Part shown: in pieces, positions 1 through 64,000 of the stretch
How positions within the stretch are numbered: position 1 is the stretch's first letter
How the letters are laid out: each line of letters starts with the position of its first letter
Origin: an uncultured Lewinella sp.
GTDB taxonomy: Bacteria > Bacteroidota > Bacteroidia > Chitinophagales > Saprospiraceae
Assembly (NCBI GenBank): GCA_964594535.1
Contig: CAZQNE010000006.1
Location: forward strand, 19,496 to 83,495
Length of the DNA stretch: 64,000 nt
Direction of reading: 5' to 3'
Notes under the pieces: model-generated
Told to the model about the DNA's origin: nothing
What the model saw: only the letters and a program-made list of their open reading frames with translations
Databases searched by the model: none
Made by a program: the position numbers and the translations under genes

Positions 1-585
1 CCGCTGGACGGCTACAAACTCGAAATCGAAAACTTCGTCACCTGCCCCCTCGGCGAGATTGACCCCCAGAAGCACGGGCGCATCACGCTGAACCTGGCCG
101 GCATCATCAGTAGCTCCCGCCACATGGTCAGTAAAAACGGCAACGGTTGGGGTATCTTCGAGCTCAGCGACTTCGACGATACCCTGGAATTCAAGCTCTT
201 CGGCGAGGACTACGAAAAGTATAAGCACATCCTCGGACAAAACAAGGCCGTCTTCGTACGGGCTAACTTCCGCCGCAAACGCTGGGGGGAAGACGACGAC
301 GTCGAACTGGCCATCGCCGAGGTAAAGCTACTCGAGGGCCTGGGGCGAGAACTGACGGAGGCTATCGTACTCAAACTTCCCCTCCATACCCTGGACCGCA
401 AGCTGGTCATCGGCCTCGATGAGCTCTGCCGCAAATTCCCCGGGCAGCAGAAACTAAAGATGATCTTCTACGACGCCGACGGAGGACACAAACTCCACAT
501 GGTCAGCCGCGAACGGACCGTGGACGCCGATACCGAATTCATCAACGGGATCGAAAAACTCGGCATCCACTACCAGGTAGCCTAA
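1..585 (+). CDS. dnaE: DNA polymerase III alpha subunit, C-terminal part (5'-truncated by window)
   Basis: Frame 1 is open from base 1 (PLDGYKLEIENFVTCPL...LAGIISSSRHMVSKNGNGWGIFELSDFDDTLEFKLFGEDY), an OB-fold pattern typical of the Bacteroidota DnaE C-terminus. Confidence 0.85.
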   Translation, partial: PLDGYKLEIENFVTCPLGEIDPQKHGRITLNLAGIISSSRHMVSKNGNGWGIFELSDFDDTLEFKLFGEDYEKYKHILGQNKAVFVRANFRRKRWGEDDDVELAIAEVKLLEGLGRELTEAIVLKLPLHTLDRKLVIGLDELCRKFPGQQKLKMIFYDADGGHKLHMVSRERTVDADTEFINGIEKLGIHYQVA

Positions 586-1859
586 GCTAAGGAAAGGCGG
601 TATGCCGGTCCCAGTAGTCGGTTTGCGCTCGCATCGTTCGTGATGCGTTCGGACCTCGGATCCCAGCTGATGGTGCTCCCCAGTCGGTAGGTGATGTTGG
701 CCAGCGAGCAGACCGAGGCCGTCCGGTGACCGACCTCCGCCGGGCAACTCACTTCCCCCTCCCCGCGCATGGCGGCAAACCACTCCCGGAAGTGCTCCAC
801 GTTCGCGTCCCGCTGGTCCTTCCGCATCCGGTTGGAACGCCCCACCAATCCCCTGATCGGGCTATCCAGCAGGCTCCGGCTCACGTCCAGGCTGCCCTCC
901 GATCCGATGAAGCGGACGGCGTTCCCCCGCCCGAACCGCTGGTGGACTACCCGTACCCCGTCTTCGTACGTAAAGGTGAGCCCGTAATCAGCTTCGTCGC
1001 CGGGAGCGTAAAACTTCGTCGGGCCGGAGTCGTCGCGGTCTAGTGCCCACTGGACGATGTCAAACATATGCGCCCCCCAGTCGGTGATCATACCCCCGCC
1101 GAATTCTGCGTAGTCGCGCCACTTTCCCCAGATATTCAGGCCCGGGGGGGGCAGCAGCGTCGGGTGGTAGGGGCGCATCACGCTGGGTCCGATCCAGGCC
1201 TCCCAATCCAGGCCCTCCGGCCGGGGCTCGCCCTCCAGGTTGAATGCGATGGGGGGTGGGCCGATACTGACGAGCACCTCTTCGATTGCACCCAGTTTAC
1301 CCGCCCGAACCAGCCGTACGGCCTCTCGAAAATTGTGCATCGACCGTTGCATACTACCCGTCTGCAGTACCTTCCCCGATCGCTCGGTGACCTCTACCAT
1401 CGCCCGACCCTCCTCGATGGTGTGGGCCAGCGGTTTTTCGCAGTAGACGTGCAGGCCCCGCTCCAGGGCGGCAATACAGATCGGCGCGTGCTGGTGGTCG
1501 GGGGTGGCGATGAAGACGGCATCCAGCCCTTCGTGGTCGAGCAGGTCCCGGTAGTCGGAGTAGGCTTTGATGCTGGGGGCGGCGCTTTTCTTTTTGGCGG
1601 TTTCCCCCTGCCGCTGCTTCACGTAATCGTTTAATTTGGCCGGATGTACGTCGCAGGCGGCTACGATTTGTACCCCGTCCATCCGGCTGAGGATGCCCGA
1701 AAGTCCATTCGCCTGCCGCCCACAGCCGATGGTACCAACGTGGATATCGGCATTCGGGCTTCCACTCCCCGGCACCCCCGCCCGCATCCAGGAAGGGATA
1801 ATGGTGATGGCGGCGGTAGCGGTAGCGGTCTTCAGAAACTGGCGGCGGTCGGGGAGCAT
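582..1859 (-). CDS. Tat-exported Gfo/Idh/MocA family oxidoreductase
   Basis: DRRQFLK twin-arginine signal; GTIGCGRQ Rossmann motif; ATPDHQH, HVYCEKPL and DWGAHMFD motifs. Confidence 0.9.
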   Translation of the reverse strand: MLPDRRQFLKTATATAAITIIPSWMRAGVPGSGSPNADIHVGTIGCGRQANGLSGILSRMDGVQIVAACDVHPAKLNDYVKQRQGETAKKKSAAPSIKAYSDYRDLLDHEGLDAVFIATPDHQHAPICIAALERGLHVYCEKPLAHTIEEGRAMVEVTERSGKVLQTGSMQRSMHNFREAVRLVRAGKLGAIEEVLVSIGPPPIAFNLEGEPRPEGLDWEAWIGPSVMRPYHPTLLPPPGLNIWGKWRDYAEFGGGMITDWGAHMFDIVQWALDRDDSGPTKFYAPGDEADYGLTFTYEDGVRVVHQRFGRGNAVRFIGSEGSLDVSRSLLDSPIRGLVGRSNRMRKDQRDANVEHFREWFAAMRGEGEVSCPAEVGHRTASVCSLANITYRLGSTISWDPRSERITNDASANRLLGPAYRLSLA

Positions 1860-1889
1860 GGCGTTACGATTCGTTCTCCCGAAAGATAG

Positions 1890-4052
1890 CTATACGGTAC
1901 GGAACGACAGGAGGCGAATGTCCTTTAGCAATGCCTCGTTTAGCTCGCCGTGCATATTGGCGTTCCATTCTTCCAGTTCCAGGCGTAGCTCGCTCGTCCC
2001 CGCTTCCAGTTGAACGGCGATCTGATTACTCCACCCCCAGTCCGACCAATCGCCTTCCCCCCGCTGGGGAAAAACGAAGGAGCCGACGTACTCACCGTTC
2101 ACGTACCCGCTACGGATCGCACCGGCCGTACCCGTATGGATCGGTCCGTTGCCATTGGCATAGCGAAAACTCAGCCAGTAGGTGGCCGGTCGCTCTACCG
2201 TCATCGCCAGAGTCAGGGAGGTAGGTTCTTCCTGAGTAATGCGCACGGCACCCGACTCCGTAGCACGTATTACCCCCGACACTACGCTGAGTATTCGGGC
2301 TACGATCCGCTCCCGGGCAATCACGATCGGTTCACTGGCAAAGGAGGCGTAGCCGCGCTCATCGATTGCTTCCACCCAGTAGCTGCCCGGCCCGTGGCCA
2401 CCCAGTTGAAATACTGATTTTTCGGTATTCCCTATTGCTTCCCCGTTCCGGTATATCCGGTATTTCACTGCACCCGCGCACGGCGCCCATTTTATCCCAG
2501 TATCCGATATACTGACTGTTGGGGTCGGTAAACTAAAGTGAACGTCGGTCAGATTTGCCCTACGTTCCGGTAATGGCTCGTTCCGCAGGGATATAGTTAG
2601 GCGGTGCGGACCACTCAGCTCGCCCGGCACAAAGGCCTCGTCAAGAACCTCCCCGTTCAGGGATACGGAAGCAATTCGGTTGCCGAAGCCGTCTACTTCG
2701 ATGTCCAGGACCATATTTCGGTAGCGCAGTCCCCGTAATTCCTTCCGCCCCGCGTAACGTTCGGGTATTACGGGCCGGAACCGCAGTCCATTCGGTTCCG
2801 GCTGTATGCCCAGAAATACACGCAGCATCATGGCGAGATTACCCGCGATACTCCATAGCATCCGGGGGCTATTGACCTCGGTGCCTACGTAGCCGCCGGT
2901 TTCGGCTACCATATTCTCGTAATGACTCAGAAACAGGGCGGCGGGGCGGTAGAGGGACGCCAGTCCGTGTTCGAGCACCGCGCCATTACCTACCCGGGCC
3001 GCGGCCAGATTCCAAAAAGCCTGCACGAAGGGCCAGATACCATTATTGTGATATGCCGGTATATCCGGTATTTGTGGAAATATGCAACTTACCCCAAAGG
3101 GAGTAAGCGGGCTTTCGGCCACGATACGTCGGGACTGCGCCCCGTCCGCTACGTCGAAGAGTACGGCCAGGGCCTCCCCGAGGGCCTCGAAACGATCGGA
3201 GCGGATCATTTCATTCCGACCGTAGAGATATTGCCCGTAATATCCTCCTTGCTCATTCCAGAGATACCGGTTGATTCCCTTTTTAATGGATTGCGCACGA
3301 TCTTGAAATGGATGGTCCGGCAGGCCGAGGCGTTCGGCCATCCGGTGGGCCGTGCGGTGGGCGGCGTAGTGCACCACGTTGGTGCCCAGGCACTGGGAGG
3401 TGAAGATGTCGGCATTCGTCATCCACTCCGGGTAGGTCTGTTCCCGCCAGTCCAGGAAGGATGATTCGCCCCGGTACATACCCGTTTTGGGGTCGCGTAG
3501 GGTCCAAAAATCTTCGTTCAGCGTTTTTTCCGCGATGGGGTACACCTCCCGTAGCCACTCCTCTTCCCCCGTCACCAGGTAAATCTCCCAGGCGGCCAGT
3601 ATCCACACCGTCCGGTCGCTACTCACCGGCCAGGCCCCGCCCGATCCGGTGTCCTGAACGATACGGCCCTGTTTCACTTTACGGCGCAGACTGGTTTTAC
3701 CCTCCCCGGGGTACAGCAGGGCCAGGGAAAGAATGAGGCTGTAGCTGACGTCGCGGGTCCAGACCCCGTCCCAGAGGGCACCGGTGCGGAGGGTGCCATC
3801 GTCTTCGATATTCTTCCGGGCCTCCTCCATCGCCAAATTATAGAGGGCATCGACGATGGGTTGGTCGGAGCGGTAGCGGGGCTGATGTTCGGGAGCGGGT
3901 TCGGCGGTCCATTCTTCGGTCAGGCTTTGCCCCGGCAGGCTCCGAAAATTCGAGCTGAGGTGGGTGGGGGAATGCACCCTTGCGTGGGTCGGACCCTGGA
4001 CCACCCGATCGGTGTGTAGGGTGTACTGCGGGCAGTGGTAAAGCGTAGCCAT
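1890..4052 (-). CDS. (alpha/alpha)6 glycoside hydrolase (glycogen-debranching/MGH1-like) with C-terminal FnIII-like and CBM-like modules
   Basis: WTRDVSYS, GESSFLDWREQ and YHNNGIWPFV motifs; C-terminal FRYANGNG...W.DWGWSN CBM6/35-like segment; adjacent to GH13. Confidence 0.75.
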   Translation of the reverse strand: MATLYHCPQYTLHTDRVVQGPTHARVHSPTHLSSNFRSLPGQSLTEEWTAEPAPEHQPRYRSDQPIVDALYNLAMEEARKNIEDDGTLRTGALWDGVWTRDVSYSLILSLALLYPGEGKTSLRRKVKQGRIVQDTGSGGAWPVSSDRTVWILAAWEIYLVTGEEEWLREVYPIAEKTLNEDFWTLRDPKTGMYRGESSFLDWREQTYPEWMTNADIFTSQCLGTNVVHYAAHRTAHRMAERLGLPDHPFQDRAQSIKKGINRYLWNEQGGYYGQYLYGRNEMIRSDRFEALGEALAVLFDVADGAQSRRIVAESPLTPFGVSCIFPQIPDIPAYHNNGIWPFVQAFWNLAAARVGNGAVLEHGLASLYRPAALFLSHYENMVAETGGYVGTEVNSPRMLWSIAGNLAMMLRVFLGIQPEPNGLRFRPVIPERYAGRKELRGLRYRNMVLDIEVDGFGNRIASVSLNGEVLDEAFVPGELSGPHRLTISLRNEPLPERRANLTDVHFSLPTPTVSISDTGIKWAPCAGAVKYRIYRNGEAIGNTEKSVFQLGGHGPGSYWVEAIDERGYASFASEPIVIARERIVARILSVVSGVIRATESGAVRITQEEPTSLTLAMTVERPATYWLSFRYANGNGPIHTGTAGAIRSGYVNGEYVGSFVFPQRGEGDWSDWGWSNQIAVQLEAGTSELRLELEEWNANMHGELNEALLKDIRLLSFRTV

Positions 4053-4089
4053 GCCTTCGGAACGGGGGAGCGGGGACGCAGGTGCGGGC

Positions 4090-5925
4090 TTAGCGGGTAT
4101 AAAAAACGGCTGCCTCCAGGGGTGCCACGGTCAGTTCGTCCACCACCTCCACCGAATCGCCACTTTCGAGTTCGGTAAGCCGGGAAACGCCAGCCAGCAA
4201 TTCGGGATAACCCTCCGGATCGAGGGTGACGGCGGCGCTGCTTTTGTTCATCACGACCACCACGCGCCCGTCTTCAGCGTAGCGACCGTACACATACACC
4301 CCCTCCCGGGGGCCGTAGTGTACGGTCTTCCCCGTAGCGACGACTGGGGTAGCCTTCCGCCAGTTCAGCAGGATGCGCAGATAATTCATTACCTCCCGCT
4401 GGGCGTCCGTTAGCCCGGCTCCCGTTCGCACGTCGGCCGCGTCTCCGGCCCACCCCCCCGGCAGGTCGCTACGGATGATGTCGTGGTCATTCGGGGCGGT
4501 GTCGTTATCCAGCAGCACTTCGGTGCCGTAGTATAGTTGCGGGATACCCCGGATAGTCAGAAGGTAGGTCAGCGCCATTTTTATGCGCTCCACGTCTCCT
4601 CCGAGCTGGGTGGACAGGCGGTCCATGTCGTGATTATCGCCGAAGACCAATAATTTGGCGGGGTCGGCGTACTGGAAGTCGTTGGCGAGGGCTTCGTAGA
4701 GTTTGATGAGCCCGGTTCCCCACGTCTCGGGCTCGTTCAGTGCCTCGGTAAGGGCCCGCTGGAGGGGGAAGTCCATTACCGAGGGCAGGCAACTGCGGTA
4801 ACCGTTCGGGTTGTCCTTACCGGCCTGCCAGTAGGCGACGACGGCGGGATTGTAGCTCCACTCCTCCCCCACGATGCTGAAATTGGGGTACTCCCGCAGG
4901 ATGGCGCACGTCCAGTCGGTCAGGAACTCCGGGTCGGGGTAGGGATAGGTATCCTGGCGTACGCCGCCGAGTCCGAGAGTCTCGATCCACCAGATGCTGT
5001 TCTGGATCAGGTAGCGGGCCAGGAAGGGATTGCGCTGGTTGAGGTCGGGCATGGAAGAGACGAACCAACCCTGCGTCATCAACCGTCGGTCGCGCTCGCT
5101 GGCGTAGGGGTCCTGGTGTACGGTCCGTAGGTGATTGGTGGTACGGGGGGATTGCTGGTAATTCAGCCAGTCACCGAAGGGCAGATCCTTCATCCACCAG
5201 TGCTCGCTACCGCAGTGATTGACGACCTGATCCATGACCAGCTTCATACCGTGGCTCCGGAGTTCATCGGCTAACTCCCGGTAGTCGGCCAGGCTGCCGA
5301 AGCGGGGGTCCACCGCGTAGTAATCGGTGATTGCGTAGCCGTGGTAGCTGTAGGTGCCCATGTCGTTCTCCAGCACCGGGCTCGGCCAGACGGTCGTTAC
5401 GCCCAGTTCGTCCAGGTAATCGACCCGGTCGATGATGCCACGAAGATCGCCACCGTGGCGGGTCCCCCTACCCAGGCGGTCGACCCCGCCCTCCCGCATA
5501 CCGGCAACGGTGTCATTAGTCGGGTCTCCGTTGGCAAAGCGGTCGGGGGTGATGAGGTAGATCGCATCGGTAGCGTCGAAGCCGGCGAGTTCTGCCGCTT
5601 CAAACTCCCGTTCCTTCAGTTCGTAGTCGATTCGGTGCTCGGTACGCCCCTCCCGTGACAAGTGCAGCTCGAAGGTGCCGGCCCGGGCCCGTGGCCCGAT
5701 CGCCAGGTTGACGAACAGGTAGTTGGGGCTATCCGCGGTATGGGTCGATAGTACCGTCACGCCGGCGGCATCGATCCCGACTTCCATCGCACCTGCGTCC
5801 GCGCCCTGAATCAACAGCTGCAGGCTATCGCTGGCCATACCCGTCCACCAGTTTGGGGGTTCTACGCGCAGGTCCTGAGCGGAAAGAAAGGAAGTGAGGA
5901 AACAGCAGATAAGGCAGCGGTACAT
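4090..5925 (-). CDS. GH13 cyclomaltodextrinase/neopullulanase (SusA-like)
   Basis: RVEPPNWW N-terminal domain; YLITPDRFANGD, DQVVNH, GVRQDTYPY, IVGEEW and FGDNHD conserved regions; signal peptide. Confidence 0.92.
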   Translation of the reverse strand: MYRCLICCFLTSFLSAQDLRVEPPNWWTGMASDSLQLLIQGADAGAMEVGIDAAGVTVLSTHTADSPNYLFVNLAIGPRARAGTFELHLSREGRTEHRIDYELKEREFEAAELAGFDATDAIYLITPDRFANGDPTNDTVAGMREGGVDRLGRGTRHGGDLRGIIDRVDYLDELGVTTVWPSPVLENDMGTYSYHGYAITDYYAVDPRFGSLADYRELADELRSHGMKLVMDQVVNHCGSEHWWMKDLPFGDWLNYQQSPRTTNHLRTVHQDPYASERDRRLMTQGWFVSSMPDLNQRNPFLARYLIQNSIWWIETLGLGGVRQDTYPYPDPEFLTDWTCAILREYPNFSIVGEEWSYNPAVVAYWQAGKDNPNGYRSCLPSVMDFPLQRALTEALNEPETWGTGLIKLYEALANDFQYADPAKLLVFGDNHDMDRLSTQLGGDVERIKMALTYLLTIRGIPQLYYGTEVLLDNDTAPNDHDIIRSDLPGGWAGDAADVRTGAGLTDAQREVMNYLRILLNWRKATPVVATGKTVHYGPREGVYVYGRYAEDGRVVVVMNKSSAAVTLDPEGYPELLAGVSRLTELESGDSVEVVDELTVAPLEAAVFYTR

Positions 5926-5929
5926 GGCA

Positions 5930-5937
5930 CGAAGGTA
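5930..5937 (-). promoter_or_regulatory. -7-like box (TACCTTCG) 4 nt before the GH13 ATG
   Basis: Variant of Bacteroidota TAnnTTTG; the same 8-mer precedes trpS and the Pif1-like gene. Confidence 0.45.
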
Positions 5938-5967
5938 ATGCCCCCGCCGCTCCGGCTTCGGGAAATG

Positions 5968-6006
5968 AAAAAATCGCCTACCGGAGCAAGTAGCCGGTAA
6001 GCGATT
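5968..6006 (-). terminator. Rho-independent terminator of the 6031..7206 gene
   Basis: AATCGC-C-TACCGG / CCGGTA-A-GCGATT stem followed by a T-run on the minus strand. Confidence 0.65.
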
Positions 6007-6030
6007 CCTGAATCTGGGAGGTTCGGTCCT

Positions 6031-7206
6031 CTACAGGTTCACTTGGTAGCCGAGCGAGATGGTTAGTGCATCGACGTCGGTGCTCGGCCCCGTGACGTCT
6101 CTCAGGTAGTTTTGGCCGGGGGCATACCGAATATCAAAGACGATACGGTTGGCGAAAGTGAGCCCTACGCCACCGAAGGGGGTAAAGATATTCCCAGCCT
6201 CGTACACCCCGGGTTCTTGCGTAGAGTCCCCGGCATTAAATTGCTCGATGATGGAATTGAGGGCGAACTTGCCCTCCACCCCCAGCATAGCGTGGGCCGA
6301 AATCTGGCCGGCAAGGGGCTGAATGTACCGGACACCGACCGGAACGTAGATTGCCTGGTAATCGATGTATACCGACTCCTCATCCGGAAGGCGGTTCTTG
6401 GAGGTCAGGGAGATATAGCCCGCTTCGGCGAACACGGCGAAGTGGCGCTGGGCGAAGGGCAGGCCGGCTTCCACTTCCAGGCCGTAGCGCAGGCCCTGAA
6501 TGGGGCGGAAGGCAATGTCTCCTTCGGCGCGCCGGTAGTGCCCCTGGTAGCTTCCGTAACCCAGCCGGGGGCTGACGGAAACGGGAATGCTGTTTCGCTT
6601 CTTGCGGAGCGTGGTGACGGTCTCGGCTCCCGTACAGGTGTTGTATGCTTCGAAATAGGCGACCAAGTCATTGGTTGCGTATTCCGGCTGAACGGTAGGT
6701 TGATCGGTGGCGGAGCACGTCATTTCCCGTTGCAACTCGTCCAGGTAGTCCGACTGCCCCTGGCGGCGAAGCAGGGGTTCAGGGTTTTCCACACCCGTCC
6801 GGTAGAAGAACTGGCGGTTTCTTTTTTCGCCGTAGTAGAACAGATCGGCCTCGCCGTCGACCAGCCACTCCAAAAAGACCGTATCCCGTTCCAGATTCGG
6901 TTCCGCGGATTCCTCATTTTTACCGGAGGCGGGCCGGTCGATATCCACCACGTACCGGTGGTAGCGTAGGGTTTGGTTATCGTAGCCGAATTCCCGGACG
7001 TTCGTCAGGTCGCCCGTTTTGGCATCGCCGTACAGCGAGGTTCGGTAACGAAACTTTTCCGGGTTGTTCTTCCAGTCCGCATCGTAGATGAGGATGTCCT
7101 GCCGCTTCCCGTCGTGGTCGATCAGGTAGCCGGGCTGGTAGGGGGAGCGTCCGTCCACGATTGGGGACAGACCGGTCAGTAGGGTAAGGTATAGGCTTGC
7201 AATCAT
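6031..7206 (-). CDS. outer-membrane beta-barrel (porin/OmpA-like beta-barrel) family protein
   Basis: Signal peptide; C-terminal alternating beta-strands ending LTISLGYQVNL. Confidence 0.7.
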   Translation of the reverse strand: MIASLYLTLLTGLSPIVDGRSPYQPGYLIDHDGKRQDILIYDADWKNNPEKFRYRTSLYGDAKTGDLTNVREFGYDNQTLRYHRYVVDIDRPASGKNEESAEPNLERDTVFLEWLVDGEADLFYYGEKRNRQFFYRTGVENPEPLLRRQGQSDYLDELQREMTCSATDQPTVQPEYATNDLVAYFEAYNTCTGAETVTTLRKKRNSIPVSVSPRLGYGSYQGHYRRAEGDIAFRPIQGLRYGLEVEAGLPFAQRHFAVFAEAGYISLTSKNRLPDEESVYIDYQAIYVPVGVRYIQPLAGQISAHAMLGVEGKFALNSIIEQFNAGDSTQEPGVYEAGNIFTPFGGVGLTFANRIVFDIRYAPGQNYLRDVTGPSTDVDALTISLGYQVNL

Positions 7207-7416
7207 ACTTATTAGACGTTGAATCGTGTCCTAGCGTCTTTGTACCCGAAATTTTAACTACGGAAAGATTGGGCGCGGATCGTCGCTGGCGGGACGGGAA
7301 TGAATGCTGTCTATAACCCCCGGATCATCCTAAATGATCGAAGGTATTTTCTCCCCCCCCAATCGGGTAACCCACCGGTCCACGGCGAATATCCGCATCG
7401 ATCCTATATTGAGCCG

Positions 7417-8499
7417 ATGCGCTACCCCTACCTGCTGTACCTTCTCCTACTCTGCGGCTGTGGATCACCTGACGGTGCCCGGAACCCAGACGCCACCCCA
7501 CTACCCGAGCCCGGCCTGAAGGACGTAGCCCCCTTCCCCATCGGCGGGGCCGTCAATATCCGGGACGTAAGCCGCGACGAACGGCTGCGGGAGATCATCA
7601 CCACCCAGTTCAGCAGCATCACCTCCACCAACGACTTTAAAATGTACCGCATCGGTAAGCGGGAGGGGGAGCTGGACTTCAGTCGGGCCGATTCGACGGT
7701 GGCCTTCGCCCGGAAGCACGGATTGCGGATGTTCGGCCACGCCCTGGTGTGGCACTATGCCCTACCGGACTACATCGCCGAAATGGACCGCCCGGAAATG
7801 GAAACGTTCCTGACCGAGTACATCGACACCGTGGTCACCCACTTCCGGGGAGAGATCGACGGCTGGGACGTAGTCAATGAAGTGTTGGCCACCAGTGGGA
7901 GTCAGATGCGCGATAGCCCATTCTACGAAACCATGGGGGAAGACTACATCGCACTGGCCTTCCGTACCGCCCGGGCCGCCGATCCGGACGTGAAACTGTT
8001 CATCAACGACTTCGGTACCGAGCGGGATACGGCCAAAGTCGGTGCTCTCATCCGCCTCACGGAGCGAATGCGCGCCCGGGGCGTACCCATCGATGGTATC
8101 GGATTCCAGTGGCACCAGCAGATGCGGGACGATACGACGGTAGTGCGGCAAAACCTGCGGCGGGCGGCGGCTACCGGGCTGCTCATCCACGTTTCCGAGC
8201 TCGACCTCATCTTCAACACCCACAACGACGAGCGGGGCGGCGGTACCGAAGACGTACGGGCCGTAACCCCGGAGATGCTAGCCGATCAGGCCGATCGCTA
8301 CGAAACCCTGGCCCGCATCTACCGCGAGGAAGTACCGGCCGGGCAGCAGTACGGCATCACCTTCTGGGATTTTACCGACCGCGACACCTGGATCAAGGGC
8401 TTTTTCGAAATGGGCGACTGGCCGACGGTCTACGATGAGGATCTGGAGCCTAAGCCGGCGTATTATGGGTTTCGTAGGGGACTGAGGGTCGGGGATTGA
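7417..8499 (+). CDS. GH10 endo-1,4-beta-xylanase, lipoprotein
   Basis: GHALVWH, WDVVNE, KLFINDF, DGIGFQWH and HVSELD catalytic motifs; start moved to ATG 7417 (MRYPYLLYLLLLCGC lipobox). Confidence 0.9.
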   Translation: MRYPYLLYLLLLCGCGSPDGARNPDATPLPEPGLKDVAPFPIGGAVNIRDVSRDERLREIITTQFSSITSTNDFKMYRIGKREGELDFSRADSTVAFARKHGLRMFGHALVWHYALPDYIAEMDRPEMETFLTEYIDTVVTHFRGEIDGWDVVNEVLATSGSQMRDSPFYETMGEDYIALAFRTARAADPDVKLFINDFGTERDTAKVGALIRLTERMRARGVPIDGIGFQWHQQMRDDTTVVRQNLRRAAATGLLIHVSELDLIFNTHNDERGGGTEDVRAVTPEMLADQADRYETLARIYREEVPAGQQYGITFWDFTDRDTWIKGFFEMGDWPTVYDEDLEPKPAYYGFRRGLRVGD

Positions 8500-8555
8500 G
8501 AATACAGGATGGGGCGGCGGGGCGCGGGTGCGGGCAGAGTGGCGGACATCAGCAG

Positions 8556-10955
8556 CTACAACCCGATTGAGTTACGTCCGTCTTTCAGGGGTAACTCTTT
8601 TCCTCTCCACACAAAGGTGCCGGTGATGCCGGCGGGCAGCTCGATGGTAGCCCGATTGGTTTCTTCCAGATCGTAGCTCACCGAGATCATACCATCTGGG
8701 TGGGGCATCCGGCCGCTTACCTGGCGACGGTTGCCGAGGTGGGGTTCGATGCGAACGGTGCGGAAGAAGGGGGAAGCGCTATCAATCCCTAAAATCGTGC
8801 GGTATACCTCAATATTCGGGCTGGAGCCCCAGGCGTGGCAGTCGGAGCGGGAGGTGACCGGGTCGGGCTGTTCGGCCCAGGTGGTGAGGCCCAGGGATAG
8901 GTTTTCCCGCCATACGTCCAGCCAACTGAGGTAATCGTCGCCCATTCCGGCCCGCACCAGGGCCCGGTGCACGTAGTAGCGGAAGTAAATGGAGGCGGGG
9001 GTGAGGCTTTCGTCACCCATGATGCGCTGACCCACCGTAGCCAGTTTATCTTCGGGTACCAGTCCGGCAAGAATCGCTAGGCTACTGGCGTGCTGACTGA
9101 ACGTAGCGTGGTCGGCATTATCGGCAAGGAGACTTCGCTCGCCGTTCCAGTATTTTTTGAGGATTGTGTTTCCCAGTTGCTCGGCCCGTTGGCGGTACAG
9201 TTCGGCGAAGGCATTCATTCCGAGTTCTTCCTCCAGAGCTTGGGCACTGCGGTAGGCTAGAAGCAGTTGCAGATCGAGTACGGCCGAGTGCCCCCGCCCG
9301 TCCAGTGGCGGTACGCCCCGGGGCCATTCCTTCACCCAGTCGGTATACGACCAATTGGGGAGGTGCCGCAGCGAGCCATCCGTATCCTGATAGCCGTGGA
9401 AGTAGTTGAGCACCTGCCGCATACCGGCTAGCTTATTCCGCAGAAATTCCCGGTCGGAGCCGTAGCGTAGGTAGTCGTGCAGCATACCGACGTACCAGAG
9501 CGAGAAGGGGCCGATGATTTGCTTCAGGTTGGTGGGGTAGCGGCTCAGGGTGACCCCCTCCGGCTGGCGGGACATGTCCATCAGGTCGAGGGCGTGTTTG
9601 ACTAACTGGTCGTCGCCCGTATTGTACAGGGTCACCAGTGCCTGGATGCGGGTGTCGCCGATGTACTGTAGTTGCTCCCAGTAGGGGCAGTCCATGTACG
9701 TATCCATGGCGCAGAGGCGGGCGGTCCGCCAACCTACTTCGAGCAGGGTATCGACCTGCGGCTCTGGCATCCGCACCTTCGCCCGTAGGTCGAAGGGGTA
9801 GCCTACGGCTACGGCGGAAACGTCCTCCCACGTAAGCGGCTCGTCTCCCGTATCGAGGTCAATCTGTACGTAGCGGTAGGTCCGGTACGAGAGGGGGGTG
9901 AACACTTGGTTCTCGCTGCCGTCGGTGAAAACGGTGTCCTGACGGCCGACGATGACCTTACGCTCGATCTGGTTTCGGTTTCCCTTCGTCCAGAGGTCGT
10001 CCTCATAGAGGGCTTCGGCGTAGGTGATACGTACCCGGGCCCCCGCCCCCCCACTGAAAGTGAAGGTGGGAAAGGCATTGGTCAGGTGCGATTGATCCAA
10101 TAACAGGGTCGCTTCGGTATTCGGGGGGATCACCAGGGGAGCACGACCCTGCAGAAAACCTTCGGGCACCTCCACCCCTTGCATCCTGCGCGCCGCCGCA
10201 AAACGTTCCGCCGTACGCTCCATCTGGGGGACGGGGGAAGGCAGTAAGCGCCAGGGTTCCCGGGCATCCATACCTACCGTTGCTTTCGGTACGCCGCGGC
10301 TGATGGGTGCCGCATTCGACCAGTTGGCATCCTCGAAGTCGGCACCGGACCAGTTCCGGATTCGTCGGGCCATGTCTACCCGGTCGCCCGGGCCGGCGAC
10401 GTAGTATCCCTTCATACCGACCAGTCCGGGCCTGGGGCCGTAGGTACTCACCGGAACGGGGCGGTAGCCGGGGTCGGGGCGGCAGCGCCAACTGGTGTCC
10501 GTACTGACCGGCGCACCCGCGCGCGCGCCCGCCTGAACGATCAATGCCGTAGCGTAGGAGATCTGCGCCATCTTCCGGTGCTCACCGGCATTCCAGACGC
10601 GGACGGCCAGCGTATTGTCCCCCGCTTGCAGGTGGTCGGCCAGGTCGAGGGTATCGTAGTACCAGTGATCGAGGTCACCGTGGGCCGGTCCCCGCCCGGC
10701 AAATTCACCGTTGACAAAGAGTTCGTACTGATTATCCGCGGAAATCAGGATGGGAAAGGTATCCGGAGCCGTAGCTAGCCCAAACTGCTTCCGGAAGAGG
10801 TACACCCCGTAGGCCGTGCGGTCGATGCCGGGTACGGTTACCCATTCGGCGGGCCAGCGTTCGCGCTGCAAGTCCGGAGCGGTGGCCTCCTGGGCGCAGA
10901 CGGAGGCGAGCGTACACAGAGCCGCCAGCAGTAACAGAAAGTTGCGGTACATCAT
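8556..10955 (-). CDS. GH78 alpha-L-rhamnosidase
   Basis: ISADNQYELFVNG, DCPYWEQLQYIGD and SDCHAWGSSP motifs; signal peptide. Confidence 0.9.
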   Translation of the reverse strand: MMYRNFLLLLAALCTLASVCAQEATAPDLQRERWPAEWVTVPGIDRTAYGVYLFRKQFGLATAPDTFPILISADNQYELFVNGEFAGRGPAHGDLDHWYYDTLDLADHLQAGDNTLAVRVWNAGEHRKMAQISYATALIVQAGARAGAPVSTDTSWRCRPDPGYRPVPVSTYGPRPGLVGMKGYYVAGPGDRVDMARRIRNWSGADFEDANWSNAAPISRGVPKATVGMDAREPWRLLPSPVPQMERTAERFAAARRMQGVEVPEGFLQGRAPLVIPPNTEATLLLDQSHLTNAFPTFTFSGGAGARVRITYAEALYEDDLWTKGNRNQIERKVIVGRQDTVFTDGSENQVFTPLSYRTYRYVQIDLDTGDEPLTWEDVSAVAVGYPFDLRAKVRMPEPQVDTLLEVGWRTARLCAMDTYMDCPYWEQLQYIGDTRIQALVTLYNTGDDQLVKHALDLMDMSRQPEGVTLSRYPTNLKQIIGPFSLWYVGMLHDYLRYGSDREFLRNKLAGMRQVLNYFHGYQDTDGSLRHLPNWSYTDWVKEWPRGVPPLDGRGHSAVLDLQLLLAYRSAQALEEELGMNAFAELYRQRAEQLGNTILKKYWNGERSLLADNADHATFSQHASSLAILAGLVPEDKLATVGQRIMGDESLTPASIYFRYYVHRALVRAGMGDDYLSWLDVWRENLSLGLTTWAEQPDPVTSRSDCHAWGSSPNIEVYRTILGIDSASPFFRTVRIEPHLGNRRQVSGRMPHPDGMISVSYDLEETNRATIELPAGITGTFVWRGKELPLKDGRNSIGL

Positions 10956-11122
10956 GTCAGGAAGGTACTAGAGTTGACCAAACTGACGGCGGCGATCGAT
11001 CCGCAGTGGGCGAACGGACGTGAAGAAAACTTAACTCAGACGACGCATTGATTTAGCATGCCAGTGGGATTTTTGGGGTACTACATGGCTATACGTAGCC
11101 ATTTAACTCACAATAATAGTAT

Positions 11123-14100
11123 ATGAAACTCTCCCAGCCGGGGTCAGTCCGGGCCGTGCCCAGCCCCACCTTAGCGTTCCTGCTACTGTGCTACGGGCTG
11201 CCGCTGTGCGCCCAAACTACCCTCTCGGGCACCATTACCGACGACAGTTCCGGAGAACCGCTCGTCGGGGTCAGCGTCCTCGTGGAGGGCAGTTCGTCGG
11301 GCACCATCACCGACCTGGACGGCAGCTACTCCCTTATCGTGCCGGAAGACGGTGAAGCGGTGCGCTACTCCTATATCGGCTACCGCCCGGAGCGCATCGT
11401 CCTGGTCGGGCAGACTACCATCGATCTCGCCCTGGAGCCCGACGCGGCCAACCTCGACGAGGTAATCGTGATCGGCTACGGGCAAACCCGCAAGGAAGAC
11501 CTGACCACGGCCGTAGGCAGCATCGACGGTGCCGCCTTTGCCGACCAGCCGATTACGAGCTTCGACCAGGGACTGGTGGGGCGCATTGCCGGAGTGCAGG
11601 TACTGCAAACCTCGGGGTCGCCGGGGGCGGGGCTCAGCGTCCGGGTGCGGGGCACGGGGTCCATTACGGCCGGCAACGAGCCACTGTACGTAATTGACGG
11701 GGTTCCGGTGAGCAACGACAACGCCCGGGCAACGGGGGAGATCAATACCGGCACCGGCAACTATCCGGAGCAACCCATCAACATCCTCAGTACGATCAAC
11801 CCCGCCGATATCGAGTCGATCCAGGTACTGAAGGACGCCTCGGCGGCGGCCATCTACGGTTCCCGGGGTTCTAACGGGGTGGTCCTCATTACTACCAAGC
11901 GGGGCGGCGCGGGACGGCCCCGCCTGAGCTACAGCGGATACTACGGCCTGCAGGAAACGACCACCCGCTACGATATGCTGAACGCCTACGAGTGGTCCCA
12001 AATCAACTTCGAGGGGCGCAACAATGGGTACCGCGACCGCTTCCCCGCCGGCCGCGACGAAGATACCAACGCGGAACGGGCCGCCAACGTACCGGGGCAG
12101 CCGGCGGTCCTCATCCCCCCCGAAGTGCTGCCCTACGTGGAAGGGCAGGCCGGGCTGACGGATACCGACTGGCAGGACGAGATCTTCCGTACCGCCCCCA
12201 TTCAGAGCCACTCCCTTTCCGTCTCGGGCGGGGGCGAGGGGTTGAGCTACTACGCCTCGGGAGAGTACATGAACCAGGAGGGCCTAGTCATCAACTCCGG
12301 CTTTCGGCGCTACAGCGGTCGCTTCAACCTGAACCTGACCCGCGGCCGGTTGCGGGTAGGGCTGAACCTGAACCCCACCCTGACCGAACACGACCTGGTC
12401 AATTCCGAGGGGCCCTGGTGGGACCACGGCGTCATCGGGCTGGCCCTGCACATCTCCCCCATCTGGCCCGTCTATAACCCCGACGGCAGCTACAACTTCG
12501 GTGGCAACGCCTGGGGGTTCGCCATGACCGACGCGGTCAACCCCGTGGCCCTGGCCAACGAAATCGAGGATGAGCTGGAGCACCTACGGCTACTGGGTAA
12601 CGTATACGCGGAGTACGACCTGCTGGACAACCTCAGCTACCGACTCAGCTTCGGCGCCGACCTGAACCGCTTCGACCGCAATTACTACTGGCCGAGCTTC
12701 GTGGAGCGCCGCGGGCAGTCCGGCCCCCGCACCCCCATCGGGATCGGCCGCAACCGGGCCACCACGAACTGGCTGGTGGAAAACACCCTCAACTACGAGG
12801 CCCGCCTCGGGGGGCGCCATAACCTCTCCGCCGTTGCCGGCTTCACCTCCCAGAAGGAGCGCTTCAGCAGCCAGGAGCTGTTCGCGACCGACTTCGCCAA
12901 CGATTTGGTACCCACCCTGAACGCCGGTCAGGTCACCGGCGGGGGCACCTTCCGGGAAGAGTGGTCGCTGCTCTCCGTGCTCGGACGGGTGCAGTACAAC
13001 TACGACAATAAGTACTACCTCTCCGGGGCCGTGCGGGGCGACGGATCCAGCCGCTTCGGTACTAATAACAAGTGGGGCTTCTTCCCCTCGGCTTCGGCGG
13101 CCTGGCGCATCTCGGGCGAGGACTTCCTGGCCGATAACCGGACGCTCTCCAACCTCAAACTCCGCCTGAGCTACGGCGTGACGGGTAACTTCCAGATTCC
13201 CAACTACGGCTCGGTCGGTCTGCTGGGCTTCACCAACTACGTAGTCGGGGGCAGCAACCTCGCCGTCGGACTGGCCCCGAGTACCCCCTCCAACCCCGAC
13301 CTGAGCTGGGAGCGCACGACCATGGTCGACGTCGGACTGGACGTGGGGCTATTCAACGACGCGGTGTACCTCGAACTGGACTACTACAACGCCGACACCC
13401 GCGACCTGCTACTGAACGTACCCGTACCCATGAGCTCGGGTTTCACCAGTGAGCTACGCAACATCGGGGAAGTCAATAACCGCGGCTTCGAGGCGGCCCT
13501 GACCTACCGGAGCCGCCCGGGGCGGGGGCTGGGCTGGTCGCTATCGGCCAACTTCGCGACCAACACCAACGAGGTGATCAGCCTGGCGGAGGGCGTACCC
13601 CAGATCATCGTCGGCGGGGGCACGGGCTCGGCCCAGTGGATCACCACCCCGGGCGAGCCGATCGGCTCTTACTACAACCCGGTATACGACGGCGTCTTCA
13701 TGAACCAGGCCGAGATCGACGAGAACCCCAGCGTGCCCAACGCCAATCCCGGTGACCTGCGCTGGCTTGATCTGGACGGCGACGGGGTAATCAACTTCGC
13801 CCAGGACCGCCGCATCCAGGGCAACTACCTGCCCGACTACACCTACGGGGCCGTACTGGGCCTCAACTTCTGGGGTATCGACTTCAGCGCCCAGCTACAG
13901 GGGGCCCAGGGGCAGGAAATCCTGCACCTCTTCCGCCGCTACATCTACAATCAGGAAGGGAACATGAACCTGATGCGCGGCGCCCTCCAGCGCTGGCAGT
14001 CGGAGAGCAACCCCGGCGACGGGCAGACCAATCGCGCCAACCGCCTACAGACGGGCTCCAACGGGCAAACGTCCAACTGGCACCTCGAGGACGGCTCCTA

Positions 14101-14338
14101 CACCCGCATCCGCAACCTTACGCTGGGCTACCGGCCACCGGCCACCTTGCTCGACGGACTGGGCATCACCCAGGCGCGGGTGTACCTCAGCGTGCTCAAC
14201 CCCTTCACCTTCACCGACTACCTGGGCTACAACCCCGAGGTGAACGCCCGCCCCGATTCGGCCCTCAACCCCGGGGAAGACTACGCCAGCTATCCGCTGC
14301 CCCGCACCTATTCCTTCGGACTCAACCTCACCTTCTGA
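11123..14338 (+). CDS. SusC/RagA TonB-dependent outer membrane receptor
   Basis: CarboxypepD-like N-terminus; PLYVIDG and KDASAAAIYGSRGSNGVVLITTKRG motifs; C-terminal YPLPRTYSFGLNLTF. Confidence 0.95.
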   Translation: MKLSQPGSVRAVPSPTLAFLLLCYGLPLCAQTTLSGTITDDSSGEPLVGVSVLVEGSSSGTITDLDGSYSLIVPEDGEAVRYSYIGYRPERIVLVGQTTIDLALEPDAANLDEVIVIGYGQTRKEDLTTAVGSIDGAAFADQPITSFDQGLVGRIAGVQVLQTSGSPGAGLSVRVRGTGSITAGNEPLYVIDGVPVSNDNARATGEINTGTGNYPEQPINILSTINPADIESIQVLKDASAAAIYGSRGSNGVVLITTKRGGAGRPRLSYSGYYGLQETTTRYDMLNAYEWSQINFEGRNNGYRDRFPAGRDEDTNAERAANVPGQPAVLIPPEVLPYVEGQAGLTDTDWQDEIFRTAPIQSHSLSVSGGGEGLSYYASGEYMNQEGLVINSGFRRYSGRFNLNLTRGRLRVGLNLNPTLTEHDLVNSEGPWWDHGVIGLALHISPIWPVYNPDGSYNFGGNAWGFAMTDAVNPVALANEIEDELEHLRLLGNVYAEYDLLDNLSYRLSFGADLNRFDRNYYWPSFVERRGQSGPRTPIGIGRNRATTNWLVENTLNYEARLGGRHNLSAVAGFTSQKERFSSQELFATDFANDLVPTLNAGQVTGGGTFREEWSLLSVLGRVQYNYDNKYYLSGAVRGDGSSRFGTNNKWGFFPSASAAWRISGEDFLADNRTLSNLKLRLSYGVTGNFQIPNYGSVGLLGFTNYVVGGSNLAVGLAPSTPSNPDLSWERTTMVDVGLDVGLFNDAVYLELDYYNADTRDLLLNVPVPMSSGFTSELRNIGEVNNRGFEAALTYRSRPGRGLGWSLSANFATNTNEVISLAEGVPQIIVGGGTGSAQWITTPGEPIGSYYNPVYDGVFMNQAEIDENPSVPNANPGDLRWLDLDGDGVINFAQDRRIQGNYLPDYTYGAVLGLNFWGIDFSAQLQGAQGQEILHLFRRYIYNQEGNMNLMRGALQRWQSESNPGDGQTNRANRLQTGSNGQTSNWHLEDGSYTRIRNLTLGYRPPATLLDGLGITQARVYLSVLNPFTFTDYLGYNPEVNARPDSALNPGEDYASYPLPRTYSFGLNLTF

Positions 14339-14342
14339 CGCC

Positions 14343-15725
14343 ATGCGCTACTCCATTCTCCCCCTCTGTCTGCTGCTGCTATCCGGATGTCAGGAAGATT
14401 TCCTGGAGCTGGCCCCCATTTCCTCGCCCAACGTAGCGAACTTTTACCGTACGCCCGGCGACATCGAGAACGGCGTGAATGCCGCCTACGCTACCCTCCA
14501 GTCCGGCGACCTTTACGGGGGGCGTGACCTTTCGGACCTTACCGAGTACCGCGGCGACATCGCCTTCGACAACGACCCCTCGGCCAGCTCGGGCATCCGC
14601 TTCAATGTAGATCGTTTCCTGGCCGGGGCGGCGAATGAAATCATCGAAGACGTCTGGCAGCGGCTCTACCAACTCGTCTACCGCGCCAACGTCGTCCTGG
14701 ACAAGCTGGACGAGGTAGAGGGGCTGGATGCCGAGGCGGCCCGCCGGTACGAGGGGGAACTGCGCTTTCTGCGGGGGTTGGCCTACTTCCACGCCGTGCA
14801 ACTCTGGGGTGCCGTGCCCCTAGTGCTGACGGCTGACGATCCGGAAACCTCCCGTGGCCACGTCCGCAACGACCCGACCGACGTGTACGCCGCCATTGTA
14901 GCGGACCTGGAGTTCGCCGCCGCTAACCTCCCGGCCGATTATCCGGCCGATCAGGTTGGTCGGGCTACCGCCGGGGCGGCGCGGGGCCTGCTCGGAAAGG
15001 TTTACCTGACCCGGGAGAACTGGGCGCAAGCCGCCGCCACCCTGGAAACCGTAGTAGAAAGCGGGAACTACGCGCTGCAGCCGAGTATCGCCGCGGTATT
15101 CGACCCGGCCAACGAGTACAATAGCGAGATCCTTTTTGCGGTCCGGTTTACGGCCGACAACCCGGACGAGAGCCACGGCTACTACTTCAGTTCCGCGATC
15201 GGAGATTTCGTCGAGCCCACTTACCGCGGCAGTTTTCGGGAAGGGGACGAGCGGGCCGGAATGCTGGAGCTGGTCACCCCACCGGGCACGGCCACGCTGG
15301 TGCCGGCCAAGTACTTCGAGCCCCCGGCCAATACCGGCGACGTGGGTACCGACTTTCCCGTCCTGCGCTACGCCGACGTCCTGCTTATGCTGGCCGAGGC
15401 GCTGAACGAACTGGGGTACGAACCGGACGGCGCGGCATTTACCCACCTCAATGCCGTACGCACCCGCGCCGGATTGCCCGCCTACACCGCCACCGACCTG
15501 CCGGATCAGGCCGCCTTTCGCGACGCCGTCCTCCGGGAACGCTGCTGGGAACTCCCCCTGGAAAACCACCGCTGGTACGATCTACTCCGTAGCGGGCGGG
15601 CCATCCCGGCCCTGGCCGAAGTGGGGATCACCATCGGACCTGACGACCTGCTTTTCCCGATCCCCAACTCCCAGGTCCTGATCTACAATAATCCCGGTGA
15701 ATTCGCTCAGAATCCCGGGTATTAG
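14343..15725 (+). CDS. SusD/RagB nutrient-binding lipoprotein
   Basis: Lipobox LSGC; LRYADVLLMLAEA and ER.WEL..E.HRW.DL.R motifs; follows susC. Confidence 0.95.
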   Translation: MRYSILPLCLLLLSGCQEDFLELAPISSPNVANFYRTPGDIENGVNAAYATLQSGDLYGGRDLSDLTEYRGDIAFDNDPSASSGIRFNVDRFLAGAANEIIEDVWQRLYQLVYRANVVLDKLDEVEGLDAEAARRYEGELRFLRGLAYFHAVQLWGAVPLVLTADDPETSRGHVRNDPTDVYAAIVADLEFAAANLPADYPADQVGRATAGAARGLLGKVYLTRENWAQAAATLETVVESGNYALQPSIAAVFDPANEYNSEILFAVRFTADNPDESHGYYFSSAIGDFVEPTYRGSFREGDERAGMLELVTPPGTATLVPAKYFEPPANTGDVGTDFPVLRYADVLLMLAEALNELGYEPDGAAFTHLNAVRTRAGLPAYTATDLPDQAAFRDAVLRERCWELPLENHRWYDLLRSGRAIPALAEVGITIGPDDLLFPIPNSQVLIYNNPGEFAQNPGY

Positions 15726-15747
15726 CCGGCACCTGCGTCCGCGCCCC

Positions 15748-16515
15748 ATGCTACAGTCCATTGTCTCCCCCTTTGGCGTTCTTGCCATTCTGTTGCCGCT
15801 GTTTCTCAACGGTCAGCGAACGGTCTACCCCGCCCCCAATGCTACCCAGGCCGTAGCCGTGGACAGTCACCACTTCTATACCATCAGTAACTCCCGCATC
15901 GTCAAGCGCCGGCGCGACGGGGGGCAAGCGGTCGCCGAGTGGAGCGGCCCCCTGCAGCACCTGAACAGCGGTATCGTCTGGGACGGTCGGCTGTACTGCG
16001 CCAATTCCAACTTCCCCGATCAGCCGATGGCCAGTTCCCTGGAGATTTTCGATACCGAGACGCTGAGGCACGTCGGGAGCCATAGCTTCGGCCACTACCT
16101 CGGTTCCTTCACCTGGATCGACCGGCGGGGGCAGGATTACTACCTGATGTTCGTACACTACAACGAAACCGGCCGCGAGCGCGATCTGGGCGTAGCCTAC
16201 ACCACCCTGGTGCGTACCGACAGCCTCTTCCGGCGAACGGCCGGTTGGACGGTGCCCGATTCCCTGCTCCACCACCTTGCCCCGATGAGCATCTCGGGCG
16301 GGCTGCTGCTCGAAGACGGGCGGCTGCTGTTCAGTCCCCACCACTACGGGGAGCTTTATCTGCTGCGCTTCCCCGAGATGGGTTACGAACTGATCTGGGA
16401 GGCCACCCTTACGGTACCGATGCAGGGCCAGGGTATTGCCCGCGACCCCACCGACCCCCGGGCCATATGGGGGATTGACCGGGCGCGGCGGGAGGTGATC
16501 GTAAACGAGTACTGA
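15748..16515 (+). CDS. secreted hypothetical protein (probable beta-propeller) at the 3' end of the susCD locus
   Basis: Signal-peptide-like start at ATG 15748; ATQAVAVD, HLNSGIV and QGQGIARD repeats; coding-like codon usage. Confidence 0.65.
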   Translation: MLQSIVSPFGVLAILLPLFLNGQRTVYPAPNATQAVAVDSHHFYTISNSRIVKRRRDGGQAVAEWSGPLQHLNSGIVWDGRLYCANSNFPDQPMASSLEIFDTETLRHVGSHSFGHYLGSFTWIDRRGQDYYLMFVHYNETGRERDLGVAYTTLVRTDSLFRRTAGWTVPDSLLHHLAPMSISGGLLLEDGRLLFSPHHYGELYLLRFPEMGYELIWEATLTVPMQGQGIARDPTDPRAIWGIDRARREVIVNEY

Positions 16516-16629
16516 GGGGGCGGGCCTCCGGTAATCGTGAGTTAACGATTACTTGACGAAAGCATAACCCAAGAACGGCCAAAAATAGACCAAATTTTCT
16601 GTGTTTGTGGGCTCAACAAATACCACGGA

Positions 16630-19600
16630 ATGCGTACACTCTACCTGTTTGCCATACTTATATTTTGCGCGGACGCAGGTGCACAGATTTGTCCGGACGA
16701 CCGCCCCACCCCGGTGGGAACCAACGAGCTAGCACTGACGCCACTCAGCACCTACTCGACCGGGGTATTCGACGAGGGGGCGGCCGAAATCGTGGCCTAC
16801 GACACGGTGAGTCAGCGGCTGTTTTTCACCAATGCCGACGATAACACCGTCGTCATTCTCGACATCAGCGACCCGGCTAACCCCGTCGCTATCGACACCA
16901 TCGCCCCGGAGACCGACCAACTGGCGGGGGTGAATAGCGTAGCCGTAGCGAACGGACTGGTGGCCGCGGCCTTTCAGGGGGTCAGCGCCGACAGCCCCGG
17001 GGAGGTACTGTTGGCGAATAACGACGGACTGATCCTAGCCTCTTTTCCAACCGGGCCGCTGCCCGACATGGTGGTCTTTAGCCCCGACGGCAACCTGATC
17101 CTTACCGCGAACGAAGGAGAGCCCGACGATGACTACCTGGTCGACCCCATGGGCTCGGTCACCGTAATCGACATCTCCGGGGGGCTGGAGAACGCAACCG
17201 ACACCACGCTGAACTTCACGGCCTTCAACAACCAGCGGGCCCGGCTGACCCGCGGGGGCGTACGGCTATTCGGGCCCGGCGCGACGGTCGCCCAGGATCT
17301 GGAGCCCGAGTACATCACCGTCGCGGGTGATCGGGCCTACGTAGTGATGCAGGAAAATAACGCTTACGCCATCCTGGATCTGAATCGAATGGAGTTTACG
17401 GACATCATCTCCTTCGGCTACAAAGACCATTCCTGCTCCGCTAATGCATTCGATGCCAGTAATCGGGACGACGGAATCATCATTGCCCCCCGCCCCACGC
17501 TGGGAATGTACCAACCCGACGCCGTGGCCAGCTTCATCCGGGGTGGGGTCACCTACCTGGTCACCGCCAACGAGGGCGACGCACGGGATTACGACGGCTT
17601 CAGCGAAGAAGTCCGGGTCGCCGATCTCGTGCTGGATACCTTCGCCTATCCGAACTACCGCGAACTGCAGGAAGATGATAACCTGGGCCGCCTGCTATCC
17701 ACCACCGCCACCGGTGACGTGGACTGCGACGGGGACATCGACCAGATCTACAGCTACGGCGCCCGCTCCTTTTCCATTTTCGCGGCGGAGACCGGCGAGT
17801 TGGTCTTCGATAGCGGGTCGGACTTCGAGCGCCTACTGGCCGAAGTACTGCCGGAGGACTTCAATAGCAACAACGACGAGAACGACAGCTTCGACAGCCG
17901 CTCCGACGACAAGGGCCCCGAGCCCGAGGCGGTCGAACTGGCCACCGTCAACGGGCGGATGTACGCCCTAATCGGCCTGGAACGCGTCGGCGGCGTGATG
18001 ATCTACGATATCACCGACCCGAGCGCCCCGGCTTTCGTCAGCTACACGAACAACCGCGACTTCGGGGTAGCGGCCACGATCGAAGTCGACGGAGAAGACC
18101 GCACGAACCCCGCCGTCGGCGACCTGGGCGTGGAAGACGTCGTTTTCATTCCCGCCGACCGGAGCCCGACCGGGGTTGATCTGGTAGTGACGGCGAACGA
18201 GGTAAGCGGCACCATCACGCTATTCGGACTGGCCGAGCCTACGCTGACCGTCCGGCTCATTCACAACAACGACGGGGAGAGCAAGATCGTCCCGGACACC
18301 CTGGCCGACGGTACCGTTTTCGGTGGTGCGGCACGCTTCGTGGCCGTCGTGGATAGCCTGCGCGCTACGGACTCCCCCAGTATCGTGCTGAGCAGCGGCG
18401 ACAATTACCTGCCCGGGCCCGCCTTTAACGCCAGCCTGGCCCGCGCCGACGGGCTACCCCTCTACGACAGCGAGGTACTGAATGCCATCGGCTACGACGC
18501 CCTGGTGATCGGCAACCACGACTTTGATTTCGGACCGGACATCCTGGCCCGTGTCATCGAAGAAACCGCGATGAGCATGGCAACTTTCCTGAGTGCCAAC
18601 CTGAATTTTTCCGGAGAACCCGAATTGCAAATGCTGGTCGACGAGGGGCGTATCGCCGCCCGTACGGTCGTAGCCGTCGGCGGGGATAGTATCGGCGTGA
18701 TCGGCCTCACCACCCCGGCCCTGCCAACGGTGTCTTCGCCCCGGGGCGTCACGGTGGATTCCAACCTGACCGCCATCGCCCAGCAACAGGTTGACGAACT
18801 CGTCGCCTCCGGGGTGAACAAGATCATCCTGATCAGCCACCTGCAGAGTATCAACGAAGAACTTGCCCTGGCCCAAACCCTGACCGACGTCGATATCATC
18901 ATTGCCGGTGGCGGCGACGAATTGCTCACCAACGACCCCGGTAACGCAATCGGTGGCCTGGAAGTAGACGGCACCTACCCCATTGACACTATCGATGCCA
19001 GTGGGGATACGGTCTACGTCGTCACCACCCCCGGGGAATACCGCTACGTGGGTAATCTACTGGTGGAGTTTAGCGGCGACGGGGAGGTACTGCGGATCGT
19101 GGACGAATCCGACGTCATTCCCGTAACCGGGTCGACTCCGGTCGACTCCCTAGTTGCTACCATCGAGGACAGCATCCGGGCCTACACCGCCGTCCAGGCC
19201 GCCAATATCGTGGCCCGTACCGAGGTGGACCTGGACGGACTCCGCGCCAGCGTGCGCACCATGGAAACCAACCAGGGCAACCTCATCGCGGATGCCTACC
19301 TCTGGTTCTTCGAACGGGAGCGGGGCGAGTTCGATTTTGACGAGGACCTCCCGGTAATCGCCGTACAGAACGGGGGCGGTATCCGGGACGATGAGGTCAT
19401 TCCCGCCGGTAGCGACATCAGCGAACTGAAGACTTTCGACATCCTGCCCTTTTCCAACTTCGTCAGCGTACTGGAGCCGATCGGCCCCGAAGCCCTCAAA
19501 AGCGCCCTCGAGAACAGCGTTAGCCAGGTTCCCGACCGCGACGGCCGCTTCTTGCAGATTGCCGGATTTAGTATTGAGTACGATACCTCGCGTACGGCCG

Positions 19601-20169
19601 GGATGGAGCGCATCCGTACGGTTACCCTCGACGACGGTACGGCGATCGTTCAGAATGGAGAGGTGGTCGAGAATGCCCCCGAGGTGTACATCGTGACGAA
19701 CAGCTTCACGGCCGCCGGCGGAGACGCCTACGATGAGTTCGCGGAACTGAACTTCGTCAATATCGGTCCGAGCTACCAACGCGTCCTGTTCGAATACCTC
19801 GGGGCCGAGACCGGTCTTGATGGAGTCATCACCGCCGCGGAATACCCGGCCGGTGGAGAGGGGCGGATCACGCTGCTCGACCCCACGGCCCTGCCCCCGT
19901 CGCTGGACCTGAGTACCATCGGTTGGCGCGTCAGCCCCAACCCCTTCGGCAACGAGCTTACGGTCAACTTCACGCTTCCGGCCGCGGCGGAGGTCAGCCT
20001 GGACCTGTTCGATCTGGGGGGCCGCCCCCTGGCCACCCTGGTAGCGGACCGTCTGAGCGCCGGCGACCATCGCTTCGACCTCCACAACCCGAACCTGCCG
20101 ACCGGCACGTACCTGCTGCGGATTCGCCTGGACGAGCGGGTGGCCGTCGAACGACTGATTCACCGCTAG
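16630..20169 (+). CDS. choice-of-anchor-I-type phosphatase domain + 5'-nucleotidase + T9SS C-terminal sorting domain
   Basis: ANEGEP, EPEYI and RSDDKGPEPE motifs; metallophosphoesterase HNND, GDNY and GNHDFD motifs; NGGGIRD; C-terminal SPNPF...LFDLGGR...GTYLLRI CTD. Confidence 0.85.
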   Translation: MRTLYLFAILIFCADAGAQICPDDRPTPVGTNELALTPLSTYSTGVFDEGAAEIVAYDTVSQRLFFTNADDNTVVILDISDPANPVAIDTIAPETDQLAGVNSVAVANGLVAAAFQGVSADSPGEVLLANNDGLILASFPTGPLPDMVVFSPDGNLILTANEGEPDDDYLVDPMGSVTVIDISGGLENATDTTLNFTAFNNQRARLTRGGVRLFGPGATVAQDLEPEYITVAGDRAYVVMQENNAYAILDLNRMEFTDIISFGYKDHSCSANAFDASNRDDGIIIAPRPTLGMYQPDAVASFIRGGVTYLVTANEGDARDYDGFSEEVRVADLVLDTFAYPNYRELQEDDNLGRLLSTTATGDVDCDGDIDQIYSYGARSFSIFAAETGELVFDSGSDFERLLAEVLPEDFNSNNDENDSFDSRSDDKGPEPEAVELATVNGRMYALIGLERVGGVMIYDITDPSAPAFVSYTNNRDFGVAATIEVDGEDRTNPAVGDLGVEDVVFIPADRSPTGVDLVVTANEVSGTITLFGLAEPTLTVRLIHNNDGESKIVPDTLADGTVFGGAARFVAVVDSLRATDSPSIVLSSGDNYLPGPAFNASLARADGLPLYDSEVLNAIGYDALVIGNHDFDFGPDILARVIEETAMSMATFLSANLNFSGEPELQMLVDEGRIAARTVVAVGGDSIGVIGLTTPALPTVSSPRGVTVDSNLTAIAQQQVDELVASGVNKIILISHLQSINEELALAQTLTDVDIIIAGGGDELLTNDPGNAIGGLEVDGTYPIDTIDASGDTVYVVTTPGEYRYVGNLLVEFSGDGEVLRIVDESDVIPVTGSTPVDSLVATIEDSIRAYTAVQAANIVARTEVDLDGLRASVRTMETNQGNLIADAYLWFFERERGEFDFDEDLPVIAVQNGGGIRDDEVIPAGSDISELKTFDILPFSNFVSVLEPIGPEALKSALENSVSQVPDRDGRFLQIAGFSIEYDTSRTAGMERIRTVTLDDGTAIVQNGEVVENAPEVYIVTNSFTAAGGDAYDEFAELNFVNIGPSYQRVLFEYLGAETGLDGVITAAEYPAGGEGRITLLDPTALPPSLDLSTIGWRVSPNPFGNELTVNFTLPAAAEVSLDLFDLGGRPLATLVADRLSAGDHRFDLHNPNLPTGTYLLRIRLDERVAVERLIHR

Positions 20170-20196
20170 ATTAACTAGCCCATTTCCCTGTTGTCC

Positions 20197-20227
20197 GCCC
20201 CGTCGAACCCAGTTCGGCGGGGCTTTT
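20197..20227 (+). terminator. Rho-independent terminator
   Basis: GCCCCGTCGAAC-CCA-GTTCGGCGGGGC then TTTT. Confidence 0.85.
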
Positions 20228-20260
20228 CTATCTTTCGTACGTCTCACTGACCACTCGATC

Positions 20261-21211
20261 ATGGCCACCAACGAACACCTCGACATCCCGGGTAACCCCT
20301 CCACCGCCAAGAGCAGCCAGCACGAGTTGCGAAAAGAGATCGGCAGCAGAGGCCTGCGCGTGCTGAGCGGGGCGGACTGGGCCTTCTGGCGTCGGAACGG
20401 CTACGTAGTGGTGAAGGAAGCGGTGCCGCGCGCTCAGGCCCTCCGTACGGCCGACTTCCTCTGGGAGTTTGAAGAAAAGGATCCCGACGACCCGACGACC
20501 TGGTACACCGCCCCCCGGGCCGAAATGAAAATGAAAGAACTGGCCGGTACCGGAATGGTCGAGGTGTACAATCACCAGACGCTGTGGCGGAACCGCCAGG
20601 CCCGCCGGGTGTACGATGCCTTCGTCGACGTATGGGGGACGGAAAAACTCTGGGTGACCATCGACCGGGCTAACCTGAATTTTCCTATCCGCCCCGGCTA
20701 CACTTATAGGGGCTTTATTCACTGGGACTACGACCCGGAAACCCGCCCCCAGAACGTGCAGGGTGTACTCGCCCTGGCCGACCAAACGGACCCCAATATG
20801 GGTGGCTTCCAGTGCATTCCCTGGCTGTACCGCAACTACGAGACCTGGAAGCAGGACCAACCCGAGGACCGCGACCGTTTCAAACCGGAGGTGAGCGATC
20901 TGCACGATAAACTCGTAAAGGTGCCCCTCGAAGCCGGTGACCTCCTGATTTTTAACTCCACCCTACCGCACGGCATCCGGCCTAACCACTCCACCGATAA
21001 GGTTCGCATCGCCCAGTACGTATCCATGATGCCCGCCCAGGAGGAAGATGAGGAGCTTCGGCAGTGGCGCATCCGATCGTGGCGGGACCGGATCGCTCCG
21101 GAAGGATATGCCTTCCCGGGTGACCCAAGGGGTTGGGAACGCTCGAAATACGCTACGGCCAGACTCAGTGAACTCGGGGAACGTCTGCTTGGCTTGCGGA
21201 CCTGGGACTAA
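20261..21211 (+). CDS. phytanoyl-CoA dioxygenase (PhyH) family Fe(II)/2OG oxygenase
   Basis: HWD (HxD) motif; GDLLIFNSTLPHG distal His; VRIAQY. Confidence 0.85.
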   Translation: MATNEHLDIPGNPSTAKSSQHELRKEIGSRGLRVLSGADWAFWRRNGYVVVKEAVPRAQALRTADFLWEFEEKDPDDPTTWYTAPRAEMKMKELAGTGMVEVYNHQTLWRNRQARRVYDAFVDVWGTEKLWVTIDRANLNFPIRPGYTYRGFIHWDYDPETRPQNVQGVLALADQTDPNMGGFQCIPWLYRNYETWKQDQPEDRDRFKPEVSDLHDKLVKVPLEAGDLLIFNSTLPHGIRPNHSTDKVRIAQYVSMMPAQEEDEELRQWRIRSWRDRIAPEGYAFPGDPRGWERSKYATARLSELGERLLGLRTWD

Positions 21212-21212
21212 A

Positions 21213-21246
21213 GCTGCCGGCTCCGGGAACTTGCGGAGCCGGCAGC
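21213..21246. terminator. strong hairpin between convergent genes, probably a bidirectional terminator
   Basis: Perfect 13-bp stem GCTGCCGGCTCCG / CGGAGCCGGCAGC with an 8-nt loop. Confidence 0.7.
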
Positions 21247-21260
21247 GGTGATTCGACCAC

Positions 21261-22949
21261 CTACACGGTGTAGCCCGGGTTCTGGGGGTAGCCTCCCAGC
21301 GTGCGATCGATCTGATTTTGGGGAATGGGCCGGACGACGTGGAAGTCCTGAATGTTCGGCCCGCCTTCGGGGTTGTATTCCCGTACCCGCTCGACTAGGG
21401 TGCCGGTGCGGGTGAGGTCGAACCAGCGGTGGCCCTCACCGACCAATTCCCGTGCGCGTTCGTCGAGTAGAAAGTCGAGGTCGACCATACTGGCATCCAC
21501 CATCAGGGCATCTTCCTCACCATCCACGGCACCGCGGCGGCGAATCACATTGATGTCTTCGGCAGCTCCGGCGTCATCTCCCTGTTGCAGTCGGGCCTCG
21601 GCGCGCAGGAGGTAGGCATCGCCCAGGCGCATGAGGATGAAGTCCCGCTGCCCCTGCACATGCTGTCGGTTGGGGCGGGTGGGATCCAGCCACTTGCTCA
21701 GCGTGGGGTACACCCGTTCGGTGTACTCATCGGGAGTAACGACCATATAGGGGGCGGCGGCCTGGCGCTCCTGGTCCCATTCATCTTCCAGCTGGGGGCC
21801 GGGAATAAATACGGCCGTATCCCCCAGACCGAACTTAGGCGCTCCCTCGGTACCCAGGCCGGCGGCGGCTTCCTCGGCGGTATAGGTCGGAATGCTACTC
21901 GCGGAGTTCGCTAACCAGGCCGACTTGAAAGACTTATCGTAGCGCGAATCGACGGAGCGATCCCAGAGGTCGAGGGTATAGGCCGTGGGGCGGAAGCGCT
22001 TCCAGGGCCGGCCGTTAGCAATGTCGCGGGTCATACCCGGAAGCCGGTCGTATTCCATCAGAAAGTAGAGGTGGCCGCGGTTGCCCTGCCCGTCCAGTCC
22101 CTCGTCGACCTGGCTTTTGGAATTCTGGATGCTGAAGATGACCTCCGCATTCTGCTCATTGTCGATGGCCCAGAGATCGGCGAAGTCGTCGAGTAGCTCG
22201 AACCCGTAGTCTTCGATCACGTTCGTCAACAGTTCCTCCGCCCGGCTGGCATCATCCCCGGCCGCGAAGTCCGTATAACTCCGCCGCAGCAACACCTTGG
22301 CGAGCAGCATTTCGGCGGCGGGTTTGGTGGCCCGGCCGTAATCACTTTGCTCCGTGGGAAGGTTAGCAACCGCAAACTCCAGGTCCGGTATGATCGCCGC
22401 CGCGTACACCTCCGAGGCGGGCGTTTTGTTGGCCGTAACCTCGATGCCGACGGTTTCTTCCAGCGTCAGGTGTACGTCGCCGTAAATGCGGACCAGATCG
22501 AAGTAGTACATGGCCCGTAGGAAACGGACTTCGGCCAGCCGGAGGGTTTTTTGTTCCTCCGTTACGCCTTCGAGTGAGGCACTGCGGTCCACGACGGCGT
22601 TGGCCTGGTTGATGCCGCGGTACAGGTCGCGCCAAGTATCGCGGATGAACCCGTTCGTGCCATTTAACTGGCCGTCGTAGGCATTGATGCCCTTGTGCCC
22701 GCCATCGGATCCGTTGGTGTAGGTATCCGTTCCGAACACCGTCAGGGTGAACCCCCGCTCCACTCCGTAGAATGGCTTCATATAGGAGTAGGTCGCCTTT
22801 ACGGCATCCTCGAAGCCAGCGGGCGTGGGATAGTAGGTGGCTGCCGATACGTCGGATACCAATTCTTCCTGAAGGTATTCCTCACAGGATTGGGTGAGGG
22901 CGCCCAGAACGACCAGGCAGCAAAATGAAAATAGGTGCTTCGTTTTCAC
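21261..22949 (-). CDS. SusD/RagB lipoprotein
   Basis: Lipobox TQSC; LMRLGDAYLLRAEA and LDERARELVGEGHRWFDLTR motifs; GTG start. Confidence 0.95.
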   Translation of the reverse strand: MKTKHLFSFCCLVVLGALTQSCEEYLQEELVSDVSAATYYPTPAGFEDAVKATYSYMKPFYGVERGFTLTVFGTDTYTNGSDGGHKGINAYDGQLNGTNGFIRDTWRDLYRGINQANAVVDRSASLEGVTEEQKTLRLAEVRFLRAMYYFDLVRIYGDVHLTLEETVGIEVTANKTPASEVYAAAIIPDLEFAVANLPTEQSDYGRATKPAAEMLLAKVLLRRSYTDFAAGDDASRAEELLTNVIEDYGFELLDDFADLWAIDNEQNAEVIFSIQNSKSQVDEGLDGQGNRGHLYFLMEYDRLPGMTRDIANGRPWKRFRPTAYTLDLWDRSVDSRYDKSFKSAWLANSASSIPTYTAEEAAAGLGTEGAPKFGLGDTAVFIPGPQLEDEWDQERQAAAPYMVVTPDEYTERVYPTLSKWLDPTRPNRQHVQGQRDFILMRLGDAYLLRAEARLQQGDDAGAAEDINVIRRRGAVDGEEDALMVDASMVDLDFLLDERARELVGEGHRWFDLTRTGTLVERVREYNPEGGPNIQDFHVVRPIPQNQIDRTLGGYPQNPGYTV

Positions 22950-22960
22950 GATGGTATATT

Positions 22961-25942
22961 TTAGAAGGTGGCACGAATACCGCCAATGATGAGTCGGTTG
23001 CTGGGGATGACGCCGTTAATCTCGGGATCGAAAGTGTCGTAATCGCTACTGAACCAGAGGTTCTGACCCGAAGCGTATACCCGTAGCCGCGACAGCCCCA
23101 TTCTGGTGATCAGGTTATCGGGCAGGTTATAGCCGATCTGAATGTTGCGTAGCTTCAGGAAACTACCGTCGAAGTAGGACAGGGTGTTTCCGTCACGGGG
23201 GCGTTCCTGGTTCTGATTCGGACGGGGGTTTTCGTTGGTCGGATTATTGACCGTCCAGTAATCGACGTCGAGGTTATTGTAGCGCGCGAATAGGGTGTTG
23301 TTACCCCGGTGGAACCGGCTGGCAATCATCTGCCCCTGCCGGAAAAAGAAGAAGATGCTCAGATCGAAGCCCCGGTACTGAAAACTGTTGGTGATACCAC
23401 CGAAGAAGTCGGGGACGTCGCTACCCAGGATCACGCGGTCGGCGGGGGTAATTTGCCCGTCGCCGTCCTGATCCCGAAGTTTGATTTCCCCCGGCACCTT
23501 GTTCTCGGCCGAGTTAGCCAATTCGACCTCGTCGAGCTGGTAGATGCCGATCTTCTCGTAGTCGAAGAACACATTGAGCGGCTCCCCGATGAACCACTCG
23601 TTTCCGATATCGTCGGTCGGGTTGCCGTCTTCGTCCACCAGGGCTAACTCTACGATCTCCTCGTCGTAGGTAGAGATGTTGAAGTTGACGTTCCACTGCA
23701 ATCCGGTCGGGTTGGTCAGAATAGCCGCCCCGATATTCATCTCCGCCCCCTGGGTGCGGGTGGAGCCGATATTCTGCAGGATGTTCGCGTAGCCACTGGT
23801 GGGCGGCAGGTTGCGGGCCAGTAGGATGTCATCGGTATTGGTACGGTACACTTCGAAGGAACCGTTGAAGCGGCCGTTCAGAATGTCGAAGTCAATACCC
23901 GCATTCACCGTTTTGGCTACCTCCCAGGTGAGGTCCGGGTTAGGGATGTCGTTCAGGGCGAAGCCGAAGGCCGGGCTCTCGTCCCAGGCGTAGGTCGTCC
24001 GCCGCAGGCCACCCTGGGTACTGTAGGGGTCTACGGCCGTGTTACCTACCTCGCCGTAGCTGGCCCGTACCTTTAACCCGTCGAGCCAGTCTACGCCGGC
24101 CAGAAAGGGTTCGGCGCCCAGACGCCATCCGACCGACACGCCGGGAAAGTAATTCCATTTGTTGCCATCCGAGAGGCGGCTGGAACCATCGGCCCGCAGA
24201 CTGGCCTGCAGCAGGTACTTGCCGTTGATATTGTAGTTGAGGCGGCCCATGAAGGAAGCCAGTTGCCACTCTTCCAGACGGGAATTCAGGTCGCCCTTCA
24301 CTTCGGCCGAGCCGATGTTGTAGAACAGCTGCTCCTCGTAGGGCAAATTAACCACCGCCACCCGCGACCGCTCGTACTGGAAGCTCTGAATGGACTGCAG
24401 GAAGGTGACGCCGAGGTTGTCATTGGCACCAATGCTGCGGTTGTAATTCAGGATGTTTTCCCAGGTGTACCCGAAGTCGCGACTGTTTTCCACCTCGGCA
24501 TCCGCCGGGCCACCGCGATTATCGTTCGTGAGACTGGCCCGAAACTCCCCGCGCCGGTAGTAGCGTACGTCGGGTCCGAAGTTGGTCGTAAACTGCAAGC
24601 CGGGGAGCAAATCGGCTTTGAAATAGATCGGCGCGAAAATGCGGGTCACCTCCCGCTCATCGATGTAGGCATTCTCGACCAGCTCGGAAAGGGGGTTGGT
24701 CCGGATACCGTCGTTGGTCGGCAAGAATCGGATGCTACCGTCTTCGTTGTAGGGTACACCGAGCGGGTTGTTGGCAAGGGCCTCGTTGACCGTAGCGTCA
24801 GACCCCCAGTTCTGCACGGAATTGGATGCCGTAAAGGAAATGCCCGCCTGAAAGATCGAACCGATACGCTGGTCCAGGTTCACGCGGGCCGTGTAGCGCT
24901 TAAAGTCCTGGTTGGCAATGATGCCCTGCTCGTCAAAGTAGCCGAGGGACATATTGAACTGCGTTCGCTCGTTGCCGCCCCGCACGCCCAGTTGGTGGTT
25001 CATCTGGTAGCCGTTGCCGAAGACCAGGTCCTGGAAATCGGTGGTGCGGCCGGCGGCCAGGCTCTCCAGTTCGATGGGGTCTTCGAAGACCACCTCGTCG
25101 GCGGGAATGTCCCCGTCGTAGCCGACGCGCTGGCTCTCGCGCTTCATCGCGGCGAACTCCTCCCCGTTCATCATGTCTACCGTTCCGGTGGCGCTGGTGG
25201 GGCCGTAGTATCCGTCATAATTCACGATGGTGCGCCCCACCGATCCCCGTTTGGTGGTTACCAGTACGACGCCATTGCTGCCCCGGCTTCCGTAGATGGC
25301 GGTGGCGGCGGCATCCTTCAGGATCTCCATGGAAGCAATGTCCTGGGGATTAATGTCGGCAATAGCGTTGGTACCGCTGGTCTGCGGGATTCCGTCGATG
25401 ACGAACAGGGGGTCGTTATCCGCCGTGAGCGACCGGCGCCCCCGAATGAGAATGCTGGGGTTCTGCCCGGGGCGCCCCCCTCCCTGTACGATATCCACCC
25501 CGCTGACCTGCCCCTGCATGGCGGCCACGGCCCCGGGGGCGGCAATCTTTTCGATTTCTTCCGAATCCAAACTGGCGATGGCGGCGGTCACGTCGCGCTT
25601 TTTCTGCACTCCGTAGCCTACCACCACTACTTCATCCAGGGTGGCGGCATCTTCTACCATGACGATTTCGAAAGAGGTTTGGTCGCCGACCTGAATGAGC
25701 TGACTCTCGTAGCCGGTATAGGTGACGATGAGGACGGGGTCCTCGCCGGTCACTTCCATGCTGAAGGTGCCGTCGATGTCGGTGACCGTGCCGGTAGTGG
25801 TCCCCTCCTGTCGGATAGTAGCTCCAATCAGCGGCATGCCACTCTGATCGGTGATTACGCCGGTAATGGTTGCCTGGGGTGCGGGACCGGCGAAGACCCC
25901 CCACGCCCCGAACAGGCATAGCAGTAGCAGAATATAACGCAT
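22961..25942 (-). CDS. SusC/RagA TonB-dependent receptor
   Basis: PLFVIDG and KDAAATAIYGSRGSNGVVLVTTKRG motifs; C-terminal Phe. Confidence 0.95.
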   Translation of the reverse strand: MRYILLLLCLFGAWGVFAGPAPQATITGVITDQSGMPLIGATIRQEGTTTGTVTDIDGTFSMEVTGEDPVLIVTYTGYESQLIQVGDQTSFEIVMVEDAATLDEVVVVGYGVQKKRDVTAAIASLDSEEIEKIAAPGAVAAMQGQVSGVDIVQGGGRPGQNPSILIRGRRSLTADNDPLFVIDGIPQTSGTNAIADINPQDIASMEILKDAAATAIYGSRGSNGVVLVTTKRGSVGRTIVNYDGYYGPTSATGTVDMMNGEEFAAMKRESQRVGYDGDIPADEVVFEDPIELESLAAGRTTDFQDLVFGNGYQMNHQLGVRGGNERTQFNMSLGYFDEQGIIANQDFKRYTARVNLDQRIGSIFQAGISFTASNSVQNWGSDATVNEALANNPLGVPYNEDGSIRFLPTNDGIRTNPLSELVENAYIDEREVTRIFAPIYFKADLLPGLQFTTNFGPDVRYYRRGEFRASLTNDNRGGPADAEVENSRDFGYTWENILNYNRSIGANDNLGVTFLQSIQSFQYERSRVAVVNLPYEEQLFYNIGSAEVKGDLNSRLEEWQLASFMGRLNYNINGKYLLQASLRADGSSRLSDGNKWNYFPGVSVGWRLGAEPFLAGVDWLDGLKVRASYGEVGNTAVDPYSTQGGLRRTTYAWDESPAFGFALNDIPNPDLTWEVAKTVNAGIDFDILNGRFNGSFEVYRTNTDDILLARNLPPTSGYANILQNIGSTRTQGAEMNIGAAILTNPTGLQWNVNFNISTYDEEIVELALVDEDGNPTDDIGNEWFIGEPLNVFFDYEKIGIYQLDEVELANSAENKVPGEIKLRDQDGDGQITPADRVILGSDVPDFFGGITNSFQYRGFDLSIFFFFRQGQMIASRFHRGNNTLFARYNNLDVDYWTVNNPTNENPRPNQNQERPRDGNTLSYFDGSFLKLRNIQIGYNLPDNLITRMGLSRLRVYASGQNLWFSSDYDTFDPEINGVIPSNRLIIGGIRATF

Positions 25943-26126
25943 ACGGGATGGGTTAATAGAGTGATTAAATTTTTAGTACTAGTAGAATTCATGCTAAATA
26001 TAGCATAAAGGCGTATTAAACCAATATTAAATAATACTTTACTTACTTCGCTGCCCACCGCGGTTCATTTGCGCGGTTCAGGGTCAACCCTACGCCCTGG
26101 AGTCCGGTTAGGAGCCCCAAAGCGAT

Positions 26127-26807
26127 ATGTCACCTAAACTCGAGATCATCCAGCAGGCTCCCGGTTGGGCCGTAGTGAACAAACCGGCCGGTATTGCCAC
26201 GGAGCGCCACTTCCAGTACGATACGGTGGAGGCGCGGGCGCAGGTGCAGTGGAAACGACGGGGAGCGACTAAGCCGGCGTACGTCGGTATCGTCCACCGG
26301 CTGGACCGGGTCACCAGCGGGGCGCTGTTGCTGGCCCGTAAGAAGTCAGTACTCGTCAGATTAAATTCGCACTTCGCCGAGCGGCGGGCCGAGAAGGTAT
26401 ACTGGGCCGTGACGGCCGCCGCCCTGCCCTCCCCCACCGGCGAGCTGCACGACTACCTGCTACGGGATGCCGGGCGCAAGCGGGCCGTAGTGAGCAGGCG
26501 CCCGGTGCCGGGCGGGAAGGAAGCCCAACTGAGCTACGAACTGCTCCGGGAAGACCGGGGCCTGTACCTGTACGTCGTGCGCCCAACCACCGGGCGGTTT
26601 CATCAGATCCGGGCGCAATTGGCCGCCGCCGGCGCGCCGATCTTCGGAGACCAGCTGTACGACTCGACCCGCATCCTGGGTAGCTACCGGATTGCCCTCC
26701 ACGCCCGGCAACTGGCCTTCCCCGCCCCCGGTGATCCGGAAGAATACGTTCGGGTCACCGCTCCCCTACCCGATTACTGGCCACTAGCGGTTCCGGCCGG
26801 TGTGTAG
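26127..26807 (+). CDS. RluA-family pseudouridine synthase
   Basis: VVNKPAG, HRLDRVTSG (catalytic Asp), TGRFHQIR and ALHA motifs. Confidence 0.92.
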   Translation: MSPKLEIIQQAPGWAVVNKPAGIATERHFQYDTVEARAQVQWKRRGATKPAYVGIVHRLDRVTSGALLLARKKSVLVRLNSHFAERRAEKVYWAVTAAALPSPTGELHDYLLRDAGRKRAVVSRRPVPGGKEAQLSYELLREDRGLYLYVVRPTTGRFHQIRAQLAAAGAPIFGDQLYDSTRILGSYRIALHARQLAFPAPGDPEEYVRVTAPLPDYWPLAVPAGV

Positions 26808-27330
26808 GGCAGACGCAGTAAGCTGGGTGATCCTGATAATCACCCTGGTCGGGTGTCGGCAGGAAAGCCCGGTCCGGTCGGTTTCGGAGATCTTTGCACC
26901 CGCGTCCCCGCCCCCGGTGTACGACGAATTTGCCGGGCTGGCCGATCTGTTCGCCCAGCGCAACGACACCACCTACCTGATCAACTTCTGGGCCACCTGG
27001 TGTAAACCGTGCCTCGACGAACTTCCCCTGCTTCAGGAAATTGAACGAACCTACCCGGACCGACCGCTGGAGGTACTGCTGGTCAGTCTGGATACTGACC
27101 CCGACGCCATTGCCCGTATTCCCGATTACCTCGACCGCCGCGACATCGACTTACCCACGGTGGTCCTCACCGACCAAGGATCGCAGTGGCAACGGGAACT
27201 AGACGAAAACTGGGATGGCAGCCTGCCGACTACCTTTATCTACCGCAACGGCCTGCGCTACGTATACCGCCGCAACTTCCGCACCCTGCCGGACGTGCGC
27301 GATGCCGTAATGCCCCTGCTTGACCGGTAG
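26800..27330 (+). CDS. TlpA-like thioredoxin lipoprotein
   Basis: INFWATWCKPC (CxxC) and SLPTT motifs; LVGC lipobox. Confidence 0.85.
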   Translation: MCRADAVSWVILIITLVGCRQESPVRSVSEIFAPASPPPVYDEFAGLADLFAQRNDTTYLINFWATWCKPCLDELPLLQEIERTYPDRPLEVLLVSLDTDPDAIARIPDYLDRRDIDLPTVVLTDQGSQWQRELDENWDGSLPTTFIYRNGLRYVYRRNFRTLPDVRDAVMPLLDR

Positions 27331-27400
27331 CCGACTTTTTTCCGGTGGGGGACGAACGTAGCGGGGATTCTGCGTATTTTAACCCGTAAACCCTATCCAC

Positions 27401-27982
27401 ATGCGGCAGCTATACCTACTCCTATTCTTGTGCTGGAGCGCGGTGGCTTTCGGCGATTCCTACCGGGGCTTCCTACTGACTAAAGACGGCTACCAGCTGA
27501 CCGGCTACCTCAACGTGTTGCAGTACACCGCCGGTGGCAACCTGATCACCTTCACCAACGACTTCGGGGACGAGTACGTCATCCACCCCTTTTTGGTAAG
27601 CGGATTCGGTTTTACCTACGACGGAGAAACGATGCGCTTCGTAAGCCGGCGCCACGAGGGGATGTGGTTTTTCCTCCAGGAAGAAGTGCGGGGTCGTTCC
27701 GTAAGTCTGTTCCGCCTGCCCCGGGGGAGCGGCCGCTGGGTGGACGACACCATGCTTCGCTTCCTGGCCAGCCCGCCGCCCGAGTATTACCTGGAGTACG
27801 CCCGGGGGCAGTTCCTGGGGGTGCCGCGGCTGGGGTATAAGCGGACGCTACGCGAGTTCTTTGCCGCTAGCAACCCGAGGCTGTCCGCTAAGATCGGTAA
27901 GCGGGGCTACCGGTACCGCGACCTGGATGCCATCGTGCGGGAGTGTAATGAACTGCGTAGCCGCAAACGGCGTAGACTGTAG
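27401..27982 (+). CDS. secreted hypothetical protein
   Basis: Signal peptide; operonic position; coding-like composition. Confidence 0.65.
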   Translation: MRQLYLLLFLCWSAVAFGDSYRGFLLTKDGYQLTGYLNVLQYTAGGNLITFTNDFGDEYVIHPFLVSGFGFTYDGETMRFVSRRHEGMWFFLQEEVRGRSVSLFRLPRGSGRWVDDTMLRFLASPPPEYYLEYARGQFLGVPRLGYKRTLREFFAASNPRLSAKIGKRGYRYRDLDAIVRECNELRSRKRRRL

Positions 27983-28021
27983 GCAGGGACGTACCTTGCC
28001 ACCAGTCAGCTGCCGACACGC

Positions 28022-28882
28022 ATGTTAAAGAAAGACCTCGCGGGATTTTTCGCCTTTTTCCTGGGCATCTTTGGCGTACACCGCTTCTACTTGGGGCAGT
28101 GGTGGCGGGGGGCGGCGCAGTTTCTGGGTTTCTGGACGCTCATTGCGCTCGTGGCCGAAACGAACGGCGAAATGCCCCTTCCCTTCGTACTGGTCGGGTT
28201 CATCCTGGCTCCGATCATCACGGCCATCGTGTTCTGGGCGACACCTTACGAGCAGTGGGCCGCCAAGTACGATCCCCAGGCTCTGACGGCCCGGGGGTAC
28301 CAGTCGGGCACCATCACCCGCCGGAAAGAATACCGCGTGGGTACGCCCCCGCCCGCCGATTTGCGGGCGCTGAAAGCAGAAGGAGTGAAGTACTACCGCA
28401 GCGGCGATTTCGACCTGGCCGTCGAGGCCTTCGAAGAGGCCGTGGAGTTGGTGCCCACCGACCCGGTAGCCCACTTCAACGTGGCGTGCTGTTACGCCCT
28501 GCTGGGCCGGTTTCCGGCCGCGCTGCGTTCGCTGGAAGTAGCCGTCACCCACAACCTCCCCAAGCCCGAACGCATCGAGCACCACCCCGCCCTGCGCGAC
28601 CTGCGGGCCAGTGATGCCTACCGCCGCTTCCGGGAAAATAACTACCGCCAGCTCAACCTGATCGAACTGACCTCACCCACCGAGGTACCCACCGAGGCCG
28701 GCCACGCCGGGGCGGATGAAGTGCTGGAAGACTTCGGTGCCCCACCGCGGAGCAATGCCTACCGCCGGCGCAACGCCGATGGCGACTTACTGGAACAGAT
28801 GGCGCGGCTGCGCGAACTCTACGACAGCGGCGTCCTGACCCAGCGGGAGTACCGGATGCAGCGGGAGAAATTGCTCGGCTGA
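28022..28882 (+). CDS. TM2-domain + TPR + SHOCT-like protein
   Basis: FLGIFGVHRFYLG TM2 motif; TPR helices (AHFNVACCYA); C-terminal LRELYDSGVLTQREY. Confidence 0.8.
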   Translation: MLKKDLAGFFAFFLGIFGVHRFYLGQWWRGAAQFLGFWTLIALVAETNGEMPLPFVLVGFILAPIITAIVFWATPYEQWAAKYDPQALTARGYQSGTITRRKEYRVGTPPPADLRALKAEGVKYYRSGDFDLAVEAFEEAVELVPTDPVAHFNVACCYALLGRFPAALRSLEVAVTHNLPKPERIEHHPALRDLRASDAYRRFRENNYRQLNLIELTSPTEVPTEAGHAGADEVLEDFGAPPRSNAYRRRNADGDLLEQMARLRELYDSGVLTQREYRMQREKLLG

Positions 28883-29634
28883 TGCGCAGCTACCTATTCC
28901 TACTGCTGCTACTGGGCACGCTGCCGTCCGCCGCACAGGGCCTGGCCGGTACCCGCAACCTGGACCGGGCCCTACTGGTAGGGATCGGCTACGGCCCGTT
29001 TACCGCGGCGGGCGACCTGGGCGATCGGTTCGGCCGGGGCTTCGCCATTGAAGGGGCGGTGGACTTTACGGCAACCAATGCGGCCTGGCAGTTCGGAATT
29101 ATGGCTCAGTATGGATTCGGTAGTACGGTGAAGGAAGACGTGCTGGCCGGTCTGCGCACTTCCGCCGGCTCACTGGTCGGCAACCAGCGTGATCCGGCCG
29201 ACATCAATTTGCGGCAGCGACAGCTGTTCCTTGGCCCCCGGGCCGGCTACACGCTTGCCCTGGGCGAGAACCGGCGGGCCGGCGTACAATTCCGTACCGG
29301 AGTGGGCTACTTCTACCACCGAATCCGCATTCAGGACGACCCGGTACAGTTCGTGCCCCAGGTGGCCGAAGATTTGCAGGCGGGATACGATCGCCTGGCG
29401 GGCGGGCCGGCCTTCTACCAATTCATCGGCTACCAGCAACTGGCCCGGGACCGGCGGTTGAACTTCTTCATCGGCGCGGAAGCTACCCTGGCCTTTACCC
29501 GGAACCTACGTAGCTACGACATCCCGACCGGGGCCCCTCCACCCGGTGACGGACGCACGGACATCGCCCTGGGGGTGCGGGTGGGCCTCATTCTGCCGCT
29601 GTACATGGGGGAGGGCCGGCAAATTTATTACTGA
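28882..29634 (+). CDS. hypothetical outer-membrane beta-barrel protein
   Basis: Signal peptide; beta-strand pattern; TGATG overlaps at both ends. Confidence 0.6.
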   Translation: MRSYLFLLLLLGTLPSAAQGLAGTRNLDRALLVGIGYGPFTAAGDLGDRFGRGFAIEGAVDFTATNAAWQFGIMAQYGFGSTVKEDVLAGLRTSAGSLVGNQRDPADINLRQRQLFLGPRAGYTLALGENRRAGVQFRTGVGYFYHRIRIQDDPVQFVPQVAEDLQAGYDRLAGGPAFYQFIGYQQLARDRRLNFFIGAEATLAFTRNLRSYDIPTGAPPPGDGRTDIALGVRVGLILPLYMGEGRQIYY

Positions 29635-31691
29635 TGCGGTGGCTGTACCGTGCCGGGACGGCGGCCTACCACCTGGGAATCCGTGCGGCGGCGGCCTGGG
29701 GCAACGATAAAGCTACGGCCTGGGTAGCGGGACGGCGAGACTACAGCGAGGTGTACGCCAAACTGCAGGACTTACGCCTGAACGGCCGGCGGTTGATCTG
29801 GGTGCACGCCGCCAGCTTAGGAGAATTTGAGCAGGCCCGCCCGGTCTTGCGGGAATTGCGGGATCGGTATCCGGAACTGGCCGTGGTGGTCACGTTCTAC
29901 AGTCCGAGTGGGTACGCTCGTTGTCGGGGTACGGAATTGGCCGACCTGGTCGCCTACCTTCCCCCCGATGGCCGCCGGAACGCCCGGGAGTGGCTGAACG
30001 CGCTCCGGCCTAGTCTGGCCGTCTTCGTCAAGTATGAGTTCTGGTTCGATCACCTTTCCGCGCTGGATGAGGCGGGGGTCCCGACCCTCCTCATTGCCGG
30101 TAAGTTCCGGCCCGACCAACCTTTCTTCCGGTGGTACGGAAGCTGGTGGCGCGGAGAACTCGGGCATTTTACCCACTTCGGCGTCCAGACGGAAGCGGAT
30201 GCGCGACTGCTCGCCGGCATTGGGTATACTAATGCCGAAGTGACCGGTGACCCCCGGGTGGATCGGGTACTGCAATTGGCCGCTGCCCCCTTTTCCGATC
30301 CGGTGCTCGAGGGGTTTACCGCCGGTGCGGAACGGGTCCTCCTGGCCGGTTCGGTCTGGCCGGCCGACGTGGCCATCATCGCCGCGGCCTGGGCGGAGCT
30401 GCAGCACGATTGGCATCTCGTACTGGCCCCCCACGAGCTCCACCGCGCACAACTTAGTGAGTGGCAGCGTGACTTTTCGGCCGATCGCTATACGGAGTCG
30501 CTTACGGGGAAAAAGGTGTTGCTACTGGATACCGTCGGGATACTGAGCCGGGCCTATCGCTACGGGAGCGTAGCCTACGTAGGGGGGGGATTCGGTAGTG
30601 GGTTGCACAATACCCTGGAGCCGATGAGCTACGGACTACCGGTCTGCTTTGGCCCGAAACACGGAAAATTCCCGGAAGCGGGCGGCGCGGTGGCGGCGGG
30701 TGGGGCCTTCGTGGTTCGCAACGGCGGCGAACTGGCGGATACGCTCAGCAAACTGGCACGACCCGCTACCCGGCGATCGGCGGAGCGGGCCCAGCATGAA
30801 TATACCGAACGGCACCAGGGGGCGGCCGGGCGCACCTTCGATCTGATCCGCCGCTATCTGCCGTTGTGGTTGTTCCTCTTCGCTTCACCGCTGGTCGCCC
30901 AGTCCTGGTCCGCCGCCGACCGACTCGAAACCTGCCTGGACGGCATTTTCTCCAAATCCAACCTCATGGTTGCCCTCTCGGGTACCGAGTGGCGTCCGGG
31001 CCTTTGCCTGGGGGTAGGCAGATTGCGGGAGGGGGAATCCGCGGCAATACGGCTTGAATTGACGGCCGGGCACTCTTTCGTATTTCTTGCATCGGGTGAG
31101 GGGGCGGGGAGCGACATCGACCTGTACCTGAGGCGAAGTGACGGTACCATCCTGGCCACCGATGCCGAGGCGGACGGTACCCCCATCATCCGGTACGGTA
31201 CGGATACCGCTCACACGGTCATTCTCCAGCTTCACGTCCGGCAAAGCGACCGGGACACGGAATTCGCCGGTTTCGGAATCCTGCGTTCGGGGGGTACCGC
31301 TCTTCCGCGCGATCGGTACCGGGAAGTAGCCCAACGGTTTGGCGCGGCCGCGGGTGCGGTGCGGGCGGCGGGAGCGGCTACCGAATTTACTGTCGGTTCC
31401 AGTGGGTGGGCCGTACTGGGGTATTTAGTCGGCCGGGAAGAGGTGACGCTCGACGGGCTGAATTTGCCGTTGGGTAATAATTTCGTAGCGGTATCGGCGG
31501 GAGACCATATCCAGGACGTCGACCTGTTTCTGGCCGACCGAGATTTACGTTTGCTCCGTACCGACACGGGGAAGGACGCCTATCCGATGCTGGAGTATCG
31601 GGTTAGCGAACCTGGAGCCTTTCGTTTGCGCTTATCCATTGAACGCGCCCGGGAGCCGGACCTCCTGCTCCTGGGGTTTTTCACCCATTAA
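29634..31691 (+). CDS. waaA: Kdo transferase (WaaA/KdtA) continuing in-frame into a signal-like segment and a domain with two PPC-like repeats
   Basis: WVHAASLGEFEQ, FVKYEFW, AYVGGGFG and HNTLEP..YG.PV.FGP motifs in aa 1-~410; extra ~275 aa C-terminal. Confidence 0.85.
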   Translation: MRWLYRAGTAAYHLGIRAAAAWGNDKATAWVAGRRDYSEVYAKLQDLRLNGRRLIWVHAASLGEFEQARPVLRELRDRYPELAVVVTFYSPSGYARCRGTELADLVAYLPPDGRRNAREWLNALRPSLAVFVKYEFWFDHLSALDEAGVPTLLIAGKFRPDQPFFRWYGSWWRGELGHFTHFGVQTEADARLLAGIGYTNAEVTGDPRVDRVLQLAAAPFSDPVLEGFTAGAERVLLAGSVWPADVAIIAAAWAELQHDWHLVLAPHELHRAQLSEWQRDFSADRYTESLTGKKVLLLDTVGILSRAYRYGSVAYVGGGFGSGLHNTLEPMSYGLPVCFGPKHGKFPEAGGAVAAGGAFVVRNGGELADTLSKLARPATRRSAERAQHEYTERHQGAAGRTFDLIRRYLPLWLFLFASPLVAQSWSAADRLETCLDGIFSKSNLMVALSGTEWRPGLCLGVGRLREGESAAIRLELTAGHSFVFLASGEGAGSDIDLYLRRSDGTILATDAEADGTPIIRYGTDTAHTVILQLHVRQSDRDTEFAGFGILRSGGTALPRDRYREVAQRFGAAAGAVRAAGAATEFTVGSSGWAVLGYLVGREEVTLDGLNLPLGNNFVAVSAGDHIQDVDLFLADRDLRLLRTDTGKDAYPMLEYRVSEPGAFRLRLSIERAREPDLLLLGFFTH

Positions 31692-31729
31692 CCCGACCGT
31701 CGTTCGTGGCGGTTCTAACTACCCTATTC

Positions 31730-31948
31730 ATGGCAAGTGTAATGAAAGTAATCGAAGTACTGAGCGAGAGCCCGCGCAGTTTTGAGGAGGCCGTCGCCTC
31801 GGCGGTCGAGGAGACGGCGAAGAGCGTTCGCCACATCGAAAGCGCCTACGTGCGCGAACAGTCCGTCACCGTCGAAGACGGCAAAGTGTCGAAGTACCGC
31901 GTGAACGTCAAGATCACCTTCAAAGTAGATACGGGAAGCGCCGTATAG
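31730..31948 (+). CDS. dodecin family protein
   Basis: KVIEVLSESPRSFEEAV...YRVNVKITF; start at ATG 31730. Confidence 0.9.
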   Translation: MASVMKVIEVLSESPRSFEEAVASAVEETAKSVRHIESAYVREQSVTVEDGKVSKYRVNVKITFKVDTGSAV

Positions 31949-31992
31949 CGGCGTAGCCTACCGGGGCCGGATGCACCCTATATTGGCCCGGT

Positions 31993-33303
31993 ATGCCCAT
32001 TCTGCTTACCTTCCTGGCCGTAGTCGGCCTACTCCTACTGATCGTCCTGCTCAAGTGGCACCCCTTCGTGGCGCTGGTGCTGGTGGCGATCCTGACGGGC
32101 CTTCTGCTGGGTATGCCGGTCGGTACGGCCCTCGCATCGGTGACTTCCGGAGTGGGGGGGACGCTGGGGGGACTGGCGCTGATCCTGGGACTGGGAGCGG
32201 CCCTCGGTGGCGTAGTTGCCGAAACCGGGGCGGCACGGGTCATCACCGACCGACTCGTCGGAGACCGCAGGGGCGGGGGCGTACTGTGGAGCCTGTGTTT
32301 GGTCGGCTTCCTGATCGGTATTCCGTTATTCTACACGGTGGCCTTCGTGATGATGGCCCCCATCGTGTTCGCAACGGCCAAAAAAACCGGCCTACCCCTG
32401 GTCATGCTGGCGGTGGCGAGCGTAGCCTCCCTGTCGGTCACCCACGGCTTCCTGCCCCCCCACCCCGCCCCGGTCCTGATCGCCGATACCTACGGCGCGG
32501 ATGTCGGGCTGACCCTGCTGTACGGATTGATCCTGGCCGTTCCGGCCGTCGCCATTGCCGGTCCCCTGTTCGCGCGTACCCTTTCCGCGATGCCGATGAC
32601 GGAGGGGGCCGCGGTGGTGGACGATACGGAACTTCCCGACCGGCTGCCCGGGTTCGGACGAAGTTTGTTCTGTGCCCTGCTTCCGGTCTTGCTTCTGGCG
32701 ATTACGGCCCTACTGAAGGGTCTTCATCCGGGTCTTGCGACTTCACCCGCCCTTCAGTTACTCAGTGACGCCACGGTAGCGCTCCTGATCGGACTGGTTG
32801 CCGCAATGTTACTGCTGGGTGCCCAGACGGGGCAGTCGCTTGGCACGCTGATGTCCCGGGTAGGCGTGCAGCTTTCGCCCATGGCGGCCGTACTCCTGAT
32901 CATTGCCGGGGGCGGGGCCTTCAAGCAGGTACTGGTCGACAGCGGTACGAGTGCCTACATCGTCACTACCCTGGAGGGTTTCAACGCCCATCCCCTCGTC
33001 ATTGCCTGGCTGATTGCCGCGGCGCTCCGCATCACCCTGGGGTCGGCTACGGTGGCGGCCATTACGGCGGCGGGGATCGCCCTACCGCTGGCGGGAACGG
33101 GGGAGGTGAGTGCTGAACTACTGGTGCTGGCCACGGGGGCGGGAAGCCTGACCTGCAGCCACGTCAACGACACCGGTTTCTGGCTCTTCAAGGAATATTT
33201 CGGTCTGACGGTCACCCAAACGCTCCGGAGCTGGACGGTGATGGAAACGCTGGTGAGTGTAATCGGGCTGGTGGGGTGCTTGGGACTGGAGTGGGTGGTT
33301 TAG
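31993..33303 (+). CDS. GntP/DsdX family gluconate:H+ symporter
   Basis: HGFLPPHPAP, RITLGSATVA and SHVNDTGFW motifs. Confidence 0.92.
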   Translation: MPILLTFLAVVGLLLLIVLLKWHPFVALVLVAILTGLLLGMPVGTALASVTSGVGGTLGGLALILGLGAALGGVVAETGAARVITDRLVGDRRGGGVLWSLCLVGFLIGIPLFYTVAFVMMAPIVFATAKKTGLPLVMLAVASVASLSVTHGFLPPHPAPVLIADTYGADVGLTLLYGLILAVPAVAIAGPLFARTLSAMPMTEGAAVVDDTELPDRLPGFGRSLFCALLPVLLLAITALLKGLHPGLATSPALQLLSDATVALLIGLVAAMLLLGAQTGQSLGTLMSRVGVQLSPMAAVLLIIAGGGAFKQVLVDSGTSAYIVTTLEGFNAHPLVIAWLIAAALRITLGSATVAAITAAGIALPLAGTGEVSAELLVLATGAGSLTCSHVNDTGFWLFKEYFGLTVTQTLRSWTVMETLVSVIGLVGCLGLEWVV

Positions 33304-33306
33304 CCC

Positions 33307-34302
33307 CTACCTCACCAATCCACATACCCCCTTCACCTCCTTCACCGTTTCCTGCGCCCGTTTGCGGATTTCCCAGCTACTCTGCTTAATGCGATCCTTC
33401 ACGGCCCGGCGATCGGATTTCAGTTCCTCGAGTCGCTCCCGGATACCGGCACTTATTTCGACCAGGCCATCGGCTACCTCTTCCTTCAGGTCGGCGTAGC
33501 GGAGGGCCCCCGCCCCGTAGTCGTGGAGTAAACTAGCGTGTGCTTCGGTTCGCCCACTCGCCCGTAAGAGGCTAAACAAATTGGCGACTCCGGCCGACAT
33601 CGCACCCGCGCCCGCGCCCTCCCCTCCCGTGTCGGTAACGGCCGAACGGATTTGCTTACGGATGCGCTTTTCGTCGGCGAAGACATCGATGTTGTGCTTG
33701 TCGCCCAGGCTGGCGCTCATTTTGCGGGACGGGTCGGCCGTCGACATTACCTTGGGTACGCTGGTGTAGAGTGCCTCGGGGACCGGAAAGACCTCCCTAC
33801 CGGCAAAATTATTGAACCGCTGGGCGATATCGCGCGTCAGCTCCAGATGCTGCTCCTGATCCTTCCCGACGGGAACCAGGCCGGCCCGGTAGATCAGAAT
33901 GTCAGCGGCCTGCAGGGCGGGATAGGTGAACAGCCCGGCGGAGATAAAGTCCTCATTCTGCCCCCCCTTATCCTTGAACTGGGTCATGCGGGTGAGCTGT
34001 CCGTAGCTGGTGAAGCAACCCAGTATCCACCCCAGCTCGGTGTGCTCCGGAACCAGACTCTGGATGAATAAATTTTCCGGTCGGATGCCGCAGGCCAGAA
34101 GGTTGAAGCAAAGCTCCCAACTGTTTTCGGCCAGTTTCTTCGCAGTGAAGGGCATCGTCATGGCGTGGTAATTCACGACCATGTAGAGGCAGTCATACTC
34201 CTCCTGGAGCCGCTTCCAATTCTCAACGGCCCCGAAGTAGCGGCCGAAATGAAGCTTACCCGTGGGCTGAATCCCGGAAAGAATGGTGGTGGTGGCGGAC
34301 AT
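33307..34302 (-). CDS. trpS: tryptophanyl-tRNA synthetase
   Basis: SGIQPTGKLHFG (HIGH-like), YPALQAADIL, PVGKDQEQH and KMSAS motifs. Confidence 0.97.
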   Translation of the reverse strand: MSATTTILSGIQPTGKLHFGRYFGAVENWKRLQEEYDCLYMVVNYHAMTMPFTAKKLAENSWELCFNLLACGIRPENLFIQSLVPEHTELGWILGCFTSYGQLTRMTQFKDKGGQNEDFISAGLFTYPALQAADILIYRAGLVPVGKDQEQHLELTRDIAQRFNNFAGREVFPVPEALYTSVPKVMSTADPSRKMSASLGDKHNIDVFADEKRIRKQIRSAVTDTGGEGAGAGAMSAGVANLFSLLRASGRTEAHASLLHDYGAGALRYADLKEEVADGLVEISAGIRERLEELKSDRRAVKDRIKQSSWEIRKRAQETVKEVKGVCGLVR

Positions 34303-34306
34303 GCCG

Positions 34307-34314
34307 CGAAGGTA
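34307..34314 (-). promoter_or_regulatory. -7-like box (TACCTTCG) 4 nt before the trpS ATG
   Basis: Same motif and spacing as at other operon-first genes. Confidence 0.45.
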
Positions 34315-34359
34315 ACCGACCCGATCAAACTATTCGGAACGTAAGGCATTGGGGAAGCA

Positions 34360-35259
34360 GTGGTCAAGTCCATCCTCATCCTCCTCGCCCTGGCTGCCGG
34401 TTTGCTACTTCCCGCACTGGAAACCTACACCTTTACCCTGCGCCCCTTTTTGATGGCGCTGCTCTTCTTTTCCTTTCTCAACGTACGCATCGGCCGCGAC
34501 CTGTTCTCCCGTATGCAGCTGTACGCGGCGCTGCTCCTGCTACCGACGGGGCTGCTGATATATTACCTCGGCCAGCTTTACGCGGAAGACCTCGGGCTCA
34601 CCCTACTGCTGATGGGGCTGGCCCCCACGGCCGTCATCACCCCGGTACTGGCGCAAATCATGCGGCGTAGCCCCGGGTACATGGTGGGGGCCATTCTGGT
34701 TTCCCACGGCTGTTTTGCGCTGACGGTACCGTTGGTGTTGCCGGTATTGCTGGGTATCGAGCTTTCGGTATCCTCCCTGGTTCGACTGGTGTACACGATC
34801 GGGGGTACGGTGGCGGGGCCGCTGGTGCTGGCTCAATTGGTGAGGCGAATGAACGGACCCCTCTTAGTGGGGTTGCGCCGAATCGCACCCTATACATTCG
34901 CTCTATTCCTGAGCAACATCACCGTTGCTTCCGGTAGTTTGTCCCACTACCTGCGGTACGAAAGCAGTACGCCCTGGGTATTCGTGATCTATACGACCCT
35001 CGCTATCGGCGCTCTGGTGGTAATGAATTTCGCGGTCGGCAGTCGATTAGCGCCCCGGGGAAAGGCCGTGGAGGGCAGCCTGGCGCTGGGGCGAAAAAAT
35101 ACCATGCTCAGCATATGGATCGCGCTCGAGTACATCAACCCCCTCACGGTGCTGGGCCCGATGCTGTACATTTTGCTACAGAATATCCTCGTGGCGGGAC
35201 AGATTGCCTACGTGGAGCGGAAGGACCGGGCCTCAGCGTTTGTCCCACTTGAGCCGTAG
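34360..35259 (+). CDS. bile acid:sodium symporter-like membrane protein
   Basis: About 9 hydrophobic helices; APTA and GRKNT motifs. Confidence 0.7.
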   Translation: MVKSILILLALAAGLLLPALETYTFTLRPFLMALLFFSFLNVRIGRDLFSRMQLYAALLLLPTGLLIYYLGQLYAEDLGLTLLLMGLAPTAVITPVLAQIMRRSPGYMVGAILVSHGCFALTVPLVLPVLLGIELSVSSLVRLVYTIGGTVAGPLVLAQLVRRMNGPLLVGLRRIAPYTFALFLSNITVASGSLSHYLRYESSTPWVFVIYTTLAIGALVVMNFAVGSRLAPRGKAVEGSLALGRKNTMLSIWIALEYINPLTVLGPMLYILLQNILVAGQIAYVERKDRASAFVPLEP

Positions 35260-35670
35260 CCGGCCGTTGCGTTCGCTCAAGTCGACGTTGAAGTTGTTAT
35301 CGGTCAGGCGATCGACGATCCCGATCCACTGAAATGCAATGCGCCCCCCCGGGTCGAAGAAGTCGGCATCGATGGCAAACTCGAGGTCGTTGTCGTCGAA
35401 CTCCCGCAGGGCGCTGATCCGCCAGACGCCGTCGAACAGTTCCCCGGTGCCGGCATCGTAGCGTAGGCTAAAATCCGGAAAGAAGGTGATGCGGTCTCCC
35501 CGGAATTCATCCGTGATGTTATCGGCGAAGAGTTCGTCGTCCTCTTTGAAGCTCGCTTTGTCGATCTGCCAGGTACCGACCAGTCGGTCCTCTCTACGCT
35601 CGATCCGTTGTTCGATGCTACAGGAGGCGAACAGGAGGAAAAGCAGGAGGAGGAAACAGACGTACTTCAC
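35233..35670 (-). CDS. hypothetical lipoprotein (lipocalin-like)
   Basis: FASC lipobox; LVGTW motif. Confidence 0.65.
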   Translation of the reverse strand: MKYVCFLLLLFLLFASCSIEQRIERREDRLVGTWQIDKASFKEDDELFADNITDEFRGDRITFFPDFSLRYDAGTGELFDGVWRISALREFDDNDLEFAIDADFFDPGGRIAFQWIGIVDRLTDNNFNVDLSERNGRLRLKWDKR

Positions 35671-35755
35671 GGTTACCGAGCTGGGTGAACCGGAAGATCG
35701 GGCCCAGGGAGCTGCGCATCAATGCCGGACCACCCGTTTAAGGCTTATTTAACCG

Positions 35756-35986
35756 TTAAGCGCGTTCCAGGGCCTCGATGCTCTGTTTGTAGCTCTTCAT
35801 ACTACGGGCCTGGATTTCGGCGGTGGCATTGAGTACCTTCAGTTCCTCGTCGAGCCGCGTTTCCTGAACCGGATCGTTTTTGAAAAACCTTCGTCTCCGG
35901 TTGATCTCCAATAACTGTTGGATAGTGTTGCTCAGTGCGATCTTCGTCTTCAGGTACTTGTACTTCAGGTGTTTTCTGGTGCTCAT
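35756..35986 (-). CDS. small coiled-coil hypothetical protein
   Basis: 76-aa ORF filling the intergenic gap, with amphipathic helical sequence. Confidence 0.6.
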   Translation of the reverse strand: MSTRKHLKYKYLKTKIALSNTIQQLLEINRRRRFFKNDPVQETRLDEELKVLNATAEIQARSMKSYKQSIEALERA

Positions 35987-36039
35987 TCGGTAAGACTGGT
36001 TTTGCTGGTTAATCCAACGTTCGGGCGGTCTGGAAAATA

Positions 36040-36060
36040 GGCGATTATTTCGAAATCGCC
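36040..36060 (-). terminator. possible terminator of the GNAT-like gene
   Basis: GGCGATT/AATCGCC stem followed by TATTTT on the minus strand. Confidence 0.4.
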
Positions 36061-36155
36061 AACTTTTTCTTGCGGCTTCCTGCCCGGAAATTCTCTACCG
36101 AAATAACTCCCCGCAAGGGGCCGGGGTTGGTTACCGCTCATTCTGTGACCGAAAA

Positions 36156-37406
36156 TTAACCGAAGGCCCGGGAGCGAAAGGGATGCCGGGGCTGCCACTC
36201 CGGCTCGCGGAAAAACGCGGGAACGGCGGATGGGAGTAATCGCCGTAGGAACTTAGATCGGGGATACACCAGATTCGCGTAGGCGATGGGGCGCGCACCC
36301 AGGCTACTTTTGATCTCGGCGGCCGTCCGCCCCATATCCAGTACGCTTGCCCCGGCTTCCAGGCTAGTTTCCAGCATATCGCAGAGCATGTTGTGGTACA
36401 GATGGTGGGATCGCTTGTAGGCGGGCTCCATTCCCAGGAAGTGCGCCTGCCACACCGGCCCGTTGGGTAGCAGGGAGGTGAAACCGATCAAACGCTGCCC
36501 CTCGAAATAGCCGGTAATTCGTCCCTTTCCGCTTAACCAGTGCAGATAGGCCGGGGTCAGATCGGTGAGGTTCACGTCGGCCGCACCGCGGGTGAGCCGG
36601 TACAACCCATACATTCGACCCCGGATAGAATCAACCTCTTCCTCTTCGACCAAGTGGCTAACGATGCCCCGCCCCTTGTTACGGGCCCGCCGGTAGCGAA
36701 CCCGGTACTTGCTACTCAGGGCGGAGAGGTACTCATCGGGGGAATCGAAGGGCGTCAGGTCCAACCGCATGACCGGTTCACTCGGCAGCGCCACGTATCC
36801 CCGGCCGAGCAGGCGCGCGACCGCCGGATGCGCTTCCGGCCAGAGGTCTTTGATGAGGATGGCGCTAACCGAGGGTTCGGCGTGGAGTAAGTAGCCGCCG
36901 AGGGCGCGAATGAGCCGGCTGGCCTCCCGGTCGTCCAGAGTGGCCAGCCCGTCCGAGGCGTAATTCCCCGAAGTCAGTAATTGACCGATCACATACACGC
37001 GTGGCGTGAACAGCCCGAGCGATTTCCGGCGGAAATCGAAGCGGGACGTCGCCCCCTTTACCCCCTCCCCGATGTGGCGACTGGCCCGGAAGCGCATGTC
37101 TTGCAGGGTCAGGAGCACCCGTTGCCCGGTGGATGGCTTCCGTAAGTGGATACCGGCGGTGCTAAACCCCAGCGGCTCCTCCGCCAGGTACGACAGGGTG
37201 GAGGCGCGGAGCCAGAAACTCTCATCCCGCTCCGGTGTCGGCCATTCTTTGGCGAGTACATCCGGCGCTCCGACGATTTTGCCTACCCAGTCGGGGCAAC
37301 CCGGGAGCTCGAAAGCGACCGCTTCCTTCCGCCCGGGCTTAGGCGGGCGCGGTAATAGACATGCATCAAGTAGGGCCACGGTCCGGTGTGCTTTAGGGGC
37401 TAACAA
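36156..37406 (-). CDS. GNAT/FemAB-like acyltransferase family protein
   Basis: YLSALSSKYRVRY, HFLG and LDMGRTAAEIKSSLGA acetyltransferase-like C-terminus; start uncertain. Confidence 0.7.
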   Translation of the reverse strand: MLAPKAHRTVALLDACLLPRPPKPGRKEAVAFELPGCPDWVGKIVGAPDVLAKEWPTPERDESFWLRASTLSYLAEEPLGFSTAGIHLRKPSTGQRVLLTLQDMRFRASRHIGEGVKGATSRFDFRRKSLGLFTPRVYVIGQLLTSGNYASDGLATLDDREASRLIRALGGYLLHAEPSVSAILIKDLWPEAHPAVARLLGRGYVALPSEPVMRLDLTPFDSPDEYLSALSSKYRVRYRRARNKGRGIVSHLVEEEEVDSIRGRMYGLYRLTRGAADVNLTDLTPAYLHWLSGKGRITGYFEGQRLIGFTSLLPNGPVWQAHFLGMEPAYKRSHHLYHNMLCDMLETSLEAGASVLDMGRTAAEIKSSLGARPIAYANLVYPRSKFLRRLLPSAVPAFFREPEWQPRHPFRSRAFG

Positions 37407-37488
37407 GCGGAAGTAACATATGGATGTGCGACCTTATATCCGGCGAAGTAACCAGCCGGTGTATCTTTCGCCCCATATTCGGTCCTCT

Positions 37489-38307
37489 ATGATTCAACGT
37501 ATTCTGGTCCCCACTGATTTTAGTGACGGCTCCGCCGCCGCCCTCCGGTACGCCGAAGCGCTGGGGGAGACAATCGGCGTGAGTGAGGTACGCGTCATCC
37601 ACGTCTTCACGCCCCAAACGGTCCCGGCCGATACGGTGGTGGCCGCCCCCGTGGGCGAACTCATGGATACCCGCGAACGGGACCTCAGCGATTTTTTGAG
37701 GCAGTATCCAGCCCCCGCCGGAATCCGACGCCGCAGCGAACTGCTGCTGGGCTTCCCCGCCGACAAGATCGTTTCCGAAAGCAAGCGGACCGATCTGGTG
37801 GTGATGGGTGCCACCGGGGAAACCGATCTGCTCGAAGAGGTATTCGGCACCGTTGCCTCGGAAGTGACGCGCCGGGCCGAATGCCCGGTTTTGTTGGTCC
37901 CCCAACGGGCCACATTCAGCAACTACCGGCACATCCTCTACGGCAGTAGCAGCCTCTCGCTGAGCCGCCGGGCCGTCCTGCAACTGATGGAGTTCAACGA
38001 CCTGTTCCGGGCGCGTATCCACTTCGTACACGTGAATGAGGATGGCGATGGCGACCGCCGGGAACGGGAAAAACTGTTCGCCCCCCTATTCAATAACCCC
38101 GACCCCGAGTTCGCCTTCGAGATCGTGGAAGTCACCGCCGGCACCGTCCAGGAAGGACTGACGAACTATCTGCGGAACAATCAGGTCCAACTGGCCGTAA
38201 TGGTCACCGAGCACCGGGGCTTTTGGCAACGACTGTTTCACCATAGCGAGACGAAGCAGATGGTCTTTCATCCGGAGGTGCCGGTGCTGGTCTTACACCT
38301 GGAATGA
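37489..38307 (+). CDS. universal stress protein (tandem Usp)
   Basis: RILVPTDFS, DLVVMGATG, FGTVASEV and CPVLLVP motifs; start moved to ATG 37489. Confidence 0.92.
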   Translation: MIQRILVPTDFSDGSAAALRYAEALGETIGVSEVRVIHVFTPQTVPADTVVAAPVGELMDTRERDLSDFLRQYPAPAGIRRRSELLLGFPADKIVSESKRTDLVVMGATGETDLLEEVFGTVASEVTRRAECPVLLVPQRATFSNYRHILYGSSSLSLSRRAVLQLMEFNDLFRARIHFVHVNEDGDGDRREREKLFAPLFNNPDPEFAFEIVEVTAGTVQEGLTNYLRNNQVQLAVMVTEHRGFWQRLFHHSETKQMVFHPEVPVLVLHLE

Positions 38308-38308
38308 A

Positions 38309-40168
38309 CTAAGCCGTAGCGCCCTCCTCATCCCGTTCCACCCGCAAATTGTCGATAATGAAGTGCTGCCGGGCCGGAGTGTTCTTGCCCATGTAGTAAC
38401 TCAGGAGATCGTCGATATTGGTATGGTCGCCCATGACCACCGGTTCCAGACGAATGTCTTCACCGATAAAATCCTTGAACTCGTTGGGTGAAATCTCCCC
38501 CAGCCCCTTGAAGCGGGTAATCTCCGGCTTGCCGCGCAGTTTTTCGATGGCGGCCTGCTTTTCCTCCTCGCTGTAGCAGTAGTAGGTCTTTTGCTTGTCC
38601 CGCACGCGGAAGAGCGGCGTCTCCAGGATGTACAGGTGCCCCTTGGCCACCATATCCGGAAAGAACTGCAGGAAGAAGGTGAGCAGGAGCAGACGAATGT
38701 GCATCCCGTCCACGTCGGCATCCGTGGCAATCACCACCCGGTTGTAGCGGATTTCGTCGGTGTCGTCCTCGATATTCAGGGCGTGCTGGAGTAGATTGAA
38801 CTCCTCGTTTTCGTAGACGACCTTTTTGGTGAGCCCGTAACAATTCAGCGGCTTACCCCGGAGGCTGAAGACGGCCTGCGTCTGTACGTCACGCGCCACG
38901 GTGATGGACCCGCTGGCGGAGTCGCCCTCGGTGATAAAAATGGTCGTGCCCATCCGAATTTCTTCCTCCCGCTTGCTGTCGCCGAAGTGCACGCGGCAAT
39001 CCCGTAATTTTTTGTTGTGCAGGTTGGCTTTCTTGGCGCGCTGATTGGCCAGCTTCTTGATGCCGGCAATCTCCTTGCGCTCCCGCTCCGATTGCTTGAT
39101 GCGCTTCTCGAGGGCCTGTGCGGTGGTGGGGTTTTTGTGGAGGAAGTTATCCAGGTGCTCGAGCAGGAAGTTTTTGAGAAAGGTCTGCACGGTCGGCCCC
39201 TGGGGGCCCATATCGGTACTGCCGAGTTTGGTCTTGGTCTGCGACTCGAAAACGGGCTCCTCCACCTTGATGGCGATGGCGGCGATGACGCTGGCTAGGA
39301 TGTCCTTCCGGTCGTAATTCTTATTGAAGTGCTTCTGCACCGTTTCCACCAGCGCCTGCCGGAAGGCATTCAGGTGGGTACCGCCCTGGGTGGTGAACTG
39401 CCCGTTCACGAAACTGAAGTAGTTCTCCCCGTAGGCATTGCCGTGGGTGAGGGCGATCTCGATGTCGTCCGCCTTGAGATGAATGATATCGTAGCGGATT
39501 TGCTCGACGTTGGTCTTGCGTTCCAGCAGGTCCCGCAGTCCGTTGCGGCTCAACAGCGTCTTGCCGTTGAAGTTGATCTTGAGCCCGGCGTTCAGGTAGG
39601 CGTAGTTCCAGAGCTGGCTCTCGACGAAGTCACTCCGGAAGCGGTACTTCTTGAAGATGGAACTATCCGGTACGAAACTGACGAAAGTACCGTTACCCTC
39701 CCCGGTCTTCTTCGCGCGGTGGTCCTTCACCAGTTCCCCGCGGCTAAAGTCGGCCTGCTTCAGTTTACCCTCCCGCACGGCGTAGACCCGGAAGTCGTCG
39801 GAAAGGGCGTTGGTCGCCTTCAGCCCCACCCCGTTCAGTCCCACGGCCTTTTTGAAGGCTTTGCTATCGTACTTGCCGCCGGTATTGATTTTGGAAACCA
39901 CGTCGACCACCTTCCCGAGGGGGATCCCGCGGCCGTAATCCCGGATCTTCACGGTGCCGTCCTCAATGGTTACGTCAATCTGGCGGCCGTGGCCCATGAC
40001 GTACTCGTCGATAGAGTTGTCGATGACCTCCTTGAGCAGAATGTAGATACCGTCGTCGGGGCTGGACCCATCCCCCAATTTGCCGATGTACATACCGGGC
40101 CGCATCCGGATGTGCTCCTTCCAGTCGAGCGAGCGGATGTTGTCTTCGGTATAGGTGACCTGTGCCAT
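38309..40168 (-). CDS. parE: DNA topoisomerase IV subunit B
   Basis: [36 protein letters not shown] and ATDADVDG motifs; 619 aa with no gyrase insertion. Confidence 0.95.
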
Positions 40169-40187
40169 GTACTGCGTTTAGCTTGCG

Positions 40188-40195
40188 CAAACATA
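40188..40195 (-). promoter_or_regulatory. Bacteroidota -7 promoter element for parE
   Basis: Exact TAnnTTTG (TATGTTTG) 19 nt upstream of the parE ATG. Confidence 0.6.
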
Positions 40196-40258
40196 CAAAA
40201 TTCCCCCGTTTGATTGACACAAAATGTTTGCAAACATAGCCCGTAGCTCCTGCCTTCT

Positions 40259-42769
40259 ATGCCGATGTCGCGACCCACATTTCGCTTCCGCCCCGTTTAT
40301 CTGCTCCTGCTGCTTCCCCTACTCCTCTACGGTGGGGCGCGGTACTACGTCGGCTACCGGATCGACCGATTCATCGAGCGGGCCAACGCAGGAGACAACC
40401 GGCTTTCGTTGGTGGGCTACGACTATTCCGTGATCCCGCTTTCGGTGACCGCCCGGGGGCTGCGCCTGGAGCAGGAGCGGCGGGGCACCCGGGTGGCCGG
40501 CACCATCGATCGGCTGGCCCTGCGCGGTTTGCATCCCCTCAGCTTACTAGGTAGCGGGCCACTGCACCTTCGGGAGGCCATCGTTTCCCGCGCCGAACTT
40601 CGCATCCTGCGCGCCGCCGCCCCCTCCCCCGGTAGCGATACCACTAGCGGAAACGGCTTTCTGATCGACCGGGTGGCCCTGTCGGAAACCGATGTCACCT
40701 ACCGGGATAGCAGTCGCACGGGCCGTATCGCGGGGCTCTCGTTCCGGCTTGCCCCCCTGCGCGTTCCCTTCACTCCCTCCGGTATGCAGGTCGATACGCT
40801 GGGACTGGACACCGTTTATCTCGCCCGGGCCGCCGGAGACCGGGTGCGGGGAGTGCACCTTCGGTACGCGGAAAACGAGCTACGTCTGGAGGGCATATCC
40901 TACCGTGGGCAACCGGATACGGACGTAGCCGCTAACCGGATTTATATCGGTGGCCTGAGTACGGCAGACATCGGAGACACCATCCTACTCGACACGATTT
41001 CCGTCGCACAGTTGGGCGGCGGCGCGCGGGTGCCGGCGGAACCCCGGGGGCAAATGTCGTCCTACCGGCCGAATCTGGTCCGAATCGATCACTTGCTCTC
41101 ACCCGACATCAATCTCGACGTAAGTGGTGATTACGGTCAGGTCAGCTACCGGGGGCGGATAGCGACCGACGATCTTCGGTCCGGCCGTACCATATCCCTG
41201 GGCGGGCTTCGCGCCGAAGGGGAAGAAATCCGCTACGATACGCCGAAGGACGCGGCCATCAAACTCACCGACTTTAGCCTACGCCAGGGGAAGCTCGGTC
41301 TGGCCCCTTTCGCCACCGACCCCGGCCCGACGGAGATCGACGGGGAGAACTTCCTGATTCAGGACGGCAGCCGCCAGCTAGCGGCCGCTACGGTCAGCTA
41401 CCGCAGTGGGGGCCGGGGGCTGACCGCTACCGGAATTTCCCTGGTCGGGCCGCGTACCACCGGGCAGATCGGGCAGGTCACGGTAGCGGATATTGACCGC
41501 AGCCTCCTGCTCGGGGAGCTGGTACTGGATACCGGCCCCATCGCGGTCAACCGGGCCCGGATTGAATTAGCTACCGCATCCGGTCGGCGCTATCGCCTCC
41601 GCTTTCCCGAAATCGGGGCGGCCGGGGTGAGCGGCCGGGACTCGCTGACGGTACACGACCTGAAGCTCGCGGGGGCCGGGGCCAGGGGCTATCGCTCCGG
41701 CGGCGGCGAAGCACTGGCGGTGGCGGGGGTGGACCTGCGGGTCGATTCGGTTCCTTTCCCGTTCCAACTGGAGCGAGTGGGCTCCGCGACGGTCGCACTC
41801 GATTCGGCCGTATTTACCGGTGAGGAGGGGGTGACTCACCACGGGCTGTACGGAATGAGTTACGCTGCCCGAACCGCGGAACTTCGCTTCGATAGCATCG
41901 TGCGGAGGAACCGACTTTCGGCGGCGGAAGTGTTCCGACGCCGGATCCAGGAATCGGTCATGAACTTCAGTTTCGACCGCATCGTGGCCCGGGGGCTGGA
42001 CTACGGGCTACTGCTACGCCGGCAGGCGGGGGCTGACTCGCTCTTCGCGGAAGACTTTCGCCTGCGGGTGGTCGAAAATCTCGACCTTGACCTCCCCGGT
42101 GGCAAACGCATGCTGCCCCTGCAGGCGCTTCGCTCGGTAGGCTGGCCGATCCGGATAGACGGAGTGAGGGTACGGTCCACGGACATTGCCTACGGGGTGG
42201 TGGATAGCGTGCTGGACGCCAAAACCATTCACTTCACCGATGGGACGATCGAACTGCGGGGGGTGGACACCCGGATCGACGCGAGCGATTCCATCCGGGC
42301 GACCTTCGCGGCCACCTTCGAGCAAACCTCCCCCATGCGGGCCGTTTTCATCCTACCCCGGGATAGTACCGGACGGAGCGCTACCATGCGGGGGCAATTG
42401 GCGGATTACGACCTGAGTCGAATCAACCCCCTGATGCGGGTAGCGGCGGATGCCATTATCGAGAGCGGCCGGGTAGACAGCCTGGTGTACGACGGCATCC
42501 TTCGTCGGGAGGTAGTCACCGGTGAGGCTGGCTTCTACTATCGGAATCTGGACGTGAAGGTGACCGGTAGCGGAGCCTGGATAAAGAATCTGCTCAGCGG
42601 GGCGGTCGTGAATGACCGCAACGTAGCGGGAGAGGACTTCCGCCCCGGGAAAATTTACTACGAGCACGAGCCGGAAAAGAGCTTCTTCAATGCCTACTGG
42701 CAGGGCATCGTGACGGGGCTACGCTCTTCGGTACTGTCCGATATCGTACTGCCCGAGGAACTGGATTGA
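40259..42769 (+). CDS. AsmA/DUF748-like large envelope protein
   Basis: N-terminal TM anchor; repetitive beta-rich body; C-terminal KSFFNAYWQGIVTGL segment. Confidence 0.65.
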   Translation: MPMSRPTFRFRPVYLLLLLPLLLYGGARYYVGYRIDRFIERANAGDNRLSLVGYDYSVIPLSVTARGLRLEQERRGTRVAGTIDRLALRGLHPLSLLGSGPLHLREAIVSRAELRILRAAAPSPGSDTTSGNGFLIDRVALSETDVTYRDSSRTGRIAGLSFRLAPLRVPFTPSGMQVDTLGLDTVYLARAAGDRVRGVHLRYAENELRLEGISYRGQPDTDVAANRIYIGGLSTADIGDTILLDTISVAQLGGGARVPAEPRGQMSSYRPNLVRIDHLLSPDINLDVSGDYGQVSYRGRIATDDLRSGRTISLGGLRAEGEEIRYDTPKDAAIKLTDFSLRQGKLGLAPFATDPGPTEIDGENFLIQDGSRQLAAATVSYRSGGRGLTATGISLVGPRTTGQIGQVTVADIDRSLLLGELVLDTGPIAVNRARIELATASGRRYRLRFPEIGAAGVSGRDSLTVHDLKLAGAGARGYRSGGGEALAVAGVDLRVDSVPFPFQLERVGSATVALDSAVFTGEEGVTHHGLYGMSYAARTAELRFDSIVRRNRLSAAEVFRRRIQESVMNFSFDRIVARGLDYGLLLRRQAGADSLFAEDFRLRVVENLDLDLPGGKRMLPLQALRSVGWPIRIDGVRVRSTDIAYGVVDSVLDAKTIHFTDGTIELRGVDTRIDASDSIRATFAATFEQTSPMRAVFILPRDSTGRSATMRGQLADYDLSRINPLMRVAADAIIESGRVDSLVYDGILRREVVTGEAGFYYRNLDVKVTGSGAWIKNLLSGAVVNDRNVAGEDFRPGKIYYEHEPEKSFFNAYWQGIVTGLRSSVLSDIVLPEELD

Positions 42770-42776
42770 GTGCGGC

Positions 42777-43898
42777 CTACCCCTCGACGGTCGCTTCTTC
42801 CGCCGGCTTGCCTTCGGAGGTTTCTATGATGGTACTGCGACGGCGCGGGCGTTTCAGTTTGGGGGTATTCACGTCCCCGTTCCGGCTAAGGAGGATCGCC
42901 ACCGGCCGGGTACTCGGAAACTGGGCGCAGATAATGATGATGGCCACCGTAATCGGTACGCTCAGCAGCATACCGACAATGCCCCACAGCATAGACCACA
43001 GGATCAGGCTCAGCACCACCACCAGCGGGCTAATGTTGAGGGAACTCCCCATCAGGCGGGGCTCCAGTATGTTTCCTACCAGGAGCTGGATAACCGTTAC
43101 ACCGATCACCACGACCAGGAATGGGGTCAGGGTATCGAACTGCACCAGGGCCAGCAGGGCCGGCAGGGCGGTGGCGGTAATGGAACCGATGGTCGGCACG
43201 AAGTTGAACAGGAAGATCAGAAACGCCCAGAACAGCGCATAGTCCAGTCCCAGAAACGTAAACACAAAGAAACTCAGCAGGGCCGTCAGAATACTCGTCA
43301 ACGTCTTCACGCCCAGGTAGGTGCGCATGGCCTGGTTGATCTCGGTAAGGACCAGGGTGAAGCGGGTGGTCTTACCCAGGTTCAATCCCAGGGCTTTCAA
43401 TTTGCGGGGGAAGGTGCCCTGCTCCACCAGAAAAAAGAGCACGTAGAGCAGGACCAACCCGATACCCTTAGCCGCGCTGGTCACGCCGGCCAGCACGAGG
43501 GCAAAATTACCCAGCACCTGCTGCCCCAGTTTCAGGTCGACCACGCTCGGCGGTACCCGATCCAGCCGCAGGCGGGCGTAAACCCGCGCGATTTGCTCCT
43601 CGATCCGGGGTAGGTATATATCGCTGTCCTGAATGAAGCCATTGACCGTCTGCACGATCATATCGGAAATGAGATAGAGGGTGAGCCCAATGAAAATCAG
43701 CGACATGCCCAGGGTAATGGCGTTCGGCAGGCGCGTACCGATGACCGGCAGGTGCCGGAACTGGTCGTTGAGGGCATTGACGAGGTACCACAGAACCAGG
43801 GCAACGAAAATGGGAACCAGGTAGGTCTTGCCCACCACGATAAGTACCAGGATCAGTCCGATGGTGATAAGCCAGGCTGCGACGCGGACGATTGACAT
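42777..43898 (-). CDS. AI-2E family transporter
   Basis: NFVPTIGS, GNILEPRLMG and GMLLSVP motifs; start moved to ATG 43898. Confidence 0.9.
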   Translation of the reverse strand: MSIVRVAAWLITIGLILVLIVVGKTYLVPIFVALVLWYLVNALNDQFRHLPVIGTRLPNAITLGMSLIFIGLTLYLISDMIVQTVNGFIQDSDIYLPRIEEQIARVYARLRLDRVPPSVVDLKLGQQVLGNFALVLAGVTSAAKGIGLVLLYVLFFLVEQGTFPRKLKALGLNLGKTTRFTLVLTEINQAMRTYLGVKTLTSILTALLSFFVFTFLGLDYALFWAFLIFLFNFVPTIGSITATALPALLALVQFDTLTPFLVVVIGVTVIQLLVGNILEPRLMGSSLNISPLVVVLSLILWSMLWGIVGMLLSVPITVAIIIICAQFPSTRPVAILLSRNGDVNTPKLKRPRRRSTIIETSEGKPAEEATVEG

Positions 43899-44055
43899 AT
43901 ACGGGTAACGAACAAAGTCGGCCGAATGTGCTTCACCCGGTAACCAGATTGGTTGCCGGGCCCGGTTCCGTTGCCAAAACAACGGCCGGTGACAATTTCC
44001 TACTTTTGTCCCCTACCCGGAGCGGTAACACTTAATTTACAATAGAACCCACCCC

Positions 44056-45285
44056 ATGAGCGGATCCAAGATCACCATCAACGACGGTAAGCTGAACGTC
44101 CCTAACGACCCCATCCTCCCCTTCATCGAGGGAGATGGCATCGGGCCCGACATCTGGGCCGCCGCCAGCCGCGTGCTGGAAGCCGCCGTCGGGAAAGCGT
44201 ACAATGGTGAACGCTCCATCGTCTGGAAGGAGGTGCTGGCCGGACAGAAGGCCATGGACCAAACCGGCGAATGGCTCCCCCAGGACACGCTGGACAACAT
44301 CGAGGAATACCTCGTCTCCATCAAGGGGCCCCTGACCACCCCGGTCGGTGGCGGTATCCGCTCCCTGAACGTAGCGCTGCGGCAGAAGCTGGATCTGTAC
44401 GCCTGCGTCCGCCCCGTGCAGTACTTTACCGGCGTCCCCAGCCCGGTCAAGAACCCCCAGGACGTAGACATGATCATCTTCCGCGAAAATACCGAAGACA
44501 TCTACGCCGGTATCGAGTTCGCCGAGGGCACCGAAGAGAATGCGAAGTTCCTCAGCTGGCTGAAGGAATCCTACCCCGAGCGCTACGCCAAGGTCCGTTT
44601 CCCCGATACGGCGGGCATTGGCATCAAGCCCGTCAGCCAGGAGGGTACCCGCCGGCTGGTGAAGTCGGCCATCCAGTACGCCATCGATAACGGGAAGGAT
44701 AGCGTTACGCTGGTACACAAGGGGAACATCATGAAATTCACGGAAGGCAGCTTCCGCGACTGGGGCTACCAGACGGCGGCCGAGGATTTCGGTGCCACGC
44801 CCCTCGACGGTGGCCCCTGGCATACCCTGACCACCGACGGCGGGCGCACGATCACCATCAAGGACGTCATCGCCGACGCGATGCTGCAGCAGATCATTCT
44901 GCGGCCGAAGGAATACAGCGTCATCGCTACCCTTAACCTGAACGGCGACTACATCAGCGACGCCCTTGCCGCCCAGGTGGGGGGAATCGGCATTGCCCCC
45001 GGGGCGAATATCAACTACACCACCGGTATTTCGATCTTCGAGGCTACCCACGGCACGGCCCCGAAGTACGCCGGCCAGGATAAGGTAAACCCCAGTTCGG
45101 TCATTCTCTCCGGCGAGATGATGTTCCGCTACATGGGCTGGCCGGAGGCCGCCGACCTCATTATTAAGGGGATCGAGGGCGCCATCTCGAAGAAGCGGGT
45201 AACCTACGACTTCGAGCGGCAGATGGAAGGGGCTACGCTACTGAAGTGTAGTGAATTTGGGGAAGAGATTGTGAAGAATATGTAA
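44056..45285 (+). CDS. icd: NADP-dependent isocitrate dehydrogenase
   Basis: [44 protein letters not shown] and [10 protein letters not shown] motifs. Confidence 0.97.
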
Positions 45286-45340
45286 GGTAGCGAGGCAGTT
45301 AGGTGCTGGGCGGCTAGGTGTTTGGGTTTTAGGTTTTGAG
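45284..45340 (+). repeat. degenerate 7-8-nt tandem array (G-rich), upstream of the four-helix-bundle gene
   Basis: AGGTAGCG AGGCAGTT AGGTGCT GGGCGGCT AGGTGTTT GGGTTTT AGGTTTTG. Confidence 0.7.
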
Positions 45341-45402
45341 TAATTAAACATTTTGTGTTATAATTACAGCATAATCACCATTTAGCAAAAATCCCAAGCC
45401 AT

Positions 45403-45798
45403 ATGTTATAGAGCTACCGAGATCTGAGGATCTACCAAGAATCACTTTCACTTTTTACCAGAGTCCATAAGTTTTCTCTGCAGCTGCCGAGGTACGAACT
45501 ATATGAATTAGGTAGCCAACTGCGCAGATCGGCTGACAGCGTGAATTCCAATATTGTGGAGGGATACGGTCGTCGTAGCTATAAACGTGACTACATACGG
45601 TTTTTGGTGTTCTCGATAGCGAGCAATGATGAGACTATCAATCACTCACGCAAGCTGGCGTTGGTCTACGAAAATCACCGGGAAGCCGCCACCTCGTTAG
45701 CAACAGCCTACGAACAACTTGGTAAGCAACTAAACAGGTACATCACCTTCGTGCGCCAAAACTGGAAACCCCTCCCATCTGCTCGATCCAGTAGCTAA
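45403..45798 (+). pseudogene. four-helix-bundle (23S rRNA intervening-sequence protein family) gene with an in-frame TAG at codon 3
   Basis: ATG TTA TAG AGC TAC CGA GAT CTG = ML*SYRDLRIYQ...YELGSQLRRSADSVNSNIVEGYGR, the canonical family motif. Confidence 0.8.
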
Positions 45799-45858
45799 CC
45801 AACCTAATACCTAGCTCACCCAGCAACCCACCAACTAGGCGGCCTAGCACCTAGTCTA
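45795..45858 (-). repeat. degenerate 7-8-nt tandem array (C-rich), inverted counterpart of 45284-45340
   Basis: CTAACCAA CCTAATA CCTAGCTCA CCCAGCAA CCCACCAA CTAGGCGG CCTAGCA CCTAG. Confidence 0.7.
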
Positions 45859-46524
45859 CCCCACTCCCCGCTCCACCAACTCCCGTAGCGCCAGCGACAT
45901 CAGCAACTGCTCCTCCTTTTCGCTGAGGTCATCCGGGACGAACTCGAAGGCCCGTTGGCTCAGGGGATCGTCCTGCTCACCCCGCACCTGCGTCAGCGCC
46001 CCGACTTCGCGGTTACCGACGCTGACGGGCAGATAGTTTTCCGTTCCGTTAGCGTGGATGCGCGCGAGCTCCTTGCCCGTCCGTTCCCCCAGTAGTACGT
46101 TGTTGTTCAGGTTTCCGACGGGCTGATTGTCGATTTCCAGGCGGGTCTTGCCCTTCTCGGTCCAGTAAACGTAGTCGTGGTCGGCGGTGCGGGCGTAGAG
46201 CAACGCGTTCACCTGTTTACCCAGGAAGCGGCGGTAACTGTAACTGACGACGGGTTCGTGAAAAATAGTAGTGAAGGTACCTCTTGCCGTGGCGGCCTGC
46301 CCGCTGGTTTTGACCACCTGTCGTTCCTGGGCCAGGCTGAACAGATCGAGCTCTTCCTTATTCATTTTGACCAGCCGGGGGCTCCAGTGGTCCATTTCCT
46401 CCCGCATTTGGGCCAGTAACCGCGCCCGCTTTTTTCGGGACGGCATACGGTGGCGGTTCCACTGGGTGAAAAGGTAGATCAGGATGGCAAGGAGGAGTAC
46501 GGAAATGGCGAGCAGCGGAATCAT
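45856..46524 (-). CDS. hypothetical protein with N-terminal membrane anchor
   Basis: Hydrophobic N-terminus; coding-like composition. Confidence 0.7.
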   Translation of the reverse strand: MIPLLAISVLLLAILIYLFTQWNRHRMPSRKKRARLLAQMREEMDHWSPRLVKMNKEELDLFSLAQERQVVKTSGQAATARGTFTTIFHEPVVSYSYRRFLGKQVNALLYARTADHDYVYWTEKGKTRLEIDNQPVGNLNNNVLLGERTGKELARIHANGTENYLPVSVGNREVGALTQVRGEQDDPLSQRAFEFVPDDLSEKEEQLLMSLALRELVERGVG

Positions 46525-46645
46525 ATACCGCTAAAACACGGTAGACCGGCCCGGGGGTTTATTCCTTCGTAGAATGTATCGCGGCAGTGGTCGAACGGGA
46601 CGGTACCGCGTCAGGACGCCCGCCCCGATCCGGTCGGAACGGGCG

Positions 46646-46840
46646 TCAAGCGCGTTTTCCCCTCCGGTAGCCCAGGTAAAGCAGTACCGAACCACCGAGG
46701 AGCAAAATCAGGTGCCCCCAGACACGGCCCCGATTATAGGGGGTAAGAATGGCGTAGTCGGGGAGCAGTCGCGTCAGTGCGACGAGCGATACGATCGTCA
46801 GGAAACCTCCGGTCAGGTAAAAGCCGACGCGCAACAGCAC
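46646..46840 (-). CDS. small 2-TM membrane protein
   Basis: 64 aa with two hydrophobic segments; GTG start 3 nt after the bor-like stop codon. Confidence 0.55.
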   Translation of the reverse strand: MLLRVGFYLTGGFLTIVSLVALTRLLPDYAILTPYNRGRVWGHLILLLGGSVLLYLGYRRGKRA

Positions 46841-46843
46841 CGC

Positions 46844-47137
46844 TTACCGGGTAACGATGGTCGTAGTCGGGGAATACAGGCCGCCGGTGAGCACGTTCAG
46901 CAGGCCGTCCACGAAGGTATGCGTGATGGTGACGGTATAGTCGTCGGCACCCCGGGCCAGTTCGGCGGGATCGGTAATACTGATGGGAGCCAGGCCGCCA
47001 ATGAGGTAGTGGTTCCCTTTTTTGTTTTCGATACCGGTCTGAGCGCCCTGCCCGACGTCGAAGGTGTAGGTATAGCAACCCGAGGCGGTACAACAAAGGG
47101 CGAAGGCAAGAACTAGCGAATACAGGGAGTGTTTCAT
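46844..47137 (-). CDS. Bor/Iss family lipoprotein
   Basis: ASGCYTYTF lipobox; HYLIGGLA and FVDGLLNVLTGGLYSPTT motifs; start moved to ATG 47137. Confidence 0.85.
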   Translation of the reverse strand: MKHSLYSLVLAFALCCTASGCYTYTFDVGQGAQTGIENKKGNHYLIGGLAPISITDPAELARGADDYTVTITHTFVDGLLNVLTGGLYSPTTTIVTR

Positions 47138-47358
47138 AACGTATGTGTAGTGATCCCTACTCATTTGGCTTTTCGGGTTACGCCGCACCCGACGCTTTTG
47201 CCGGGCTGCGGATCAAATGTAAAACATCCGCCCCGGGAATGAAACCGAATGAAGGATAAATCCCCGATTCGCCCGGGCGGTCTGCGTGGGCCGGTACGGA
47301 ACCATTAGGTTTTTCCCTCCCCGCATCCGTAGCTTACCCGGCCCAACTACCTCTGCGT

Positions 47359-48237
47359 ATGGTCGCACCCCAACTTTACTATAGGCTAACAGTCACCGTC
47401 CTTCTCCTATTCGCCTGCCACCAGCGCGCCGCCGCCCAAACCACGCTCTACCTCGACCAGCCGGGGGAAACGGCCGAAGCACCGGACGTGCGGCTAAGGG
47501 ATGATCACAACGGCCGTATGTATCGGGTTGGCCGGCCTTACCTCACCGTGTTCAAGCCACCGGAAGGAGTACCCCTACGGGGGGCCGCCGTGATCTGCCC
47601 CGGGGGCGGCTACGGGTATCTGAGTATGGACAAGGAGGGCGAGGAAGTAGCCCGCTGGCTCTCACGGAATGGGTTCGTGGGAATGGCGCTGGGCTACCGG
47701 CTACCCCACGAAGGGCAAATAGAAACCGGCATCCCGCTCCCACAGCGGGATGGGTTGGCCGGACTGCGACGGGCACGCCACCTCATGGATAGCCTCGGTA
47801 TAGCACCCGATAAACTCCTTGTCGTAGGCTTCAGCGCCGGTGGCCACCTGGCCTCTTCGCTGGTCCAACTGGCGGAGGATACTCTCCAGCCCAACGCAAG
47901 CATTCTGGTCTACCCCGTCATCAGTATGCGGGATGGCATCGGTCACCGTGGGTCGCGGGAAAAGTTACTCGGACAAACCCCCACCGAAGAAATCCTGGCT
48001 CGTTACAGTACTGACGAGCGGATTGCGGCCGGCTACCCCCCCACCCTGCTCGTGCACGCCACGGACGATCGCACGGTACCCGTGGAAAATAGCCTACGCT
48101 ACTACGAAGGCCTGCGGGCGCACGGGGTGCCGGCGGCCCTGTACGTTACGGAACGGGGTGGCCACGGCTTCGGAATGCGGGGAGACCTGGGGTGGACCGA
48201 AGCCGCCCTGGCCTGGCTGGAGCGGCAGGGGTTCTGA
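47359..48237 (+). CDS. secreted alpha/beta hydrolase (carbohydrate esterase-like)
   Basis: ICPGGGY, GFSAGGHL, DDRTVP and GGHGFG triad motifs. Confidence 0.9.
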   Translation: MVAPQLYYRLTVTVLLLFACHQRAAAQTTLYLDQPGETAEAPDVRLRDDHNGRMYRVGRPYLTVFKPPEGVPLRGAAVICPGGGYGYLSMDKEGEEVARWLSRNGFVGMALGYRLPHEGQIETGIPLPQRDGLAGLRRARHLMDSLGIAPDKLLVVGFSAGGHLASSLVQLAEDTLQPNASILVYPVISMRDGIGHRGSREKLLGQTPTEEILARYSTDERIAAGYPPTLLVHATDDRTVPVENSLRYYEGLRAHGVPAALYVTERGGHGFGMRGDLGWTEAALAWLERQGF

Positions 48238-48258
48238 CGATCCGGCCCGGGCCCCTTA

Positions 48259-49677
48259 CTAGCGGGCGGCATCCCTGAGCACTTCCATCCGGCTACGCAG
48301 ACTATCGCGGTAGGTCGCGAAGTCAGCCTGCCCAGCTAGATTGTTACCTTCCAGCGGGTCGGCGCGCAGATCGTACACCTCCTCGTTGGGCGTCGGCTCG
48401 TCGTAGTAGCTGAGGTATTTATCCGTGAGTGAGATCACGCCCTCGGAACGGGGTATGGGCCAGAGCCGGTCGGATTCCTCGGCCAGCGTGCGCACGTCGA
48501 AGGGGTGCTCGTAGTAGAAATCTTGCCGCCAGTCGGCAACCTCTCCGCCGCGGACTAGGGGAAGTAGACTACGACCCTGCATCACCCCCGGCACCGTTAC
48601 CCCGGCGGCGTCCAGCACGGTGGGGGCCACGTCGATATTCAGGGCGATCTGCTCGGGGCGGTTGCCCCGTTCCATTCGGGGGTCGTAGTACAGCAGCGGC
48701 ACGCGCACGCTTTCGTTGTGGCCGAACCACTTCCCCGCCAGCCCGTGTTCGCCCAGGTAGAAGCCGTTATCCCCGATCAGTACGATGATGGTATTGTCGG
48801 CCATCCCCCGTTCTTCCAGGGCGGCGGTGATGCGCCCCACAGCGGCATCTACTCCACTGATGAGGCGGTAGTAGCCCTTCGTCATTTCCTGCCGCATTTT
48901 CTCGTTCGCGAACCGCAGTGTCCAGCGGCGGCGGGCCTCGGAGGTCTGCAGGAAGGGGTAAAGCCGGTCGAAGTAGGTCGGATAGGCCGTCTTCGGCCGG
49001 GGAATATCGATGTCAGTATACAGCCCGGCGTAGGCGGTATCGTAGATAAACTGCCGGGGGTCGACGTCCTGCACGTGCGGCGCCTTGAAGCTGACGGAGA
49101 GGTTAAAGGGCTGGCCCTGCGGCACCTCATCCAGGAAGGCGATCGAGCGCTCGGCCATCTGGCGGGTGAGGTGGCGGTAGTCCCCCACGCTGTCGGTCAG
49201 TTCGTACTTCCCCTGCCCGTTGAAGGCCAGCCAGCGGTCGAAGCGTTCCCGGGCTTTTTCTTCCTCGATCCAGCCCACGCCGTACTTGCCCACGAAGCCG
49301 GTGAAGTAGCCCGCCTCCCGCAACCGGGCCGGATAGGTCAGGGCGAAGGCACTGTCGCTAAAGTTGGTGCCGAAGTCGTGAATACCGTGCCGCAGGGCAT
49401 ACTGCCCGGATAGGATGCTCGCCCGGCTGATCGCGCAGATGGAGGTCGTCACGTAGGCATTCGCGAAGACCGTCCCCCGCTCGGCCAGACTATCCAGGTG
49501 GGGCGTATGTACGATCTCGTTACCCATGAAACCGGCGGCGTCCCAGCGTTGGTCGTCGGTGACCAGTACGATGATATTAGGTTTGGGCGCGGACGCAGGT
49601 GCCAGCTCGGTGGACGCGAAACGGGGCTGGCAACTGACAAAAACCAGGAAGCAAAGCAGGACGAGCGGGTAGCGCAT
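48259..49677 (-). CDS. S1 sulfatase, lipoprotein
   Basis: PNIIVLVTDDQR; CAISRASILSG (formylglycine Cys); GKY, DNG and GKW motifs; start moved to ATG 49677. Confidence 0.92.
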   Translation of the reverse strand: MRYPLVLLCFLVFVSCQPRFASTELAPASAPKPNIIVLVTDDQRWDAAGFMGNEIVHTPHLDSLAERGTVFANAYVTTSICAISRASILSGQYALRHGIHDFGTNFSDSAFALTYPARLREAGYFTGFVGKYGVGWIEEEKARERFDRWLAFNGQGKYELTDSVGDYRHLTRQMAERSIAFLDEVPQGQPFNLSVSFKAPHVQDVDPRQFIYDTAYAGLYTDIDIPRPKTAYPTYFDRLYPFLQTSEARRRWTLRFANEKMRQEMTKGYYRLISGVDAAVGRITAALEERGMADNTIIVLIGDNGFYLGEHGLAGKWFGHNESVRVPLLYYDPRMERGNRPEQIALNIDVAPTVLDAAGVTVPGVMQGRSLLPLVRGGEVADWRQDFYYEHPFDVRTLAEESDRLWPIPRSEGVISLTDKYLSYYDEPTPNEEVYDLRADPLEGNNLAGQADFATYRDSLRSRMEVLRDAAR

Positions 49678-49711
49678 GGCTAAACTTACCGCTTTCGCAC
49701 GAAGTGCCCCT

Positions 49712-50629
49712 TCACCGGCCCGCCAAAAACTCCTGGATCGCTTCCCGGGTCGGGGCGGAGGGCTGGGCCCCAAGTACGGTGACGGCCAGGGCGGCGGCGG
49801 CACTGGCGAACCGCAGGGCCTCGGTAACGGACTTCCCCTCGGAAAGGGCAACGGCCAGGCTGCCGCAGTACACGTCCCCGGCAGCGGTAGCATCGATGGC
49901 CTTCACCGGGAAGGCTTCCTGAACGTGCACCCCCCCGGAATCAGCCAGCAGCGAACCGCCTTCGCCCAGCGTGACTACCGCCACCGGGCAGCCCAGTTCC
50001 AACAGCCGCCGGGCGGCGCGTTCGGCGGAGGGGCGGTCGTTGACGGGAATGTCCGTCAGGGAGGTGGCCTCCGTTTCGTTCGCGACGATGATCGGCCCGT
50101 AGCGCATGAGTTCCGCAGGGAAATCGATGGCCGGGGCGAAATTGTACAGAATGGGAACGCCGGCCGCGTGGGCCAGCTCCATGGCCCGGGATATGGAGGG
50201 CAGGGGAATTTCGTTCTGCACCACCAGCATATCGGCCCCTTCGATGGCCGTTCTGGCGGCGGTCACGCGCTCCGGAGTCAGGCGGTAATTCGCTCCCGGT
50301 GCCACGGAGAGGTAATTGTTGCCGTCCCCGCCGATCATCACCAGGGCGTGCCCGCTGGCGATCCCCTCCTCCTGGTAGACGTAGGTCGTATCGATCCCGT
50401 CCGCCCGGTAATTGTCCACCATTCGGTCCGTGTAGGCATCGTCGCCGACAGCATTCACGAAGGTGACCGCCCCCCGCGCCCGCGCCGCCGCTACGGCCTG
50501 GTTGGCCCCCTTGCCTCCGTACACCTGGACGAACTCACCGTTGGTGACGGTTTCGCCCAGTCGGGGCAGGCGGGGCATCTTCATGATGAGGTCGACGTTG
50601 GAGCTACCCACCACCGTAATTTTTGCCAT
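49712..50629 (-). CDS. rbsK: ribokinase (PfkB family; possibly deoxyribokinase)
   Basis: GSSNVD, GGKGANQAVA, QNEI, NETEA and DATAAGD motifs. Confidence 0.9.
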   Translation of the reverse strand: MAKITVVGSSNVDLIMKMPRLPRLGETVTNGEFVQVYGGKGANQAVAAARARGAVTFVNAVGDDAYTDRMVDNYRADGIDTTYVYQEEGIASGHALVMIGGDGNNYLSVAPGANYRLTPERVTAARTAIEGADMLVVQNEIPLPSISRAMELAHAAGVPILYNFAPAIDFPAELMRYGPIIVANETEATSLTDIPVNDRPSAERAARRLLELGCPVAVVTLGEGGSLLADSGGVHVQEAFPVKAIDATAAGDVYCGSLAVALSEGKSVTEALRFASAAAALAVTVLGAQPSAPTREAIQEFLAGR

Positions 50630-50631
50630 AC

Positions 50632-51639
50632 CTACACGTAGTTACGGGCCGCCACGATCAGCACCAGCCCCAGAATGAAAAAGACGAACATACCGGTCAG
50701 CAGTCCGCTGGTTTCCCGCTTCGCCGCCGCGAACTCCTTCCACACGAACACCCCCCAGAAGGCCGCGATCATCGTAGCCCCCTGCCCGAGCCCGTAGCTG
50801 ATGGCCGGCCCCGCCGTTCCCGATGCGATGAGGTTGAACTCCATGGCGGCGCACCAGATGACCCCACCCATGATTCCGATGAGATGAACCTTCGTCGTAC
50901 CCCGGCGGAAGTAATCACCGTAGCTCACCGCCCCGCCCTGGATGGGCCGGTACATGAAGTAGGTATTGAATACGAAGTTGGACAAAAAGATGCCCACCGT
51001 AAACACGAGCATGGCCGAATAGGGCGTCAGCTGCCCCGCCTGGGGCGTCACGAAGTCGTCGGCCATGGCATCGGCCACGAAGCGGTAGAAAAACCCCATC
51101 AGCACCCCGGCAACGACCGAAATCAGAATACCCTTCCCCTTCGTCTGCTCTTCATCGACGGGCAGTTTGGCGTAGGCGCGGGCGTTCAGGAGCAGGGCGA
51201 CCACCACCAGGAGGGTGCCCCCGAAGAGCAGGTAGGGGTTGCCGAGCGGTTCGCCGATGTAGTTCACGACCACCCCGATGACGAGCGCCAGGCCCACCGC
51301 GATCGGAAAAGCGACCGACATGCCCGCGATAGCCGTAGCCGCCACGACCAGCAAGTTAGCGATATTGAAGACCACCCCGCCCAGGAAGGCACTGCCCAGG
51401 GCGGTGGCATCGGCTTGCCCCAGATCGGTGAGAAAACTTCGCCCCCCCTGCCCCGCGCTTCCCAGGGTAAAGCCGAACAGCAGGGTGGTAAGGATCAGCC
51501 CGATGGAGTAGTCCCAGTAATACAACGGAAACTCCCACCGCTTCGGACTCAACTTAAGGGTATTGGCCCAGGAGCCCCAGCCCAGCATGGTGATGAAGCA
51601 GAAGACGATGGCCAGGGAGTAGGATTCGACGATGTACAT
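50632..51639 (-). CDS. GRP family (glucose/ribose porter) sugar transporter
   Basis: 10 TM segments; GWGSWAN and SYGLGQGATMIAAFWGVFVWKEF motifs. Confidence 0.85.
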   Translation of the reverse strand: MYIVESYSLAIVFCFITMLGWGSWANTLKLSPKRWEFPLYYWDYSIGLILTTLLFGFTLGSAGQGGRSFLTDLGQADATALGSAFLGGVVFNIANLLVVAATAIAGMSVAFPIAVGLALVIGVVVNYIGEPLGNPYLLFGGTLLVVVALLLNARAYAKLPVDEEQTKGKGILISVVAGVLMGFFYRFVADAMADDFVTPQAGQLTPYSAMLVFTVGIFLSNFVFNTYFMYRPIQGGAVSYGDYFRRGTTKVHLIGIMGGVIWCAAMEFNLIASGTAGPAISYGLGQGATMIAAFWGVFVWKEFAAAKRETSGLLTGMFVFFILGLVLIVAARNYV

Positions 51640-51640
51640 A

Positions 51641-52357
51641 CTAGCCGAAGCGTTTTTTGGCCTCCTCCAGTATGCTCACCGTAGCCGTAGCACCGCAGCG
51701 TTTGCAGCCTACTTCCCTTACCATCAGTAGTTTGTCGAGGTCGCGCACCGCCCCGGAAGCCTTCACCTGCGTCCCCGCCCCGGTACTGGCCACCATCAGT
51801 TCCAGGTTTTCGCGGGTAGCGCCGACGTAGCTGTACTTACCGTCTTCCCCCTTACTGAAGCCGAATCCGGTCGAGGTTTTGACGTATTCCGCCCCCACCT
51901 CCGTGCATATCTCACAGAGCTTTCGGATGTGGTCGGGTCGGTCGACGTAGTCCGTCTCGAAGATGATCTTCAGGCTGGCCCCGTGTGCCGTGCACGCTTT
52001 TTTGACGGCTCCGATTTCTTCCCGCAGGTAGTCCCAGTCTTCCTCCAGTGCCCGGGCGATATTGATGACCATATCGATCTCCTGGGCACCGTTGCGGCAG
52101 GCATCCTCGGTTTCGTATACCTTGACGGGAATGGTCTGTATACCGGCCGGAAAACCGACTACGCAGCCCACCCTTACGTCGGAATCGGCGAGTTGCTCCC
52201 GGGCCGAGGCCACCATGTAGGGCTTGACGCACACGCTGGCTACCCCGTAGCGGCGGGCTTCGTCGCAGGTTTGCCTGAGGTCTTCCTCCCCCAGTTTGGG
52301 GTGCAGAATGGTGTGGTCGATCAGTTGCGCCAGTTCGGCTACGGTGGGGGTATCCAT
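51641..52357 (-). CDS. deoC: deoxyribose-phosphate aldolase
   Basis: IDHTILHP, EIDMVIN, LKIIFET, VKTSTGF and VKASG motifs. Confidence 0.95.
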   Translation of the reverse strand: MDTPTVAELAQLIDHTILHPKLGEEDLRQTCDEARRYGVASVCVKPYMVASAREQLADSDVRVGCVVGFPAGIQTIPVKVYETEDACRNGAQEIDMVINIARALEEDWDYLREEIGAVKKACTAHGASLKIIFETDYVDRPDHIRKLCEICTEVGAEYVKTSTGFGFSKGEDGKYSYVGATRENLELMVASTGAGTQVKASGAVRDLDKLLMVREVGCKRCGATATVSILEEAKKRFG

Positions 52358-52389
52358 GGTCTAGGGTAGTGTGTTGGGATAGGGAGGCA

Positions 52390-54213
52390 TCAGCCGAAGG
52401 TAGCTTTCCACTGCAAAAGTCCGGTAATGAAGCCCGCACTGTGGGGGATCCAGTCCTCGTCGGTGAAGGAAGACGGGGCATCCACGGCCCTGGTGGGCAT
52501 AATCTCCATTTTGAATTGCTCCCCCACCGAAAAGCCGTTGCATACCACTCCCTTCGTCTGAAACCAGGTACCCGCCCACCGCTGCCCCACCCGACAGATC
52601 ATGCTGGCCGGCCAGGCGATGCCCTCCGGCACTTCGGTGGTATAAATCACGCTTCCCTCCGCGATATTTTCGTTGGTGATGCCCGCGTTAAGTCCGGCGA
52701 TCCACTGCAGGTTACCCGCGGCGATGTGGCGCAGCTCCTCGTGGCCGAACAGCCGGTACAGTCTACAGGCCAGGGCCGCCGTGTAGCCGTAGATCGAGTT
52801 GGTGCCGTGGAACGGCCCGACGAACCAGAGCGGCCCCTCCTCCCCGAAGACGCCCAGGGGGACCAGGTAGAAGGGGTTCAGCTTACAGGTCGGAATCAAA
52901 AAACCCTCCGTAAACTGCCGCAGCGTAGCCTTCCAGACGGGGGCTTCGGCGTGGTCGGGGAAGAGCTCCAGCAACTCGCACAGCGGGACGAGGTAGTTCG
53001 GAAACAGCGCCCCGATGTCGGTCCCGAAGCGCTTTTCGCCGGTAGCAAGAATGGAATGGGTCCAGGATTTCTGGCTGTGGGGGGCGCCGGGGTATTCGAT
53101 AAAGTGGCCGTAGTAGCCGTTCTCGGCCCCCGCCTCCGTGATCTGCCGCTGGTTGATCTGGCGGGCGTAGTCGATGCTCAGTTGTTTGTAGCGGTCCTCT
53201 CCGCTCTGCTTGTACTTTTCCAGGCAGGCCCAGCAGAAGAAATTGAGGTCGCGGGTGGGCCATTCGTCGCCCGGGATGGGGGCATCGTCGGCCAGTCCGC
53301 GCTGCCGCCGGGCCAGGCCCTGATCGCCAATGGGGCGGGCTACCCGGAGCAGGTAGTCCAGACCGCGGTCGGCTACCTCCAGGTAGCTACGCTTCTGGTC
53401 GGCGAAAGTAGCGGGCAGGGCCGCGGCGGCTTTGTAGAGGGCCACGACCGCCTTGACCGTATCGTTGGGCAGGGCGTACTCTTCGTGGCCGATCACGTCG
53501 TGCACCATCGAGCCGGGGGGGTTGCCGAGTTCGCTCGATTTTCGGGCGGTCAGTACCAGGTAGTCGGCGCCGACCACTAGTTGGGTATACAGCTGTTGGA
53601 GGTAATCGTTATCCCCCCCCCGCTGCACCTGCGCTACGTCGCCCAGACACATCACCATCGCGCTCTGGGCCGGTGACTCCACCCACAGCGCCCCGGCGTC
53701 CTGCCAGCCACTGCCCACCTTGGTGAAGTAGCTCCTTTTGCGCAGCATATCGACCGTTGCCCAGTAGTAGGTTTCTTCCCACAGTACGTCCGGGGCAACG
53801 CGCAGTCCGCCCTCCCGGAACACTACCCTTCCGTCGTCTTCGGCCTCAACGGCCCACTTTCCTTCCTCGGCTATCCTGCCGAAATCAGCCACCCACCAGT
53901 GAGTGTGCCAGCATTCGCCCCAGTAGGTAAGTCGCGTCCGGTAACGCCGCTGTCCCCGATCGGGTAAGAGGGCGCAACTTGCCTTGTCGCTCAGACTATC
54001 GGCGGCCGGCGCGCGCACGATCACCCGTACGGGATGGTGGGTAGGATAGCCCACCTGACTGAACAGTAGGCCGCTGTGGCCGTCCTGCTCCCCCTTCCGC
54101 AAGTCCGTGTACACCGGATCGGTAGCCGTAGCAGGGGGGGCCGCGTTTAGTCCGGCCAGTCCCGGCAGTAGCAGGGAGGAACGCAGGAAATCCCGACGCT
54201 TGGTGGTAGCCAT
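52390..54213 (-). CDS. Tat-exported uncharacterised protein, GH9-like Ig domain plus probable (alpha/alpha)6 barrel
   Basis: KRRDFLR Tat signal; FSQVGY...VRVIVR and GWQDAG segments resemble GH9; helical repeats. Confidence 0.6.
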   Translation of the reverse strand: MATTKRRDFLRSSLLLPGLAGLNAAPPATATDPVYTDLRKGEQDGHSGLLFSQVGYPTHHPVRVIVRAPAADSLSDKASCALLPDRGQRRYRTRLTYWGECWHTHWWVADFGRIAEEGKWAVEAEDDGRVVFREGGLRVAPDVLWEETYYWATVDMLRKRSYFTKVGSGWQDAGALWVESPAQSAMVMCLGDVAQVQRGGDNDYLQQLYTQLVVGADYLVLTARKSSELGNPPGSMVHDVIGHEEYALPNDTVKAVVALYKAAAALPATFADQKRSYLEVADRGLDYLLRVARPIGDQGLARRQRGLADDAPIPGDEWPTRDLNFFCWACLEKYKQSGEDRYKQLSIDYARQINQRQITEAGAENGYYGHFIEYPGAPHSQKSWTHSILATGEKRFGTDIGALFPNYLVPLCELLELFPDHAEAPVWKATLRQFTEGFLIPTCKLNPFYLVPLGVFGEEGPLWFVGPFHGTNSIYGYTAALACRLYRLFGHEELRHIAAGNLQWIAGLNAGITNENIAEGSVIYTTEVPEGIAWPASMICRVGQRWAGTWFQTKGVVCNGFSVGEQFKMEIMPTRAVDAPSSFTDEDWIPHSAGFITGLLQWKATFG

Positions 54214-54332
54214 GGCGCTAAATGTAGGGCTTTTGCGGAAGGGGCGGCGGCGCGCGGGTGCCGGCGGAACGGGGAAGCAATAGGTTTGCTAATTCCAACG
54301 GACTGGTCGTAGCCGTTCCGTATGTTTACGGC

Positions 54333-55220
54333 ATGCGTTCCCTACTGCTGTTGCTCGTCTTACTGCCCGCCCTGGTGAGCGGGCAAACCCGCCTGATCCT
54401 CGATGCCGATACCGCCAATGAGGTGGACGACCCCTTTGCGATCATTCGACTGCTGCTCGACCCCGCCGTGGAAGTGACGGCGCTCAACGCCACCCAGTGG
54501 GAGGCCAGCCACTACCGCGTGCCCCAGACCATGATGATGAGCCAGCGGATGAACAACGCTCTGCTCGCCTACCTGGAAATCGACGACGTACCCAGCCTGA
54601 AGGGAGGCACGGACCGGATGTACGACTGGGGCGATCTGGCCCAGCCCTCCGCCGCCAGCAACAATATCATTCGGCAGGCGCAGGCTCTTCCCGAGGGGGA
54701 GCGACTGACCATCATTGCCCTGGGTGCCCTGACCAACGTAGGCTCGGCTATCGTACAGGAGCCCGCGATCGCCGACCGTATCGACCTGTACTGGCTGGGC
54801 TCCCAGTATGATTTTACGGAGCGGATCATGACCAAGCGCGACTTTAACGTCGTCATGGACATTCAGGCGCTGGAAGAGGTACTGAACAGCAACATCAACC
54901 TCCACGTGCTACCCGTCAGCGAGGCCAATGCCCTGACCTTCACCCGGGAGGAGGTAGCGGAACACCTCCCCCCCGACCATCCCGTTACCGGCTTTCTCCT
55001 GCGCCTGTGGGACGACCACGTCGATGGCGGCCGGCTCGAGCGCGTGCTGTGGGACATCGGCATCGTGGAGGCTTTTCTGCGCCCCGGGCTGTTCACCGCC
55101 GAGGAGGTGCCCCTGCCCCGGGCGAACGGCAGTCGGATGGTTACCTACTTCCGGGATATCGACGTACCGGTCCTGAAGGAGGACTACTGGCGGGCGGTGG
55201 TTGAGGGGCTGAGGGACTGA
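54333..55220 (+). CDS. secreted nucleoside hydrolase (IU/IAG-NH family)
   Basis: DADTANEVDD Asp cluster; LGALTN, DFN and LWD motifs; signal peptide from ATG 54333. Confidence 0.9.
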   Translation: MRSLLLLLVLLPALVSGQTRLILDADTANEVDDPFAIIRLLLDPAVEVTALNATQWEASHYRVPQTMMMSQRMNNALLAYLEIDDVPSLKGGTDRMYDWGDLAQPSAASNNIIRQAQALPEGERLTIIALGALTNVGSAIVQEPAIADRIDLYWLGSQYDFTERIMTKRDFNVVMDIQALEEVLNSNINLHVLPVSEANALTFTREEVAEHLPPDHPVTGFLLRLWDDHVDGGRLERVLWDIGIVEAFLRPGLFTAEEVPLPRANGSRMVTYFRDIDVPVLKEDYWRAVVEGLRD

Positions 55221-55250
55221 GGGGGTGAAGGGCTGAGGGGTTGGGGGACT
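55203..55250 (+). repeat. six-unit degenerate octamer tandem repeat
   Basis: GAGGGGCT GAGGGACT GAGGGGGT GAAGGGCT GAGGGGTT GGGGGACT. Confidence 0.8.
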
Positions 55251-55263
55251 GAATCGATATACT

Positions 55264-55770
55264 ATGAAAGTGCAACTAAAGAAGGCGGACATCACCACCC
55301 TTTCCGTCGACGCTATCGTCAATGCCGCCAATTCCTCCCTCCTCGGCGGCGGCGGGGTGGACGGGGCCATCCACCGGGCGGGCGGGCCGGCAATTCTGGC
55401 GGAGTGCCGTCAGATCCGCAACCGGCAGGGGGGCTGCAAAACCGGGGAAGCAGTCATCACCACCGCCGGTCGCATGCCGGCCCGGTACGTCATTCATACC
55501 GTCGGTCCCGTATGGCGGGGCGGCAGTAACGGCGAAGCCGAACTACTGCGATCGTGTTACGAAAAGAGCCTTCAACTAGCGGAAGACCACGAGTTGACTT
55601 CCGTCGCCTTTCCGAACATCAGTACGGGTATTTACGGCTTTCCGAAAGAGCGGGCGGCGGAAATCGCCGTGGAGGCGGTGCGGAACCACCACCCTTCGCA
55701 GGTACGGGAGGTCTACTTCGTTTGTTTTGATGCGGAAAACCACCGTTTGTACAGCTCGCTTTTGGATTGA
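55264..55770 (+). CDS. ymdB: macro-domain O-acetyl-ADP-ribose deacetylase (YmdB-like)
   Basis: [29 protein letters not shown] and [13 protein letters not shown] motifs. Confidence 0.92.
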
Positions 55771-55946
55771 TTGCGTTGGACGGAGGGCACCTGCGCTCCG
55801 CCGCCCTGAGTACGACGTGGATTTGGTGCGCACCGGTAAGCTGCGGCCCGTAGTTGCGCGGCTAGGTGTGCGGTAGTTTACGTCTTGGCGGTTGGTGTAG
55901 TATCGGTGGGACTGGTCACGTGGCACTGCTGCGTGTACCCGGCGCT

Positions 55947-55998
55947 CGCAACTACAAGTTGCGGCGTCCTGTCGCGAATGCAATTCGCGTTGTACTAC
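55947..55998. repeat. tandem short palindromes (REP-like) between convergent genes
   Basis: CGCAACT-ACA-AGTTGCG and CGCGAAT-GCA-ATTCGCG; GTAG on the minus strand right after the helicase stop. Confidence 0.5.
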
Positions 55999-57291
55999 TT
56001 ACCGCCGGCTCTCGTAAAACTGCACTACCTCCGGATCGACCATTACGTCACGCAGCCGCAGGGGCTGCCGCAGTACGATCCCCTCCAGGGTACGGCAGCG
56101 ACTGAGGGCAACGTAGGTCTGTCCGTGCTCGAAGGCCCCCGAGCGGCCCAGGTCGACGACGATCTTGTCGAAGGTCTTGCCCTGGCTCTTGTGGATGGTC
56201 ACCGCCCAGGCCAGGCGCACGGGGAGTTGGCGGTAGGTACCCAGGGTTTCGGTGGCGATCTTGCGCAGGTCGCTGCCGTCGGCCGTGTAGCGGATGATGT
56301 CCCACTCGTGGTACTCGACTTCTACCTCGCTGGGCTTGCCGTTCTCCACGATTTCGATACGGACCGATTCCGGTTTACACTCCAGTATCGTGCCGATGGT
56401 GCCGTTGACGTAGCGGCGATCGGGGTCGTTGCGTAGCGTCATGACCTGAGCGCCGACCTTGAGTTTGAGGATCTGGGGGACGGGGAAGAGCTTTTCGGGA
56501 AAGTTGCCCTTCACCTCGGCGAAGTAAAGTTGTTCGGGGGCAGCGAGCCCGGCCAGGGCGTTACCGTTGATGCGGGTTACGGTGGCGTTACGGGCGGCTA
56601 GCGTGAGGTAATTCTCCCCCTCCGGCGGTACGAAGTCGGCCTGGTAGCGAGCGTTGAGGTCGGCGAGTTCGTCGCGGTCGACGGTAGCGTTGCGGATACT
56701 TTCGAGCAGGCGGAGGAAGTAGCGGCTGTCCTGGCGGTAGACCTTACTCAGTTCGATCATTTCCAGGTCGATGTGATCGAGGGCATCGGCGCTGAAGAAG
56801 TAGGGGCTGGCGTAGCGTAGGCTGAAAAACTCCCGCTCCGTCTGGCTACTCACTACGGGCGGCAACTGAAACAGATCGCCGAACAGGATCAACTGTACCC
56901 CCCCGAAGGGCTTACCGCTGCCGCGGTTGAGCTGAAGCCCGTAGTTGATCGCCTCCATCACGTCGGCGCGGACCATGCTGATCTCGTCGATGACCAGCGT
57001 TTCCAGGTTCATGAACACGCGCTTGTTGCGCCGGTTGGGCCGCACGTCCTTCGACTGTAATAGGCGCGGGGGAAAGTTGAAGAAGCTGTGGATGGTTTGC
57101 CCGCCGACGTTCAGGGCGGCGACTCCGGTGGGGGCCAGTACCACCACGTTCTTGCGGGTGCTACGCTTGAAGATTTGCAGGAGGGTCGACTTGCCGGTCC
57201 CCGCCCGCCCGGTGATGAACAAGTGGTCGCCGGACTCCATGCGCTCCAGGGCGTAGTTGAATTCGGTGCTCAGTTTGAGGGCTTCGGGCAT
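55999..57291 (-). CDS. Pif1/RecD-like SF1B helicase
   Basis: GRAGTGKST, APTGVAA, IDEISM, GDLFQLPPV, WAVTIHKSQG and YVALSR motifs. Confidence 0.92.
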   Translation of the reverse strand: MPEALKLSTEFNYALERMESGDHLFITGRAGTGKSTLLQIFKRSTRKNVVVLAPTGVAALNVGGQTIHSFFNFPPRLLQSKDVRPNRRNKRVFMNLETLVIDEISMVRADVMEAINYGLQLNRGSGKPFGGVQLILFGDLFQLPPVVSSQTEREFFSLRYASPYFFSADALDHIDLEMIELSKVYRQDSRYFLRLLESIRNATVDRDELADLNARYQADFVPPEGENYLTLAARNATVTRINGNALAGLAAPEQLYFAEVKGNFPEKLFPVPQILKLKVGAQVMTLRNDPDRRYVNGTIGTILECKPESVRIEIVENGKPSEVEVEYHEWDIIRYTADGSDLRKIATETLGTYRQLPVRLAWAVTIHKSQGKTFDKIVVDLGRSGAFEHGQTYVALSRCRTLEGIVLRQPLRLRDVMVDPEVVQFYESRR

Positions 57292-57296
57292 GGGGG

Positions 57297-57304
57297 CGAA
57301 GGTA
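57297..57304 (-). promoter_or_regulatory. -7-like box (TACCTTCG) 5 nt before the Pif1-like ATG
   Basis: Same motif and spacing. Confidence 0.45.
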
Positions 57305-57357
57305 GGTCAATCCGGAACGTACTCCACCGGTATACCTTTACGAAAAAACCTACCGTC

Positions 57358-58017
57358 GTGGCTGATTACGTTCCCTTCGATCCCACCCCCTCTTCCCCCG
57401 CCGGGATGGAGGTGCTTTCCCGGAATTTCTACCGGATGATGAAGACCCGGCGCACGGTGCGCGAGTTCGACCCCACGCCCATCCCCCGTCCGGTCATCGA
57501 GAACCTGCTGCGGGCGGCGGCGACCGCCCCTTCGGGAGCCCACAAACAACCCTGGCACTTCTGCGTGGTGACCGATCCCGAAATCCGCCGGCTGATCCGG
57601 GAGGCCGCCGAGCGGGAGGAGTACGAAAACTACCACGGGCGGATGTCGGACGACTGGCTGGCCGACCTCGCTCGGTTCGGTACCGACTGGCACAAACCCT
57701 TCCTTACCGAGGCGCCCGTGCTCATCGCCGTCTTTAAAAAACCCTACGATTTGGGTGCCGACGGGGAGCGGCAGAAGAACTACTACGTCAACGAGAGCGT
57801 CGGCATCGCCTGCGGATTCCTGATCACCGCCATCCACCGGGCCGGGCTGGTTACGGTGACGCATACGCCCAGCCCCATGAATTTCCTGCAGCGTATCCTG
57901 AATCGACCGGAGAACGAGCGGGCCTACCTGCTACTGCCCGTAGGTCTACCGGCGGCGGGGGCGCGGGTGCCGGCTATCACCCGGAAACCTATGGAGGAAA
58001 TACTTAGCTTTTACTGA
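57358..58017 (+). CDS. iodotyrosine deiodinase-like nitroreductase-family flavoprotein
   Basis: RRTVREF, APSGAHKQPW, EEYENY, NYYVNESVGIA and THTPSPM motifs; probable GTG start 57358 (ATG 57406 possible). Confidence 0.85.
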   Translation: MADYVPFDPTPSSPAGMEVLSRNFYRMMKTRRTVREFDPTPIPRPVIENLLRAAATAPSGAHKQPWHFCVVTDPEIRRLIREAAEREEYENYHGRMSDDWLADLARFGTDWHKPFLTEAPVLIAVFKKPYDLGADGERQKNYYVNESVGIACGFLITAIHRAGLVTVTHTPSPMNFLQRILNRPENERAYLLLPVGLPAAGARVPAITRKPMEEILSFY

Positions 58018-58191
58018 TGAATCCCGGGCGGTATCTATTTAATATTCGTCAAACCGTCCGTTTTGAGGATAGCGGATTGTTGACGTAAACCCCGAGGGGC
58101 TCGCTCAATACGGTCAGAGCGTGTTGGGAAGAACGTGTTCGGACCCTTAGTTTCCCCCGCGGGTGGCAGAGACTCCCTATATTCATCGGTA

Positions 58192-58356
58192 TAAGTAGTC
58201 GGACACAATTATTCACACAATTTCCCTCGCTGTCTCCTGCGGCTACCCTTCGTTAGAAAGCCTCGCCAACACGGAGGCGTTGCCTGCGTTTTCTGCCTCG
58301 GTTATCCACACGATCCACCTGATGGAAATGGCGTAATAAATATGTCCGACTACTTA
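58192..58356. mobile_element. MITE-like element, IS630/Tc1-type ends with TA target duplication
   Basis: Perfect 14-bp terminal IR TAAGTAGTCGGACA (58192-58205 / 58343-58356), 20/22 over 22 bp; TA at both outer ends; no ORF inside. Confidence 0.65.
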
Positions 58357-58423
58357 GTCATCCAATCTTCCGGGCCCTGCCCGCACCCGCGCGCCGCCGC
58401 CCGCCTCACTCACCCCAGTACAC

Positions 58424-61400
58424 ATGCCTCCCCCCAGCCGCCCCCTGCCCCGCCGCCCCGACCCCCTGGTACTGAACCTGCGCGGCACCCGGACGGATTC
58501 CCTTGACGGTCGGTCCGACCCCATCGGCGCGGGCGAATACGTAGTAGCAGTACGCTACGACCTGAGCGGGGCCTCCCGGGGCGGTAGCTACCCCCAGACT
58601 GAAACCATCGACCGGGAAATCGTCGGGCTGACCGCCGGCGGGGGCGTGGAATGGTACGGATTGGGCGAAGACCTGCCCGCCGTCACCGGTTCACCCGTGG
58701 ACGTCAGCAGGGGGCAGACCACCTTTACTCTGCCCCGGACGCTTCGGGGGGATAGCGCCCACCGCGGATTTGTACAGGACCTGGTGATCAACACCTTCGC
58801 CAAGATCAAGCGGCGTAAGGAAAGCCCCCTGGGTCGGGCCACGGTCGACCGGGTACTGGGGGAAACCTCCCTCGATAAGGTCAGGGAAACGCTGCTGGAA
58901 GCCGCCGGGGAGTTCGTCGGCCTCCGGATCGCCAGACGCATCGACGATCAGAAGTGCAGCCGGCCCGGATTGCACCGCATCGACTACACGGGGAAGTTGA
59001 CGGACCACGTCGGCACGGTGGCTACCAACCGGCCCATCCTGATTTTCATCCACGGGACGATCTCTAACTTCACGGACGGTTTTGAAGGCATCGAACCGGC
59101 TTACTGGGCCGACATCCATGCCGCCTACGGGGGGGAGGTATTCGCCTTCAACCACCGTACGATTACCGAATCCCCCGTTCGCAACGCCCTGGATTTGCTG
59201 GCCGCTTTACCCGAGGGTTGCGAAGTGGATCTGGTCACCCACTCCCGGGGCGGACTGGTGGGCGATGTCCTGGCCCGCTGCGACCTGCGGCTGGGCGACG
59301 GGATCGGCTATACGGAGGTAGAAATTAACACCATCCGGGCGGATGAAAGCGCGGCCCAAAAGAGTTGGGAGGCCGACCGGGAGTTGAAACACGACCACGA
59401 TGGCGAACTCTCCGAGGATCTGCGGGAGGGCCTGCTGGCCTCCGCCAGGAAGCTGGTATCCACCGGTCGGGCTACGGCCGAACTGGCGGCGGAGCTCACG
59501 GAAATTACCCGAATTGCCCCCGGCCGGCGCCTCAGTGTGCGTCGGATCGTACGGGTAGCCGCCCCGGCCGCCGGAACGACGCTGCTGGCCGAGCGCCTCG
59601 ATCACTTACTCAACGCCCTGCTGAATCTGGCGAAGTACGCCGCCGGGCCGGGCTGGGCACCCGTGGTCGACAGCCTGCGCACCTTCGCGATCGCCGCCGT
59701 CGAGGAACGCCACGACCCCGCCGCCTTCCCGGGGCTGTACGCCATGGTACCGGGGCGGGGGTTTTCCCGCATCAACAACCGGAATCTAACCCTCGATCTG
59801 CCGTCCGATCTCATCAACGTAGCGGGTAATTCGGAGGCGGGCGGGGGGCCCCTGCAGTCGCTGAAGGTCATCCTGAGTAACCTCTATTACTGGCAGGCCA
59901 ACGACTTCGTGGTGGATACGGCGAGTATGTCACGGGGGTTGTTCCGAAGGGCCAGCAACCGCACGCTGACCATCACCAGCGAACGGGTCGATCATTTCTC
60001 CTATTTCCGGGTGGGGAGCTTTATGCAATTGGTGACCAGTCTGCTCCTATGCGGAAAGCCGGAGGGTGAGGGTCTGACGGAAGGAATAACCTTCGTCGAT
60101 ACCACCTTCGACCGCACCGATAAGGGGGTGTTAGTCGACAAACTCTACGATCCCGGCCTGCTGCTGCCGGAACGTATCGTGGAGGACCGCCCGATCGTCG
60201 TTCTGCTGCCGGGCATCATGGGCTCGATGCTGTCCGTCGACGGGGACCTGAAGTGGATCCGGCCCGCCGCCCTCATCAACGGGGCCCTCGTCACTGACCT
60301 GGCCGCCGATGCGGAGGTGACCGCCCCGGGGGTCGTAGCCGACTACTACCGCGATCTCGGCGATCACCTGAAACGGGAAGGCTTCGCGGTACGCGTGTTT
60401 CCCTACGACTGGCGGCGGAGCGTGACCGAAAGCGCGGGGCTACTGCACCGGGAGCTTCAGGAATTGGGGGATCGCGGTCAGCCCATCACGTTCGTGGCCC
60501 ATTCCATGGGCGGGCTGGTCCTGCGGCAGTGGATGTTCGACCACCACGATGCCTGGTCGCATCTGCGCGTGGACCGGGGCGGGCGGGCAATCTACCTCGG
60601 CACCCCCTGGCGGGGCTCCCACCTGATCACCGAGCTGCTCACCGGCCGCAGCCGCCGGGTGAACGAATTGCACCTGCTCGACCGAAAACACGGTAAGCGG
60701 GAGTTGCTGAATGCCCTGGGGATGCACCGCGGGATCTTCGAGCTGCTCCCCCTGGATGACGAACGCCTGGTCGACCCCGAAGAATGGAAAAGCCTCGAAC
60801 GCGTCATCGGCCCGCGCGGTATGGCGCCGATCCGGGACACCATGATCGACTACCTCCGGCAATGGCGCAACCGGGTGCGTACCGGCCTGGATCGCCTGAC
60901 GGACGAGGACTACGCGGCCATGTACTACGTCGCCGGCCGGGCCCCGGCGACCATTGACGATTACGAGGTCCGCTACAGTTGGTTTCGTTGGCGGGGAAAA
61001 CTCATCTTCGGGGACACCGAGCGCGGGGACGGGAGCGTCAGTTGGGCGAGGGGCATCCCACGCCGGATTGCCAACGACCGCCGCTACTTCGTCAAAACGG
61101 AACACGCCCAACTGGCGAACGACCCCACCCTGTTCCCCGGCCTGGTTGAATTAATCCGCCGGGGAACTACCCGCCAGCCGGCCTTCCAGACCTCCGTGGC
61201 CGGAAGCCGCGGCGGCACCGCGGTAACGTCTTCCCGCCACCGGATTCCCGCAGCCGTTACGGACCAGTCCGCGATAGCTATCCTGATGGGGGAAACCGCC
61301 CCCGCCCCCGGTAGCGCCAAACCGGAACGATTACCACTGCGCGTGGAGGTACTGAACGGCGACTTACGGTGGGCTTACTTTCCGGTGCTGGTCGGCCACT

Positions 61401-64000
61401 TCGAGCACGACGGCATCGTAAGCGCCGAAAAAGCCATCGACACCTACCTGAACCAGACACTGAGCGAACGCCACCAACTCGGGTTCTACCCGGGTAAGAT
61501 CGGGGAACAGGAGGTCATCATCCACCACGATAACCAACCCCTGGGCACGGTGGTGGTCGGCCTGGGCGAAAAGGAAAACCTGACGGGCTTTCTCCTCTCC
61601 AAGACGGTAGAAAAAGGGATGCTCAAGTACGCCATTTTCCTGCGTGACAACGAGGTTCAGGATACTCACTTCCCGGAAGACGGCCACGGCATCAGCGTGC
61701 TCTTCATCGGCAGCTACTACGGGCAGATGCCCCTGCGCGAAAGCATCCGCAGCATCCTACTCGGCATCCGGCAGGCCAATGAGGTCATTGCCGGCTTCCC
61801 CGCCACGGGGCCGAACGGGACCTTACGGCCCATCACGACGGTAGAGTTCGTGGATTACTACGAAGACCGCGCCTACGAAGCCTATAAGTCGCTCCAGGAC
61901 CTACGCGACCTGCACGTCATCGACGAACTGGAACTCGCCCCCGCCATTCACCCCGGCCTGGGTCGCAAACGGCGCTTCCTCCGCGATGGTAGCCGCAGTT
62001 GGTGGCAAACCTTTACCACGCGGCAGGTGGCGGTACAACAACAAAAGGGGAAGGAAACGCGCCACAAACTGTCCTTCAGTACCTACAACCGCAGCTCGTC
62101 CGTCACCACCGACGAAGTAGACGGCAATCTCGAACTGGCCCGCTTCATGGCCGAAGAACTGTCCAGCGACCCGCGGTGGAACCGGGAGAACGCCAAGGTC
62201 CTCTTCGAGATGTTGCTGCCCAACCGGTACAAAGATTTCATCCGCAACCACCGCAACGTGACCTGGCGGATGGACGCCGCAAGCGCCATCTTTCCCTGGG
62301 AGATGTTCCACGACGTGGAGGTTGGGGACGTGCCCACCTTCGTACGCTCCGGCATGGTGCGCCAGCTCTACTCCGGCACGGCGGAGGTTCGCCCCGCCCT
62401 GGTACGGAGTATGCGGGCATTGGTGGTAGCCAACCCCCCCTTCACCAGCGAGGATCTGCCCGACCTGCCCGGTGCCGAGCGGGAGGGGACCGAGGTCAGT
62501 CAGCGGTTGACGGCCGGCAGCTTCACGGTAGTGCAGGAAATCGGGGCCGGCCCCGTATCCATTCTGAAGGCCCTGTTCCGGCAGGGGTACAAGATCATGC
62601 ACTTTGCCTCCCACGGTCGCTTCGATCCGGATAGCGAGCGGCACGGGATCGCCATCGGAAAGAACCAGTTCATTAGCCCCGGCACCCTCCGTCAGGTATC
62701 GGCCATTCCCGAACTCGTCTTCGTCAACTGCTGCTATCTGGGTAAACTCGCACCGGGACGGGAAAAATACTACCGCCACCGCCACCGGTTGGCCGCCAAC
62801 ATCGGCACCCAACTCATCGAGAGTGGGGTGAAGGCCGTCATCGTGGCCGGCTGGGCGGTGGATGACGCGGCCGCGCTCACCTTCGCCACGACCTTCTACG
62901 ATAATTTGCTGCGGGGAGAATACTTCGGCGAATCGGTCCGCCGCGCCCGCCGCGCCTGCTGGGAACGGCACGACCGCACCAATACCTGGGGAGCCTACCA
63001 GTGCTACGGCGACCCCTTCTACCGGGCCACGCTGGTGGGAGAAACCGAAAAGAGCGAACGTGAACTGACGCTGGAGGAAGAGATCGTGCTGGAACTGGAC
63101 AACCTCATCTCCGCTGCCGAAAGCGTCACCGGCGGGGCCCGGGAGGAAGCCACCCGCCTGCGGGCTACCGCCCAGGATCTCCTGCGCCGCGCCGAGCTGC
63201 ACGGATACTACGGCCCCCGCATCGTAGAACGGGAGGCCAAGTTCTACATCTACATCAACGAATACGGGGCCGCCATCGAGCGCTACGAGATTCTTTTCGC
63301 CCGGGATCACGGCAGGTATTTGGTACGCAGCTACCTGGATTACCTCTATACCCTGATCCATCACCAAGCCACCGACACCAGTCTGGATAACCGGCAATCG
63401 GCCGCGGCCATTCGAAAGACCGTGGCAAAAATCCGGGCCCACCGGATCTCGGAGCCGGGGGTAGCGATACATACCCTGCTGGCCAGTGCCTACAAACGGC
63501 TGGCGACGAAGGTCAACCTTACGGAATCCCGAAAATACCTGCGGCAATCGGCCCGTAGCTACCTCACGGCCGCCCGGGAGGTCGGCGTGCGCGAACGGGC
63601 TGCTATTTACCACGTCACCAGCTACCTCTCATTATCCGCACTGGCCGATCTGGGGCTGGAGCGTACCGACTTCGACCCGGCGGCTGATCTCGGGCTGGCC
63701 CCGCCGGCCTACTTCGACCTGTGGCGGGCCGGGCACAGCTACCGGGAGCGGGGTAGCGCCTACGCCCGCCTGCGGGGTACGAACCTCTTACTCAGCGAGA
63801 TCGTCTACCGCGGCTGCCACGACCAGGCGGGAGGCAGTGAACGCTGGGGAGGAATGACGCTACGGCAACGGGCCCGCCAACTGGAATCGCTCTACCGCCG
63901 GCAGTTCCGCGAGGGCTACAACCTGCGCGACCTGTACGGACAGTTGGAACATCTGGACATTCTGCTCAGCGTCTGCGCCAAACTGGGGAAGCGGCCCCTC
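58424..64000 (+). CDS. giant multidomain protein (>1859 aa, 3'-truncated): two alpha/beta-hydrolase lipase domains, macro-like domain, CHAT caspase-like protease, TPR-like tail
   Basis: Read by hand as open from ATG 58424 to the window end; IFIHG/THSRGG/NDFVV/DHF and LPGIMGS/AHSMGG/GDGSV/TEH motifs; HFASHG, FVNCCY and WGAYQCYGDP CHAT motifs. Confidence 0.88.
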   Translation, partial: MPPPSRPLPRRPDPLVLNLRGTRTDSLDGRSDPIGAGEYVVAVRYDLSGASRGGSYPQTETIDREIVGLTAGGGVEWYGLGEDLPAVTGSPVDVSRGQTTFTLPRTLRGDSAHRGFVQDLVINTFAKIKRRKESPLGRATVDRVLGETSLDKVRETLLEAAGEFVGLRIARRIDDQKCSRPGLHRIDYTGKLTDHVGTVATNRPILIFIHGTISNFTDGFEGIEPAYWADIHAAYGGEVFAFNHRTITESPVRNALDLLAALPEGCEVDLVTHSRGGLVGDVLARCDLRLGDGIGYTEVEINTIRADESAAQKSWEADRELKHDHDGELSEDLREGLLASARKLVSTGRATAELAAELTEITRIAPGRRLSVRRIVRVAAPAAGTTLLAERLDHLLNALLNLAKYAAGPGWAPVVDSLRTFAIAAVEERHDPAAFPGLYAMVPGRGFSRINNRNLTLDLPSDLINVAGNSEAGGGPLQSLKVILSNLYYWQANDFVVDTASMSRGLFRRASNRTLTITSERVDHFSYFRVGSFMQLVTSLLLCGKPEGEGLTEGITFVDTTFDRTDKGVLVDKLYDPGLLLPERIVEDRPIVVLLPGIMGSMLSVDGDLKWIRPAALINGALVTDLAADAEVTAPGVVADYYRDLGDHLKREGFAVRVFPYDWRRSVTESAGLLHRELQELGDRGQPITFVAHSMGGLVLRQWMFDHHDAWSHLRVDRGGRAIYLGTPWRGSHLITELLTGRSRRVNELHLLDRKHGKRELLNALGMHRGIFELLPLDDERLVDPEEWKSLERVIGPRGMAPIRDTMIDYLRQWRNRVRTGLDRLTDEDYAAMYYVAGRAPATIDDYEVRYSWFRWRGKLIFGDTERGDGSVSWARGIPRRIANDRRYFVKTEHAQLANDPTLFPGLVELIRRGTTRQPAFQTSVAGSRGGTAVTSSRHRIPAAVTDQSAIAILMGETAPAPGSAKPERLPLRVEVLNGDLRWAYFPVLVGHFEHDGIVSAEKAIDTYLNQTLSERHQLGFYPGKIGEQEVIIHHDNQPLGTVVVGLGEKENLTGFLLSKTVEKGMLKYAIFLRDNEVQDTHFPEDGHGISVLFIGSYYGQMPLRESIRSILLGIRQANEVIAGFPATGPNGTLRPITTVEFVDYYEDRAYEAYKSLQDLRDLHVIDELELAPAIHPGLGRKRRFLRDGSRSWWQTFTTRQVAVQQQKGKETRHKLSFSTYNRSSSVTTDEVDGNLELARFMAEELSSDPRWNRENAKVLFEMLLPNRYKDFIRNHRNVTWRMDAASAIFPWEMFHDVEVGDVPTFVRSGMVRQLYSGTAEVRPALVRSMRALVVANPPFTSEDLPDLPGAEREGTEVSQRLTAGSFTVVQEIGAGPVSILKALFRQGYKIMHFASHGRFDPDSERHGIAIGKNQFISPGTLRQVSAIPELVFVNCCYLGKLAPGREKYYRHRHRLAANIGTQLIESGVKAVIVAGWAVDDAAALTFATTFYDNLLRGEYFGESVRRARRACWERHDRTNTWGAYQCYGDPFYRATLVGETEKSERELTLEEEIVLELDNLISAAESVTGGAREEATRLRATAQDLLRRAELHGYYGPRIVEREAKFYIYINEYGAAIERYEILFARDHGRYLVRSYLDYLYTLIHHQATDTSLDNRQSAAAIRKTVAKIRAHRISEPGVAIHTLLASAYKRLATKVNLTESRKYLRQSARSYLTAAREVGVRERAAIYHVTSYLSLSALADLGLERTDFDPAADLGLAPPAYFDLWRAGHSYRERGSAYARLRGTNLLLSEIVYRGCHDQAGGSERWGGMTLRQRARQLESLYRRQFREGYNLRDLYGQLEHLDILLSVCAKLGKRPL

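Follow-up and report, generated by a model that had tools for sequence, protein, structure and literature searches.

A giant DUF7379, LCAT-like, macro-fold and CHAT protein of Lewinella with isolated conserved arginines: a candidate self-processing pro-lipase

The 64,000-nucleotide stretch of Lewinella DNA analysed here (the window) ends in a giant open reading frame whose product joins, in order, an N-terminal beta domain, a DUF7379 alpha/beta-hydrolase, an LCAT/LPLA2-like alpha/beta-hydrolase, a macro fold of the Peptidase_M17_N type, a CHAT protease and a helical tail. This architecture and its intact catalytic residues, put forward in an earlier note on the same DNA, are fully supported by Pfam, Foldseek and conservation. 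New here are five isolated conserved arginines followed by Gly, Ser or Ala (R52, R96, R114, position 567 and R929), set in otherwise variable stretches. We consider it quite possible, if somewhat short of probable, that the protein is a solitary cytoplasmic protease-gated pro-lipase that processes itself and acts in an abortive-infection-like or programmed-death-like manner. The features discussed are the following, with arginine counts given for homologues (of 120) and genome copies (of 74):

58018..58423, + strand: upstream intergenic region with a perfect 13-nt inverted repeat (arms 58193-58205 and 58343-58355)
58424..64000, + strand: giant open reading frame, residues 1-1859 of 1877 (open frame; full length from P0001/L001)
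58451..58813, + strand: N-terminal beta-rich domain, aa ~10-130 (AF2 strands 15-130; low conservation; holds R52, R96 and R114)
58577..58579, + strand: R52, candidate P1 site (Arg in 117/120 and 74/74; pLDDT <50 at 50-52)
58709..58711, + strand: R96, weaker cleavage candidate (Arg in 107/120 and 67/74; mean pLDDT ~83 over block 91-100)
58763..58765, + strand: R114-G115, candidate cleavage site (Arg in 119/120 and 74/74; RG in 102/120; pLDDT <50 at 112-116)
59030..60103, + strand: DUF7379 alpha/beta-hydrolase, aa ~203-560 (Pfam PF24096, 1.6e-30; conservation)
60122..60124, + strand: K567-G568, candidate site in the inter-hydrolase linker (Arg in 105/120 and 71/74; pLDDT <50 at 562-574)
60185..61168, + strand: LCAT/LPLA2-like alpha/beta-hydrolase, aa ~588-915 (Pfam LCAT; PDB sequence matches; Foldseek)
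61208..61210, + strand: R929-G930, candidate site at the junction of the LCAT-like and macro-like domains (Arg in 100/120 and 71/74; RG in 58/120)
61331..61918, + strand: macro-fold domain, Peptidase_M17_N type, aa ~970-1165 (Foldseek; M17_N matches; conservation)
62189..63013, + strand: predicted CHAT caspase-like protease, aa 1256-1530 (Pfam CHAT, 3.5e-29; dyad; Foldseek)
63071..64000, + strand: all-helical TPR-like tail, aa ~1550-1877 (AF2 helices; TPR-S homology; low conservation)

Direct reading of the frame bears out the single open frame that had been described. From ATG 58424, the earliest start codon downstream of the in-frame stop at 58355, 1859 codons run without a stop to the window edge at 64000, a length expected by chance at about 4e-22 given the local base composition, and GC3 is 0.80. 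The frame is indeed absent from the ORF list, as had been remarked, but only because that list omits frames that run off the window. A near-identical metagenome protein, P0001, differs by 2 substitutions and has 1877 aa, which places the gene end that had been sought 18 codons, and then a stop, past the window edge. By a hydropathy heuristic the protein has neither a transmembrane segment nor a signal peptide, the latter in agreement with the earlier note, and an NCBIfam scan of the whole protein returned zero matches. We dismissed a conserved regulatory role for the upstream inverted repeat: the sister locus does not preserve it, and Rfam gave no match.

Conservation was assessed in an alignment of 120 homologues and, independently, in 74 GTDB genome copies. 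The eight residues named in the earlier note (Ser274, Asp494, His524, Ser694, Asp869, His894, His1397 and Cys1437) all lie at the positions given, and its expectation that they be conserved is confirmed: each is kept in 109-120 of the 120 homologues, and the catalytic residues of all three active sites are present in 74/74 genome copies. Fusion of alpha/beta-hydrolase and caspase-like protease in one open reading frame is found family-wide. At 50% identity the DUF7379 family falls into ~2,141 clusters; the giant architecture is shared by nearly all of the top matches. Variation occurs around this plan: some homologues carry an additional pYEATS or C-terminal Peptidase_M15_3 domain, and a subfamily of ~1400 aa lacks reference residues ~530-960, the LCAT module included, so that the LCAT-like hydrolase is an optional module in the family. 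Sequence varies most at the N-terminus and in the C-terminal tail, whereas the enzymatic core is conserved.

The DUF7379 domain (PF24096; 106.9 bits, cutoff 33) holds an oxyanion HGT at 210-212, a nucleophile elbow T-H-S274-R-G-G, D494 and H524, and carries a long helical insert at aa ~288-368; S274 is kept in 119 of the 120 homologues and D494 and H524 in all of them. Our literature search on DUF7379 found no paper. The second hydrolase matches LCAT (PF02450) at 1.6e-8 (34.6 bits, cutoff 21), over profile positions 77-178 of 392 only, and a PDB sequence search returned LPLA2 and LCAT (LPLA2 4x90 at 4.4e-5). Its Foldseek match to 4x92 (E=2e-10, target-normalised TM-score 0.61, rmsd 5.4) describes the fold as a whole, with the cap and membrane-binding subdomains taken together. 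The LCAT-like LPGIMGS and YDWR motifs that the earlier note had pointed out are present and conserved, with P596, G597, D662, W663 and R664 invariant, and the elbow reads AHS694MGG; S694 is found in 109/120 homologues (10 have Gly), D869 and H894 in 117/120 each. With the N-terminal half as query, Foldseek returned only lipases, esterases and phospholipases, hits that belong to the half as a whole and are not assignable to single domains; among them are LPLA2, LCAT, the T6SS phospholipase Tle4, PlaB and family I lipases. LCAT/LPLA2, Tle4 and PlaB, the best of these matches, share with the giant protein the alpha/beta-hydrolase fold, the Ser-Asp-His triad and the AHSMGG elbow. Identity is only 15-18%, and the eukaryotic enzymes are secreted or lysosomal, whereas the domain described here lies in a cytoplasmic multidomain protein. 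From these folds we infer that both hydrolases would act on membrane lipids.

The CHAT match (PF12770; 102.6 bits, cutoff 24) covers profile positions 3-289 of 289. Its dyad, H1397 (HFASHG) and C1437 (FVNCC), is present in 120/120 homologues and 74/74 genome copies, and by sequence the domain is predicted to be a caspase-like peptidase with an intact dyad. Foldseek matched it to the TPR-CHAT of Craspase (7zoq_A, 6.8e-7), SAVED-CHAT (8tl0, 7.8e-6) and DdvA (8rw5, 7.4e-5). The helical TPR-like tail that had been proposed also stands: it is all-helical in the AF2 model and homologous to TPR-S-bearing tails. Pfam gave no match to the isolated tail of the window protein; a profile built from the tails of distant homologues, most of them TPR-S-bearing, matched it at E=6e-17, and the TPR-S (PF20308) region maps to aa 1613-1737, direct Pfam matches to TPR-S occurring in homologues only. 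We propose that this TPR-S-type tail is a sensor, a word that the Pfam name of the family includes. The family was reportedly defined in a study of conflict systems; Burroughs et al. 2015 in NAR, and Burroughs and Aravind 2020 in J Bacteriol, probably define TPR-S and pYEATS.

The N-terminal beta domain, for which we propose the role of a pro-piece, gave no Pfam match when the isolated N-terminal 203 aa were searched. R52 stands isolated within it in variable sequence, and R96 is a weaker candidate because it sits in a confidently folded turn. R114-G115 marks the end of the domain and is separated from DUF7379 by a helical region at aa ~138-177. Position 567, Lys in the window protein and Arg in most homologues, and R929 lie in the linkers on either side of the LCAT-like module; R929 is at the start of a low-pLDDT linker, with a loop at 937-948 beginning just after it. 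Taking AF2 pLDDT as a proxy for solvent exposure, four of the five sites are within or beside low-confidence loops. Arginine occupies 5/10 of the columns classed as isolated conserved, compared with 18/236 of all conserved columns; R114 falls outside this filter because G115 is conserved too. One of the five arginine columns, R1323, at first a sixth candidate site, was discarded, being not conserved in the 74 GTDB genome copies. The subfamily of ~1400 aa keeps R|[GSA] in its remaining linker in 9/9 members examined.

PsCaspase cuts only after Arg, with a preference for small residues at the surrounding positions (10.1101/2024.10.24.620036), and the Arg-small motif at the conserved sites, as read from the alignments, matches this strict P1 specificity of bacterial caspase-like proteases. 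Such published Arg-specific enzymes, one of which activates an alpha/beta-hydrolase zymogen at R|G sites, together with isolated Arg-(Gly/Ser/Ala) sites in or near flexible loops, both LCAT-flanking linkers included, strengthen the earlier suggestion of a proteolytic release of the N-terminal lipases; release itself stays at the level of a proposal. The proposal has points against it: Lys in place of Arg at 567 in the window protein, the ordered turn around R96, and the location of the known LcHydrolase cuts within that hydrolase itself. The same arginines could instead have other functions, for example in salt bridges between domains or in binding lipid head groups.

On our preferred reading, the rapidly evolving TPR-S tail, possibly with the macro-fold pocket, would sense a trigger, which might be a phage component or some stress signal, and switch CHAT on, probably by oligomerisation, by analogy with other caspase-type proteases. 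CHAT would then cut after the linker arginines, at R114, at position 567 and at R929, and perhaps at R52 and R96 as well. These cuts would strip the N-terminal pro-piece and part the two hydrolases from one another and from the protease-sensor half, and the released hydrolases would attack membrane lipids, so that the cell is killed or arrested, with sensor, protease and effectors all on one chain. Cleavage, lipid substrate, trigger and role in defence are here what we infer from the features above. In its fullest form, which we advance only tentatively, a whole immune or suicide pathway would reside in one polypeptide: the M17_N/macro domain and a hypervariable TPR-S sensor would gate CHAT, and up to five self-cuts would free two different lipases. 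If true, the protein would be a self-contained bacterial analogue of a caspase-plus-executioner cascade, with zymogens and protease covalently joined.

Genomic context bears on what such a protein might be for. The gene is solitary: no conserved partner was found in 74 clustered loci or in 6 loci inspected by hand. Housekeeping genes make up most of the 130 immediate neighbours; raw counts are 4 for TIR (TIR_2), 3 for TPR-S and 6 for PG_binding_1, and TIR, TPR-S and STING genes are sporadic neighbours only. The gene is vertically syntenic in a sister Lewinellaceae genome and among Dokdonia species. Housekeeping neighbours and vertical synteny are not typical of mobile defence islands, and the family, which occurs in no fewer than 431 species genomes, mostly of environmental Bacteroidota and Proteobacteria, shows no mobile-element signature. 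PADLOC-DB v2 models matched the whole protein with 0 families at E up to 0.1. Endonuclease_NS and cNMP_binding genes, considered as recurrent partners, were rejected, since they belong to Dokdonia-type loci and most likely reflect lineage synteny (Pfam, one locus). Of the claim that this is a defence module, the architecture stands and the defence role is unproven; homologue neighbourhoods, which the earlier note had proposed to survey, give in raw counts the mostly housekeeping picture above.

The same observations (neighbours, synteny, breadth of distribution and the PADLOC result) favour the strongest alternative, that the protein is a regulated-proteolysis and lipid-remodelling enzyme of normal physiology, acting for example in stress, membrane turnover or developmental death of environmental Bacteroidota and not against phage, in which self-processing at the linker arginines may still happen as maturation. 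Set against it are the fast evolution of the termini relative to the enzymatic core, a tail of a family that Pfam names a sensor, the sporadic TIR, TPR-S and STING neighbours, and the fact that the nearest experimentally studied logic is death-effector activation; on balance we regard this alternative as unlikely.

The fourth domain had been labelled macro, which holds for the fold and fails for the sequence. Foldseek placed it with macroH2A1.1, MACROD2, TTHA0132 and LAP N-domains, with target-normalised TM-scores of 0.75 for 2dx6, 0.66-0.67 for macroH2A1.1 and 0.56 for MACROD2. A further match, to LAP 3jru, has E=0.0099. Macro (PF01661) matched neither the window protein nor 30 homologue domains, and Peptidase_M17_N was matched in 14/30 homologue domains tested, so a canonical Macro/ADP-ribose identity was dropped for a Peptidase_M17_N-like one; the label should not be taken to mean ADP-ribose binding. 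With the N-domain of M17 leucine aminopeptidases and with macro domains it has in common the fold (target-normalised TM 0.66-0.75, from the macro matches) and a VVGLG-type motif, but those aminopeptidases have their own M17 catalytic domain and the giant protein has none. We know of no nucleotide binding by M17_N domains. Within the domain, G991-H992, E1002 and G1046 are invariant and G1048 is near-invariant (both of these glycines lie in the VVGLG motif), and a family-specific conserved GH..D....E..D motif forms a putative pocket.

This pocket invites a second alternative, in which the protein is the effector arm of small-molecule signalling: the macro-fold domain or the tail would bind a nucleotide-derived second messenger (an ADP-ribose derivative, say, from a TIR protein whose gene lies at another locus) and so activate CHAT without direct sensing of an invader. 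The presence of a macro fold, the invariance of G991-H992 and E1002 with D996 and D1006 kept in at least 90% of homologues, and the 4/130 TIR_2 neighbours agree with it, as do the facts that type II Thoeris macro domains sense His-ADPR and that a TIR-made signal activates the type IV Thoeris caspase-like protease. It seems decidedly unlikely to us, as no TIR or cyclase partner is conserved in the 74 loci and the domain's matches are to Peptidase_M17_N and not to Macro. A stand-alone Macro gene 2.6 kb upstream might be counted in its favour, but this gene is part of a syntenic nucleoside-metabolism block.

Co-occurrence of caspases and alpha/beta-hydrolases in conflict systems has been described (Kaur et al. 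2020, PMC7159879), and the protein can be placed among known protease-effector systems. LcCaspase cuts its alpha/beta-hydrolase partner, a zymogen, at two R|G sites and thereby activates it, and the fragments are toxic (Evans et al. 2025, PMC12642450). Both cuts fall within the hydrolase and neither in a linker (PMC12642450). Common to both systems are a genetic link between a caspase-type Cys protease and an alpha/beta-hydrolase with a lipase-like fold, conserved motifs of the Arg-Gly type (candidate cleavage sites in the giant protein), variable sensor domains on the protease and, presumably for the giant protein, death-effector activation as the outcome. LcCaspase and LcHydrolase are separate genes, whereas here the protease, two hydrolases and sensor share one polypeptide; its candidate sites lie in the N-terminal pro-piece and linkers, in contrast to those in the LcHydrolase core. 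A further difference is its two different hydrolases and its M17_N/macro-fold domain.

Csx29 of Craspase (type III-E CRISPR-Cas) likewise combines CHAT with TPR-type repeats and, as 7zoq_A, is the best structural match to the C-terminal half. Its TPR is N-terminal and docks on Cas7-11, whereas the tail described here is C-terminal with no CRISPR genes nearby; its substrate is Csx30, whereas the giant protein's presumed substrate is itself. Cas7-11/gRAMP and Csx30 are absent beside loci L001-L006 and L087 and the 74 GTDB loci, and no gasdermin partner was seen near the giant gene, so the Craspase and gasdermin comparisons are meant as functional analogies only. PsCaspase (type IV Thoeris) and SAVED-CHAT/PCaspase (type III-B) are similar in being sensor-activated caspase-like proteases with strict Arg P1, SAVED-CHAT also structurally, but in those systems a partner enzyme, TIR or Cas10, produces a small-molecule signal and other proteins are cleaved, whereas the giant gene has no conserved partner.

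These proteases suggest a further alternative, that CHAT is chiefly a promiscuous executioner that cuts other proteins in trans after Arg while the hydrolases work unreleased, the linker arginines being pseudo-substrate, auto-inhibitory or incidental. PsCaspase does degrade many cellular proteins after Arg, and the CHAT dyad is invariant; we nevertheless give this alternative a slim chance, as it leaves unexplained the two hydrolase triads conserved in cis, the Arg pair flanking the LCAT-like module and the linker site kept by the LCAT-less variant. An exported Tle-type interbacterial lipase toxin whose CHAT domain processes it after delivery is barely credible: the fold similarity to Tle4 is the sole link to T6SS Tle effectors, and against this likeness, the C-terminal Peptidase_M15_3 of some homologues and the 6/130 PG_binding_1 neighbours stand the absence of a signal peptide or transmembrane segment, of Por_Secre_tail, PAAR, VgrG or Rhs features in the protein by Pfam, and of any conserved secretion gene or adjacent immunity gene in the 74 loci.

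The self-processing pro-lipase remains the reading that we carry forward. On that reading the giant protein would be a further form of a known protease-gated effector logic, and the literature searched contained no description of a fused lipase-CHAT giant protein. If the model holds, it would be an extreme, fused form of the recently recognised rule that prokaryotic death effectors need site-specific proteolysis, and would deliver sensor, protease and two lipase effectors in fixed 1:1 ratios from a single gene, which would make it unusually tractable for studying how CHAT is turned on and how alpha/beta-hydrolases gain activity on cleavage. The arginine sites offer precise, testable predictions of where cleavage would occur. 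The model would also assign a function to DUF7379, a family of ~2,100 clusters (50% identity) known from 431 or more species genomes. Should phage resistance prove true, this would be a defence system missed by PADLOC-DB v2 (2023), in lineages poorly covered by defence studies: the Bacteroidota, and especially the Lewinellaceae, Chitinophagaceae and Flavobacteriaceae.

In this analysis, we find that the giant gene has no partner gene and that its product is one cytoplasmic chain in which three active sites are conserved and a variable, sensor-type tail follows; the architecture of the protein is near certain. From the ATG at 58424 (+) to the window edge the frame is uninterrupted over 1859 codons (GC3 0.80), as the earlier note had read it, with a probability of about 4e-22 under the local base composition; the longest open run in the five alternative frames is 575 codons. 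An in-frame stop lies at 58355, and ATG 58424 is the earliest start codon downstream of it. The gene is indeed absent from the ORF track, from which the earlier note had found it missing, solely because ORFs at the window edge were omitted from that listing. Its end is provided by the homologue P0001 (1877 aa; from a 62-kb JGI metagenome contig), which differs from the window protein by two substitutions (position 261, Ala versus Val; position 1254, Arg versus Gln). The gene ends 18 codons past the window edge and is followed by a convergent BNR_4 gene.

Pfam identifies DUF7379 (1.6e-30), LCAT (1.6e-8) and CHAT (3.5e-29), and a PDB sequence search matches residues 640-749 to LPLA2 and LCAT. 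Two AlphaFold2 models, covering residues 1-960 and 940-1859 and each built from 44-sequence alignments, are confident (mean pLDDT 84.4 and 84.7). Fold searches with the N-terminal half, not split by hydrolase domain, returned significant matches only to lipases, esterases and phospholipases: LPLA2 (2e-10), LCAT, the T6SS phospholipase Tle4, BlEst2, family I lipases and PlaB. In the search with the C-terminal half, the CHAT part matched Craspase TPR-CHAT, SAVED-CHAT and DdvA. The middle domain (residues ~970-1165) matched the macro folds TTHA0132, macroH2A1.1 and MACROD2 as well as N-domains of M17 aminopeptidases. By sequence this domain is Peptidase_M17_N-like: 14/30 homologue middle domains match that family (best 1.3e-5; one homologue, P0054, lies above the Pfam threshold) and 0/30 match Macro, while its profile meets leucine aminopeptidase 3jru at E=0.0099 with a VVGLG motif common to both. 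The "macro" label given previously therefore holds for the fold and not in the sense of ADP-ribose binding. The tail (~1550-1877), previously described as TPR-like, is helical throughout in the model and has no direct Pfam match. We built a profile from the tails of distant homologues, where Pfam TPR-S ("Tetratricopeptide Repeats-Sensor") is found in most; it recognises the window protein's tail at E=6e-17, placing the TPR-S segment at residues 1613-1737.

We compared 120 homologues aligned with MAFFT and 74 full-length copies from species-representative genomes. The catalytic residues proposed in the earlier note are almost always retained in the alignment and always in the genome copies.

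Proposed catalytic residues, with conservation in the alignment and in the genome copies
S274: 119/120; 74/74
D494: 120/120; 74/74
H524: 120/120; 74/74
S694 (window 60503-60505): 109/120, Gly in 10; 74/74
D869: 117/120; 74/74
H894: 117/120; 74/74
H1397: 120/120; 74/74
C1437: 120/120; 74/74

Across the alignment the enzymatic core (DUF7379, LCAT-like, M17_N-like and CHAT) is conserved, and variation is greatest in the TPR-S tail and in the first ~200 residues. The M17_N-like domain carries a family-specific motif, in which G991-H992 and E1002 never vary, while at least 90% of homologues share D996 and D1006. The DUF7379 triad is kept throughout, whereas the LCAT-like nucleophile is Gly in 10/120 or the module is missing altogether, as in a ~1,400-aa subfamily without reference residues ~530-960. 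The essential effector would seem to be DUF7379, with the LCAT-like domain as an accessory. Homologues differ at their termini: a pYEATS/YEATS domain stands at the N-terminus of P0016, P0076 and P0081 have Peptidase_M15_3 at the C-terminus, and three homologues of ~2,360-2,410 aa (P0006, P0008, P0012) have ~500 additional residues without annotation.

A scan for conserved arginines identified five isolated ones, each surrounded by sequence with little other conservation; small residues stand before them and mostly Gly, Ser or Ala after them.

Candidate cleavage sites, with Arg conservation in the alignment and in the genome copies
R52: 117/120; 74/74
R96: 107/120; 67/74; confidently folded turn
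R114: 119/120; 74/74; RG in 102/120
Position 567: 105/120; 71/74; Lys in the window protein
R929: 100/120; 71/74

Arg accounts for 5/10 "isolated conserved" columns versus 18/236 conserved columns overall. One of these, R1323, passed the filter and was dropped, as it was not replicated in the 74 genome copies, and R114 falls outside it solely because G115 is conserved too; four of the five candidates therefore pass. The conserved Arg-small sites lie in or near flexible loops, and two of them flank the LCAT-like module. Among the low-confidence AlphaFold2 loops (1-9, 50-52, 112-116, 472-474, 489-494, 562-574 and 937-948) are those holding R52, R114 and site 567, and R929 is at the start of a disordered linker; R96, in a well-folded turn of the model, is the weakest candidate. 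R114 follows the N-terminal beta domain, 567 lies between the two hydrolases, and R929 marks the boundary between the hydrolases and the M17_N-CHAT-TPR-S half. The span missing from the ~1400-aa subfamily includes the LCAT-like module located between sites 567 and 929, and the single remaining linker has at least one R↓(G/S/A) in 9/9 members examined.

Relatives occur in at least 431 GTDB species genomes by pattern scan. The best 80 of these loci are mostly from Bacteroidota (Lewinellaceae/Saprospiraceae, Flavobacteriaceae, Chitinophagaceae, Cytophagales), with some from Limnohabitans, Caldimonas, Blastocatellales and Ignavibacteriaceae; protein searches add Variovorax, Piscinibacter, Methyloversatilis, Lyngbya, Polyangiaceae and Chthoniobacter. 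Among the matches listed, a Lewinellaceae MAG comes closest (51-55% identity), which makes Lewinellaceae the probable source of the window. DUF7379 alone matches 2,141 clusters at 50% identity (E≤1e-3; 564 at E≤1e-30), and its top matches are nearly all ~1,750-1,850 aa with a constant domain offset.

Four genes precede the giant gene, the last directly 5' of it.

Upstream block (54333-58017), order kept in the sister genome
54333-55220, +, IU_nuc_hydro
55264-55770, +, stand-alone Macro protein
55999-57291, -, PIF1-family helicase
57406-58017, +, nitroreductase

The sister genome (locus L087, same metagenome) keeps the giant gene in its place behind this block and before Lyase_1; relative to the window it has extra DUF3575 and Uma2 genes and no downstream BNR_4 gene. 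No neighbouring gene is conserved across the 74 loci in which the giant gene is complete: the most frequent cluster occurs in 16/74 at scattered positions, and tight same-strand coupling is uncommon (upstream 7/69, downstream 11/72). The giant gene is therefore self-contained and, within this lineage, passed on vertically. The survey against defence islands suggested in the earlier note yielded mostly housekeeping genes among 130 immediate neighbours (alpha-amylase, PFK, S16, SRP54), with a conflict-type minority (TIR_2 four times, TPR-S three times, a few PADLOC matches); the gene is not in an obvious defence island. Endonuclease_NS and cNMP-binding neighbours recur at constant relative positions in Dokdonia-type loci and most likely reflect lineage synteny. 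Two rivals to the mechanism proposed below are a physiological, non-immune self-processing lipase and an effector that serves a small-molecule pathway whose genes lie elsewhere.

Several single loci deserve mention. In Neolewinella xylanilytica (L002:17344-18720) the homologue has, ~5 kb downstream, a cytidine-deaminase-like gene followed by prok_STING, which together resemble a small conflict system of their own. In Methyloversatilis thermotolerans (L006:6179-6970) the homologue starts 30 bp after the end of a gene for a 263-aa Peptidase_C14 (caspase) protein, possibly an extra protease partner in that lineage. A 443-aa MAP3K_TRAF_bd/TPR-S protein adjoins another homologue convergently (L069:15131-16459, -). 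At P0001's locus, past the window (L001:19550-20746), an HTH-Fic protein and an ABC exporter lie ~4-7 kb downstream. Within the window, PfkB kinase, sugar/ureide-type permease and DeoC aldolase genes (49712-52357, -; a sulfatase further upstream) look like nucleoside or deoxyribose catabolism. Finally, a perfect 13-nt inverted repeat, AAGTAGTCGGACA (arms 58193-58205, +, and 58343-58355, -; spacing 137 nt), lies 69-231 nt upstream of the ATG. It occurs once in the window (0.03 expected), is found neither in the sister locus nor in the other homologue loci examined, and has no Rfam match; a small MITE-like insertion and an operator pair are both possible readings.

That a caspase-like protease licenses an alpha/beta-hydrolase is already known logic. 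In certain types of conflict systems the caspase domain always comes with an alpha/beta-hydrolase gene (Kaur et al. 2020, PMC7159879). LcHydrolase is a zymogen cleaved by its partner caspase at two conserved R↓G sites, and its N- and C-terminal fragments are toxic when co-expressed (Evans et al. 2025, PMC12642450). The caspase-like protease of type IV Thoeris has a strict requirement for Arg at P1, with a slight preference for small flanking residues (Rousset et al., 10.1101/2024.10.24.620036), a specificity that the small-small-R↓(G/S/A) motif of our candidate sites fits. We propose that the TPR-S tail, possibly together with the M17_N-like pocket, would sense a trigger and activate CHAT, which would cleave after R114, 567 and R929, and perhaps after R52 and R96 as well; the released DUF7379 and LCAT-like hydrolases would then break down membrane lipids, leading to cell death or arrest. 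A role in conflict or cell death is fairly probable and linker cleavage marginally favoured, while the chain as a whole, from trigger to death or arrest, is tentative. A promiscuous protease acting in trans is a further rival. So, last, is an exported Tle-like toxin; the N-terminus is unlike a signal peptide by heuristic assessment, in line with the earlier note, and no hydrophobic segment reaches transmembrane level.

Source names for the family are limited to "CHAT domain-containing", "DUF7379 domain-containing" and "lecithin:cholesterol acyltransferase", and our literature search found no description of DUF7379 or of the present fusion. What is new is that a single chain combines sensor, protease, M17_N-like domain and two different hydrolases, and that it carries a conserved set of Arg sites in the N-terminal pro-piece and inter-domain linkers. 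The giant protein is of interest for cleavage predictions that are sharp and easy to test.
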